Of a stretch of 64,000 bases of DNA, positions 1-64,000 are shown one piece after another (positions within the stretch are counted from its first letter, which is position 1; every line of letters starts with the position of its first letter). The stretch is from Picochlorum sp. SENEW3 (lineage: Eukaryota): assembly GCA_034226945.1 (NCBI GenBank), contig CP120457.1:744001-808000 (forward strand), written 5' to 3'. The translations under genes were made by a program, and so were the position numbers. The notes beneath the pieces were generated by a model. It did not search any database and was not told where the DNA came from. It saw only the letters and a list, made by a program, of their open reading frames with translations.

Positions 1-300
1 ACCTGAATGTGAATGTGTGATACGTAAACTCAAAGAAACAAGAACCATTGTTGTAAGAAACGAATTATAGTGGGCTGGCATGTGTATAATAATGATGCAC
101 CAGCCTTGAGAACATGTACATGAGTGGGGTGCTGCATGAATACATGGGATGAGATGTCTCATGCATGAATAGTATCTTTGTTATATTCGGGTCTCGACCG
201 CATTTTGCCGAAATAGAATAATCATTTATGAGTATTTAATAATACGTATTATATAGATACGTACATCTTGTCAGCTGCGTGTAAGACAAGGGATTGAAGC

Positions 301-1476
301 ATGCGCCTTCTCGGGCCGGTATCAACGGTCACCCACGCTCTTCTGCTCCTCTGCATATTCTCAATAGCACATGGTATTCAGACGCATTTTAATGAAAATA
401 TTGATGGATCGAATGAGAAGGGGAGCGAGAAGAAGCATTATTCATCGCACTTTTTACTATACGGGTACGACCACGGTGATATGTTGAATGCAATCGACCT
501 TGCTGTATCTCATCAACACGAACGTGTGTATTGTAGTATGGTTACATTCAGCACATCTGATGGTTCTTTGGACGGGTTTGACAATATGTCGCAGGCGAAT
601 GCTTGTGTTCATGTTGGGGCCCGTGTTGAGCCCATGCACTTGCATGAGGATTATGGTGATTCGCACATCGTTGCTCAGACTGACGGTGTAGACGAACGAT
701 ATATTATCTATGGTGATCATTCTGTTGGAGCCGTGTCTGTTTGCGTCACATTTATTCCGCAGATGAATCGGGGACCTAGCAAACCATACCTCATGGAGAT
801 GAGATACAATCATACCAGCATCAAGGATGACGTGTCGCTTCTGCTTCATATGCATGCTATTCAATACATCTTTAGAAGCAATGAGACGCTAGCCACATGT
901 GTCGCTAGGCAAAAGTTTCTCCTGTCTGCAAATAGGCAGAGGTTGACCATGGACGTTGATATGCAGAGAGACTCGTATCAATTCCAGGGTGGCTCTCAGA
1001 TACAGCTTTATAAAATGAGTATGAATGGTATGGACTTTGAGAGAATAACAGAGGCAGTTTCTGGATGCTACAATGAATCCATGATGATTGAGGATGTTAT
1101 GCTACCACATCAGGCAACATGGCCACACATGCCATGTTCTATGATGAAGAATCAGCGGGTGTTGGACACATCCAAATATCATTCCCTATCATTATCGACC
1201 AAGGATACCATCACAGGTGGGGTTATGGTGGCTTTATTGGTCATCACTGTACTGGTAACGCTATTATACATTCAACTCATTTGGAAGACATCGTCTCATA
1301 GAAGGGAGCATCAGTCTCAGGATCTGGTTGAGGACTCTGATACTATTCCAGCTATTCATAAAGACTGTCATCTTATTGATCGACGCAAAAGTACATGCAT
1401 AGCTACCAAAAATGCATGGAAAAGGGATCCATCAGAGGGAAGACTCTTTCGAGCATCCAAGCAGCGCTTGTCGTAA
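301..1476 (+). CDS. Hypothetical secreted/single-pass membrane protein
   Basis: 391-aa ORF with N-terminal hydrophobic signal-like segment and a C-terminal TM-like segment (GGVMVALLVITVLVTLLYIQLIW); no family recognised. Confidence 0.6.
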   Translation: MRLLGPVSTVTHALLLLCIFSIAHGIQTHFNENIDGSNEKGSEKKHYSSHFLLYGYDHGDMLNAIDLAVSHQHERVYCSMVTFSTSDGSLDGFDNMSQANACVHVGARVEPMHLHEDYGDSHIVAQTDGVDERYIIYGDHSVGAVSVCVTFIPQMNRGPSKPYLMEMRYNHTSIKDDVSLLLHMHAIQYIFRSNETLATCVARQKFLLSANRQRLTMDVDMQRDSYQFQGGSQIQLYKMSMNGMDFERITEAVSGCYNESMMIEDVMLPHQATWPHMPCSMMKNQRVLDTSKYHSLSLSTKDTITGGVMVALLVITVLVTLLYIQLIWKTSSHRREHQSQDLVEDSDTIPAIHKDCHLIDRRKSTCIATKNAWKRDPSEGRLFRASKQRLS

Positions 1477-1960
1477 TTAATTCGTATGCACTCATTACTT
1501 TGCATGGAGTTTTGTAAACATAGAGAGGATGAGTGTAAATGTAGCATCTACATTATAGACTCGAATCACGTGACGTGCCTCAATGTGGGCTACACTACTT
1601 CAGTGCACCTGTGTGTCAGCCACCTCTTTGAATACAATACAAATGGTGCAGTTTGCAAATATTAGGAAGCATTGTATCCCCCATCCTTATCGAAATTGCA
1701 AGATGGGTGAAAATAGATTATCAAAAAAGTCGAATTGACTCTCAGAATTTCGATCCATCCACCCATGCATAGGTATGCACCATAGATGGTCTGTACCGCT
1801 CTGTATTGTACCATCCAATATAGGATGGCCACGAAGATATCGTGGCCGCTGAGCAGATGCTGAAGAACTTCAGATTGCACAGGTTATTGACGTAGAAACC
1901 GTTAAAAAGGCGTAAAATCGTACTTGCATATATTTACACCTGTCGAATTCGCAAAACACA

Positions 1961-3673
1961 ATGACATTGAAGATATTTATAGGGTTCTTCACTATCTGGC
2001 TTTTCGCGGACTCTGCTGTCAAATTTGCCCGCTGCGAAATAGCAAAAAATACTGGAGTTCAATCATGTCTGATGGATAAGAAAGATCAAGGGTCTTTGGT
2101 TGTTGAGATGATCTTCCCCGGAAACTTGTCCTTGTATCCCGTCGCAAGGCGCACCACCAGCTTGCTGCACTCCAATTGGCCTGTGGGTATTGTATATCCA
2201 AAGACTGAGCAAGATATTCGGGAGGCACTTGCCTGTGCCACTGAATATGAAACCAAAGTGGCAGCTAGGTGCGGAGGGCATGGTAATGCAGGCCAAGCTG
2301 TATTGACAGGGGGCCTCACCCTTGACCTGAGGGAAATGAATGCTGTCTCGTTTGTCAACGATTCTATGGACTTGGTCCGGGTTCAGGCAGGGGCAACGGC
2401 TGGTAGCGCCGTCTACTGGACCTACAGATTGAGTAACGGAACTAGAAGTTTGCCAGTGGGGCAAAAGCCCTCAGTTGGGATTGCTGGGTTGACGTTGGGT
2501 GGGGGATTTGGTTTTAGTACCAGACATACAGGCTTGTTGTGTGATAGGCTTCAGTCTGTCAGAATGATTCTGGCTGATGGCACGGCAGTGAATGCTTCCA
2601 AGGAGGAAAACAGTGATTTGTTCTGGAGCAGCTGTGGTGGCGGTGGCGGAAACTATGGGATTGTTACTGAGTTTGTTTTCAGGCCCTCCAACGTAGACAG
2701 TGACTACACAGAATTTGTATACCTTATGCCATTAGTCAAGGAGTATGCGACACCTGTGGTAGACTATTACCAAGACTGGTCCATGGTCATGGATAATAGG
2801 GCTACAGCAAACCTGGAGATTGGTAGCGTACTGGAAAGTGATGTTGATGAACATTTTGTGGAAGGCATCGCATATTGGTTGAGCGAATTTGCAGAGGGAG
2901 TCTTTAATGGAACAGAAGAATTTTTGCAGGATGTGCCTACTTCAATCGCAAAACAATGGAGGGATGAGGGCCAAATGAAGTTTTTGATGATTGTTGGATT
3001 TTTCAGGGGAAATGAGACTGAATTTAACAAAGCTCTACGAGCTTCAGGACTAACAAACTCAACTCCTATTCAAATTCAAGGATTCTATACGAATCAAGGA
3101 ACTATTTTAGACGCTGTTTTGGATCTGTCTGGCTGGGACACGCCAAATGCAGAGAGCTTGTTGGATAGGTTTGAACAGGAGCACACCTACTACAAGTACA
3201 AGTCCATGTTTCTAGAGGAGAAATTAAGTGCTGATGTGGTAGATATTTTGATTGATCATGCATATTTCAATTCTTCAGAAAGTGTTGTCTTTGAATTCCA
3301 AAGTCTGGGAGGGAGTACCTCTGCTTTTGCTGCTGTCAGTCCAACAGATACAGCATTTGCCCATCGAAATGCCCGTCATTGCTTGATGTTCAAATCCAAT
3401 GGCAAGTCATTAGAGTCTGGAACAAACGCTATGGGAAGAATGTGGAGCTTGTGGAACGAAATTTTGCCGTCTATCAAAGGAGGGGCTGCCTATGTCAATC
3501 ATATGGATACTGACATCACCCAGTATGAGAAAGCATATTATGGGCTATCTGGATACGGCTTATCTGATGCAAATGCTCAGTTTGTGACCATAAATCGTCT
3601 GGCAGGTATTAGCGCCGAGTACGACCCCGCCGGGAGATTTTCATCTGCTCAGCCATGTTGCACCAGAGTGTAG
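1961..3673 (+). CDS. Secreted FAD-linked oxidoreductase, berberine bridge enzyme (BBE)-like
   Basis: Signal peptide; ARCGGH FAD-attachment motif; VGIAGLTLGGGFG; DLFWSSCGGGGGNYGIVT; C-terminal AYVNHMD..YDP BBE-like region; intronless. Confidence 0.9.
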   Translation: MTLKIFIGFFTIWLFADSAVKFARCEIAKNTGVQSCLMDKKDQGSLVVEMIFPGNLSLYPVARRTTSLLHSNWPVGIVYPKTEQDIREALACATEYETKVAARCGGHGNAGQAVLTGGLTLDLREMNAVSFVNDSMDLVRVQAGATAGSAVYWTYRLSNGTRSLPVGQKPSVGIAGLTLGGGFGFSTRHTGLLCDRLQSVRMILADGTAVNASKEENSDLFWSSCGGGGGNYGIVTEFVFRPSNVDSDYTEFVYLMPLVKEYATPVVDYYQDWSMVMDNRATANLEIGSVLESDVDEHFVEGIAYWLSEFAEGVFNGTEEFLQDVPTSIAKQWRDEGQMKFLMIVGFFRGNETEFNKALRASGLTNSTPIQIQGFYTNQGTILDAVLDLSGWDTPNAESLLDRFEQEHTYYKYKSMFLEEKLSADVVDILIDHAYFNSSESVVFEFQSLGGSTSAFAAVSPTDTAFAHRNARHCLMFKSNGKSLESGTNAMGRMWSLWNEILPSIKGGAAYVNHMDTDITQYEKAYYGLSGYGLSDANAQFVTINRLAGISAEYDPAGRFSSAQPCCTRV

Positions 3674-3975
3674 TTGCTTGCAGGTGAACACCACTTCTGT
3701 TCGCACACACAATCCGGCAACAAATACACAAGAGAGACTTCGAGCAACAATATGCAGTTTCTTTATAGCATGCTCTCATAACGACCATATGGAAGAATAT
3801 GAGCAACAAAGCAAATAAAGGCACAGGTATTGTGCTGCCATCCTTGTTAGCACTAGTGCCAACACTTGTCATGGCATGTGTACTCAATACTATTTTTGAT
3901 CCTCTTAAACAAAAGATAGCGCTACTGGAAAATAAAAGAGAACAGGAAAAAGAGACACTACTACTGTGCAAACAA

Positions 3976-5362
3976 CTACTCACAACCCCAGAAGAGACAA
4001 AACAGACCAAACAGGTTGAAATTGCACACGCACGATTGATGCAATGGGCATTCTGTAAATCCAAACAGACCACAAATTTCAGGTACTTCTGGATTTGTTG
4101 TCGTCTCCTTGACAGGATATGACGCTGCCTGATACAGACCACAGACTCCAGCAGGCTTTGATGATGTCTGTGCAAGCTTGAAATACCCAGATTCTCCCCA
4201 TTCTGGTCCCCAACTATTCTTTACAATCCAATGAGCACCATTCTTCCCCCCAGCATCATCATACCCAACCACCAAAACTCCATGATTCAACTGCTGACAG
4301 CAGCTCTTATCTGTCAACACCCCAGAATGGTAGAACTGAAGTGCTGGAGATGCACAGATCCCAACGGATACCGGTTGATTTGCAACAGCCTTTTTCAGCG
4401 CCTCGGCATCATTCTCTGGCACATCCTCATGCCCATCAATGGTGACAGCAGTCCTATCATGCTCCCTACGACTCTGGCAAGGAATCCCCCATGCCCAATA
4501 CCCGTAGTCATTTTCGGTATCAATCCCTCCATTTTTCACCACATAATCAAAAGCAAAATCCATCAATCCACCTCCACATCCCATATCCTGCTCCGTATCG
4601 CAACTCACCAACTGTTGCTCTGACAAACTCACAAGCTCTCCGGTCTGAATTTTATTAATACCCTCAATAGCACCAACCGCTGAAAATGCCCAACTGCAAT
4701 AAGAAGAAAAAATGATAAGACGCCCACCACCTGCAACCATGCCCTCAACAATCATGACCGTACCAACTCCCACACATGCCCTGATTCTTCACCTCAGTCA
4801 CAACACCCTCCTTCCTCCAATCCACCGCATCTGGGACATCAGAATTCGCGTGACGGAAAACCCCATTCTTCTGCTCGCCACTTTTCAAATCATACTTCAA
4901 CCCAAGACTCATTGACTCAAACTCCTCAAACGTCATATCAGCAAACTGATTCAAAGACATCACAAACGTCGACAATGGATCCGCATTATGCTTCTGAATA
5001 ACATCCGCATTTTGTTTAAATACCTGGAATCGTTCCGTTTTCTCCTTCTCGTGCTCATACGCCTTGCCAAACTTTTTCATCCAAAGTTCAAACACGTCCA
5101 ACGGACTCTCAGAAAACCTCTTCGCATGAGCATCCGTATTCAGCATCAATACACCATTATCCTCCACGGATGTAAATGTGCCCTCCTGTCGAACATCATC
5201 CTCTGTCGACACCAAACGAGCATCTCCATGAAATCCGTGACTAGCCGTCAAACGACGACGCTGAGAGTCCGCAGACAACTCCCTCGCAGCACTCACCCTA
5301 TTCACATTGATGACTACTGCTAAAACTATCAAAATAACCAGGAATCCTGCGTTCCGAGGCAT
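3976..5362 (-). CDS. Papain-family (C1A) cysteine protease with I29 prodomain and Cys-rich C-terminal tail; 2 exons (intron 4694-4763)
   Basis: ERFNIN-like prodomain (ERFQVFKQN); VDWRKEG; QGMCGSCWAFS rebuilt across the intron; NHGV His; KNSWG Asn. Confidence 0.93.
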
Positions 5363-5660
5363 TGTTAAAGTGTTCTTTGTGTGTTATGTACCGGTGTAAT
5401 ACTATTGAATTGCTGTCTCGTCTTCTACGGCGTCAGTGTGCTGTTGAACAATAGATGAAAGCGTAAATCTAATTTCGTACTGGATATACCCTCTACTGGC
5501 CCTGGACTGGTGATACGCCATTCTTCAATGTCGGACCCTACAGGAGTCTCTTTGGGACAAAGTATTTCGATAGTCGATTTGGAATTCAAATCACTGCCAT
5601 GATATAACATCTCAGGCTAGTCACAAGGCCTTTATACAATCTAAATAACCACAGATTTCA

Positions 5661-7504
5661 TTGTCATGGTATTCTGATGTGGGCGAGGAGAGAATAGCAC
5701 GGTTGGCCATGGGAAGTGGCACACGGCTTGCTACGCTTATTAGCAAGTCTACATTCAAGGGTAAAAAATCAAGTAAAATACTGAATGGAACTAATGGAAA
5801 CGGCACTGGGGAGCATGGTGTGACTCGGGAGGAGTTGGAGTGGGATGAGCATGGGCGTCTGTTGAACTGGGACAGGGTGCTGACATGGGTAGCCAGAAGG
5901 GTGTGTGCATGGTAGATATGGATATTTATATATATGTACGAGGGTTTTATTGTTGGATGGCCATGCTGTAGGGTGTTGCGTCGGATGACAAGAGTTTGTT
6001 GTGGCCATTTTTGTTGGGAGTGTTTTCGCCAACGTCGACTTTTGAGGAGCGGGCGGTTGAGCTGCAGAGGTTGAAGAATGTGTATACAAAGCTTGTGTTT
6101 GTATGTGAGGAGTTTGATTCGGAGATTGAGGCGATCAAGATGGGGAAGGGGGAGGAGAAGGGTGCGTCATCTCCAGCAAAGATTAAGATATCCCGGCGTG
6201 ATGATGCTATGATTCGTGCGATTGAGGATAGTGTTAGCACGCCTAGAGGAGGGGGTGTATCGTCGTCGTGTGAGTCATCTCCTGAGAAGCAGGTGGCTGG
6301 GCAGTCTCCTCGGTTATCAGGAAATTATGCATCATTTGCTGAAGCCCATAGAATCATCGTGATGGATGCCGTGCGGACTGATATGAAGAATATATCGAAT
6401 TCGATTTCATCTTCGAGAATGATGAAGGAACAGGGCATGCCTCAGTCTTGGGAGATTGACCAATTGAAGATTGCAAAGCAGTTTTCCAACAATGCTGCTA
6501 CATCAAACTCCCATGTTACAGTTTTGCCGGTCTCTGTGTGTGAAGGGTTGCCGGAACTGATGCTTGTGGACCCACCGCAGCCTAAACCATCCCAAGCGGT
6601 GGCAACTGGGGAGCCGCCCGTGTGGAGGAGCAAGTTGGCATTGCAGATGATTGATGGGTCACGGCATCTCACATCAGCATGTAGACTATTAATGATGCGC
6701 TTGGTAAATGTTCTGTCCGCATATGCAGTGCATGATCCAGAAAACGGGTATTGTCAGGGTATGAGCGACCTGGCTGCCGTGTTTGTGTGCCTTGAAGATG
6801 AGGATGCACTTGCATTTGCATGTTTTGAAAAGTTCATGCGGACAGTGCGACAGAATTTCAAGCATGATGAGTCTGGTATTAAACAACAGCTGATTCAGGT
6901 ATCGGAAATAATCGCCGATACAGATGCTGAATTGTATAAAAAGCTCGTGTCCCTGGAAGCCCACGATTGCATGTTTGCATACAGGATGATTGTGGTTCTG
7001 CTGCGTAGAGAACTTCCTTTACAAGAGACTCTGACATTATGGGAAGTTTCGTGGGCATTTGATACTTTACAAATGAACGACCATCGTGGAAGTTCGAGTG
7101 GATCTGAGTTTCCAAACTCTAGAACAATATCACTGTTGGGGAGCAAGAGTAATTCTGCATCATCCCTGAACTCCACAGTGGAGGGTATGAACAAGTTATT
7201 TATCGAAAATTCTAGCGAGAATGAATTGAGGAATATGAAACGGTCTGCAAGTGCTTCAAAAAGCAAATGGAGAGGGCACGAGCTGAAGTGCAATGCGTCT
7301 CCCCCAGGCTTTCTCTTGCAGTTTGTTGCTGCGGTGATCAAGACATATAGAAAAAAAATATTAAAGGAATGCAGAGAATCAGATGATATTTTACGCCTGT
7401 TCAACAGAATCGATATCGACTTCTGGGGAACCCTTGCAGTTGCAAGAAAACAACACAAGGCGTACCACCAAGGCATTGCAGTTATGCAAAGTCTGTACTC
7501 GTGA
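5661..7504 (+). CDS. TBC-domain Rab GTPase-activating protein; multi-exon, start uncertain
   Basis: LWPFLLG, IVMDAVRTD (IxxDxxR), GYCQGMSDL (YxQ), FAYRMIVVLLRREL. Confidence 0.88.
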
Positions 7505-7559
7505 GATGTAACAATAGAGAGCAATTACAACTATATGAAACAAAACAGAAGCATATTCA

Positions 7560-8342
7560 TTATACAAGAAGAACAGCATTGATGCAACCATCATTTTCTG
7601 GGTTGTTGGTCACCTGTGCATACTTTCCCCAAACAACCTTACCCCCTGGTGTCACGAGACCGAGCTCAGAGACATTCACTTCAATGATGGACCCTTTTGT
7701 AATGACACCTAATGATGTGTACGCTTGGCCATTTGGATTCTTCTTGACACCCAAAATTTCCAACTGAAGGGTCACCTTGAGTTCAGGGTGTGTCACATGT
7801 GCAGTCTTCATACGCAGACCAGTTGGTCTGATGAATCTCTCATACTTTGGAGGCTTACGAGTGAAACCCTGAGGAACAAACGTAACTTTAGTAACCATAC
7901 GCTTCCATTCCTTTCTCTTCCTCTTTCCAGTCTTTAGAACCTTGAACATCTCGTCCTCTGCAACAGGACGAACCTTGGGTAGAGGAACCTCCCATTTTCC
8001 CGCCTTTTCTTTCCTCTTCTGTTTAATAGTGTTACTAAGCACTTTGGCGCGATCAACATGCTCTCTCTCCAACAGATACGCTGGCACAGCACTTCCCTCT
8101 TGAGCATCCTTGACCTTCTTCTTTGTATCCTTTTGCTCATGCATAGCAATCGTCTTCTTCATCGTTGCCTTCTCCACAGCCCTCTGCTTGGCAAAGATCT
8201 TACCCTTGATACCCAAAGCGCTTTGAGCAATCGCGGATCGTTTCTTTACTGCACGAGCTTCACGCTTTCGCGTGCGCTCCTCATAATCTAATTGGCGACC
8301 ATAGCGCTTCCTATGGAGTTCAATATGCTCTCCCTGAGGCAT
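7560..8342 (-). CDS. NSA2: Ribosome biogenesis protein NSA2
   Basis: MPQGEHIE...[11 protein letters not shown]...[15 protein letters not shown], highly conserved NSA2 sequence. Confidence 0.97.
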
Positions 8343-8598
8343 ATTATCCTACTCTATAATCTACTGCTGGAGAACAATGCTAAAACCGAGTGTTTCGTCA
8401 AAGCACAGACGGTGTCTCAGATGTCGAGGCAGTCTTCACTGACTTACGTAGCAATGACGCGGTAAACTCAATAAGTGGACAATATATTAAAATTAATCCA
8501 CGAATGAATTGAACGAGATGCGGTCAGGAGCGAGCATGCATGCATGCAGCAACACCGGCGCAGCAACTGGCCTTAAATAGATACTTTATGTCAAATGG

Positions 8599-9264
8599 AT
8601 GCGCACCCATATGGCTCGATTTCATCTCCATGTCAAACGCAACATAAAAGATATGATGAGATTTGTGGCTTGTAGACAAATTTTACAACAATGTACTACA
8701 AGTACTGCCTGTTCTCTGAGTGCCAGGCAGCAAGCCTCCACTCTCTTGCCAAGGAGGAGACAGTGCAGGGCGACATGTTCCAAAGGCGACGGTGAGAATA
8801 GTCCTGATGATGGAAACAAATATTCTACTTCCGAAGATGATGTAGTTGGATTTGGCAGGGTCATCAGGGATCCTCGAAAGACCAAGACTGACATTTTGAG
8901 GGAGTCTCTAGTCAAGGATGAGAAGGGAGGGAATGGTGTAGAAAAGACTGGCAAACCAGTCATATTGGATAGTAATCAAAGCGAAGCACAATGGGAGCAG
9001 CTAGACGAGCATATCAACGAGTATCCAGGATTACGTTCTTTCAAAACTATTGGTATGGGTGGGGATGATTTTGTCAAGGCCATGAGAGCCTGTGTTGAAA
9101 TCGTGCTTGGCAAAGTTGGAGATGATGTCGTGGCAACAAAACTCAGCTCAGGTGGAAAGTATATTTCTGTGACATTTGGACCTGTTCGCATCGACAGCCC
9201 CGAGCAAATGAAGGAAATTTATGAGAGGATGCAGCAGGACGGGCGTATGAAGTTTTTCATCTAA
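8599..9264 (+). CDS. DUF493 (YbeD-like) protein, likely organelle-targeted; start may be 8653
   Basis: C-terminal EYPGLRSFKTIG...SSGGKYISVT...DGRMKFFI pattern; transit-peptide-like N-terminus. Confidence 0.78.
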   Translation: MRTHMARFHLHVKRNIKDMMRFVACRQILQQCTTSTACSLSARQQASTLLPRRRQCRATCSKGDGENSPDDGNKYSTSEDDVVGFGRVIRDPRKTKTDILRESLVKDEKGGNGVEKTGKPVILDSNQSEAQWEQLDEHINEYPGLRSFKTIGMGGDDFVKAMRACVEIVLGKVGDDVVATKLSSGGKYISVTFGPVRIDSPEQMKEIYERMQQDGRMKFFI

Positions 9265-9276
9265 ACAAGTATCATT

Positions 9277-10661
9277 TCATAGTCCAAACACATGCACTCT
9301 ATTCGTTATTTCGCGCCTACATGCTGGACACGAGGTGCTTTCGTATTTTTCATTGCAATCCTTGCAGGCAATTGCACAAGCCCTGTATGATGACAGAAGA
9401 AACCTGTTAGTGCTGCACATTGTCTTGCTCTCAATACAATGCATTCGTACGTTTGATTCGCATGACAAAATATCACTTCGATTTTTTTATCCATACATAT
9501 AAGACACTCAGATTGTCCGCCAACAGCACTCGTAGTAGTAGTACTATTGTTGGTTGCAACACCGTCATCAGACGCATCCTGCTGCTGCTGCTGTTGGACA
9601 GGGGGTGGGTCTTGTCTTCTCTCAGAAGAAGATGGTGCATCTCTCTGAACTGATTCAATATCCTCCTGTTCTTGTAAAGCTCTAGCTAAAGCAGCATCAT
9701 TTTCAGTCGACGGTATCTCTCGCAGTTCTGGTGCAGACTGCTGTTCGAGCAATGGAGGAGGCTGGGTAGCCCAGTGTTCTGTCATCGCAGCAGAACTACC
9801 CCTTGAGGATTCTGTCAAACCTAAAGAAGAAGACCAATTAATATACGATACCATTTCCGACACAATAGTCGAATCTCCTGATGATGAAGGTCTAAAATAT
9901 AGCACGAATCTACCATCCCTCTTGGTTGTGTATGCACCATGCACATTGGGATGACCATGGCAGAGCCGTATTTGAACATCAAAGGGCGATGAAGCTCGTC
10001 TCGGACGATACGATTGAATATCCCTTGAAAACAGAGCCTCAGCGTGATCGAGCCAGACTTTGCACACAGCATTGGAACTCGCCAGATTATCGTAACACAG
10101 CAGCACAACGCGCACCACAGGCTGCTGGTTCACACACCCACCTCCATGATATCGCAATCTCTGTGCAATCACGACCCATCTATCCACCCAATCAGATGCA
10201 ATGCCAAACCGTGAAACCTTTTGACTCACCCGCGCAGAAAAAAGCGCCTTTGACTCCATATACCTCAACAGATCCACATTCTGTTGCTTACATGCTATAT
10301 CCATTGCCGTAATTCCCTGCACGTTCTCGATAAAAGGGCTTGACCCATTATCAATAAGATATCGAACAATCCCATACCGGCGATGAGCCACTGCCGCATG
10401 CAGGGCAGTCCCCTGCGCTGCGTCCATATCATCCAAGGATGCTGAACCTCCATGCCTCACCAATAGTTCAACAATCTCATAATTCCCTCTCTTTGCCGCC
10501 AACATCAACGCTGTCCTCCCACACCCATCCTTATGATGGATTAACACCGCTCTGTTCCTTTGAAATTCAGGAGAAACCTGCTCTAGCCTCTCCAAGTAGC
10601 TCTGCAACATGAAGCATTCCCCAGTCAAGAGGACAGGCCACGGATGAAGAAAAAAAAACAA
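9277..10661 (-). CDS. Ankyrin-repeat plus C-terminal RING protein (XBAT-like E3 ligase); multi-exon, start uncertain
   Basis: GRTALMLAA and GTALHAAV ankyrin repeats; RING CLICMD...CH split by an intron from CAIACKDC...CPACR. Confidence 0.78.
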
Positions 10662-11212
10662 AAAAAAACTTTTTTGGGGAAAAAGTCAAACCACCCTTTG
10701 AACACACGCTCCTGAACTCAAACATTCCCAACCACCGATCCTCTGTCTCAATTATATATATGAAGATCTAAACTATACCTTGAGTGTCGTAAAATCCCCT
10801 TTTCGAACGAGTCTGTGAATCGTACGCGGTATTGCATCGTGAGACCCAGCTACCACCGTGGCAGACGGGTCTCCTGGAAAACAAGACTGTGAGCCCCCTA
10901 TAGTTACCCAATTATCAGCAAGATCAATTCAATAGATCACACCTGTGGTACAAACATCTCTTGAATACAAACATCCAAGTCTTGGATACAAACAGGACAC
11001 ATGGTTGCTTCCCATGAACACACGTGTTTGATCGTACAAGAATTCTAGGGAAGCGCGCTCTCAGTTCAAGAAGGACAGCCGAGCAATACAGCCATACAGC
11101 ACAATATACCAATAATAATAACAATACTACTATTAAAAGAAGAAGAAGGAAAGAATCAGGGGGATCCTGTCCGATATAAGCGAGTGTTTGTTGTTGTCGA
11201 CAACCAACGACC

Positions 11213-12176
11213 ATGGCAGACCAGACGCAGGACACTGGATTTTTAACCGCACGGATTGATTTACAAGGATTAGAAAAAGATCTTAATTCATTTAAAGACA
11301 AGCTGGATGGGTGGTCTGATGCTATAGTGCGGAAGACAGAGGCGGAAAAGGTCCAGCACGTTCGGGAGATGCAAAAACTGTCAGGTATAGGGTTTTACAA
11401 TCGCTTGTATCAAAATTGGGATATATATTTAATTATCTGGGTATTCTGTGCAGAAACAATCCAACAGATTCAGAAGGAGCATGATGCTCTGTCCCAACAG
11501 GCTCTTGTCGTTCGTCAACGTACGTCTGTGACAATAGTATACCGCGATGTGTATCGTATTTTATAGATGAATGTGTGCTGCAGAATTAGAGAGAGAGGAT
11601 GAGGAGCATGAGGCACTGAAGAAGGCGGTTGAGGAGATTATAGCACGACAGGAGTCACTTCCTGAGTTGATTGCCACGGTGCAAGAGGCACTCGATGCAG
11701 AATCAAACGCATTATGGAGGCGAAAGGCCAAGACAGAGTCAAAAGAAGGGGAGCAGAGCGACTTTTCGAGGGGATTGCAGAAGATTATTGATGCATACTC
11801 GGATCGGTTGGGTCTGACATTGTCTCCGACAGAGAATGGCATGGATATTGTCTATACGCACATTGATAGGAATAATCCGACTCGGAAGTTTAAGGTTTGT
11901 GTCACGTGTGACGATGATGACACATCCACGTACTCGGGTATGTTGCTCTGCCATTGATACAATTGTCATGGCTTGTATATTCATGTCTTCCATCTACCAA
12001 TGTATGTATGTGTGTGTGTGTGTGTTGATTTCTTCCATGGTGTATATGCAGTAACGTCATGCCAGCCGCCGCTGAATGATATGCTGCAGTCTGATATAGA
12101 TGACCTTAATGCTACTGGAGATTTTAGTTCGTTTGTGATGTCTGTTCGAAGGAGATTTGTAGATACCTGTTGTTGA
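11213..12176 (+). CDS. SPC25: Kinetochore protein Spc25-like (NDC80 complex); 4 exons
   Basis: Coiled coil followed by LGLTL...IVYTHIDRNNPTRKFKVCV...VTSCQPPL...LNATGDFSSFVMSVRRRF; GT-AG introns join the ORF fragments. Confidence 0.8.
12002..12025. repeat. (GT)n microsatellite inside an SPC25 intron
   Basis: gtatgtatgtgtgtgtgtgtgtgt. Confidence 0.8.
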
Positions 12177-12376
12177 TGGTATGAGGCAGTTGCGGTGCAA
12201 AGATTGAATATTTTAATTAATTTAATACATGTAGTGTACGTTCATGAAGGGTGTATCTAGGGTAAAACGCAACGAACGACCAGTGCCAGCGTTTCGATCG
12301 AATGTGTACAGTGAGTCGGTATTCGATTGAAAAAGAGGCTATATTTCATTCATTATAGACTATATCATGCACCGTG

Positions 12377-13862
12377 ATGCGTTGGAGGGTCATTTTGGCG
12401 TTTCTTAGCATACTCGTGAGCAGCCACGTTGTTGGGCAGAGGTGTGTATTATATATCTCTTCTTGTTTGCTTCTTCTACTGGCATCACCAGCAACAGCAG
12501 CACTTATATTCTCTCTGCATATATATATGTAGGATATGGCTGTATGGATATGTGTCTGCTGACCAGGGGGGTGAGGTATTGCTGCCACACTTTATCAACC
12601 ATTATCATCAATTGGGGATAACATACAGGCGAATGCTCATCTTAGTTCACCATGATCCTGATAAGTCTCGTGAGTCTTTGGAGCGTATTGCGACTATTTG
12701 CCATGGGTACATGTTGGAATGTCGCTTTTGGGAAGAGCCTTTCAGTGTGGAAGGACAATACAGGGAGCACTTGAAAATGCTCAAGGACTTTGTATATGAT
12801 CCATACGATTGGATTTTATACGCCAATGTGAATGAGTTCCACGACTGGGAGGGAAATATCAAGTGCGTCTTGTTGGTTGTGTTCTTCTCTCTTCGTATAC
12901 AAGTAGTGTGCTGCTGTTGTGTGTATCAAAAAGCTTGTTTTGGTGGCTCATATGCATGTTGGGTGTATTTATTCAGGTATGCTGTGGAAAAGGCCAATAG
13001 AAAGAGAGCATATTATATAACTGGCCCATATGTGGATAGATTCAGCGGGGATTTCAGGGCAATATCTGTGCCTGCAATGTCTGATGGGAGAAAGACTGGG
13101 GATGTCTTTGATACGTTCCCCGTGCGATGCCCATCACCGGAGATAATTGATCGGTACACTGACCCGGATGCTCCACCGGCGACACAACCGTATGGAGAAC
13201 CCATTGGCCACCATCCAGGTAGCAAAGTGGTGGCCTTTAGAAACTCGATGAGAGTGACTAGGCTACGAGATGGTGTATTATCTCCTGACGAAGCAAAAGT
13301 ATATCTAAGCAATTGTAGTACTATTGAGCCTCATCTTTGCCCTAGAATGTCATTAGATGGTCCGCCAGAGGACTTGTACCACCTCACCCCGTATGCCATG
13401 TACCAAAGCCAATATAGGTACAAGGACACACCATTAAAGGAAGAGATTGGGATCAATATCACACTCTGGCATGCATTAGAATGGGCTGGTATCCAAGTAC
13501 CAATTCATCGAATAGATTGGGCCAAGGAAGTCTTGTCAAAACATAGAGAATGGTTGGAGAGATACAAGGGGACATGTATAGTTGAGAGACAAGGTGCCCA
13601 ACTGCAACAATGTTCACCCTTGCTAGCAAGCTGGCACGAGAAGGCTCGCATGTATCATGATGCTGTTTCTGGAAGACAAATGAAAGTATCTGAGATGTGC
13701 GATCGAGGCAGATTGTTAGGTTTTGATACGAATACATTAGATATGGGCCTGGCATGGGAGGAATTTGAAACATCCTTGAAGGTTGTTTCCAAAGTGCGAA
13801 ATTCCATAAAGGGCGATTCCAGGACTCGATTGGAGAATATAAAGAAGAAAATTCATCACTGA
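12377..13862 (+). CDS. Secreted or Golgi hypothetical protein, glycosyltransferase-like; multi-exon
   Basis: Signal-peptide exon MRWRVILAFLSILVSS; LLPHFINHYHQLG and DWILYANVNEF resemble GT2/GT92-like motifs with a degenerate DxD. Confidence 0.6.
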
Positions 13863-13895
13863 ATTATTATTAGTATTTATTGGTGTAAAGGCATC

Positions 13896-15788
13896 ATGTA
13901 TGGCAGGCGAGGTGGAGGAAGAGGTCGAAAACAATTCCATGGCGGTCGACATGCACCTGCAGCTGGAAGAACAGGCAGTCACTGGCCTGCGCAGAGAGTG
14001 CAAGGTGATTGGAAGAACTTAGAGGATGTATTTCGACGTATTGATGGACGCAGTTATCCTGCCTACAAGGATTTGTATGGTGAATGGTCTTTTCCAGAGT
14101 TTTCTTTAGTCTTTGATCAAATTCAGGGCGATGCATACGCAAGTCCATCAAAGATTCGCGTCAAAGTACCTTGGGATGTTGTCAGATATCCTGAAGAGCT
14201 ATGGAAGATGTCAAAAGTGAGACGGGTTGCTCTGTGTGATTATCTAGTCCGGTCTTTTCAGTGTGCTGTGAGGAGCTCAAAGGGTGATGTGAGAGCCCAA
14301 GCTGGTGGTTGGAGAGGGGAAAAGGGAGGGGAGATGAACATTCAAGATGTTGGGCAATATGTGATGGAGAGATCTTCTGTAACAATTGACAGGGAGTCTG
14401 GAATGCTTGAGGCAAGGTTCACAGTTGGTCTGCCAGCCAAGGGTAGAAATGTACTTGGGCGATGGGCATCGATGATCTTCGTCGATAATCTTCCTCGATA
14501 TGTGTCTGAGGGATTGAAATATTCTTCTTTAGATAGTGCCTCGGTGTATCGCCATGTTCTGACGGTTGAGGATGCAGATGCCCTGAGAAAGGGGTTGAAG
14601 GACAAAAACTTGATTGCATTTGTGAGCAACGGCTCAATTCTTCCAAGAAAATCGGGAAACTCTGACGAGCCGATGGATGATCAATCTGTTGTTCCGTTCA
14701 CCTCACCCAAAGAGTTGTTGGTTGAGATGCAGACACCTAATAACGGTGCCATTGTCGGCATGGGAATTCCAAAAGGAATCACGTTGATTGTCGGCGGTGG
14801 CTTTCATGGGAAAAGTACACTATTAGAGGCGCTTCAGACTGGTATTTATAACAAGATCCCTGGAGATGGAAGAGAGTTTGTTGTTGCAGATGACTCGTGT
14901 GTGAAGATTCGTGCAGAGGATGGAAGACGGGTAGAATGTGTTGACATCTCTCCTTTTGTCGGCACATTGCCAGGTGGAAAATCGACAACATGTTTCTCTT
15001 CGACAGACTCTTCTGGCTCGACAAGCCAGGCCTCCTCAATTCAGGAATCCCTGGAGAATGGCTCAAAGGTGCTCTTGGTGGATGAGGACACCTCAGCCAC
15101 AAACTTCATGGTTCGAGATGCGCGTATGCAAGAATTAATAGCCAAAGACTTGGAACCAATTACACCGTTTTTGCAACGTGTTCGTGCTTTGAGAAATTCA
15201 GGCATTTCCTCAATTTTGGTTGTTGGTGGAACTGGGGAATATTTTTCAGTTGCTGATCGGGTCATTGCTATGAAGAATTATTGTGCAAGCGATGTGACTC
15301 TAGAGGCAAAATCGATTGCAGAGAAATATCATCAGGCGGCTATATCTTCTGGTGTCTCGATGAATGTATATCATGATGAAGAAGGCACCAAATACTTCCC
15401 AATCAAATCCAGAATGCTGGTGGATAATGGCCTACAGAACGAGAGACCAAAGTGCAAAGTACAGTCATTACATTCAGTACAACTTGATCATGAGATTTTA
15501 GACTTGATTGGTCTTGAACAACTTGCTGAGGAAGGACAAACACGAGCCATTGCCTGTGCCATCAATCTTCTATCCAAAAGGATGCATGGCCCTTGGCGAG
15601 GGAAACCCTTTGCTGAGGCTCTAAAGCTTTTAAATGATGAGATCGAGCATCGAGGCCTCGATGTGCTCACAGAGGACGTTGTCCATGGCTCACTTAGTAG
15701 GCCACGCATACATGAGGTGGCAGCAGCATGCAACAGATTACGGACAGCCACATTTCGTCAACACGGCGATGAAGCACTAGTATTATGA
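13896..15788 (+). CDS. ABC-class ATPase (ABC_ATPase / MRB1590-like family)
   Basis: IDGRSYPAYKDL; QGDAYASPS; Walker A GGGFHGKST; RAEDGR; SGSTSQA; Walker B LLVDEDTSATNFM; Arg/Gly-rich N-terminus. Confidence 0.9.
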   Translation: MYGRRGGGRGRKQFHGGRHAPAAGRTGSHWPAQRVQGDWKNLEDVFRRIDGRSYPAYKDLYGEWSFPEFSLVFDQIQGDAYASPSKIRVKVPWDVVRYPEELWKMSKVRRVALCDYLVRSFQCAVRSSKGDVRAQAGGWRGEKGGEMNIQDVGQYVMERSSVTIDRESGMLEARFTVGLPAKGRNVLGRWASMIFVDNLPRYVSEGLKYSSLDSASVYRHVLTVEDADALRKGLKDKNLIAFVSNGSILPRKSGNSDEPMDDQSVVPFTSPKELLVEMQTPNNGAIVGMGIPKGITLIVGGGFHGKSTLLEALQTGIYNKIPGDGREFVVADDSCVKIRAEDGRRVECVDISPFVGTLPGGKSTTCFSSTDSSGSTSQASSIQESLENGSKVLLVDEDTSATNFMVRDARMQELIAKDLEPITPFLQRVRALRNSGISSILVVGGTGEYFSVADRVIAMKNYCASDVTLEAKSIAEKYHQAAISSGVSMNVYHDEEGTKYFPIKSRMLVDNGLQNERPKCKVQSLHSVQLDHEILDLIGLEQLAEEGQTRAIACAINLLSKRMHGPWRGKPFAEALKLLNDEIEHRGLDVLTEDVVHGSLSRPRIHEVAAACNRLRTATFRQHGDEALVL

Positions 15789-15864
15789 TAAAAGGTAGAC
15801 TTCAACAATACTATTGATAAAGAAATCAAAAACCATGAGACTGTCAAACGAGCATGGAGCATGA

Positions 15865-16746
15865 TCAGAGACCATTCTCGATTTCATCCTGGCAGGGCAA
15901 TCCAAGGTTGGTATCATGATAATTAAATCCATGTGCATACCGAAGACCGATCGGGACCATTCCACACAATTTTGGATTGAACTGAGGGGAGAAATTGGAG
16001 AGCGAATGGTCTTTAAGAGCATACAAGTTGCCTTCAAAATCATTTTCATCAATTGTTATCTGTTGCAACAGCTCCTTAGTACCAGCCCATTCCTTTGGAA
16101 TGGTTCCACTCAATGCATTCACATGCATCCGAAGCCATCTGAGGCTTGTCAAGTTACCATACTCTGGAGGAAGGTTTCCCTCTATGTCGTTGAACTCAAA
16201 TTTAAACTCCTGGAGATTCGGGTTTAGTGCAATTTCTGCTGGTAACGTTCCTGTCAGATTGTTAAATGACAAGTCGATTTCTCTGAGATCCGGGAAACAC
16301 TCGTAAAAGTTACCAGGAATTGATCCCGTCAACCAACCACCATCCAGATCAATTTGTCGAAGCTTTGGAAACGCGCACAGCTCATCAGTAGGCACATTGC
16401 CTTCAATCTTGTAGTCAGTGATATGGACATCTGTCACCTCCCCATTTCCAGGGACATTAAACTTCCATGGCTGTCCTTCTAAAGGCGCACCACGACACCC
16501 AATGTGCTCCCAATTCCCCCAAGCTTTGTTACCACATGGGTCACATTCTTGGTTACTGTTTGCCTGATCCGTTGGGCATGTCCAAGACCACAAAGCATCC
16601 TGCCAATTTGGTCCACGCTGAAGCATGGCATCCCGAAATTTGATAAGACCAGTCACCTGATCCTCCGCCGTGTAGCCATATGAGCCTCCGCCCATGAGGA
16701 GCAGAGTCACCCCTCCACAGACAACTGTGTGCTTGAACAACACCAT
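15865..16746 (-). CDS. Secreted leucine-rich-repeat protein (plant-specific LRR type)
   Basis: Signal peptide; Cys-containing LRR cap; LxxLDLSxNxLTGxLP repeats. Confidence 0.85.
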   Translation of the reverse strand: MVLFKHTVVCGGVTLLLMGGGSYGYTAEDQVTGLIKFRDAMLQRGPNWQDALWSWTCPTDQANSNQECDPCGNKAWGNWEHIGCRGAPLEGQPWKFNVPGNGEVTDVHITDYKIEGNVPTDELCAFPKLRQIDLDGGWLTGSIPGNFYECFPDLREIDLSFNNLTGTLPAEIALNPNLQEFKFEFNDIEGNLPPEYGNLTSLRWLRMHVNALSGTIPKEWAGTKELLQQITIDENDFEGNLYALKDHSLSNFSPQFNPKLCGMVPIGLRYAHGFNYHDTNLGLPCQDEIENGL

Positions 16747-17004
16747 GTGTCTTGTACTGATTACCAACAATTTCTTTCGATAATTGTGATAGTTTCAGAC
16801 AGGAGATGTTGTATCAACAGTGCTGATTCATTGATTCCCATGGGAGGATGGACTGCCGAGGACATTCTTGGCAGCCTGTACCCATGAGCACAACAGTCTT
16901 GGCTAGTCCAAGATGGTCATGTCCTTGGAACCCATGGGTCCCGCCCCTTGGTGGTTAGACCTCAGATACAACAAATTTCTACCTATATCTATTTATGTAT
17001 TCCA

Positions 17005-17376
17005 TATGGTTGGGAAAGATGCCGAGGTGTGGTGTTCGACGACATTATTTCAACTGTCGATCGATACTTTGGTACAGCACCCGTACATTCTAACCTCACA
17101 AGACGTCAGTTCTCTACCAGAGAGTATTGCTACTCAGTTATTAGAAGGTATGTATCATTTGGATTCTACTGTGGGGCTTGAGTGACTCAGACAGAGTGCT
17201 TGTTTGTTTTGTTTTCAAGGTTTGTTTGCTGCTGGTAAGTTGAATCCGAGGCTGCTGGCTATGTTTCAAAGGACAGAGTATGACGATGTTTTGGAGAGAA
17301 TAGAGGTTTTGGGTTTAAATAGGGGATGGGTGCCACCGCTGATTCAAGAACACCTTGACCATTTTCACAAGTTCTG
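17005..17376 (+). CDS. Small hypothetical protein; 2 exons (intron about 17148-17219)
   Basis: GTATGT...CAAG intron joins TLFQLSIDTLV...LLEG in frame to LFAAGKLNPRLLAMF...GWVPPLI. Confidence 0.55.
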
Positions 17377-17469
17377 ATATCATTACAATGAGAGATCTCA
17401 AGCAAGTATATACAACAATGCGCTCTGGAACGAAACGAAAAAATGAATTCAATGAAGTATCTGATCCGA

Positions 17470-19008
17470 TTACTGCATTGGGATTGCCCAGGCCACGACA
17501 CCAGCTGCCCCACCAAGAATCACAACAATGGGGGCAGGGACTTTGAGAATTTCTGTGGAGCCGAATGCAGCAATTCCTATGCAAATAGTTGTGGTTCTAA
17601 ATGGGCTGGAGACGTATGCATTCAGCGTGAGTTGGAAGACTGAGGTAATAATAAGGCCAACAGCAGCTGAATTCAAACCTGGCAAGGCTCTTCTGTAGAT
17701 TTGCCAGTGTCGAAATGCACCCCAAAATGGTAATATAGCAAATATAATGATGATTCCCGGAGCAAAAAGCCCAACCCAACATAAAGCGATTCCTGCAATA
17801 GCAAACACGTTTGCATTTTGGGCAATGACTGCCCCAAGGAATGCAGAGAAATTGAACAATGGCCCTGGCATGGCTTGGGCAACTGCAAGACCGGCATAGA
17901 ATTGACTTGCTGACACCCAAGAACACTTGCATTCGGGGGTCACTTGAGCGACATCTGTATTTGAGCATAGTTCGTAGATTGTGGCATTGGCTGAGAGATC
18001 CTGTGGGCAACAAATGGATTGTTGGTTTGGACAGTCTGCAGCAACCACATCATTATACAGCATTGGAAGCACAACTTGACCACCACCAAAGATGATTGAA
18101 CCGGTTCTATAAAATGCTGAGAACCAATGAAGCTCTTTATTGTCGAGGTATGATGTCTGCCCTGCCCCAACAAGCACACCAATCAGGACAGCTATCCAGA
18201 TAAACAGCAATAGTCCACCTCCCAACTTGTTGAATCCGAGCCCATCCGTGCCAGTCGCCATTTTAGAAATTTGGACAACTTGATGGCGTTTGAAAATGAT
18301 GGTGGTAAGTCCTCCCAGGAGGATGAGACAAGGAAAAGTCCAAGGTTTGGGCCAATAGAAGGCAATTACTGCTGATACTGTAGAAATGACCTGTAACAGT
18401 CTCTCAGAGTTGATCTTTTTATTTAACGCTACAGCTGCTGATGCAATCAATGCAATACCAGCCGCAGCCAGACCAGAGACTAACCCATTCAGCCATGCAA
18501 TGTCTTTATCCAGTGTGTCAGCAAGCGCCCAACCAATGGCTGACAGAATGATGAGACCAGGCCCCTGGAAAAGAGCTCCAGACACGAGACCTCCTGGCAA
18601 TCCTTTCTTCAACACACCAAGCGCAAATCCCATCTGGGTGCTCGTCGGTCCTGGCATGCATTGACCCAACATGAAGAGTTCTGTGAAGACGAGGGTAGTG
18701 CACCATCGCAGCTTCTCAACAAAGAGTTTCTGAAACATTCCAATGTGCGCTGCAGGTCCACCAAATGCAGTCCATCCTAGAATAAACCAGTAACGAATAA
18801 GTTCTTTCCAAGTAGCTGGAATCACAATCGTTTCCTCCTCCGCCTCCTTCTTCCCCTGCTTTGACTTCTCTTCAGAACCTTCAACATCTGCCAGCGCCTC
18901 CAAAGATTCTACATCTTTCTGCATTTGGGGCAAAGATTCTGTGCTACTAGAATTTTTTTTCATATCTGCATCATCTGTCGATGATTTCCGGCTATCTGTG
19001 GTGTTCAT
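17470..19008 (-). CDS. Chromate ion transporter (CHR/ChrA family, long-chain)
   Basis: FGGPAAH; QCMPGPTSTQ; IFGGGQVVLPML; QAMPGPLFNFSAFLG. Confidence 0.93.
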   Translation of the reverse strand: MNTTDSRKSSTDDADMKKNSSSTESLPQMQKDVESLEALADVEGSEEKSKQGKKEAEEETIVIPATWKELIRYWFILGWTAFGGPAAHIGMFQKLFVEKLRWCTTLVFTELFMLGQCMPGPTSTQMGFALGVLKKGLPGGLVSGALFQGPGLIILSAIGWALADTLDKDIAWLNGLVSGLAAAGIALIASAAVALNKKINSERLLQVISTVSAVIAFYWPKPWTFPCLILLGGLTTIIFKRHQVVQISKMATGTDGLGFNKLGGGLLLFIWIAVLIGVLVGAGQTSYLDNKELHWFSAFYRTGSIIFGGGQVVLPMLYNDVVAADCPNQQSICCPQDLSANATIYELCSNTDVAQVTPECKCSWVSASQFYAGLAVAQAMPGPLFNFSAFLGAVIAQNANVFAIAGIALCWVGLFAPGIIIIFAILPFWGAFRHWQIYRRALPGLNSAAVGLIITSVFQLTLNAYVSSPFRTTTICIGIAAFGSTEILKVPAPIVVILGGAAGVVAWAIPMQ

Positions 19009-19229
19009 GAGTCCCAAACGGTACGAACTATATTTTCAGTCTACTAGCAATGCTCAACTCTCGGCGTACATCATGTACTGTATTTTACATCAGTCAATAA
19101 AATAATGTCGTTGCAATTCAGATGTTAATGGTTTTGATTGTCGACCATCTGTGTGAGTCGAGGCTGCTGCTGCCAAAGAAGATTCCTTTTGGAGAATGGA
19201 ATCTTAAAGATTCCGCAGAATTCCTCAAA

Positions 19230-20312
19230 TCAGTCAAGCAGGATGGCTTTTAATCGCCCAGCGACATCTCCTAGTACCCCGATACAGCCTGATTCTCTCT
19301 CTGATTGAATGCTACTAATGCAATTGATCTTATTCTTGTTTGAGACGTCGTATAACAAGGATGTCTCTGTATTCCAATCCCAGCACAACAGACGAGAATC
19401 ATTGCCACCGGAGAGGAGCACAGGCCGTGTATTATTTTGCAAGGAGGAAAAACACACTGTATTGCAGGCAGCTGTATGACAGTTGTCGTCGTCCAATGCC
19501 ATCCATACGAGTGAATCTGGATTGGCAACTGCATTATTCTTTCTAGCATGTTGCTGTCTCTGAGGCACATGCTGATTCTTCGCATCAGCATCATACATAG
19601 CCACACATCCATCCCCACGCGCGACTGCTACCAACTCTTTATTTGTTTCACGACTATAATATGAGTCGATTGAATGGATCATGGGTGGGTTGATGGTTCT
19701 CGTCCCAGAAGAAAGGCCTGGCATTGTCCAAGACTTGCCAATCTTCAATTTATCAGGATCCCATCTAATCATCAAGCAATCCAGTCCTACCGACAAGATT
19801 TCATTACAATTTTTCTTTCTGTACAGTACTGATGAGCACACATTTGTATGACCCCGTCGAAGTACACGTCTGCATGTAGTCTTCTTTTTCACTACACTAT
19901 CTGCTGTCGAACTGCCCCTTTGACCATCCAAATCAAAGCAATATATTTCTCCCGAATCATCCCCTGCTGCGAGCTTTGTCTCCAATGTATTTATCGCAAT
20001 ACTATTAACCTCTTCATCGCCACAAACAAAGGTTTCGACGATGGAATTCTTGCCAAACTCCTTTCGAACGTCCAACGTATACACTGCATTCCCAACGCTG
20101 CAAAAGTATACACTGCCGTCCTTTCCACTCGGCTTTATGGATGTGCAGACATCGTCATCGAACTGAATCTGTCCAATACCGGTCCTATCATTCAGGGATG
20201 TAAAACATACCTGGGCGCCTTCGCACCCAGAAGCAACAATTGCCTTGGAGCTCTCAAAGCAGCAGGATATTACTGGTTCTGAATGTAATGTCGGTATTTC
20301 TAGTAGATTCAT
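19230..20312 (-). CDS. WD40-repeat protein (WDR53-like)
   Basis: LAAGDDSGEI; GHTNVCSSV; ILSVGLDC..WD; NPPMIHS; LLSGGNDSRLLCWDW. Confidence 0.8.
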   Translation of the reverse strand: MNLLEIPTLHSEPVISCCFESSKAIVASGCEGAQVCFTSLNDRTGIGQIQFDDDVCTSIKPSGKDGSVYFCSVGNAVYTLDVRKEFGKNSIVETFVCGDEEVNSIAINTLETKLAAGDDSGEIYCFDLDGQRGSSTADSVVKKKTTCRRVLRRGHTNVCSSVLYRKKNCNEILSVGLDCLMIRWDPDKLKIGKSWTMPGLSSGTRTINPPMIHSIDSYYSRETNKELVAVARGDGCVAMYDADAKNQHVPQRQQHARKNNAVANPDSLVWMALDDDNCHTAACNTVCFSSLQNNTRPVLLSGGNDSRLLCWDWNTETSLLYDVSNKNKINCISSIQSERESGCIGVLGDVAGRLKAILLD

Positions 20313-20510
20313 ATTGCAATTGAGTTTGCTCTGTAGAGTATCACGAGCAATACCGATGTGTAGAATCCGTGTTGCAGGATGGGAGCCAGTTCAAATGCAT
20401 GCACTGCAATCACTGAGAGGGTACCACTGACACGGTGCATGGCCCACACGAATCAATTGAATATCTATGAATAATATAAAGATTCCATAGATGGATTGAA
20501 TAGGAGTGTT

Positions 20511-22046
20511 ATGGATTTAGTGAAGGAAAGCAGGTTACCTGCTGATATTATAGGTGAGTCCTCTGCTCAGACAAATGAGGCCGGCTCTCGTTGTTATTCT
20601 CCCGAAACTACTGTGTGAGCATACGTATTTGCAGAGAAATTGGAGAAGAGGGCATCGTTGTATTGGGACGAGTTTTACAGACGCAATCGGGACGGGTTTT
20701 TTAAAACGAGGCATTGGTTTGAACAAGAGTTTGAACAAGAGTTGAGACATGCTTGCAATATTTTGGAAGTGGGATGTGGCACAGGCAGCTCAGTATATCC
20801 TTTACTGTCTATAAGAGATGATAGTCATGTGTATGCTTGTGATTTTGCAGCGTCTGCTGTCGAGCTGGTGAAGAGAAACCCTGGTTATGCCTCAGGTCGA
20901 ATAACTGGTTTTACTGCGGATATAACAAAGGATGCCTTGGAGAGCAATGTGCCTATTGAATCCATTGACACATGTCTGATGATTTTTGTGTTGTCGGCTA
21001 TAAAACCGGTGGATATGGTGGCTGCCGTGGGAAATGTAAATCGAGTTCTGAAGCATGGAGGCATTGTATGCTTTCGAGATTATTGCTCAGGAGACTTGGC
21101 ACAGATGCGAATGGGGCAGGCTGGTAAGCAACAAATGATAGAAAACAATTTTTATGCGCGAGGAGATGGCACATTAGCGTACTATTTCGAAGAGAGCATG
21201 CTTGAGAAGGTTTTCCAGCAAGCCTGTTTCGAGAAAGTGCATTGCAGTATTATTGAAAGAACAGAGGTCAACAGAAAGTCAGGTGTTCCTAGGAACCGAA
21301 AATATCTACAGGCAGTATTCAGGAAAACTCGTAATCTATCACGGGGTGAGTTGAGCCTTTTGATGGAAATTTCCCGGGATCCATGGTCCAATTCATTAGA
21401 GACTGAACAGAACACTGTTGGTAGGATGGAAAAAATAGGAGCAATCACCGCCATACTAGACGAGACAGAAGATACTTCAGTCACGAAGTGTTTGACTGAT
21501 TTTATTTGCACACATTCTGATATATGCCTGAATGCTTTCACAGTAGACATTTCCTTTGATGTGCAGCACTCTGGAAGGCTAGCCCTAGCTGCTTTGAACT
21601 GCTCCTCTGCGCACTTGACGATTACATCGACTGAAAATATGCATCGATTGAGACACTCGTACAATAAGAATTCCACTCGCTATATATACGAGAGATTGCG
21701 TGTGGTTGCAGAACATGTTTGGAGTGAACGTGGAAGAACAACTGCCTTGCAATTGGCCAATTGGTTACATGTTAAGAAAAAGGTCATCCTCATCTCTCTT
21801 GTAGGATCCGAGAACACCTTGACTAGAGAGCTACAAATAGTTGATGATATTTCTCGTTTAGGTACCATGCAAACATATGTATACATTGCATGCACTCTGA
21901 GTAAAAGTCAGCCTCTGAGGAAACGTGTGGAAGATTTCTTCACAGCAAACGTAGCGATTGCCATACAGCAGTTCCAGCTTTTACAGCCCCAAGGACATTC
22001 TGAAATTATGATATTGAACTTTACTCTCTCAGAAAGATTGAATTGA
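20511..22046 (+). CDS. tRNA m3C methyltransferase METTL6/Trm140-like with C-terminal extension; intron about 20554-20634
   Basis: YWDEFY..N...FFKTRHW..EF; LEVGCGTGS; ACDFA; IFVLSAI; FRDY..GDLAQ; YARGDGTLAYYF. Confidence 0.85.
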
Positions 22047-22204
22047 TCGAACACATTACATTGAATGAAATAAAGAAATCTCCATGATGAAATATATGCA
22101 CAAATCTTGCCAAAATAGCACACTAATTGATTTTCGTATTTGTATGTATCAGGCTACAATCAACGCTGCTTAACGTGTGTCAAGTGGCATTTGCTTTTGT
22201 CGCC

Positions 22205-23332
22205 TTAAACGGTGTGCATCTCTTTGTGGATTCCATCAGAGATGTGTCCAACAGTGTATGGCTCTCCTCCCTTTGTGACTGTGTCTTCCTTTCCAAAGGA
22301 CTTCTCAATCTTGCACTCCTTTCCAGTCCACGAGTATGGGGTGTGGCGTTTGAATGTGCATGAACCAGGGTTCTTGGCCAGAACGAGCTGTGCTGGTGTG
22401 CAATCAATGGTGTGGGTCTTGGAATCAATGACGCAGCTCTTTGGCTTGAACTCGAGCTTCACCTTTGGTCCCACACATTCAGTTGGCACCTTTGTAGACT
22501 CGGTGTATGTTGGGCCTGTGCAGTAGTCTTTGGAAGCATCTTCCACAATTTGATAAGCTTGATCAAAGCTTTCAGCGTCCTGAAGCTGCTCAATCAATGT
22601 CACGGTGTCTTCCAAAAGGTCCTTTCCGAGGTCCATTGGGAAGTAATCACCGACAATATCCTGAATAGCTCTGTCTTTTGTGGCCTCATCATAGGTGTAC
22701 TTCAACTTCTCGGCTCTCTGTTGTGTGAAGTTTTTCAAGTTTCCGAAAGCATCAGTGAGGAACTCTCTGGCATCGTCCAAAAGCTTTCCATCAGCAGCAT
22801 TCAAGCGGCGTGCAGCTCCCTTACCGTTGTGGGCCTGGAAGAACTGACGAAGCTGAGCAGTGATATCTTCAACAATGTCTCTGATTCCTGTAAAGATACA
22901 AATCAAAAGGTTAATGAGTCTGAAAAATAGCATCAGATGAGGTTTTGTGTTGCCAGTTGGCCAGCATGGGGTAATCAACCCAATTTCGATCTCCCGATGC
23001 CACCGTGAAACCAGCCCAAACTTGTACTTCATATCATACATAGATATATAAGATGTCAAGGATGGCTTTTTCAAGGTTGAAAACAACCTTAGCAGCACGA
23101 AGATGGGCGATGATAACCCCATGCAGCACACCACCACCCATGATGGGTACAGCAGCCGAGCTCGTGCCATATCACACATATCCCCCGAATCTAGACATAA
23201 TACCGATTTCCCATGATTCTATAACATACCTGCCACAACCTCTCCATTGCCGATGATGCGTTCAGGCTCTGGTGCCTTGGCACTGACCTGAGCTCCTGCC
23301 ACAAGGGCTACAAGTGCAAGTGAGCGAATCAT
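22205..23332 (-). CDS. Secreted hypothetical protein with Cys-rich C-terminus; 2 exons, 342-nt intron 22888-23229
   Basis: Signal exon MIRSLALVALVAGAQVSA; GCAG|GTATGT...TTTACAG|GA joins in frame (VVAG-IRDIVED); ARRL processing-like site. Confidence 0.7.
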
Positions 23333-24078
23333 TTCTTTCTCTTTTGTTTGTCTGAATGCACAAAGTTCCAATGAACTGTATGAATGATCAACACTTGTGG
23401 GCGGTTGATAGTATTCAAGTAAAATTTTTGTGTCGCAGAGTGTCAGAATCCACGGAATTTGTACCCAACCGATTATATTGGTCCAACGAACTGTAAACAA
23501 CGGAAGATCGACATTGACATCTCTGGCCGGTCAAACAAGGGCTCTGACAGGTGTGACGATGGGTGCATCAGCTCCTCGGAACTCCGACCTCTCATCCCCA
23601 TGCAACGTATCTTGCCTAGGATTTACAAACCGATCGTTTCAATGCCGCAATGGACACCACAGATAGTTCGACACCCTTTCTGAGCATCAATGTGTAGTAG
23701 ATTGGACCAGTAGCATTGGAACGGGTCCTGTACAGAGAGTCCCTGACAGCGGGAACTTCCGATGGGCTCGTAACAAGCCTTCCTACAATACAACCCCGTC
23801 GACCGGAGACAAGAGCAGTGCACACCTAGGTGTTGAGCAACGACGCGTGAATGGCGCATCGTCCCCCATAGTCTCCATGGCGCTGTAATCAACCACCAAG
23901 ATCATCTCTTTACTAAACAAATTCGAGCTTTGTGGGATTTAAAGCCATTGTTCCGACGTCGCAGGTACTTGGGTGAACAACTTCCCAGAGAGATCGCCCA
24001 CAACCTAGAAAGCCAAAGAGTAGTTATAGACCATTATTGACGCCGAAACATTTGCTATAAGAGGTCTAAAAGTGTGAT

Positions 24079-26311
24079 ATGGTAGGTAGTACACAAAAAT
24101 ACAGCGAAAGAAGGGCAATGATGAATGAGTGCGTTAACGACTTGCGTGTGTGCAGGAGCGACTCCAGGCCAGCAAGTATTGTTGGATACTGGCCATTCTT
24201 ATCGCACAATGCACGCTATATGTGCAATCGTGCAAGAGTACATCGCATTTATTCACTAGTGATATGACTCAATGCACGATATTTTGTGAGGAGAAGATTG
24301 TAGGAGTGGAAGACAAGGCTACTGTCACTCCAGAGTTGTATGACTTTGAGGCCGCCCAGTGCTGTAGATGTAACTACGAAAAGCTGAAAAAGGAAGATGA
24401 TGAAGATTCATATGAAGCACCAGATGCATACGAAGCACCAGATGCGGTGCCCTTACCTGAGCCTGAGCCTGAATCGGACCCTGAACCAGAGCCTGAACCA
24501 GAACCCAAGCCTAATCCTACTCCTGTGGCCTCAGAACCAGCCCTCGACCCAGCAACATTTACTTCACCAAGTTGGAAACAAATGAACCAAGCAATTGATA
24601 TTTCCTATGTTCCACCTGTCAACACAGGCGAAGAGATGAACTATGCTGTGTTACAGGTGATTGGAATGCCTTGGAAACTGCCTTTGACAGAGCAAATAGT
24701 TGAAGCTTTTGTATATGCCATGAGTAATGCGACAGGAATGGCTTGGTTTTACAGGGGAGCGATGGTACGTTGACAACGATCCTTATGAAAATGTCTAGGT
24801 TTGTCGGAATTGAGAAAGTTTTCATTTTGCAGCCGTCGGTTCCTGACATGGTCCCATCATCTCCAGAAGGGGTCCCCCCACTAAAAGACCTTGATTTACC
24901 CACAGCACCTGCCCCACCACCTCCTGCACCGGTCCCTGTTGAAGCCAATCCAGTGGAAACAAACGTTGAAGATGCTCCTGCACCAGAGGTGGTGGTAGCT
25001 GTATCTCCATTGAGTGCCAGGAGAAGCATTTTGTCAGAGCCTAGCAGAAGAGGTGGAAGAAGAGAGGCCAGGAAAATGCTGCAGCAAGAGGACTACACGA
25101 GGGACTATAGCGAACCCACATATGATTATGAATATGATCCATACCAGGTCAACTATGGCGAGATAAATGGAAACTTGTCACCAGATCCATATGCATACTC
25201 ATCGCCAGATCCATATGCATACTCATCGCCAGATCCATATGCATACTCATCACCAGATCCGTATGCATACTCATCGCCAGATCCGTATGCGTACTCATCA
25301 CCAGATCCATATGCCGTGCCGTCTCCGGATCCATATGCCATGCCACCGCCGGTTTTACTCCCATCTCCTCCACCCCCTCCACCAGCTCTGCCACCACCAC
25401 CACCTCCACCATCTCCACCTCCGCCTCCGCCTCCTTCTGTTGAACTTCCTTCTAATACAAATGGAATTTGGTATTTTGGTACGTCATTATTAGTAAGTGT
25501 CTCAAAGAGGACATATTTTGAGCCTTGACATTATTTTGGTTTGTTTGCAGCTGAACATCCCCTAGACAAAACTCAGGCAGAACTTGTAAAAAAAGCATTG
25601 GAATCGGCGACAGGAGAAGCTCTCATGAAGGAATCCCTAGAAAAGTCTGGAATATCCTCAGTTCAGGTCATTCAGACCAGGTTCGTGGGACCAGAGAAGG
25701 ATGGGGTGCTTGATGTGACCAAGAAATTGGACTTGGACCAACTTGTTGGTACTGAGGCAAGTAACGAGGAATCCTCTACAGAAGATTCTGGAATTGATGG
25801 CACAACAATTGGAATCATTGTAGGTTGCGTCGCAGGCGGAATCGCCTTGATTGCAGTAGTCATCACACTGCTGCTCTCCTACAACCGGCGAAGTCAAAAG
25901 AAGGATAAGGACGGCCTTACAAATCAGTGGAAATTAGAAAGAGAACTCGCCGAGGCTGAAAGAATGAAATTAGATCAAGAGAATAGGCCATCACTCCACG
26001 GTAGTTTACGATGGACGGCCAGTCAAAGTTCAGGTTACATGACAATGTCTCGTGAAGAGCTGGATAGGAAACGTGAGTTGAGGAAAGAGGATTCCCTGGC
26101 TGCTTCCAGAAGATTATCGAGTCCTCCTTCTTTAGACCGAAGTCCTAAACCTAGTCGATTGGAAAGTATGAGAAATGCTCTGGGATTGGGTAAATCGACC
26201 AATGCGAGCCCGGAAAAGGATCAGAGCAGTATCACGTTTGGTTCACCCACCAGTGCAGCGGATGAGGCTGATGTGGAGAGCAAGAGAAAATGGAATGTTT
26301 TCAAGAAGTAG
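24079..26311 (+). CDS. Proline-rich (HRGP/extensin-like) single-pass membrane protein; about 4 exons, first exon probably only ATG
   Basis: ATG|GTAGGT...GCAG; signal peptide; (PE)n, SPPPP runs and SPDPYAYS repeats; TM IGIIVGCVAGGIALIAVVITLLL. Confidence 0.72.
25178..25345 (+). repeat. Coding tandem repeat, 24-bp unit x7 (SPDPYAYS)
   Basis: tcaccagatccatatgcatactca-like units; last two diverge (SPDPYAVP, SPDPYAMP). Confidence 0.95.
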
Positions 26312-26378
26312 GCATCTTAATTATTATATTTGAGTTTCTTTCGTTTTGAATTTTACGTTTGTCTTGGTAAAAAACCGC

Positions 26379-27433
26379 ATGATCGTGTTGAGAAGTGTGG
26401 TTCGACCAGCCCAAGCAAAGACACAAGGACGGCATTTCCACGGATTAAGGACCCAAAAAGGTACATTTCGATTCATATACTCCATCCAACTGTATGATCA
26501 TGTGACAATGCGGTTGATCTGTGATAATATGGTGTAGCCTTGCATGTTTGCTTTGGGACCTCCGTGAACATTTTAGACGTTAGTCCGACTCCTGGAGACC
26601 TATTGGCAGTACAACATCGAGATGGTAAGTATCTATTTCTTGAAGCAGTCAAGGGGAAGAAAAATGCGCTGAAATTCGTGTGCCAAGGCGAACTGCTTGA
26701 ACTCAGACAAGGTGAGTTTGTTTCCAACGGTTATTATCCACGATTGTCAGAGTCATGGGTGAAAAAGACGCCAACTTTAGTCGAATCTCTTGAGATTGTT
26801 AGAAAAGCGCAGAAGGGGGATGTCTCTCCTTTGGAATTGCTTCAGAGAAGTTCCATTGAAGATGTTGAACTTGTTACATGTCTGCCAGAGTTTGAGAAAA
26901 TGGTGGAGCAGAATCCTGCTCAATGGTGTGATGGCACAGGGCCACATGACGAGCCACTCGACGAGATGGATCAAAATCTTTTGACCGCTGGTGAATTGAT
27001 TGCATTTTCAAAAGGATACAGGGGAGTGTGTTTGCTACAGACATCTTTTCCTATTGACACAACAGAAACTAGACTTCCTCTGTTGCGTCCATTTGTTCTG
27101 ACATTATTACGGAGCATGGTCGAGTCGAAGGACTTGGTGGTTTGTTCCTCTAGCGCTGCAAAAGGAGCTGCCACATCACTGGTGATTTCTGCCAAGCGTC
27201 AACCATTCAAAGCATGGGGTGCATATTTGGCCTCAATTGGAGCACAAGCTTCAGTTGTTGCTGAAAGTGAATTTTACAAGCTCATGATTGGCAGGATGAT
27301 GGGATATAAAGAAGAGAACATTGAGCATCATATTGCATCTAATGGTGGTATATTGACGGCCAAAGTACGTAACCTTGTGGACTTGGAGATGAAAGAGTTG
27401 AGTGATGCCAACCCTAGTATTCCTTGGAGATGA
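26379..27433 (+). CDS. Hypothetical protein, probably organelle-targeted; 2 exons
   Basis: Transit-like exon MIVLRSVVRPAQ... then a 297-aa ORF; GT-AG intron about 26461-26537. Confidence 0.6.
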
Positions 27434-27441
27434 TGAGTGTT

Positions 27442-28871
27442 TTATTCTTCCTGTCTGACAAACCTTGCTTTTTTCCTCGATTGCAATTCATCGTCACGGT
27501 CATGAATAAGGCGTTTTTGAACTGCTGATAATGTTAAGCGCTTCAGAAGAGCATAGTCTGGTTTGTTTGTATGCTCTGTCTCCTTGCAATGCTTCAGCCA
27601 TCTTGCCATGTACCCAGGCAAGTATCCTGCATGCAGCTATTTAATTATTTATTCGTAGTTTGATGTTTAATGAAACCTCATACCATTCTCAAACAACCCT
27701 TTTAGCACTTCCTCTCTGTTCCAAACTTCACTTTCTAATTCTAAGCGGAAATCTGACCGATTCATACTCGACCAGCAAGTGTCAGAGGGAAACTTTTCCC
27801 ACGGCACAGATTCTAATTCCATCACGATAATGGAGTATACAAGACTCTCTAAATCATCTGCTGGACCGGTCGGAAGTCCTAGAAGCTGTCGATCGCTTGC
27901 AAATGGGATAGTACCACAAAATTTCCATGAACCAGTATCAACAGAGCACGCTTCAATAGATTGTACCAGCCCATAATCTATCAGGACAACTTCTTCTTCT
28001 CGTCCTTGTCTCCTTCGGATCATAAAGTTCTGCAACAGGTATGGCTTTTGGTTCGAGTTTTAGAGACATCCACGCATGACAGACAGTCGCACCTCTGGCT
28101 TCACATCTCTGTGAAGATGCCCCAGTTCATGCAAGGATTCCAAAGCATCAATCATCTGGACATACATCTTTCCACGATCCAGATTTGTTGAATCAGGAGG
28201 TACGTCGACCAGAGAGGCATCCAATAATTCCATAGACATCCTGTACATATGTGGGTGGGCGTGAGTGGGTGACTGAGGTATTCACGTGGAGCCCTCATGC
28301 ATGAGCGACGTTGGGATGCAAGACAAAACATACCATGGAACCCTCTGCGAATCTACAATAAACATGCCAGATCCATAGAACTCTGGCATCCATTTCCGAC
28401 GAGAATTCACCTGCTGAATACTTTTTAAAAACTGTCCCTCTCTCTCGAAGGCAGCCCTGCACTCGGACAACAACAGTATGCTCACACCATGCAAACACCC
28501 ATGCAACAATAATGGCATGCAGACACGCACAATGAGAAGTGCTCGTGAAAACGGTCGGGGGAGAGCATTTTCACCGCTACTGCGGCATTACTTTCCACAA
28601 GTGTCGATTCAAAAACGACACCATAACCTCCCTCTCCACAAATCCTTAGAGTCCCAGTGCAGAAAGGGAGTCTGCTCGTATTACCCTCCAACTCTGTGGA
28701 TTCTATCACCAAGTGCCCCTCGTCATATCTCCTCAATAGTTTATTTACTTTTATCACCAATCTGTCATCATCGTCGCCAACGGCGCGCGTACCACGCCCG
28801 TCTTTCGCACCTGGCTCCTCTTGTCGTGGCCAACCACCTAAAGCGCCCATCTTACTCCCCACTATTCCCAT
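27442..28871 (-). CDS. Ser/Thr protein kinase, CK1/TTBK/VRK-like; multi-exon
   Basis: GEGGYGVV; VAVK; HRDVKPE|NF; LIDYGL; FCGTIPFAS; DDLESLVY; final exon KPDYALLK ending in TAA at 27442. Confidence 0.85.
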
Positions 28872-29104
28872 CGATATACACCTTTTCCGTATTATTTATA
28901 TATTAATTAATACCTATATAATATAGATACCGGCACCTCTTGTCAACCTCAATGGTATCGAAGAATGGAATGGCGCTCCATGCTTGCATGAAGCCAACTG
29001 CCCTTGCGACATCGGACCTTGACCCACACAAATACATACTCTCTATGACGTGACATACGCAATTATTACATTAATTACAACAACATCGTGTACACACAAT
29101 GCAT

Positions 29105-29698
29105 TTATCCCTGGAAGGAACAGTTCGGATACGCTTGCATCGCATCCGTTACCGAAGGTCTCTCATCTCTCTGCCAATAGTTAATCACCTCTGTACATGT
29201 ATTTAATAACACAATCTTCTCCTGGTTACTGATCCAGTCCCGTTGCTCCAGAGCTTGCCGAAGCTCTTCCCAGGCATCTTCGCCAGGCCAAAAGAAATAC
29301 TCTGTCACAGGGCTTCTGTGCCTTCCTTTCCCAAAGACTTGATCGACAGATACTGCCAAATTCTTATCCAACCATAAGAAATTCAGAGAATATTCTGCAG
29401 TTTCGGGACTTGACGACTCTTGCTTAGTCTCGGGAATTCCTGCCGACTCCGCATGATCTTCAGCTGATTTGATCCTCGTATTCTGGTAGCGTTCTTTTGA
29501 ATTAAAGAATTCAACTCCTCTTACAGATGTTGCAATGCAACAATGCGTGAGTCTGCTACGAACAACTGGTCCATGCTGCTGCACATGATATACAGTACTC
29601 AGGCGCAGGCTTGATATGACTGCTGCTATATATGAGAAATTACATACCACTGTACGAGATGCTTGTTGTGTGCTCCTACAAGAGCGAATTCCGAGCAT
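29105..29698 (-). CDS. PSRP3: Plastid-specific 30S ribosomal protein 3 (Ycf65)
   Basis: LNFLWLDKNLAVSVDQV...SPVTEYFFWP..DAWEEL; transit peptide. Confidence 0.9.
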   Translation of the reverse strand: MLGIRSCRSTQQASRTVVCNFSYIAAVISSLRLSTVYHVQQHGPVVRSRLTHCCIATSVRGVEFFNSKERYQNTRIKSAEDHAESAGIPETKQESSSPETAEYSLNFLWLDKNLAVSVDQVFGKGRHRSPVTEYFFWPGEDAWEELRQALEQRDWISNQEKIVLLNTCTEVINYWQRDERPSVTDAMQAYPNCSFQG

Positions 29699-30105
29699 TT
29701 GAGTTTTGAATAGGGTCTTTCGAGTCGATGGAATGCACCTGAACTTGCTGTATCTTATTATTCTCCTGGTATATTCTTATTATTGTATTCTCCAATGTGT
29801 TGTTCTTAGATGAGTCAAAATTTCTGACCGGATGGATGTATCAACGTGACGTATGAAGCAGATTCCTCCAACCAGCTGGTGCCTGCAGGCAAGATGATGC
29901 AGACATTGAGCTGGAGGGATCCTCATCCCACAGATCTGTTTCATGCCAATCTGATCAGGCTGATGCAGTCGTTATATATTGAATTTGATCATTATACTGT
30001 GGCCATCTGGTGTGTTGTGCAGTGTTGTATGACTGTGCCTGCGCTTCGCTGAGGGCCTTACAACTCGACTACACCTTCGGATTTGCACGTTGGAAAAATA
30101 ATACT

Positions 30106-31138
30106 ATGGCGACATTGGAATTCTTTAATAGAACAATTATTCAATGCCATCGGTCGAACAAGGTGTCGTTGGGACGGCGACGGGGAGGGAAGGGAGTTGT
30201 GCTACAGACTACTAGGCTGCGTGCAGTGGACCACAGGAACGTGGATGATGAGGTAGTGAGCGTCATTCAGCCTGTGTGTAAGGACAGTTGTGAGGTGGGT
30301 GGTATGGTGGGTGGCGATGATGGTGTTACTGATCATGAGATGAGAATTCTAATACATGCAGGTGCAGGGGGAGGGGGAAAAGCATGGCCTTGCCATGTAT
30401 AGTCTGGCACCGCTGTTGGTAGCAGTATCGTGTCCATTGGCAGCACATTCTGCTGATTTGTCTCTCGGAGCTACTATAATTCCCGGCATTGTGGGCGACT
30501 CTCCCTTTCGAGAGGGTCTGGTTTCAGCATTCCTTTTGATCTTTTTTTCTGAAATAGGAGATAAAACATTCTTTATAGCGCTTTTATTAGCATTACAAAG
30601 GCCTAAAGGAGTTGTATTCACCGGGACATTTGGTGCATTAGCAATAATGACTGTCATATCTGTTGGACTTGGTAGGGTTCTTCATGGGATTGATGATTTG
30701 TTCCCAGACGTAGGTTTTCCCATAGATGATGCGCTTGCAGTTGCTTTGCTTGTATTCTTTGGAGTTCAAACCCTAGCAAATGCAGCAGAGGCGGATGAGA
30801 CTGCAGAGGAGGAGAAGGAGGAGGCCAAGGAAGTTGTAGAAGGGATGAGCCAGGAGTATCAAGTGATTAGTCTAGTGATTTCAACATTCGCATTGGTGTT
30901 TGCTGCTGAGTGGGGAGATAAATCGTTTTTAGCAACGATTGCACTCGCTGCAGCCTCAGACCCGTTGGGTGTCATTGCTGGAGCAGTCACAGGTCATGGA
31001 GTTGCCACAGTGATTGCCGTTCTTGGTGGATCATTTTTGAGCAAATATCTTTCTGAAAAGACTGTACAATATGTTGGTGGAAGTCTATTTTTGGTGTTTG
31101 CCGCTGCCACATTGCTCGATATTGTACGTGGTGTATGA
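30106..31138 (+). CDS. GDT1/UPF0016 Mn2+/Ca2+ transporter, plastid PAM71-like; 2 exons
   Basis: Two signature motifs SEIGDKTF and AEWGDKSF; acidic central loop; transit-peptide exon. Confidence 0.9.
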
Positions 31139-31157
31139 TTTCAAAAAAAGTACAAAC

Positions 31158-32354
31158 CTATCTGAATAAAGGTACAAACAAATATTCGGCGTAAAACGCC
31201 TTCCACACATCCATGTAACAATTATAAATGCTTGTTGGATCCCTCAAATCAGTCTGATGTGCCCGTGACCATAGAAACAAGGACATGAGTCCGTGCAGAG
31301 CGATACTTACCAACTTCGTGGCCCCCTCCATGTATGCTATCGAATAACCTATGGATGACATGTACGCTAGTTCTAACAAAGTAATACAGGTCCAAAACAC
31401 TCTTTTCGGACCGAGGCGAACGGTAAATGTTTTGACACCAGCCTGTCCATCACCATCCATGTCAGGAATATCTTTGAACATGGCAATGACAATCGAGAAT
31501 ACAAACATGAACATGGTCGCGAATAACAGAGACCTTTCAGCTAAAATATCGTGCAGCCCTATGTTATTCTGTATGATTCCTGTAGATTGACACAGCTTCA
31601 TATGGAAAAAAAAACCAAATTGGACAAGGACAGCCCTAACAGAAAGAATGCATGCAGCTGCAACTGCAGGGTATTTTTTCCATCTCATGAGTGGTAAATC
31701 GATAGAATAAAGTATTCCCAGAAGCAAACTTCCCGATAGGGTGAGTATGAGAGGTTGTGATTGTGCCAAGGCTCCGAGGGCTAGAGAAACAAATCCTGAA
31801 CTCCCTACAATCCACCAAGCTGTATCTACTCGCAATTCTCCCGAGGCAAGTGGCAAATATGGCTTATTTATCTTATCTATCTCTATATCATAAATTTGAT
31901 TTAATCCAACTATGCAAATATTCATTAGAAGAGCAGGCACAAGTGCTTTCGCAACATGTTTGACTGCATCAAACAGAGGCACACCAGTATTGCACCCGAG
32001 AAGTGATATCGAAATCACGGAAACTAGCGTCCCCAACATTGTATGGGGTCTAGAGAACTTGTATATAGAGGACAGTAAGCCTATCAGGGAGCGATCATCA
32101 CCTGGAGTCGCAAACTCCGAGGAGTATCTAGTTGTTGACTTGCAGGGCCAGTATGCTGTAAATGGTCCTTTCTCATGGCCCCATCGTTCTCCCCTCTCGA
32201 ACTTTTCCCATTGCATTGCAGGGTATTTCGTCTTCCCAAAACTCCAAGCGAATGACGATGATTGCATTTTTGCCCCCGCATAGGACGCTCTCTGCCTTAA
32301 ACTCCTGCTGGGCATATCCAGGCCAGCTGGAATCAGTGATAGCGTTGAAGCCAT
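31158..32354 (-). CDS. VTE2: Homogentisate phytyltransferase (UbiA family, tocopherol synthesis)
   Basis: FSRPHT; NQIYDIEIDKINKPYLPLASGE; KDIPDMDGD; WKAFYAEY. Confidence 0.88.
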   Translation of the reverse strand: MASTLSLIPAGLDMPSRSLRQRASYAGAKMQSSSFAWSFGKTKYPAMQWEKFERGERWGHEKGPFTAYWPCKSTTRYSSEFATPGDDRSLIGLLSSIYKFSRPHTMLGTLVSVISISLLGCNTGVPLFDAVKHVAKALVPALLMNICIVGLNQIYDIEIDKINKPYLPLASGELRVDTAWWIVGSSGFVSLALGALAQSQPLILTLSGSLLLGILYSIDLPLMRWKKYPAVAAACILSVRAVLVQFGFFFHMKLCQSTGIIQNNIGLHDILAERSLLFATMFMFVFSIVIAMFKDIPDMDGDGQAGVKTFTVRLGPKRVFWTCITLLELAYMSSIGYSIAYMEGATKLVSIALHGLMSLFLWSRAHQTDLRDPTSIYNCYMDVWKAFYAEYLFVPLFR

Positions 32355-33088
32355 GATCCAGCGTTCAAGTCAATCGAATTTTGTGATGCTGGCAGTACTA
32401 TTCAATTACCATGGATGTCTTAACCGGAAGAACAACAATCCCAAAGGAAACGGTCGGCCTTCTTGCACGAGAACCGATCAGCCCCCCTATCCCACCTCCC
32501 GATAATGGCGTGTAACTACAGTATCAAATAAGTTAAGTTACTTTGGATGATGCACGAGGAGGGCCGAATATGTCAGCCGTGATTTGCACTGATCCGAGCC
32601 CGAACACTGCCCAGTCAGATCAATGCCATGACCGGCCGGTCTGCACGTGGCGCCACGATGATGCATCATGATCATGACGGATCACTATTCTGAGACCATT
32701 CAGACGGGCGAGTTAAACTACAGGAATCGCTCACAGCTGTAGAAAGGCGTCTAGGTCTACGAACTTCTGATATGTGCATATTTGCCTACGATGCATCCAC
32801 ACATGCCATCACATGCTAACGTCGTGAGATCTTTGGCCAAGCAATCCCCATCTCCTTCAGACCCATACGGTCCAGAGTGTTCTTCGATGGGCCAATGCAT
32901 ATCGCTTCCAATGTGTACTGACAAGGCAAGTGCGCCCGTTTGAGATCTGGGATACGGATAGCGTCGACAGCAATACTCCGACATCTGCATGTACTTCCCT
33001 GCACGTTTTCACAGCATCCACTAGCGATTATAATCTCAGTAGCATCTGATTTACAGTTCATCAGCTCCACGCATTTTGGATTTGAAGC

Positions 33089-34120
33089 ATGGCGGCGACA
33101 AACGAACACGAAGGGTCTAACGTGGTTTCCGGTTTCGTGAACCAGCTTCCGTTCAGTGTTAAAGCTTCTGTGGCAGAGTTAATTGCCACTGCAATTTTTG
33201 TGTATATTGGGACAGGTACGTCGCCCTCGGTTTGAAGTTTGGGAGACGCGATACATGACGACGTACGGTAACGCACTGCAGGTACTGCAACAACGTTTGG
33301 GTCCAGAATCGATCCTGAAACAGGTTATACCGATGAATCTTTGAATACTACTGACCTTGTTGAGACCGCCCAAGGTCAGTCAAATGTCGAGGTTGAGGTT
33401 TTGGCTCTCGGAGAGCAATTGACACAGCTTGGTCAGACAATGAAGATCACGGCATCCTGGGGGGTCACGACAGCACTTGCATTCGGTTTTTCGATTACAG
33501 TCCTCGCATATGCGACTTCTCATATTTCAGGCGGACAGCTTAACCCAGCAGTCACTTTTTCGTTGGCCTTGGTGAGATCAATTCCTATTTCCCAAGCAAT
33601 TGCAAACACTGTTGCTCAGATTGTGGGAGCTATTTTGGGATCAGGTTTCCTTTACGGCACAATTCCCGAGGGGAACGAGAATACTCTAGGAAGCAATATA
33701 ATCTCTCCTGGTGTAGGATTTGGTAATGCACTCTTGGGTGAAATTGTAATGACTACAGTACTATGCATGGTTGTACTCGAGACTGGAAGAAACAAGCATA
33801 GTGCAATATCCAAGAGTTTTGCTCCTCTTGCTATCGGTTTTGCAGTTTTCTGCGCCCATGCAGTACTGCTTCCTATTGATGGATGCTCAATCAACCCAGC
33901 TCGCTCTCTTGGCCCAGCCATTGTAACCAGTACCTGGCCTTCCAATTTTTGGGTTTTCATTGTTGGACCATACATCGGGGCATTTTGTGCCATCTTCCCA
34001 TACTTGTTCTTTGGATGGGACTTTGAGATTGAGAAGTATCAGGACCCTATCAATATCAGGACTTTGATTGGGAAGACAAAGAAGACTTTGACATCTTTCA
34101 CTGGCAGTGAAGATGTGTAA
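33089..34120 (+). CDS. Aquaporin (MIP family); 2 exons (intron 33216-33281)
   Basis: AELIATAIFVYIG in exon 1; SGGQLNPAVT and INPARSLGPA NPA boxes. Confidence 0.92.
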
Positions 34121-34325
34121 GTACAGATGTGCCACTCTGGTGTGTTTCAGCACAGGGTTTTACACAAGGCCGGTATAAATGGTGTGTGTAAATTTTGGAG
34201 AGATTTATGTGTCCATGACCTATCTATATGAACAGTGGAATCAGAGAGAGAGATGCAGAAAATTCTTATGGAAGATTGTGTTTGAGAGAGAAGTTTACAT
34301 TGCTTGTTACTTCAAGTAAGACTGT

Positions 34326-35477
34326 TCATCTTTTTCTTCTTCTCCTTTTATTCTTTCCAATGGAATCCTCCACGCCCCTCCAATCGGTATGACACGGCAA
34401 GGAAACCCAATCTTCCCAAGATTTCAAGGGTAGATCTTTGTCCTTACTGGTACCATTACTAACACACTTCTTGCTCTTCTTCCTGTGACTTTTGGTATCA
34501 CCTATCCGAATAAATTCAGTCTTTCTTTGACCTAGAGATGGCACTGCCTCGCGAACTTGAATCTTCTCCAAATTCTCTGAATTTTGGACGGCATGTTTAA
34601 CTTCATTCTTCTGCACGCCGTCTGCTCCTCTGGACGGACCATTCTCTTCCGATACCATGCCCAACATAGGCACACTAGATGTTTCGAAAGCGGGAGCGAT
34701 ATCTTCAGCCTGGGTGTCAGCAACACCTTTGTCTGTGTCACAGATGATATGCATTAGATCTTCCCGCCGAACTGGCAACCCACGGTCTTCTGTGACGACA
34801 CAACCGGGATCCATGCCTGGGGATGAATGTCCGTCTGGCCCTGAAATATATAAACCAAGTAAGTTTCTATCCTTCATGCCCTCTAATCTCGAATTCATCC
34901 GTAGCCCTGGTACTTGCCCGTTTTGAACACTGCACAACACATGATCTGGCAGTTGCTCCACATCAATTCCACACCCATTACTTGGACTCTCTCTACTCGG
35001 TAAATATTGTATCACATGTACAAAGGAATTGTACTCGTTGCATTTCTGTCGCAAAAGAGAAACAGATAGTAACTGTATCCTAGCGCTGACTGCCAAACAT
35101 GCAACAGAGAGAGGCATAAAAAATGATTGTGCCAACTGAACACAGCACTGTTTCGCAGCCTTAAAACACGCTTGTATTACTGAAACAAGCAACTGACATT
35201 GACCTAGAATGCATTCCAATCGCTTGATACCAGATTCAACACAAGGAACCTGCCTCTCACAAACAGACATGACAGGCATTGATGCCTTCTTCAGGGCAAC
35301 ATACACTGACACGCTCTCCTCAACAATGCTACATACTCGTACTATCAAGCGGAAAACATGCTCCATCTTTTTATAAAATAATAACGCGACATGCTGATCC
35401 CTATTCCTTCTCAACACCCTTCTCAGCAAGTCAACCTCCTGTCGCAGCAATGGTCCCTCCTCCTCCACCTGCATCAC
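34326..35477 (-). CDS. NEPRO/Rmp1-like (DUF4477) protein
   Basis: LRRVLRRNRDQH...FYKKM and QLAQSFFMPLSVACLAVSARI pattern; basic C-terminal NLS-like tail. Confidence 0.6.
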   Translation of the reverse strand: MMQVEEEGPLLRQEVDLLRRVLRRNRDQHVALLFYKKMEHVFRLIVRVCSIVEESVSVYVALKKASMPVMSVCERQVPCVESGIKRLECILGQCQLLVSVIQACFKAAKQCCVQLAQSFFMPLSVACLAVSARIQLLSVSLLRQKCNEYNSFVHVIQYLPSRESPSNGCGIDVEQLPDHVLCSVQNGQVPGLRMNSRLEGMKDRNLLGLYISGPDGHSSPGMDPGCVVTEDRGLPVRREDLMHIICDTDKGVADTQAEDIAPAFETSSVPMLGMVSEENGPSRGADGVQKNEVKHAVQNSENLEKIQVREAVPSLGQRKTEFIRIGDTKSHRKKSKKCVSNGTSKDKDLPLKSWEDWVSLPCHTDWRGVEDSIGKNKRRRRKR

Positions 35478-35831
35478 ACGTTTCTATATATACATCATTC
35501 AAACATATAAACGGACTTTGTCTGCTATTCAAAGGATCCGCACCCCCCGAATGCTCTGCATTTGAATGTGCATGAGATTCGTCCATTCCTGAGTGACCAT
35601 ACAATGAATCAAAGGTTCCTTTGCCATAGTAGGTACCTTAGATTACCATTATGTTCACAGCTTTGTATCATATTATATGTTTGAATCCAGGAAGAGGGCG
35701 TGTGTTTTTTAATCCTTAAACACCAATTTGAGGAGACATTCCTACATTTGTGATGATGATGATGAATCGTTGACACATAAAACCATGCAGCATGGCACCA
35801 ACACAAGTATTCTTACATATTTATAATCACA

Positions 35832-37296
35832 ATGGGACAGGGACAGAGTACTCCCGGTGGAAATAAGGGCTCAAAGGTAATTTGTTTGCTGATGATCAAC
35901 AAGTCTCGTACCGATGTGTCCACTCACATGAGTTATTCTGCTGTGTAGGATCATAAGAAAACATATGAGCCTCCACCACCTCCACCTCGAGTGGGTAAGA
36001 AGCAGAGAAGACGACCTGGAGCCTCTGCTCTGGGAACGAAATTACCAACTGTTGTTCCGACCGCAAAATGCAAACTTCGTCAGTTGAAGCTTGAGCGAAT
36101 CAAGGATTGGCTTTTAATGGAAGAAGAATATGTGACGAACCAGGAAAGATTGAAACCCCAGGAGGAGCGGAACGAGGAGGACAGATCAAAGGTGGATGAC
36201 CTGCGAGGGTCTCCGTTGAGCGTGGGGTCATTGGAAGAGCTGATTGATGAAAAGTATGTTTTTGACCTGTAGTATATAAGGGAAGATATCCGTGTGGACT
36301 GAACTGACGTTTGTATGTTGTGTGTGTAGTCACGCTATTGTGTCCTCTCCTGTGGGCCCAGAGTATTACGTGGGAATCATGTCCTTTGTCGACCGCTCGC
36401 AATTGGAACCTGGCTGTTCAGTGCTTTTACACAATAAAGGAAATCAGATTGTAGGTATTCTAAGTGATGAAGCAGATCCGGCAATCAGTGTCATGAAGGT
36501 TGAGCATTCCCCATCTGAGACATATGCTGATGTTGGTGGTTTGGAGCAGCAAGTGCAAGAAATAAAGGAAGCTGTTGAGCTTCCACTGACTCATCCTGAA
36601 TTATATGATGATATAGGAATCAAGCCTCCAAAGGGGGTGATTTTATATGGAGAGCCGGGAACAGGAAAAACGTTGCTGGCAAAGGCTGTTGCCAACTCGA
36701 CGTCTGCCACCTTTTTGAGAGTTGTAGGATCTGAGTTAATCCAGAAATACTTGGGAGATGGGCCCAAACTTGTTCGTGAGCTGTTCAAAGTAGCAGACGA
36801 GCTGGCTCCTTCTATTGTCTTCATAGATGAAATTGATGCGGTAGGCACCAAGAGATATGATGCGAATAGCGGAGGAGAGCGTGAGATTCAAAGAACAATG
36901 TTGGAGTTGCTCAATCAGCTTGATGGCTTTGATTCTCTCCACGAGGTCAAAGTCATCATGGCAACCAATAGAATTGACTCACTTGATCCCGCCCTCATCA
37001 GACCAGGTCGCATTGATAGAAAGATTGAATTCCCCCTTCCGGATCAAAAGACAAAGCGGAGAATCTTTCAGATTCACACATCAAAGATGTCTCTATCGGA
37101 CGATGTGAATGTCGAGGAATTCGTCATGGCCAAGGATGAACTCTCAGGTGCAGACATCAAAGCTATGTGTACAGAGTCGGGACTGCTAGCGCTTCGAGAA
37201 CGTCGTATGAAAGTAACCATGGCAGACTTTAGAAAGGCAAAAGAAAAAGTTCTGTATCGCAAGAAGGATAATTTGCCTGAAGGATTGTACATGTAA
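35832..37296 (+). CDS. RPT2: 26S proteasome AAA-ATPase subunit 4; 3 exons
   Basis: MGQGQS start; [22 protein letters not shown]; ends PEGLYM. Confidence 0.96.
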
Positions 37297-37405
37297 CAAG
37301 GGCTGTTTCATCTTCATCTCTTGCATGCCTCGTAGTAGGCAATACCCAGGCAGATCTAATCTAATATGAATTCAAAATATCTATTTTTATGCAAACAATG
37401 ATATA

Positions 37406-39326
37406 ATGAAAGAACATCCCCTCGTTGAACACCTTCTGTCCGGTCTAGGTGCGCATTCTGAGATTTGAAATTTGGTTGGGCTTGTTCTCTGATTCTTGTG
37501 ACAACCAATGATATCCGATGTATACATTTTCAGGATTTGAGGAAACAGTGGGTGTAGATGCTTTATATGATGCTTTCTCAGAGTTTCTGCTGACCGAAAA
37601 GCTCTCCGAGTCCCAGGTGAGAAATTGCAGCCAGGATGTTTCAAGATTTCTCGCATGGTTCTTCAGAAATGAGGAAGAAGAATATGAAGATGAGGATAAC
37701 AAGAGTGGAGAGTATCAATTCTCAGAGGATCGGAGAGCAACTGAAAAGAGCACCCCCAACCTGGCATGTAGTGGTGATTTAGAGAATGGTCATGTGATTC
37801 TTCCGAGTGAGATTTCTCGCGGTGATAGGGACGAAGTAAACGATTGTGCATTTGTCAGTAGCCAAGGGCAAAGAGATGGCATGCATTCAAATCCAACAGG
37901 TGAGTTACAGGTGGACGGCAACGCTGACATTTTGGATTTCACCAATGCATACGTGTTTGGAAACTCGGCATTCCGGCCGAAACAGAGAGAGATTTCGCAG
38001 AGTGCTTTATTAGGAAAGGATATATTCGTTTTGATGCCCACAGGAGGAGGCAAGAGTTTATGTTATCAGTTACCAGCAGTCATTTCACAGGGCGTTACAA
38101 TTGTCGTGACTCCATTATTATCCCTCATGCAAGATCAAGTGCAGTCTTTGTGTACACTTGATTGCGGCGGGGTACCAACAAGTTTCTTGTCTTCTCAACA
38201 AAGTCTGAAAGAAAGCAGGGCTGTCCATGCTGAGTTGCAGAAGGACAACCCTTGTTTGAAGCTTTTGTTTGTGACTCCAGAGCAGCTTGTTTCCAGTGAG
38301 AAACTAAAAGCTAGCCTTCGAACGTTATTTTCAAAAGGCAAATTGGCTAGGCTTGTCGTGGACGAGTGTCATTGCGTCTCTCAATGGGGACATGATTTTC
38401 GACCAGAGTACAAGCAAATAGGGCATGTCAAGCAGATGTATTTTCCAGGTTTGCCAGTGACAGCTTTGACTGCAACTGCGACGGCATCAGTCCGTTCTGA
38501 TGTGATACAATCTTTGAAGATGAAAAACTTTGAATCTTTTGTAGTGTCCTTCTTTCGGGAAAATCTCACCATGAGAGTCATTCCAAAGGATTACAAGAAG
38601 GATCCTGAATCCGAAATCCCAGCATGGGAAGCTAGAATATTAGAATACGTTCAGAGGAGAGGGAATCAGTCTGGTATAGTGTATTGCTTGTCCAGAGACG
38701 ACTGTGAGGCCATGGCATGCATGTTGAATAATGTAGCTGGTGTCCCTTCAGCGCATTACCATGCAGGAATGACTGCTGGTCAGAGAACTGCTGTACAAAA
38801 TAAATGGAGAAAAGGAGATATCAAAGTTGTTGCTGCTACAATAGCTTTCGGTATGGGCATAGACCATCCAAACGTTCGTTATGTCATTCATGCGACCATG
38901 TCAAAATCGCTTGAGGGGTACTATCAGGAAGCTGGAAGATGTGCTAGAGATGGGCTTCCGGGAGAATGTCTATTGTTTTATGGCAAAAGGGATGGGCCTA
39001 GAATATTGAATTTGTTGAGAAAAGGGAAGAAGAAAGGCTCGTATTTTCAAAAGCAGCTTGCCATTTTTCATGCAGTTACAGAATATTGTTGCACAAGCAC
39101 AGTATGTAGGCATGCCCAGATACTGAAATATCTAGGTGAAGACTGGGATAGGAAAGAATGCGGCTCAAGCTGCGACGTATGTCTCAAAGAAATTGTTCAT
39201 TTACTGGAGCATGAGAAGCCCAAGCGTAAGAGTCGACAGAAAAAGGTGCATGTCCAGACAAACCCTCAACCAAAAAACAAAGTGTTTGCAGGTTTTACAA
39301 CCGCTCTATCTCTCACAAAAAAATGA
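37406..39326 (+). CDS. RecQ-family DNA helicase; intron 37449-37533
   Basis: MPTGGGKSLCYQLP; DECHCVSQWGHDFRP; ATIAFGMGID; YYQEAGR; RQC Zn Cys residues. Confidence 0.93.
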
Positions 39327-39410
39327 GGTTCTAATTATTTTATTTATTTTTCATTCAAATGTCAATCAAAGTCAGGGAAAAAATGCTGCAATAAAAATGT
39401 CGTTGCCAGT

Positions 39411-40811
39411 CTACATATCTTCGTCATCTGGCTCAAAGTCATCATCCTCCATTTTGAAGCCACTTGTTGTTGGCCGGGCACCTGCAGAATTAGATGGTTT
39501 CTTCACGACCAAGTCGTACAATTTCCTTTTGGTTGGTGCTGAGACTTTTTCCAAATCCAGGGAAGGCTCCCCATCATCATCTGTTCCCATCTCGTTTGCC
39601 ACTGTGAGAATCTCGACAACGGCTTCCATGTTTGCTTCGAGGATTTCTGGGGTGTTCAATGCAGTGACCAGATCATTCTCCATATCCGGCGTCATGTATA
39701 CTCTTGGAGCCTGTGGTTTTGTGCTGACAGGCCTTCCCATGCTGGCAGACTTTGCTGGTCTGGAGGCAGGCTGCATAGCAGCAGCGTTCTTTTTAGGGAA
39801 AGGCCTTGCTTTGCGTTCTGGATCTGAATAACTGGCAAATGGGGTCCTTGCCCATGCTTTCAAGAAGCCCTGTTCTATTTTCAACCCCAACAATCCGACA
39901 TCCCACCCAACTGGATGCACGACAATGTTGTATTCATAGCAGTTGTCACAAATCTTCAATACATCGTCATAGAACTCCCTGGGAGATGAATATTCATTAT
40001 TATCAATCTTTCCCATGATCATATTGAAAGACATTGGACCATGAGGTACAACATCATAGTAGTCTTGCACTGCAAGATGCGAGGCATCGACTGGATCCAT
40101 AAATAGTTGACTCTCTGCCTTCTTGAGTACCTTGGTTGTCAGGAAGTTGACAAGCTTGCGAGCAACAGTAGCCAAATCCAGGTTCTTGCGTGATGTAACA
40201 TCACTTGGAGACGTCATAGGGGCTGCAGTGTGGCCAACAGGTAATATACATTAGTAACTAGTGCTAAACCATTGACAAGAGGGCAAATGGCAGGTATTCT
40301 GCTGAACAGAATACCAATCAGCTACTAGCGGTACATATATAAACAACGTACTTGAACCGTTATTCACGATTCCGGTAGGTTTTGCCTTCTTATTAGTGGT
40401 CATATGAGAGTTGATTTGGCCGACATCGAGAACAGTGTCAATGCTCCTCTTTGAGCCGACAGAGACACTCTTGAGAGGCCCCTCATCGGGCAGTTTTGCG
40501 TGAACCTCACACAGGTAACTTTGAAGACGCAAAAGGTGCTCTTCAGTCAAATTCCCATTTTTCCATGCTGTCATTGGATCCATGAGTTCCACAGATGTCG
40601 AGTCGCCTTTGAAACGCACAATGGTCCCGTTGTCGAGACGGAACAGAATCTTTGCCGGCTTGAGCTCTTTCGCACTTTCTTTGACATCATTTTCTGTTTT
40701 TGGGACCTCGATATTCTGTTCTTCTTCTACTTTTGGAGGAACCTGATTGTCTATGGGTGCAGCCTCGGCAACCGTTGGTTGCTGTGCTACAATCTCAGCA
40801 GCGGCAGACAT
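39411..40811 (-). CDS. Bromodomain protein with ET-like C-terminus (GTE-like); 2 exons
   Basis: LFMDPVD...DYYDVV..PM...CDNCYEYN; LDLEKVSAPTKRKLYDLV. Confidence 0.8.
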
Positions 40812-41061
40812 TCTATCTTACAAAAACGACCAGTATAGCCCAAATGAATTAAAACAATAATAATACACTATGACACTTCCAAGGAGAGACACAGAAGTAA
40901 CCTGTTTGTACCACTGTGTCAAATGTGGACAGTACGCCGCGGACGGCGAAGGCCGATTATTTATAGATTTAGCCCTGTCCAGACCCACATTTGAGGGCGC
41001 CGGATCCTTATGGGCCAAAGTATGCCCTGAACATTCAAAAACCAAAATACATGGTATACAT

Positions 41062-42273
41062 TCAGGCACCCAAACCAAGACCTTTAGGTCTACCAATAGC
41101 ACGAATAGGTTCTGCGATGCCGTCGTTTCTCTTGCCAAGCCCTGCACCCTTGCCTTCAAAACCCCATTTGGACAATAGCTTGCTGCCGACACCCAGAGTA
41201 TGCTTTTCGAATGACGCATATGGAGCATGATGCTGCTCTTTCTCGGTAGAACCACTGGAAAGGTCGCGTACTCCATTCTTGGATAGCCTGCGCTCATCCT
41301 TTCTCCTCTTCTTCTCTTGCAGCTTGAACTGCTTCTTGGTCATCATCGCCATTGGTTTGGACTGCTTTTCTTTCATGACAACTCCCGTATTGTCGATAGC
41401 CTGATCTCCTTGAGTTTCTTCAGACTGCTTTGCAATAATAGTATCATCATCGGGCTGGATACACCCATGAGAAACAAAGTCAATAGGACCTGTTCTAGAT
41501 TTGGAAGTCCTTTTGGCTGGAATTGCTTGCTTTTCTTCCACAGCAGCGTGTTCCAACGCAAACAGCCGTTGCCGTTCTAATTCTAAATCTCCAGTGGGAT
41601 AATGAGTCGCACTTGTGGCATGCAGCAACACAATATTCTTCTTCTTCCCTCCTTGTAGAGTACAACGACAGCTGTACAGTCCTGCAAGTTTTTTCACCAA
41701 ACCCACCTCAAACTTGCTCATTGGCGGAAAAGCATATATGTCGCCTCTTTTGTCAACAAAATCAATGAGAACGCCATCAATGTATTCGAGAGAAAACCCC
41801 TTTGATGCTGCCCTCTGCAGTCTCTTCCTCTGCACCTTTTTCTTCTTCTCCCTCTTATGCCTACCGTGCTGAGCATTATTCCGCCATAGTCGGATAGAAG
41901 AGAAACTTCCTGTTCCTTCATGGCCTGCAGTCTGCGCTCGCTCCACGTCTTCATCCTCCGAAGAAGAAATGAGAGTGTCTTCTACCCTCACCTGTCGGTC
42001 AGTGATATCGAACCCACTGAAATACTTTTCAAATTCTCCAATGTTCTCCGCAACATCAATGTAGTCGTCTAGAGCAGATTCTGATTCGTAGTCTTCCTCG
42101 TCAGCGCTCACTGCCCCTCCATTGTCCAGGTCGTTGTTGCCAACTCCGACCCTTTCGAAAGCTTCTACACTAGAAACACCCCCACTGCCATCCACGAATA
42201 TCTTGGATCCTCCTATGACCAAATATCCATCCTGCAACATGATAGAATTCAGCAAATTAAGATTCAGCGGCAT
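41062..42273 (-). CDS. R3H plus G-patch domain protein (Sqs1-like)
   Basis: FPPMSKFEVGLVKKLAGLY (R3H-like); GVGSKLLSKWGFEG.GAGLGKRNDGIAEPI...GLGA (G-patch). Confidence 0.82.
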   Translation of the reverse strand: MPLNLNLLNSIMLQDGYLVIGGSKIFVDGSGGVSSVEAFERVGVGNNDLDNGGAVSADEEDYESESALDDYIDVAENIGEFEKYFSGFDITDRQVRVEDTLISSSEDEDVERAQTAGHEGTGSFSSIRLWRNNAQHGRHKREKKKKVQRKRLQRAASKGFSLEYIDGVLIDFVDKRGDIYAFPPMSKFEVGLVKKLAGLYSCRCTLQGGKKKNIVLLHATSATHYPTGDLELERQRLFALEHAAVEEKQAIPAKRTSKSRTGPIDFVSHGCIQPDDDTIIAKQSEETQGDQAIDNTGVVMKEKQSKPMAMMTKKQFKLQEKKRRKDERRLSKNGVRDLSSGSTEKEQHHAPYASFEKHTLGVGSKLLSKWGFEGKGAGLGKRNDGIAEPIRAIGRPKGLGLGA

Positions 42274-42360
42274 AGCTTAAGGAAATGTCTTACAACGCAC
42301 CTCCTCCTGCTTCGTCTGAGACTTTTTCTTCCTTCTACCCATGTACTATTATTACACAGT

Positions 42361-44103
42361 TTAATCATCATCTGAAGATAATAATTCAATAACCTCGACA
42401 GGAGACTGTCGTTTCTTACCCACTGTCGTAGGTTGCTGAGATTGATCAACATTGTCCTCTCCTCGAACGCTAATCAGGGCACTTACAGCTTCCAGGGCCT
42501 CCTCCTTTTCATCAACGTCCAATGCTCCATCGTATACTTCTGTATCATCATTGTTGTGTTCCTCATTCTTCACACTCCCGAAACGCTCTTGCAATTTGGT
42601 GAGATCATCCTGTCCAAGTTCTTGACAGATATCAAACCATGTGTCTTCCAGGCCTTCTGGTCTCCAATCACCGTTTGCATTCACCTCGATACTGTCAATA
42701 TCTGGTATGGAGGCAAGGGAATGTAAAAGTACCTTGACATATGTATCCTCCTGGAGCTGCTTCACAGTAGAATTCTTCAAGGTGGTGGGATCTTGCCATT
42801 TTCTATTCAAATCAGCAATCGACAAGAACGAGTCCAAATCAAATGCTTGAGGCCCTGAAGCATTGCTGAATCGGGCAGGAACACTTATTCTAGTACATGT
42901 CATGGGATCTTTCAATGACAATGTCATTTGTTCCAATCCAATTGCACCTTCTGAATCTCCTGCGAGCAACTTTTTCATCCTCACCTTTGCTTCTTCTTTC
43001 GTTTCTGGAGCCATCATCAGACGTTTCACATCTTCATGGGACTGTTTCTCAGCAATATAGACCATCACGACCCACGTGAAATTTTCAACTGCACTAATTT
43101 TCAACATATTTCTACCACTCACTACATTCATAGTTGCACTTACTGCAGCATCTCTTTGATTGATTCCTATGTTGGACGACAAGCTGCGAGTATATGGCCG
43201 CATTGTAAGATTATTGATGCGCATGGAAATATTCTTCGGCCAATGGATCCGACATGGCGTGTCATCTTCCATCTGTATACAGGAAATGAGGACTCGCCTC
43301 TTTGACTGATCAGACACACATGGACGCAGCTGTTGCTGCGTCAAAAAAAACGTCTGCTCCAAAGATATCCTAGCGTGTATATTTCCTTTCAAATCTCTAA
43401 TGGGTGGCATGCCTGGAATCTGCTTCATTGTCCCTGCTGGAAGAATAAACTCCACAGGCTTCCAAAAGGGATCTGCCAACAATAACCTACATTCTTCACA
43501 CATGAATCCTTTCCGTATGCCTCCATTTGGCCTAACACAATCCCAATGCTGCCACACACCACAACCATCGTTCTCACATTGCACCATATTTGGCAAGATG
43601 CCATTATTCAGACAGATACACCTCACAGTCTTCCTCACCTGACCTGGCGTATCCTGCACCCCTTGATTGGAATGTGAAGGTACTACCTCCGTTGTCGGTA
43701 AATACGCGTCGTACGAAGACACGTTTACCCCAGGCGACACTGATCCACCTGCTGCTGGATCCAGACTAGGGTAGTTTGAATCATACACCCGATGAATAGC
43801 TCTGTCCAACTTCTCCACTTTCCACCCAGGACCAGTGCAGCACTGCAGATAGTCTTTCAATCGATGCTGTATCTCAGCCTTCCGGCCTGCACACCCAATC
43901 ATGAATAGCATGTATATATAAGGAAACGTGAGAGCAAGGCACCTTTGAGACGCACCCCCCGTTGAAATCCCAGCAGCAGCAGCACACTCCTTCAAATGCA
44001 CCACCTTCATACTATAAATCTTTCTGAACAAAATGCTATCCTCAGAATATCGTTTACTCATTGCAAAGAAAGCTTTCCCAAGTCTCAACAAAGAAGATGA
44101 CAC
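42361..44103 (-). CDS. SIZ1: SUMO E3 ligase SIZ1-like (SAP, PHD, SP-RING)
   Basis: SAP-like N-terminus; PHD RCIC...C...C.VWQH..C...C..CRL.LADPF; SLKDPMT..RI..PAR; C-terminal SIM VIELLSSDDD. Confidence 0.85.
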   Translation of the reverse strand: MSSSLLRLGKAFFAMSKRYSEDSILFRKIYSMKVVHLKECAAAAGISTGGASQRCLALTFPYIYMLFMIGCAGRKAEIQHRLKDYLQCCTGPGWKVEKLDRAIHRVYDSNYPSLDPAAGGSVSPGVNVSSYDAYLPTTEVVPSHSNQGVQDTPGQVRKTVRCICLNNGILPNMVQCENDGCGVWQHWDCVRPNGGIRKGFMCEECRLLLADPFWKPVEFILPAGTMKQIPGMPPIRDLKGNIHARISLEQTFFLTQQQLRPCVSDQSKRRVLISCIQMEDDTPCRIHWPKNISMRINNLTMRPYTRSLSSNIGINQRDAAVSATMNVVSGRNMLKISAVENFTWVVMVYIAEKQSHEDVKRLMMAPETKEEAKVRMKKLLAGDSEGAIGLEQMTLSLKDPMTCTRISVPARFSNASGPQAFDLDSFLSIADLNRKWQDPTTLKNSTVKQLQEDTYVKVLLHSLASIPDIDSIEVNANGDWRPEGLEDTWFDICQELGQDDLTKLQERFGSVKNEEHNNDDTEVYDGALDVDEKEEALEAVSALISVRGEDNVDQSQQPTTVGKKRQSPVEVIELLSSDDD

Positions 44104-44345
44104 ATGTCAAATCACGTTCCCACCGCTCATCCAAACCCAAGCTCGTCCCATATGTATTAAAATAATAACATTGAGCCAAAATATATCACTCCTCCCTCGT
44201 GCTGAATTCAAAGGGCAATCATCGCCGAATACCATCCATCCCCATATATATGGCGCCCTGAACAACAATTGTTCGAACAATTGTTCTCATCTGGAATACA
44301 TTCACCCCAACAGATGCCATATTCCATAGTATTATTACTAGTATC

Positions 44346-45042
44346 ATGCAAGGTATTGATACGATGGTTCAGGGAGCAGGGCGAGGGGAGAAGAGAACGG
44401 TTGGGCAACGGTCAAGAAAGCTGGAGCAAGCCTTTCATTCGACTGTGAAATATGCTCTTCGAGGATCTCCAATGGATGAATTTGAGACATATTTCCCCGA
44501 GGGAAGTGTATCTTCGGAGACATTGAAGGCTGTATACGATGCGTATGTTCAGGTATGGGTTCTGTTGGTCATTACACGGACGTATAGGCTAGTTACCATG
44601 CTTTTGGGATATAACTGTAGTGTTTACATCAAGCGAGGGTGTTTATCGACGGGGAGTTTGAAGAAATTTGCCAAGATGCGAACGTTGCTGACGTGCTGCA
44701 GACCATCGATGTGCTCTGTGCAGAGCAAGGGTTTGATGGTACACGGGATGCGAGGTTGGTTCTAAATGATATAGCGTGATGTGGTATGCTGAATGACCTT
44801 GTGGTCTTTTCTGCAGTGCGTGTGCTCTTCAGGGGCCTCTAGTTGCTCGAGCTGCAACACTCAAGGCAAAAAAGCAGGCATTGGAGCGTTTGCGTGCTCT
44901 GAAACATGAGACTGAGGGCAGAAATGCACAGTTAGAAGATCAATTGAGAAAGAAGAAGGAAGAGGCTGCAACATTGCGGGCTCGCGTGTCGACAGTTGGT
45001 CAAAAGTTGGAGGAGGTGACACATGCGTGGCAAAAGAAATGA
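44346..45042 (+). CDS. Nnf1/PMF1-like kinetochore (MIS12 complex) protein; 3 exons
   Basis: Spliced product ...DEFETYFP...FIDGEFEEICQDANVADVLQTIDVL plus C-terminal coiled coil. Confidence 0.6.
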
Positions 45043-45065
45043 TGAGTATTACACATGATATGCGA

Positions 45066-48000
45066 TTATGTTTCTTGTAGTATATCTAGAGAGCCTGTAC
45101 CTGCGGAAATGGGTCTGCCTACCACGATTCTGGATGATGCTGATGTGAGGGGATCTGTCTCTCTGTGGAGAGTTGCAGAGATTAAAAAGTTGGCTGCTGT
45201 CTCAAAGCTCATTTTCAGGAAAGGGGATGTTGAGCTCTCAATACCAAGACGATTGCAAGCCCTGTACCCTCCAGTGTGGGTCATGTAGTCTGCAATAAGA
45301 GTAAGGTGGCGAGGATCCACGGCAATTCCATATGCACCAAAGACAGATGAGACTTCTGCCATAATTGTTGCTCTTGCAGCCTCGACTCCAAGCGATTTGA
45401 GCATGGCAGCTGGTGAATTTGTGGATATTCTAGAGACGTCGATGAGGTCCGCATGAGACCACACGCCTTCAATGTTGATTCCATCCGTCTGGAGAACATG
45501 CTCTCCCCGAGAGGCAGCATCCAGGACATAACACTTGGTGATTCCTGGAATTCCACGCATGACGGTCGAACATGCAATTTTTTCGACAAGCTCGCGCATC
45601 ATGATTTTAGGTGCATCGACAGGGACAGTGAGTGATAACTCACAGGTTAGAGCACTCTTGTTGATGATTTCATCAGGAGCGGCGTCATCACCCAAATCCT
45701 CCATGATATCCTCGACTTGTAAATTTTCATCATCGTGTATATCATCTAGATTGGTGTCTCCTGCGAGTTCAGCAGCCGCTTCTCTCGCATTCTTTTCAAT
45801 TTGCATATCCTCATCATCCCCTTCCCCATATGTTGCAATTTCACCTCTTCCACCAGCAAACCGAAGTTTTCCCTCCTCATTGTCTTCGTCAACTTCTTTA
45901 TTCTCGTCATCATCGTCTTTTCGACCAGGTTGCTTTACAGCCTTTGGCACCCGCGGAGCAGAGTCCACGAACTTTTCATCCAGGTTGATGCCACGGGCTG
46001 AGGCGAGCTTCTTCATCTCAGCTTTGACGGCCTGCTTGATCTTGGGTGCAAATTCATCGGAGAAACACCTAGAAAGTTCCTCAAATGTTATGTTTAGTTC
46101 CTGAGGATAGTCTTTCAGGGGATGAAATTGAATCCTTACTGAGTAACTCCTACACAAGTCTCCTGTTTTACTCGCAGTGACAATATTTTCAATCACTTGA
46201 ATACCTTTCAGAGCCTCTCCAAACAAAATCTGCTTCATTCGATTACTCATTGCAGCTGTACCTTTCGCTCCTGCCTCAGGAAGCAATGGAAGAGTCATGA
46301 CTGGTGTTTTAATTGTCTCAGCGGCAGTCATCAGAATCTCTCTCAGCCTTGGGATTCCAAGGGTGACATTTGCTTCTCCTCGTCCCGCCATGTGAAATGT
46401 ATTCAAGGTCATTTGCGTGGATGGTTCCCCAATGGATTGAGCAGCGACAACCCCAACAGCTTCTCCTGGCTCAGCTCGTGAGCAGTAATATTTTATCTGC
46501 ATCAGTTCATGAAAAGCTGCAGCATCCATCGGCCTGTACTCGGAGGAGTTGGACTTTTTCATCTTTTCGATTTCTTTGAAAGTCGCCTTGACCGAATCAG
46601 GATCTCGGGGCAGAAGGTAACCCCCAAAGAGGGCATTTGTAAGGGCATCCTGGAATGACTCCGAGGTGACGCCTGCAATATTTTGTGAATACAACCCATT
46701 CAAAGGCAACTCCTTGTACTCCTTTCCTTTCAAAACACATGATGATCTCTTTTTTATTGCTTTGTATATGCTGCTCTGCTCGTCTAGATTGAATAGGCCT
46801 TTCTCCTTTGCAGCGTGTGCTTCCAATTGAACAGAGAATTGAGGCATATTGAAGTACAGAAGTGGTAAAGACCTCAGACAGCCAATGGATATCGGATTCT
46901 GCCCATCCTCTCCATATAAAAACTGTACGATAGATCCATCACAGTCATCCCGTACGGTACCATCATAACCAACCCTCAGAGGTTCCAAATTTTTAACCAA
47001 GCATCTCTGCAAATACCCTGATCTGCTTGTTTTGACAGTGGTGTCCACAAGTCCCTCTCTTCCGGCCATACAATGAAAATAATATTCCTGAGGTTTTAAT
47101 CCAGTCAAGAACCTATCTGCCACGAAACCACCTGATCTTGCTCCGCTGTCATACGCTGCAAAACAAGGAAGAGTTTTGCCTGATGCCATCCTTGGAACGC
47201 GCCTTCCTTCTAATTCTTGCTGACCGAGGAGGCAAGAGATCTGTGAGAAATTTACAACAGAACCTTTTGCTCCCGTCATTGTCATCAATGCCATCATATT
47301 ATGACGGAAAGATTTGGACTGACCTTCTGGTAGGCATGCTTTCACCACCTCTGACGAAAGCGGGTGCATGGCACCAGACATTTTCATATCCAATGCTGCA
47401 CCCACATCCACAGAATTCGACAAAAACCTCTTCTCTAGTTCAAATTCAACTTTCTTTGCCACGTTAAGAATATTGTCGGATGATTCCTCAACATTAACGA
47501 AGTCTGCAGCAGCTGCCAACGCCCTGCTATCTGCAGAGTCGAGTAAAGCAGATCTTGCTTGCTCAGCCTTGTCGACCAGTAAAACATCTGCTATACCACA
47601 TGTAAACCCATGTTTCTGTAAAAAGCCGGTAAAGAGTCTAGAGAGGGCCGCCGTTAGAATAGAGGTCCTATCAGAACCATAAAGCTCCTGCAAAAGGACA
47701 AGCAAACAAGAGTCAGACAAGCAAATTCACAATGCAACAAGTGATTGAACAGACGTACGTGGAAAACGTGCATGAGACCATTTTTCCCAAACATAGATTT
47801 GTCAACAATTCCGGTCAGTAGATGGTTTCGCCAAATGTGCATTTTTTCCTCACCAGAATGCTTTCCCCAAGCATCATTTGGCGTTTTGCACTTTGCTGCC
47901 ATGTTCAGAGGCAGTTGATCCCTCGTATAATGCATCAACACGGCTGTAAAGACCTGTTTCCCTGTCCAGAGCTTTTTTGGTTTGACGATGCTAGGCTTAT

Positions 48001-50362
48001 CCATCCAAATATCCCAACCTCCATTACAGTCCTGTGCAATAGCCTCATAAATGAGCTGGCAATATTCTGCTTGGGTCAGAAATCTGTCTTTCATTGTCAT
48101 CAAAGTTCCTGCAACAATATGGTCTTGAATAAGTCCACGAAGAGGTTTCCCGTCGGTTGGGACGAAAAACTGCTGATCTGCATGAACAATATCCAGACCC
48201 TCAGCTCTGCCAAGATGATCCTGTGGAAGATGCAGGTTGATCTCGTCTCCATCGAAGTCGGCATTAAAAGTCGAGCAATTCGCATAATGGAATCTAATTG
48301 TTCTTTCTGCTCGCATTATTCTAGCTCTGTGACCCATCATACCAGGCTTATGGAGGGTTGGCTGCCTATTTGTCAACATGAAATCCCCATCTGTCATGGT
48401 CCTGTACACCACCTTTCCTCCACCATATTGGGCAGCAGCAGGGTTTGAAACAGGACCAGCACCCCCATGTGAAGAAGCCGAAAGAGTTTTTGCGATGGAT
48501 TCTCGCGACTTCTTATCTTTCCTGAGCATAACAACCCTCCCTCGCTCATCTTCTACAGCCAGAGCTCCTGGAATTTTACCTGGACCAGCTATAACGGCTT
48601 CCCGTAACCTCTCCAGATTCCACGGAGTAACCCTCTCAGGAAACGATAATCTCGATGCAAAATACGGTGGGACTCCTATTTCACCACCGTTCAGGAACAC
48701 ATCAGGTGAAATCACCGACCTGGCAGCAAAATTCACGCGCTTTCCCATCATGTTCTTTCTGAAAAGCCCTTCTTTCTTTTCCAACTGCTGACGAATACCA
48801 TTGACGCCATAGGTATCATCAGCTGTCGATGAGTCAATGAGAGCGTTCAAAGAATTCTGTAAATTCAGCCACAGTCGCAGAGTTTGCGTTAATCTAGAAG
48901 TTTTGTTGGACATCTCTGTATCCTCCTGCTCCTTGCTCAATCCAATCAGATCAAGATTTGCATTGATGATCTTTACTAGAATAGTATTCTGTGGATGTTC
49001 ATACACCATATCACCCACGTGATTCACTGGCCTGAATCTGTTTGGTGCCACAGGTATCGTTTGAATGAAAAACTCCTTGTATCCATCTAGAGATAATGGA
49101 TCACCCGCAGAAATCCGATTACTATCTGATCCTTTCCTAATTTCTCTCCTTGTGATATCTGTGGGGTAAATGTATTTGAGGATATCTATATTTTCCCTCC
49201 AGACTCGGCGCATGATTTCCTTTGCCTCTGTTGGTGTCAGGTATTTTGGCATATCCACTCCAGGCGTTCCAGCCTGTTTTTCTCTGCCATCTGCAAGAGA
49301 AGTCTCTTGTATCGGACTATCCTCCATTGACGTTTCCATCTTGAATTTTGTGTCATCCTTGACATCTTCTTCCTCAGGTGTGGGAGGTGAGTCAACCATT
49401 TGAAGGACTGCAGTCTGTGGATGATTACGTGGATTCATATCACTAAGAAGGTCAACAATAGCAGTCCCTTGTGCCTCATTCACTTGTCGCTTTTTCGCAC
49501 TAAGAGGCATTAGAAACAGCTTTGTATGCCCCTCCCGCTTCAAGGTTGGGGAATGTGCTCCACAATTCTGGCATTTTCCAGAAGGCTGTCCTTTGAAAAA
49601 ATCCCGGACTGTTGTGATCATGGTCTCCATCATTTGTGACGTCACCACTCCATCAGATTTTCCCAAGCTCTTGAATGATTTTGTCTCTGTTGTTTGTTGA
49701 ATATCCGAGTCCTCCGAATCACTTCCCATCAAATCCTTCCCACTCTTTTTGGATGCTGAAGATGATCCAATCACCAGACTAAGAGCCTCAACCAAGTTTC
49801 CTGATTTTAATAGATCAAATCTAGAGCAGAACCTTTCCATCTCAATGTCTGACATTCTGAATTTGTAGCAATGCAGACATGCTGATCGCATGATTTTGTA
49901 TAGTGTCCTGCACAAGAAATACAACACTTGTTTTGCTGATGCCACGATTCGGGATACATATACCATGACGCACATGAAAACCAACGGATTGTACAATGGC
50001 ACTGAGACCTCAATGTGTCCAAAATGGCCAGGACACTCAAAGTGATTCAGCCCACAAGTCGAACACTTTTCTTTAGCGTCCATCGGCCCAAAGGCGGGAT
50101 CATATAAACCACCTTTGACCGCATTCTTCAAGTTATCAAATATAATCGGTGATTCCACCTTTTTTACGCTAATTTTCCGAATCTGCGGTCAGGTTGTACA
50201 CAAAGAAATGTCAGCATGCAAACAGTTTGGTGAACATAGCACCACAATTCATCCATCAAATATTTCCCAACTCACTTGATCTTCTGAGAAAAATCCAAAG
50301 GTAACACCATTGACTTGTGCTGTGGTGATTTCCTTTGTATGCAATGCATTAGAAAGAGCCAT
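45066..50362 (-). CDS. RPA1: RNA polymerase I largest subunit; about 4 exons
   Basis: [43 protein letters not shown] active site; [12 protein letters not shown]. Confidence 0.96.
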
Positions 50363-50591
50363 TGTACCAGAGGCACAGCGATGAGTATGGTTTATTTATG
50401 CTACTAGTAACTACAACTTCATTTTCCTTTATGGTGGCGCACAATGCTGCAAGTATTCCATCATGCTACGCGACGATGGCATCTTGCTTGCTGAGCGCTT
50501 TCTTAAATAGAACCCTTTAGATTCGTCATCGTCAGGTGCTTTCTTGATGCCTTTCCGCCAATCGTGGATGTTGTATTTATCATTTGTCATC

Positions 50592-52190
50592 ATGAAGGAC
50601 TTTGTTGCTCCTGTCAGCCTAGCTGAACCGACGGAGAAGGACAACGTAGACAGCGCTGCACTTGAACGCGTGCGTACTATCTTAGCGTAAGGAGATGAAT
50701 GAGGTTTATTTGGATTCTGATGTAATACTTTTTTTTTCTTGCAGTATCTTCGCGAGGAGGGCTTGTACGAGTCTCGGGAGGAGGCAGAACTACGAGAAGA
50801 AGTTTTGGGCAAGTTGGACGACATTGTTGCTGAGTGGATCAAAGGCGTTGCTGAGAAGCATGGGCAATCTAAAGACGATGCAAATGCTAAAATATTCACG
50901 TTTGGGTCGTATCGCCTCGGTGTGCATGGCCCAGGAGCTGATATTGACACGCTCTGCGTTGGCCCTTCGTATGCGTCCAGAGAGGAGGACTTTTTTGGGA
51001 GTGAGAAACACACGCTGCAGTCGATTTTAGGAAGAGAGAACGGGGTGCAAAGTATACGTGCTGTGAAAAATGCTTTTGTGCCCGTTATTGAGTGTGTTTT
51101 TCGCGGCATCAGCATTGATTTATTGTATGCCCAACTGGCAGTACCTTTTGTTAGAACTGATCTGGATATAGGAGCATCTGCAACCCTCCGACACTGTGAC
51201 GAGAGGAGTGTTAGATCTTTAAATGGATGTAGAGTGACTGATACCATCCTTCAAGAAGTTAATAATGTTGATGCATTCAGAGTGACATTAAGGGCTTTGA
51301 AACTGTGGGCACAGAGGAGAGGCGTGTATTCTAATGTAACAGGGTACTTGGGGGGAGTGAATTGGGCTATTTTGGTGGCATATATTTGTAAACTGTATCC
51401 CAACGCTGCCCCATCTGTCTTGTTATCAAGGTTCTTCTGGTTGTTTAGGCAGTGGTCTTGGCCAACTCCCATCATGTTGAGGCCGATAGAGAAGGACAGC
51501 ACCCTTAATATGCCAGTATGGGATCCACGAGAAAATCCTAGAGATCGATCTCATCTGATGCCAATTATAACTCCAGCCTATCCTTGCATGAATTCTTCTT
51601 ATAATGTTTCAGAGAGCACACTCCAAGTGATGACTGATGAGTTCAAGAGAGGCCATGAGATGTGTGAAGACATATTGAAAAGCTCAAATTTGGAATGGTC
51701 CAAATTATTCGAACCTGCTGTACTCTTCAGTGAGTATAAGCACTTTTTACAAGTAGAAGTATCGGCAACAAGCAAGGAAGATTTTGAGCTTTGGGAAGGT
51801 TGGGTGCACTCTAGAATGCGGTTACTGGTGAAGAGTGCTGGCCAGGTGATTGATTTGAGGCCCTGGCCTAAAGCATTTAAGAATGAGAATGATGAAAACG
51901 ACCCTAATAAGTATCGATGTTTCTACTTTTTAGGACTATCCAAGAAGAGATCCGTCACAAGACATTCATATGACAATGCAATGGTTTTGCCTCAGACTAA
52001 TGTTGACCTGACACCAGCAGTAAATGAATTCGCACACAAAGTAAAAGATTGGCCAGATCGTTCAAAGGGGATGGACATAAGTGTCCAACATATTACATAT
52101 AAGAAACTCCCAAAGTGGCTGGGCTTGCCTGAGAAGCGTCAGAAGAAGACAGCGGCAACAACAGGAAAGCGAAAGAAACACACTGATTAA
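50592..52190 (+). CDS. Canonical nuclear poly(A) polymerase; 2 exons
   Basis: FGSYRLGVHGPGADIDTLC; RSLNGCRVTD; HLMPIITPAYP. Confidence 0.95.
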
Positions 52191-52325
52191 TTGACGAATT
52201 TTTTTATAAAGGTTCTACTCGCTTTTGTAGACGTGCCATTCATCATCATTATTATTATCCACTAATAATATAATATGCTCTTGTTGTCTGCTACAACACG
52301 TGGCAAATTGTAACGCTTTCCTTCC

Positions 52326-53876
52326 TTATGATTCTGACATTCTTCTCCCCCTCATTCCGGCCAAAATAGTAGCTGCCATCATTTCACATTTTCGAGAAGT
52401 CTCCCCATCATCCTTTCTTTTCCTTTGGACTGCGCCATGATCACTCTCTTGTACCGGACTTGGAGTCTCTACCTGCCTGTCCCTTCTATTTGAACTTGGT
52501 CCTGTGGTACCGAGTTGGGATGGCCATGCATGTCCTGATGGGCTTGTACCAGAAGCGTTCTGAGCTTTGCACAGGGCCTTCGAGTCTCTCGTAAGACTAT
52601 CATGTGTGACATCCACTGGCATAGTGATGTTGATATCGCTCACAATTCCCAGAGTATGGGCTTTGTATAGAATGGAAGAGCACAAGCGGACAAGGCGGCA
52701 CAGTTCGTCCTGTTGGTGTCCAGTACCGATCTGGCGGGACGCATCCAAAGCATCAGGATGTTTTGGTTGTCCATTGAATCCTGGAAGAGAATCTTCGGTA
52801 GGAATTTCTCGACATGTTGGCTGCGGCAAGACAGAGTCAGGGGACGTATCAAAAGCATTCTGCTCTGATGTGTCGCCACTACCATCTCCTGCTGGTACCA
52901 TTTTTTGTCGCACCGGAGAACGCGGAGAAATATCATCATCCTGTAGGCCATCAAATTTTGGTGGTGAGCCTTGGAGTAGATCCCCTTTGCAAGACTGCGG
53001 CAAAGACCCATTGAAGCCTTGTGCTAATGTGTCACCATCTGCCCCACTTCTTGGCTGCACAGCGCGCGCAGCAACACGCCCTGCGTTATCATTATCTGGT
53101 GATCTTTGGCGCTTACCATTGCCACTCGATGGCGATGGGTACTCTCGAGGATTGATAGCCCTTTCCAGGCGCTCAGATGAAGTAGATGTCAGAATAGATG
53201 CTTTCATCAGCGAGATCTGCGATTCCCTAAGTTTAACGGCATCCTCCCCCTTGATTTTCCTGGAGAGACTTCTGTTCGTCGAGCTTAACAGCGCCTTCCA
53301 GTTCTGATTCCGTGCGAGATCACTATGGCTACCATTGCACCGGATATATGTACAAAGAAGGACACGGATGCATACTGCTGCAGTTCTTGTCAAATCTCCG
53401 AATCTATTCAGCTGCATTGACGCCTCAAAAACCATGGAGAGCTCCGTTTTGGCTTCTGTAACTATGGAGGAGGATTTCTCCAATGAAGGTTTGAAATCAT
53501 CAGTCGACACTATAAAAAACCTATGTGATGTGCTGCTTCCTTTACTGTCTTCTGGATAGACGATAAGATTTGCATCACCCATGAGACATTTCACTATTCT
53601 TTTGAATTGTCTATATACACTTTCTGCTGAAAATTCTTCGGGAAAAGTGATTTCACAGTGGACAAATGGCAGTTGTCCACCTTCCAGAAGACTGAACCTG
53701 TTGCAGGTGTGATGAAGTCCACATCGAACCTCGATCGTTCTATTCGTCTCATGTTCATAATAAATCTCATGGAGTTTGGTTCTGAGACCTTCCTGGAATT
53801 CGTCGCTAAAGTAGGCCATTGTTCGTTCGTTTGGCAAAGAAAGAGAAAAAGAAAGCAAGAAAACCCCGAAAAGCAC
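52326..53876 (-). CDS. Hypothetical protein with disordered C-terminal half; start may be 53819
   Basis: 516-aa ORF; C-terminal AATILAGM short motif; no family recognised. Confidence 0.55.
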   Translation of the reverse strand: MLFGVFLLSFSLSLPNERTMAYFSDEFQEGLRTKLHEIYYEHETNRTIEVRCGLHHTCNRFSLLEGGQLPFVHCEITFPEEFSAESVYRQFKRIVKCLMGDANLIVYPEDSKGSSTSHRFFIVSTDDFKPSLEKSSSIVTEAKTELSMVFEASMQLNRFGDLTRTAAVCIRVLLCTYIRCNGSHSDLARNQNWKALLSSTNRSLSRKIKGEDAVKLRESQISLMKASILTSTSSERLERAINPREYPSPSSGNGKRQRSPDNDNAGRVAARAVQPRSGADGDTLAQGFNGSLPQSCKGDLLQGSPPKFDGLQDDDISPRSPVRQKMVPAGDGSGDTSEQNAFDTSPDSVLPQPTCREIPTEDSLPGFNGQPKHPDALDASRQIGTGHQQDELCRLVRLCSSILYKAHTLGIVSDINITMPVDVTHDSLTRDSKALCKAQNASGTSPSGHAWPSQLGTTGPSSNRRDRQVETPSPVQESDHGAVQRKRKDDGETSRKCEMMAATILAGMRGRRMSES

Positions 53877-54553
53877 TCTATGCTATATCACCGTTGCCTC
53901 TGCATATCGGAAATAGCAACATGTCTATGAATCGTTGTGAATCGGATAGAACAAGCCGCGACAAAGTGTTTGTGACAGAATTGTTGATTCGAGATGTTCG
54001 AGTAGTAGATGTCGCTCGCAGCGGTTGAAACCGTTTGTAGTGATAAAAACGGGCTCCAGACACATATATACATCAATATTTCATATCTATGTGATACTAA
54101 TCACATATGACAGCACGTACAAGAGTTTCGGTTCGAAGTTGACTTTGCGCTCGGCTACTCTGCTCTACTCTCAGCACTTGAGAAGAAGAAAAGACAGTCA
54201 GTGCCTAAACAGAGAATAATTACTACTGCTGTTTGATATATAATATGAATTGGAGGGCTATTACATGCTGCAGTGCCTCATGATGGCGGAGTTTTGCTGA
54301 TTAGTGTGTCCTTCAAAGCGCGGGTAAATTCAAAATCCTAGGATTCCGTTGACATCCTCTGTCAAAGGCTTTTTTTGAAAGGATCGTAGGAAACCCTTCC
54401 CTGAGATGGTAAATGTATCCCATCAAAAGGAGCATTTGACCGGACATAGAAGATACGTTAGGAGATGTCACAGTATCTTGGTCAAAATCAACTTGTGGTG
54501 TGATTTACAGATGAATATACATGCATAGAAGAAGACAATGATGTAGAAAAGGT

Positions 54554-54559
54554 AAAAAA
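54554..54559 (-). terminator. RNA polymerase III oligo-dT terminator of the permuted tRNA gene
   Basis: TTTTTT on the minus strand, starting 6 nt after A37. Confidence 0.75.
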
Positions 54560-54565
54560 GCAGGT

Positions 54566-54668
54566 TGCAAAGCAGATACTCTAACCACTGAGCCACAGCC
54601 CCTTTGACCGGACGGTACATCGTCAGCCACACTGGAGCTGGGAGGAATCGAACCCCCGACCCTCTGCA
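54566..54668 (-). tRNA. trnA-UGC: Circularly permuted tRNA-Ala(UGC): 3' half (nt 38-73) at 54668-54633, 30-nt spacer, 5' half (nt 1-37) at 54602-54566
   Basis: 5' half GGGGCTG TG GCTC AGTGGTTA GAGT A TCTGC TT TGC A; 3' half T GCAGA GGGTC GGGGG TTCGATT CCTCC CAGCTCC A; all four stems pair; G3:U70 and A73 Ala identity elements present. Confidence 0.92.
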
Positions 54669-54789
54669 GGTTTGAAGACTTCATATGTAGAATTTTTTCT
54701 AGGATGTGAACTGTGTTTTAGCAACACGCGGGACAGCGGATCCGACCGCCCCTTGGCGGTGTGCTGAAGAAGCAAGAGAATGAGAAAAT

Positions 54790-55290
54790 CTGGTCACACC
54801 ACAAAGTTGCTGCTTGCGTGGGCGGCCTCCTCGTGAGGGAACCCGGCTGCCTGTGCGACTGAGGAAGCTTGGGGTGTCAATGAGAAGCGCCCACGTTGCA
54901 AGTGGTTCCTTCCTGGTGGCCCGTGCCTGTCAGGAGACAGAGCAGTGGCCGCCAGCTGGGTGTCCAGATACCATTCCAGGCATGTGAGGATTGCACTCAC
55001 TAAAAACTCACTCCCACACCTCGGGATTGAGCCAAGGCGCTCGACAGGAGGAATGTTGCGCTGCTTGTCTGGCCAGACTTCTGCACCATAGCCGCGGGAG
55101 GATAGGGTATCGTTGATCACCATCTTCTTCATCGCCACTTACTTCTGCCATAGTGGCTGTGGAGACCACTGTATTGATGGTGGTGAGTCCCAGGTATGTA
55201 TACTGATCCACAACTGGAACAACAGCAGATCATCATCTCCTGAGGAAAGAAGCTTGCGATTCCAGCAAGAGTAATCCTCCACGTTACTGG
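54790..55290 (-). mobile_element. Degenerate non-LTR retrotransposon (LINE) ORF2 fragment; ends uncertain
   Basis: Frameshifted motifs WRITLAG / VPVVDQYTYLG (late RT) and YGAEVW (post-RT), in LINE order; GC-richer than flanks. Confidence 0.6.
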
Positions 55291-55387
55291 AAATGGCCAA
55301 AAATTGGAGGTGCTTTGTTGCATCACATTCCCAAAAGACAAGAATCTGATTCTTGTGTTTGACACAGATTTTACAAGAAATACATCA

Positions 55388-55808
55388 TCAAAAATGAGTA
55401 TGTTTCCACTGCATGAGGGCTTCCTTCTCTGCATCCGACAACTTTGTTCCCACAATCTCGTCCAACGCAGACTTTTCCGCGGCAAGAACTCCTTTGGCAG
55501 AATGGACATCGTGCTTCTCTGCTTGAGCACGAACCTTGGTCAGCAGCTCTTTCAAGAGTTTTTCATCCTCCTTTCTGAAAAAGATGGCCTCCTCAGCATT
55601 CTCCTTGTCATCATATCCTATACATAAATAAAATGTCAACAATTGGATGCAAGAAAGAATACTAATGATGCAACAGAGACAAACCTTTAAGTCCCGCAAG
55701 AGACCCTGCGAATCGTTCCTCGCACAACCGACCGCAACCCAAAACATTCCTGCTCCGCCCAAATAGATTCATTGCTTTCTTTCCTGATGTAAGAACGCGA
55801 AGAAGCAT
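55388..55808 (-). CDS. Mitochondrial F1Fo ATPase inhibitor (IF1)-like protein; 2 exons
   Basis: Mitochondrial presequence-like MLLRVLTSGKK...; DDKENAEEAIFFRKEDEKLLKELL. Confidence 0.75.
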
Positions 55809-56046
55809 TGTGATCAAAATTGACGTTCTCAAGAATGGTGATGTTGGGTAGTAAATACAACACTGCTGCTCGGCGCCTATTTGTGTTCGATTTGTCACTG
55901 ATTTTCTTTCTTATATATTGTTTCTCTCACCCCTGCAATGCTACTAGACCTGGTGAATTGCGCACGGCATTCGTCGACAATCTCCCTTTTTATTATTTTA
56001 ATTAAGGCATTCATGCCCAACTTGGGCTGTTGCAACCAGATGCATC

Positions 56047-57987
56047 ATGATACAAAAGAAAAAAAAAATGAATGGGAAGGGTAATCACGAAGAAGACTCT
56101 GTGGTGTATATAACCGTGATTGGTGACCAGGGCGTCGGGAAGACGTCTTTGATCGCTGCTGCTGCGACGGAAACATTTCCCGACAACCCTCCACCGGTTC
56201 TTCCACCTGCCAAATTACCGGCAGATACCACACCGGAAGGAGTTCCAGTCGTAATTACAGACACGAGCACGAGATCAGAAGACAAAGAAGCGCTGGAAGC
56301 AGCATGTCGGCAAGCCAGTGTTATTGTGCTCTGTTTTCGGATGGAGAAGTTGGAGAGTTTAAGAAGAATTTCCTCATATTGGATGCCAGAGTTGAAACGA
56401 CTACATGTTCAGGTTCCTGTCCTGTTGGTCGGTTGTAAGAGTGATATTCGACCAGCTGATCAGTCTCTGCACAAAGCTGTGCTTCCGATCGTTAAATCGT
56501 ATCCTCAGATTGAGACATGTATGGAATGTTCGTCCAAAAAGCTGCAGTTTGTTGGAGAAGTATTCTATTACGCGTTGAAGGCGGTTGTGTACCCGATGAC
56601 ACCGCTATATGACCCAGAGAGCCAGTTGCTCCAACCACTGTGTGTTCGGGCATTGAAAAGGATATTCGCACTGTGTGACCAGGATAAAGATGGGGTTTTA
56701 AATGATATAGAGCTCAATGAGTTCCAGATGAGATGCTTTAATGCACCGTTGCAGCCAGAGGAGCTTGCTGGTGTGAAAGAGGTGGTCAAGTCTCGAATGG
56801 AAAATGGCCTCTCGCCAAAGGGTTTCCTCACATTTCAAGGGTTTTTGTTCCTCCATGCTTTATTTATAGAACGGGGCCGATTGGAGACGACGTGGGCTGT
56901 CCTATCGAAATTTGGCTATGGGAAGGACCTGAAGCTCAGGGGTGAACTTTTGATGCTGAAGACTGCACAAGACACGCCAATGCAACTAACAGAATTCGGA
57001 GAGACCTACTTTTATGACATATTCAATAAATTTGACGCCGATAATGACGCTGCCTTATCGGCAAGAGAGCAAGAAGACTTGTTTTCATCATTTCCTGAAG
57101 CTCCGTCATTATTGCAGAGAAGTAGTACAAGTTCTGGCATTATTTTTGAGCGAACAAAGAAAGGCCTTTTGACTCGCAATGGTTTTATGGCAATGTGGAA
57201 TTATTTAGCTACCAAGTCACCCAAAGAGTTGATAGCAAGTGCCATTTACTTGGGACTTGATTGTGAGAAAGATGGAGCAATTCTCGCCCAATTATTAGAA
57301 CCAAGAAAAATGCAGGAGCCCAAAGTAGTACAGTGTAGTTTGTTTTCTCATGATGAGATGGATGTTTCAGAGGCAATCGCAGGACTGGTGCAGCCAAACA
57401 ACCAGTCATCATCCAGTGTGATCTTGGGCTCTGCCGGACTTGTTGAAAAAAACAACAAAACTAGTACTCTGGTTCTGCGATCGGTGCCTCTATCACTGGC
57501 GCCTACAATTATTGAAGCCAGTGATAGATCTTCTCGCTTATCTACGTTGGATGCCGCCGCCTTTGCATTTGACTGGTCCAAGCCCAAACAAATTTCAACT
57601 CTTGTAGAAGGCATGCTTTCACTAGCATCTGCCGCAGGGGACACTCTGCCGTGTATTTTAATAGGTTTCAATAGAGATCAAGCTTCAGAGTCTTTCGTTG
57701 CGGAAGTTCAAATGATCTGTGACAGCCTAGGAATATCAGAGCCATTGAATTTTGACCCCAGGGACAGTGGCAGTGTGTACAGTAATCTCGTTGATGCCGC
57801 ATCAACGCCTGAGGGACATATTCCAGAGACCCCGTCTCTCATAGCAACCAAACGGCACAGGCGCCTGGTGGCTCGTATCACAATGTATGCTGGAATTGGT
57901 ACCCTGGTTGGCATTGCGGGATACTTATCATACAGAGCATACCGTGATTATCGATCCTCGACCGACCGGGCAGCTACTGCTACATAA
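56047..57987 (+). CDS. MIRO: Mitochondrial Rho GTPase
   Basis: GDQGVGKTSL; EVFYYALKAV; EF-hands DQDKDGVLNDIEL and DADNDAALS; FIERGRLETTW; C-terminal tail anchor. Confidence 0.95.
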   Translation: MIQKKKKMNGKGNHEEDSVVYITVIGDQGVGKTSLIAAAATETFPDNPPPVLPPAKLPADTTPEGVPVVITDTSTRSEDKEALEAACRQASVIVLCFRMEKLESLRRISSYWMPELKRLHVQVPVLLVGCKSDIRPADQSLHKAVLPIVKSYPQIETCMECSSKKLQFVGEVFYYALKAVVYPMTPLYDPESQLLQPLCVRALKRIFALCDQDKDGVLNDIELNEFQMRCFNAPLQPEELAGVKEVVKSRMENGLSPKGFLTFQGFLFLHALFIERGRLETTWAVLSKFGYGKDLKLRGELLMLKTAQDTPMQLTEFGETYFYDIFNKFDADNDAALSAREQEDLFSSFPEAPSLLQRSSTSSGIIFERTKKGLLTRNGFMAMWNYLATKSPKELIASAIYLGLDCEKDGAILAQLLEPRKMQEPKVVQCSLFSHDEMDVSEAIAGLVQPNNQSSSSVILGSAGLVEKNNKTSTLVLRSVPLSLAPTIIEASDRSSRLSTLDAAAFAFDWSKPKQISTLVEGMLSLASAAGDTLPCILIGFNRDQASESFVAEVQMICDSLGISEPLNFDPRDSGSVYSNLVDAASTPEGHIPETPSLIATKRHRRLVARITMYAGIGTLVGIAGYLSYRAYRDYRSSTDRAATAT

Positions 57988-58090
57988 TAGTTCCAAAATT
58001 GTTATTTTTTATGAAAGATCATTCATGAACTGACTGTAACGGGTATAACGACGTGCTGCAGCGGGCGCTGAGTTCCTCAAATTTTCAATC

Positions 58091-61000
58091 ATGCCTGCGT
58101 GTCACCCGAATGCCCTCTTGCTGTTGGGTGAAATATCTACAGTAATATCTTCTGGTAGACAAGAAGATTCTTGGGATATTGGATCGACAGAGGTATGTCC
58201 GTGTGGCCGTGGGGTAATGAAATATCGCAAGGTGATCACAGTGAGATTCTATTGTGGATTATACAGGCATTGATTCGCACAGAAGATAACATTGAGGACG
58301 CATTTCATAGTCTACGGGATGAAATATTCAATTGGCGAGGTTCGTTCCCGAGAAATATCCCAGTCTGCCTCTGTTTCCTAATTTCTCACGCTTATTTCTT
58401 CTTTTTTTCTGTAGATTGGAGCCGAGTTTGGCCTCTAGATTACCTAAATCCGTTCTTAGAACTTATCAAATCCCCAGAAACGAGCGGAAAAGTCACATCT
58501 GCTGCTTTGCAAGGGATTCAGAGAGTTTTGGAGCAAGACCTTCTGGGTATGTTGCGCGACCGAGTTCTTTGGTGAGATCATGTGCTACATATTTTCGCTT
58601 TTTTACTTGCAGGAGATTCAGAAACCGGTGTATCTGAGGCAGTGCAAAACATTGCTGAGGCTGTAACTCAGTGCAAGTTTGAGTCCAGCACTCTGGCATA
58701 CGATGAATGTGTGCTGCATGATATACTAGGTGTATTCACGGCGTTAGTTGAATGTGATCAGGTGGAAAAACTCAGTCATGAAAACCTTACGAGTATTTTG
58801 CAAGCGTGTTATAGGATTGGGCACATGAAGACAGAAAAGAGCAGGCACACGTCTGAATTGCTGACACATTCAGCACAGCGAGCTATGAATATTCTGGTAA
58901 AAAGCCTTTTCTGCAGATTAAAGGACTCTGAATTGGGAGAGGAAGATGGAGCTTCTCCCATGGCCGTTACTCCATCCTCCATGATTGTGATGTCAGATGC
59001 TGATGGCTCTTCGTCATCGGTGGAAGATGGGGAAGAGGAGACCAAGAATGCTGAGGATCAGTCTACAATGACAGAAGATGCTTTGAAATTTGATAATACC
59101 AAGTCAGATATGGATAAGTCACATCACGAGATAGTGTCATTGCTACCAGAGATAAAAGTGGATTCATCTGAGGAAGCAGACTGTGCCGTGTGTTATGGCA
59201 TCCCTGCTCTGGCAGATGTCACGGGTTTTATAATCAGCATGATCGGTTCAAAACCGTCAAAGCATTACCCAGACCTTGCCCTTTCAGGTATCGATTTGAT
59301 GACGACAGCCATCCAATCAGCTGGGCCAACAATCTCGTCGCACCCTCTGCTGATGAACTTGTTAAAGCAGGATCTCGTCAAAGCATTATTTGCAGCGTCC
59401 GAACATGGTTCTTTCAGAACATTTGCTGGGATCTGTCAAATTTCTCTTACATTGTATTCGCTGTTCAGAGAACATGTCCTTCCTCAGATTGAAGCAATTT
59501 TGGGTCTCTTGATTGTTCCCATTGCAGAGGGAAGCAATTCTGCTTCATTTGCTCTGAGGCAGACTGCAATGGAGGGAATCCTTGACTTTTGCAAACAGCC
59601 AGAATTTCCGAGTATGGCTTATATTAATTTTGACTGTCGCCTGGAACACGATAATCTGTTCGAGAAGATCTGTGGTGTTTTGTCAAAATGTGGATTTCCA
59701 ACATCAGATGGTGGCATATCTTCATTTCACTCGGTGTCAATGGCAGGAATGTCCATCATCCTCAATTCCATTAGAAGCAACGAACTTTATGAAAACTATA
59801 GCAGTCGTGATTCTCAAGACCCCTTATCAGGAAGAAATGAATACCGTGATATTTGGACACCATTGTGTGAAGGCAGATTTTTCACCCTTCCTGGCTCCCC
59901 AACAAAGGACCCAAGTTCTCCATGGGCTCTGAGAGCAGAGAAACAATTAAAGAATGATCTGACTTCCGTTGTAGACCATTTCAATAAAGATCAAAGAAAA
60001 GGATTTGAATACTGTCAATCATTGAATTTACTTCCATCTCCATTGACTGCTATATCTGTTGCCAGGTTCCTTAGAAGCTGTCCAGGTTTGTCAAAAGCTG
60101 CTATTGGAGAAGTTCTGGGGGAACGAGATGACTTCTACGAAGATATCAGAACAGAGTTCTGCAACACTTTTGATTTCACTGGGCTGCGATTTGATATTGC
60201 TTTGCGGCTTTTCATGGATGCCTTCAGACCCCCAGGGGAGGGACAAAAAATTGATAGAATTGTTCAGTCTTTTGGGAAAAGGTACTACCAGCAAGTTCCA
60301 ACATCTGGCCTGAAAAGCGCTGATGCTGCGTATGTGCTAGCTTTTTCTGTCATCATGTTGAACACAGACCTGCACAATACTCAGAATAAGAGAAAGATGA
60401 CACTGGAGGACTTTGCCAGAATAAATCGCAATACCAATGAAGGTGAGCCCATGCCACATGAATTATTGTCAGATATATATACAGCTATTTCGAATGACGA
60501 ATTCAAAATATCTTCGGAGTGCTCAGCTGCTGACCTTAGCCATCAGTTGGTTTTCTGGGTTGTTTTGACAACCAGATCTCGTCAACCTCGGGGAATGCCA
60601 ATTGGTGTCGAGGCCATGAGAACTGCCTTTATGGTTTTAAGAAAGGACATGTTCAAGCTAGCATGGGGTCCGACGCTCGCTGCAATATCCGTCATCCTCG
60701 ATGGATCATCCAATCCAAGAATAGTGAAAGAGGCTACACAGACGCTGTTGACTGCAGCAGAGCTCAGCTATCGTTACCAAATCGATGGAGTTGTTGACCA
60801 GATATTGGCATCGTTAGCGAAGTATACAAGTGTATTAGATTCAGAGAATACAAAGCCGATGATAGCGTACGGTGGATCCATAAAGGCTAGGTCTTCAGTA
60901 GAGACCATGTTCAAGATTGTGGACTTGTATGGTGACTCTATCCGTAGTGGCTGGAAGTACATAATTGCAACAATTATGAAGATTTTCCTCGCAGACTTGC

Positions 61001-62731
61001 TCACTCCAGCAATAATTGCTGTCGATGGAGGTTTGTGTATAGCTTTAAGATGTTTGATGACATTGTTCTGATTCATTATGACCTTGACAATTGTGACCTG
61101 CAGAATCTTTGGAGCAAGCATCAGAAAGAATTCCAAAGGTATCTCCGAGAAATAAGGGTTCTTCGAGTTCCATCTTTGCGAGGGCGATAAATTCTTTGAT
61201 ATCTATCGAAGCTGATGGAGACATAGAGTATGCAGATGCTGGAGGTGAGATGCTGAAAGACCTTGCTCAGAAAAGCATCAATTCCTGCTCGATTGAAAGT
61301 CTAGTGAATGATTCGAAATTTTTAGTGGCAGAATCGTTATCAGATCTTCTGCATGCAATTATTTGGTCAGGAAATGCCTCTCTAGATTTATCAAAGCAAG
61401 GAGAGCCCACAGATACCACTGAATTGGCACTTGAATTGCTCTTCTCATTATCCCTGAGGAACAGAGACAGAATCTCTCTAATCTGGCCGCGTATTCATGA
61501 ATTTCTTGAAATCTGTACATCCCAAGAATCTGCCGAGGATCTGGGATCTTTGAATGAAAGATCAATTAAAGGATTGATGAGGATCTCACAAAGACTTCTC
61601 CCATACAAGGAGGAAATTGCAGACATGCTGTTGGATAGCCTGAGTTTGATTGGCCAAATGCACCCAGCTGTTGTTTGGCAGTTGTCACCGTGCATAACAA
61701 CAGACCTGATCACATTAATATCTCAGAGCGCTTTGCATATCCGAACAGAAAATGGATGGCGTACCATAACAATTCTGATTCGTATTTCGGCATCCAGGGA
61801 AGAGGTACTGCCTTACTCTTTGCAGGCATTGCAGTTGGCTTGCAGGAATACAAACGCGGTATCAGTTGAATCTTACATTCCGCTCTTGGAAACATGTCTG
61901 CAATTAATTGATTCGTTCAAGTCAACCAAGCCAGATGTGGCAGCAGATTTTCTTGACTGTGCAGATTCTTTATTTTCCTGGCTATCATCTCAGGGTGGAG
62001 ATGGGGGAAAGATTCCCCGTGAAGCCTTGCTAGACCTCTGGCTAACATCTATTGGTATATTGACAAAGGGACTTTGTAGAGAGCCTTCGCAAAGGTTAAG
62101 AGATACCTCAATTGCTGCCTTGCACAGGACATTGATGGCTTCGAGCTCTTTGGACTTGCCCACTGATATGTGGATACAAACAATTCAAGAGCTTCTGCTC
62201 CCACTTGTCCACGACTTGGGAGCATCAACACCAAATAAAAGCAAACCCTCCAGCCAAATAAATAAATCTTTCCGTTTAGTGATCAGCATGCTCTCAAAGG
62301 TTTTGTTGCAGTATGTACCGTCAATAGCAAGTGACAATGATTTCGGTGTCCTATGGGAGAATACGTTCATGGCCCTAAAGGACTGCATGGATAAGAAGAA
62401 TGAAGAACAGAAAGAGATTGTCCACGAAATAACAAAAAACCTAATTTTAGTATTGGCGCATGAAGGTATTTTGACACCAGAGTGGAAGGATGGGAGTGGC
62501 AAGTCCCTGTGGGACATTACATGGATGTGTGCAAAAGAAATATCCCAGGATTTAGACCCTCGTATTTTATCGCCAGAGCAGAAAAAAGAAATTCTCAATC
62601 AGGAAGGTGGGGACACGTCGAAAGAAGACGATATGGATAACAGCAATAATAATTCTGCAGAGCCTCCTGCTGCTGCTGCTGCTCAAGAAGAGGAAGAAGA
62701 GTTGGAGCCTCCTGCATGCAAGCAAAGCTGA
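58091..62731 (+). CDS. Large Sec7 ARF-GEF of GBF1/GNOM type; about 5 exons
   Basis: DCB EISTV...YLNPFLELIKSPETSG; HUS YINFDC...NLFE; Sec7 FRPPGEGQKIDR and IMLNTDLHN; LRNRDRI. Confidence 0.93.
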
Positions 62732-62803
62732 TATTTGGTAAAAGACACTGTATATAACGATATTGTAGATCTGGTAACAATCAAAGAAGCATGCCGATTC
62801 TCC

Positions 62804-63503
62804 ATGGTTAACCATGCAATCAAGACACGTCTGAAAGGGTCATGCAGCATGACCCACCTGGATTGCAGTTCTGGCCCACGTGTTGGCCGTGTACACGGTT
62901 TTGACGTGTTGGCAAATCCGAGAGTTCCCTCCCAGTATCAAATCCTTCCCAATTCTCCCTCGCGCCTTTATTACAATGTATCAAATAATGTCGTTTCTAC
63001 GACAAATTGGGATAGTTCCGTTGTTGCTGGGAATAGCGCTTTGTCAAACGTCTTGGGTTCTAGCTCAATACTGCAAAAACGCAACGCAGGCGCCAGAGGA
63101 ATTTTCTACATGCGGTGAAGGGGTAGGGAGCCATTTATATTTGCTTATGAATTGATTATAGCGCTCAAATACAGTGTGTAAGTTGCAGGCCCTCGTAGAA
63201 TATGTAGCAGCTCAAGTCCCCAACAGACTCTTGGTCGACTGGGCAGAAGAAGGGCTGACAAATCTAATACCATACCTAGACTGGATCGATTGTCCTGTGA
63301 ATACTGATCCCACTGTATCTGTCACGAGGATTCTAACAATTTGCCAGTCAACATTAGATTCGCGAGACTTGTTTGCCTTGGTGACCAGCAAAGTGTCCTG
63401 TGATAAAGACAATGGACCACAGCCGATGGAAAGTAAATGGACATTGCGCATCAATCTGATCACAAATGAGATGGACTTTGAGAACATCTGTTCTATCAAA
63501 TGA
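62804..63503 (+). CDS. Hypothetical protein; probably 2 exons, start uncertain
   Basis: ORFs 62735-63118 and 63174-63503 joinable by a GT-AG intron near 63115-63161; no family recognised. Confidence 0.35.
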
Positions 63504-63669
63504 TGGTAGTATAATGTAACTCATTGTAGCACTGCATCACCATATATGGTGCATTTGTGACTGGACAATGTCCAGTGGTCCAGTGGTCATTGATCATCGT
63601 CCTCCCGCCGTGTTGTTTTCTTTTAAAAGCATACCAGGCTGGATTGGTGCAATATATTATTTATTAAAA

Positions 63670-64000
63670 ATGCCAGTATTGTCGCAGAGAGCCCTCGAAG
63701 GGCTTCGAAACTATAAATATAAACCAGCTGGATATACCATACTAGACGATTTGCATCAGCCGATTTGGAACTGTACGTGGCACCATTGGTCTTTTCATGA
63801 CTACATATGCTAATTTTGTGGATGTCTGTACAGATATAACGAGCAATTGGCTACCAAACTGGCTGGCTCCCAATTTGATTACCTTGACTGGACTGATCAC
63901 TCTGATCTTTTCATACATCATCACGGCGTATTATAATATTGATTTTACACATGAGACACCAAGATGGAATTATCTTTTGGCGGCAGCTGCTGTTTTCATT
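63670..64000 (+). CDS. Choline/ethanolamine phosphotransferase (AAPT/CEPT), 5' part; runs off the window
   Basis: MPVLSQRALEGLRNYKYK...LPNWLAPNLITLTG. Confidence 0.88.

Follow-up and report, generated by a model that had tools for sequence, protein, structure and literature searches.

On the minus strand of a 64,000-nt stretch of DNA, which was analyzed in full and is called the window below, the 3′ half of a tRNA-Ala(UGC) is encoded upstream of the 5′ half. This arrangement raises the question of whether the two halves make up a working gene whose transcript is rearranged into a normal tRNA, or whether they represent a relic of an ordinary gene, two separately expressed pieces, an RNA with some role other than decoding, or an error of assembly. 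From the evidence presented herein, we consider it likely that the locus is a working type II permuted nuclear tRNA-Ala(UGC) gene of a small, marine, Picochlorum-like green alga (Chlorellales, Trebouxiophyceae). Species of Picochlorum are fast-growing, tolerate salt and heat, and are used in biotechnology.

Gene layout and the rejoined tRNA

An earlier note on this DNA had proposed that the minus strand carries, in succession, a 3′ half, 30 nt, a 5′ half, the letters ACCTGC and six T residues, and every one of these elements lies where it had been placed (Table 1). The order of 3′ half, short spacer and 5′ half on a single strand is the arrangement that defines a permuted tRNA gene, which is rare and has been described before in a few other algae. 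The upstream portion runs from U38 and the 3′ anticodon-stem strand through a variable loop of 5 nt and the T arm to the 3′ strand of the acceptor stem and A73. The downstream portion begins with the 5′ strand of the acceptor stem and U8, continues through a D arm that contains G18G19, and closes with the 5′ anticodon-stem strand and the loop bases 32-37 (UUUGCA).

When the two halves are rejoined in silico at 37/38, ARAGORN recognizes a tRNA-Ala(tgc) of 73 nt, which bears out the proposal that joining at this point restores a complete cloverleaf. In the rejoined tRNA the acceptor stem, followed by A73, has 7 bp, the D stem 4 bp, and the anticodon and T stems 5 bp each, and the combination of G3:U70, A73 and a UGC anticodon that had been read from the separate halves is present in it. 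Direct reading also locates the eukaryotic consensus positions U8, A14, G15:C48, G18G19, U33 and T54-T55-C56. The CCA end is unencoded, with A73 being followed by GTG. There is no T run within the 30-nt spacer, which in the MFE fold is able to form its own hairpin atop the acceptor stem. By structure, the locus is confirmed to be a type II circularly permuted tRNA-Ala(UGC) gene, with its break at 37/38.

Table 1. Elements of the permuted tRNA-Ala(UGC) locus and their positions in the window
Feature	Position	Strand	Basis
Leader and upstream A/T-rich stretch; leader ends in CAAACC	54669..54702	minus	Sequence; promoter role putative
Leader positions −6 to −3 (CAAA), one strand of helix H	54671..54674	minus	Pair list and energy evaluation
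3′ half (U38 to A73; 36 nt)	54668..54633	minus	Sequence, rejoining and circularization scan
B-box-like GGTTCGATTCC within the T arm of the 3′ half	54654..54644	minus	
Spacer from A73 to G1 (30 nt)	54632..54603	minus	Sequence; hairpin from MFE fold
5′ half (G1 to A37; 37 nt)	54602..54566	minus	Sequence, rejoining and circularization scan
A-box-like TGGCTCAGTGG within the D arm of the 5′ half	54595..54585	minus	
Trailer ACCTGC	54565..54560	minus	Sequence
T6 run, expected RNA polymerase III terminator	54559..54554	minus	Sequence; a T-stretch is a feature of the family (PMC3978253)
Possible decayed duplicate of leader, 3′ half and spacer	54435..54548	minus	Local and global alignments

Specificity of detection

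Scanned in linear form, the 64,000-nt window yields no tRNA either with ARAGORN or with an Rfam gathering scan, in agreement with the earlier claim that standard tRNA scans overlook genes of this type. The whole window was also divided into 1062 overlapping segments of 300 nt, each of which was presented to ARAGORN as a circle with an intron allowed. The permuted tRNA-Ala locus was the sole positive among the 1062 segments. Three segments that hold the entire locus were called as Ala(tgc) with an "intron" at position 38, and a Leu call, which arose from one segment that cuts through the locus, is spurious. No tRNA was found when the identical 1062 segments were scanned as linear sequences, and none was found in five block-shuffled windows treated in the circular manner (5 × 1062 segments). 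A permissive scanner for T arms, acceptor strands and D arms produced 159 candidates and is too loose to inform.

The earlier note had also claimed that the locus has no outer halves, and the flanks agree with this view. No likeness to the 5′ half is present in the 200 nt upstream (longest match 6 nt, shuffle p 0.80), and no likeness to the 3′ half is present in the 200 nt downstream (longest match 5 nt, p 0.98).

Genomic setting

The window has a G+C content of 43-46% and is densely packed with long open frames. Its Pfam matches include an RNA polymerase large subunit, a poly(A) polymerase, a Miro GTPase (56047-57987) and a Sec7/GBF1-type ARF-GEF, and these neighbors point to a nuclear eukaryotic setting. 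The tRNA locus itself is flanked by a small ORF on its upstream side (55388-55768) and by a gene at 52326-53819, with the Miro gene nearby. The best named relatives of the Miro protein come from Nannochloris (58%, over 67% of the query) and Chlorella vulgaris (53%), with other proteins at 92% and 71%, and its cluster at 60% identity includes Picochlorum soloecismus. Published Picochlorum genomes are 13-15 Mb in size, have 44-46.5% G+C and are about 80% coding (PMC6141220, Table 1). From this one protein and the style of the genome, we infer that the host lineage belongs to the Nannochloris/Picochlorum group of the Chlorellales.

Wider searches were carried out with a 29-nt pattern of the 3′ half and with the Miro protein. 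The former matches at least 119 loci in metagenome contigs, essentially all of bacterial type, and is too generic a pattern; among the matches listed, 83 of 120 are ordinary linear tRNAs and none of the 120 has the 5′ half downstream. With the latter, no syntenic loci were found in viral contigs or in prokaryote genome contigs.

Splice-junction motif, folding and transcription signals

Four bases of the leader (CAAA, positions −6 to −3) are complementary to U32, U33, U34 and G35 and would form a 4-bp central helix, H. All nine pairs of the anticodon stem and helix H together are of the Watson-Crick type. Two 3-nt bulges lie at the junction, CC/U38 on one side and C36-A37/A(+1) on the other, with the cuts falling after the second base of each; the 5′ bulge is made up of C36, A37 and the first base of the trailer, A(+1). 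Adding helix H to the cloverleaf gives −25.07 versus −25.57 kcal/mol, a cost of 0.5 that is neutral. Judged by these pairings, a relaxed hBH splice motif can form at the 37/38 junction. Green-algal and nucleomorph permuted genes carry an hBH motif at 37/38, and A(−3):U32 corresponds to the anticodon-intron pair, of a type used by eukaryotic endonucleases (both from section 8 of PMC3978253).

The outer helix h′ of a strict BHB motif is weak in this locus. It would consist of five pairs between trailer positions +5 to +9 and leader positions −14 to −10, and it was left out of the motif because two of the five are G-U pairs, it spans a 6×3 internal loop, and it is not kept in the X5 relative described below, where one pair is broken. 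The trailer ACCTGC repeats the sequence ACC/TGC found across the boundary of the leader and the 3′ half. In its predicted fold, the whole precursor contains the T arm, the acceptor stem closed by the spacer hairpin, and the D arm. Thermodynamically this fold equals those of shuffled sequences (z 0.36), as is usual for tRNAs.

Two A/T elements precede the 3′ half, an A6TT run (about −32 to −25) and CATATG (about −19 to −14), and neither represents an obvious TATA box with standard spacing. At about −19, the nearest TATA-like motif is too near for a standard start site. In permuted genes, a TATA-like or A/T-rich element usually lies no more than 50 bp upstream (PMC3978253, section 5), and the A/T-rich stretch seen here is a putative Pol III promoter region and precursor 5′ leader. 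The A-box-like and B-box-like motifs are both perfect, and their order is reversed, so transcription would need upstream elements, as has been proposed for known cases (PMC3978253, section 5). A scan for bacterial-type promoters and terminators, which is of a kind inapplicable to Pol III, gave no sites.

Conservation in contigs from other public runs

Parts of a 601-nt stretch around the locus are contained in 20 public runs. Contigs from four of these runs (X5, X6, X10 and X15) were aligned to the window at a likeness of at least 80%, and they speak to presence, not expression. Contig cover is absent in places, such as beyond 54570 in X15 and over 54673-54723 in X6 and X10.

Record 20 of X5 (212 nt; 54565-54777) bridges the leader, 3′ half, spacer and 5′ half. 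Of its 13 substitutions, 12 are listed, with one in the spacer (54615) and 11 in the leader or further upstream, and its five gap letters consist of two nucleotides inserted into the spacer and three lost upstream. In this record the leader is altered at −1 and −7, and positions −6 to −3 are without change among the substitutions listed. Record 16 of X5 continues from about nucleotide 9 of the 5′ half through the trailer into the downstream flank, with changes at trailer positions +2 and +4 and a 9-nt deletion beyond the T run. From X6, record 22 (202 nt) matches the window without a difference from the downstream flank through the trailer and the 5′ half into 21 nt of the spacer. Record 6 of X10 (54562-54662) spans the 5′ half and the spacer and reaches across most of the 3′ half, and the one substitution listed of its three falls in the spacer.

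The earlier note had suggested looking in relatives for the same arrangement, and contigs of X5, X6 and X10 do reproduce it. It had also named a misassembly as a threat to its reading; every junction recurs in contigs from other runs and studies. When the four runs are pooled, none of the 40 variants listed (from a total of 46) falls within the 73 tRNA positions, four lie in the spacer and 36 in the flanks. Among the variants listed, the tRNA parts look constrained in near relatives while the spacer, leader and trailer drift.

Two further contigs are of a different kind. One contig of X10 (depth 5, with 30 letters on its shorter side) joins A73 directly to 54549 and lacks the spacer and the 5′ half as well as 16 nt of the trailer; it could come either from a differently arranged relative or from an artefact of metagenome assembly. 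What seems to be a joint in record 23 of X6 belongs to an unrelated tRNA, linear in layout, whose anticodon arm carries GAC.

Possible origin by tandem duplication

The region downstream of the locus carries two likenesses to parts of it. Leader positions −24 to −6 (54692..54674) resemble trailer positions +18 to +35 (54548..54531) in 17 of 20 columns (shuffle p 0.02-0.04), and the spacer at 54626..54603 resembles 54461..54435, an exact 11-mer included (p 0.006). These likenesses are collinear with each other. When the leader, 3′ half and spacer are aligned globally with the region from the trailer through the second spacer copy, in a register that is not unique, the p value of the score is 0.0035 against shuffles and 0.0255 against random pieces of the window. 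No likeness to the 5′ half was found after the second spacer-like repeat (p 0.88).

In the favored model for the origin of permuted genes, an intron-bearing gene is duplicated and the outer exons are then lost (PMC3978253, section 10). The downstream repeats hint at a history compatible with this tandem-duplication model. Against a duplicate, the T6 run would fall inside the putative ancestral intron.

Proposed maturation and function

We infer the processing steps, the promoter and the use of the product in translation from the known permuted tRNA family. RNA polymerase III would start in the short A/T-rich upstream region and make one RNA, composed of leader, 3′ half, spacer, 5′ half and trailer, before stopping at the T6 run. 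This precursor would fold into a near-complete tRNA body, with the acceptor stem closed by the spacer. In its open anticodon loop, leader positions −6 to −3 would pair with U32-G35, and the two 3-nt bulges flanking the 4-bp helix would constitute the hBH motif. The tRNA-splicing endonuclease would cut this motif and so remove the leader and trailer, and tRNA ligase would join A37 to U38 to yield a circle. RNase P and tRNase Z would excise the spacer, after which CCA would be added (a removal pathway taken from section 6 of PMC3978253). With G3:U70 and A73, the product would be expected to be charged by alanyl-tRNA synthetase.

The permuted tRNA-Ala(UGC) gene is very probably functional. Indirect support for this reading comes from the intact cloverleaf, the potential to form the hBH motif, the T6 terminator and the listed changes in X5, which avoid both halves. 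An Ala(AGC) tRNA of the I34 type and an Ala(CGC) tRNA could in principle read all GCN codons, and since these two could suffice, the permuted Ala(UGC) gene need not be essential.

Alternative explanations

It is conceivable, although quite improbable, that an ordinary tRNA-Ala gene, possibly with an intron, was duplicated in tandem and has decayed, that the locus is its non-functional inner remainder, neither expressed nor processed any longer, and that a linear gene elsewhere supplies the tRNA. The weak collinear repeats hint at a decayed second unit downstream, the X10 contig in which the downstream flank directly follows A73 could represent an allele with another arrangement, and the X6 metagenome holds, from some organism, a linear gene of the Ala(UGC) type with the same T arm (record 26 and a loose end). 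However, the two halves are undamaged and keep all conserved tRNA positions, and a dead remnant is unlikely to retain them together with the pairing at the junction. The T6 run stands exactly where a terminator is required and none occurs in the spacer, and the X5 relative, in which the spacer and leader are altered, has none of its listed changes in the halves or in the leader bases of helix H. The single odd joint in X10 might also be held to favor a collapsed or mis-joined tandem array, as might the fact that green-algal tRNA genes can be tandemly repeated (PMC3978253, section 10). With the junctions reproduced in records 16 and 20 of X5, record 22 of X6 and record 6 of X10, and with both flanks being unique sequence within the window, we find such an assembly artefact scarcely credible.

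The two halves might instead be transcribed separately, as in a split tRNA. A CAA-containing motif ends the spacer just upstream of G1, as one does just upstream of U38, and plant tRNA genes often start at CAA. Yet no T run separates the halves, and a transcript from upstream should therefore read through; the spacer is only 30 nt long and has no A/T-rich promoter-like stretch; and the two acceptor strands, lying side by side, fold into a closed hairpin. According to the review cited above (PMC3978253), split tRNAs have been described from archaea only, and two-piece expression is thus very unlikely. We give almost no credence to the view that the locus specifies a tRNA-like RNA without a decoding role, whether a Y-RNA-like RNA of the YrlA type or an element resembling permuted tmRNA. 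A permissive cmscan did return YrlA (RF02553) at 23.2 bits, tmRNA_permuted (RF04321) at 23.1 and beta_tmRNA at 21.4, but these scores are far under the gathering values of 69, 47 and 84, respectively, and the matches consist of the T arm and acceptor hairpin only, a part common to every tRNA-Ala. The permuted tmRNA match covers model positions 36-93 of 213, ARAGORN finds no tmRNA, and both the YrlA and the permuted tmRNA identities were rejected. The locus has a complete anticodon arm with UGC, shows neither a tag reading frame nor a Ro-binding stem, and is set among nuclear eukaryotic genes. Furthermore, the pattern of the permuted arrangement had no match in 185,579 prokaryote genomes and none in the viral contigs.

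Leads to possible further permuted genes in the lineage

Alongside the reading of this locus as a working permuted tRNA-Ala(UGC) gene, some contigs carry related sequences in other surroundings. An identical or nearly identical 3′ half stands behind two other leader types in X6 and X10 (loose ends 54668, 54672 and 54666). These alternative leaders read CGAA and CUAA at positions −6 to −3, such that C(−6), A(−4) and A(−3) are kept and position −5 varies. Going by their letters, the CGAA and CUAA leaders may belong to Ala(CGC) and Ala(AGC) genes that share helix H and that are either permuted or intron-bearing. The G(−5) of the CGAA leader could alternatively wobble with U34.

The downstream flank (54476-54559) has homologues in X15 and X5, 93% and about 82% alike, which stand behind other sequences. 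Those other sequences end like tRNA 5′ halves, with the loops CUCACA and CUGUAA, a short trailer and a T run, and the X15 contig of that homologue has a depth of 232, versus 5-15 for its neighbors. The leads from leader types and from 5′-half ends alike rest on at most 30 displayed letters from single contigs.

We tentatively raise the possibility, which we hold to be rather doubtful, that the permuted layout is a hidden class comprising several tRNAs in Picochlorum and Nannochloris. Perhaps alanine isoacceptors could share one 3′ half, with leaders or introns co-varying with the anticodon, such that CAAA, CUAA and CGAA at −6 to −3 face U34, A34 and C34. Other 5′ halves, with loops like those of Val-CAC and Tyr-GUA, could precede homologues of the same downstream flank, and the present locus could retain the decayed second unit of the tandem-duplicated, intron-bearing gene that created it. 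Nuclear tRNA counts in Picochlorum are low, at 24-42 by tRNAscan-SE (PMC6141220, Table 1); if a hidden class did exist, these counts would reflect unannotated permuted genes, and the lineage would offer a young and datable example of how permutation originates.

Comparison with known permuted tRNA genes

A review of permuted tRNA genes (PMC3978253) catalogues 34 of them in its Table 1. Nineteen are green-algal, all from Ostreococcus or Micromonas and none of them for Ala, and the only permuted Ala(UGC) gene in that table is from Cyanidioschyzon merolae, with its break at 59/60. The features that the review describes for known genes include a T-stretch after the 5′ half, a signal-free spacer of 1-74 bp and, in eukaryotes, the lack of an encoded CCA. 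The T-stretch, the signal-free spacer, the spacer length of 30 nt and the missing CCA are all found in the tRNA-Ala locus.

Other sources have little to say of permuted genes in this part of the green algae. In its accessible text, a 2026 review of photosynthetic tRNA repertoires (PMC13578239) places permuted genes only in red algae, O. tauri and the Bigelowiella nucleomorph, and the available portion of PlantRNA 2.0 mentions them for C. merolae only. The openly available tRNA passages of the Picochlorum genome papers make no mention of permutation, with one giving tRNAscan-SE counts for the nucleus and the other treating organellar tRNA genes only. Within the open full-text literature, no report was found of nuclear permuted tRNA genes in Trebouxiophyceae beyond Auxenochlorella, with Picochlorum included in this search. 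The earlier note had suggested that the locus might be a first for its lineage. The host is a trebouxiophyte (Chlorellales) by the assignment given above, as that suggestion supposed, but the class, and with it the order, already has a record in Auxenochlorella UTEX 250-A (PMC12636532, in the part that is accessible), which weakens the suggestion. What is new is the lineage within Chlorellales and the Ala(UGC) isoacceptor for the 37/38 type; the mechanism is not new.

ARAGORN, Rfam and default tRNAscan-type scans are blind to such genes, and therefore decoding tables and codon optimization for Picochlorum species may miss tRNAs. The locus can serve annotation and help to date the way in which permutation arises. 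After Auxenochlorella (2025), the Picochlorum-like host represents a second Chlorellales lineage with the permuted layout. This supports the view of repeated permutation wherever Pol III transcription from upstream promoters coexists with a tolerant splicing endonuclease (PMC3978253, section 10).

Among known systems, the type II genes of Ostreococcus and Micromonas (Maruyama et al. 2010, via PMC3978253) have the same order of halves, on the same strand, with the same 37/38 break and the hBH motif, and they also share the T-stretch after the 5′ half and the unencoded CCA. Spacers in green algae and the nucleomorph range from 5 to 64 bp (PMC3978253), and the 30 nt of the Picochlorum locus fall within this range. 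However, Ostreococcus and Micromonas belong to the Mamiellophyceae, whereas the Picochlorum locus belongs to the Trebouxiophyceae. Furthermore, the 19 green-algal genes mostly specify Ser, Leu, Cys, iMet, Arg and Asn tRNAs (PMC3978253), in contrast to the Ala(UGC) encoded here.

The permuted tRNA-Ala(UGC) gene of C. merolae (Soma et al. 2007, via PMC3978253) matches the Picochlorum locus in amino acid, anticodon and maturation logic. It is of type IV, with a break in the T loop at 59/60 and an 8-bp spacer (PMC3978253), whereas the Picochlorum gene is broken at 37/38 and has a spacer of 30 nt. Because the junction and the spacer differ, the two genes must have arisen independently. More distant likenesses are seen in YrlA and permuted tmRNA, which share a T arm followed by a closed acceptor hairpin and an alanine-type G3:U70 pair. 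Unlike either of these RNAs, the Picochlorum locus has a full anticodon arm and a eukaryotic nuclear setting.

Auxenochlorella UTEX 250-A (Craig et al. 2025, Plant Cell, PMC12636532) is of the same order and class as the Picochlorum-like host, and its permuted genes have the 5′ and 3′ parts reversed in the same way. According to the accessible text of that paper, they likewise came to light after standard scans had given an incomplete tRNA set. The one example shown there is a tRNA-Pro(UGG), whereas the Picochlorum locus encodes tRNA-Ala(UGC) and represents another lineage of the Chlorellales.

Repeats and genes surrounding the permuted tRNA-Ala(UGC) locus

Two pairs of imperfect direct repeats occur at the locus, one that relates the leader to the trailer region and another that relates the spacer to a more distant downstream site (see table). 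The two pairs are collinear, with modest statistics (p 0.006-0.04). As judged from sequence, this arrangement is compatible with a tandem duplication whose second unit has decayed. An 11-nt inverted repeat (54493-54503 and 54794-54804) also flanks the locus, with one arm ~65 nt downstream of it and the other ~130 nt upstream, and may be due to chance because equally long matches are common throughout the window. Both genes that flank the tRNA are located on its own strand, and no Pfam match was found for either reading frame.

Features at and near the permuted tRNA-Ala(UGC) gene (window positions)
Feature	Position	Strand	Remarks
Flanking gene, 126-aa frame	55388-55768	minus	charged tail at end, probably helical
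Flanking gene, 497-aa frame	52326-53819	minus	rich in serine/proline
Imperfect direct repeat, leader vs trailer	54674-54692 and 54531-54548	minus	sequence alignment
Imperfect direct repeat, spacer vs site ~165 nt downstream	54603-54626 and 54435-54461	minus	includes an exact 11-mer
Loose ends with other leaders, run X6	54668 and 54672
Loose end with another leader, run X10	54666

Related arrangements in public sequencing runs

A 3′ half that is identical or nearly identical to that of the locus (54633-54672) is preceded by two further leader types in runs X6 and X10. At leader positions -6 to -3, these loose ends, of which the leader and the 3′ half are visible, carry CGAA and CUAA versus CAAA at the window locus. 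Such leaders are the pattern that would be expected if genes for tRNA-Ala(CGC) and tRNA-Ala(AGC) retain the same anticodon-leader helix.

Homologues of the downstream flank (54476-54559) are present in contigs from two related runs (X15 record 11 and X5 record 14), where they are preceded by different sequences. These preceding sequences have ends that resemble tRNA 5′ halves, with loops CUCACA and CUGUAA. A short trailer and then the T run come next. The X15 contig has a depth of 232, versus 5-15 for neighbouring contigs. Perhaps the downstream flank could be a repeat that is common to several permuted tRNA genes. In one metagenome contig from X10, A73 is immediately adjacent to the downstream flank (54549/54633); the spacer and the 5′ half are missing, as is the beginning of the trailer. 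This contig may represent a relative with a different arrangement, or it may be an assembly artefact.

Comparison with bacterial-type tRNAs and Picochlorum tRNA counts

When its halves are joined in silico at 37/38, the algal tRNA is identical at 66 of 73 positions to the linear bacterial-type tRNA-Ala(UGC) of metagenome locus L012, a likeness that is partly built in because the metagenome set was selected by a shared 29-nt pattern. Linear genes of the L012 type number at least 19 copies among the metagenome matches listed. In some marine metagenome contigs, a bacterial-type tRNA-Ala(UGC) is represented only by the portion that begins at the anticodon loop and runs to the 3′ end, preceded by unrelated sequence rather than by a 5′ part (L004, L024, L036, L047, L048, L058, L073, L090, L097, and L103 among the matches listed). 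From their sequences, these lone 3′ parts resemble tRNA 3′ ends that have been duplicated where mobile elements integrate.

PMC6141220 (Table 1) lists 42, 24, and 75 nuclear tRNAs for Picochlorum genomes, with the values of 24 and 75 derived from tRNAscan-SE runs on available assemblies. These numbers are low and uneven across genomes. Undetected permuted genes would fit these counts.
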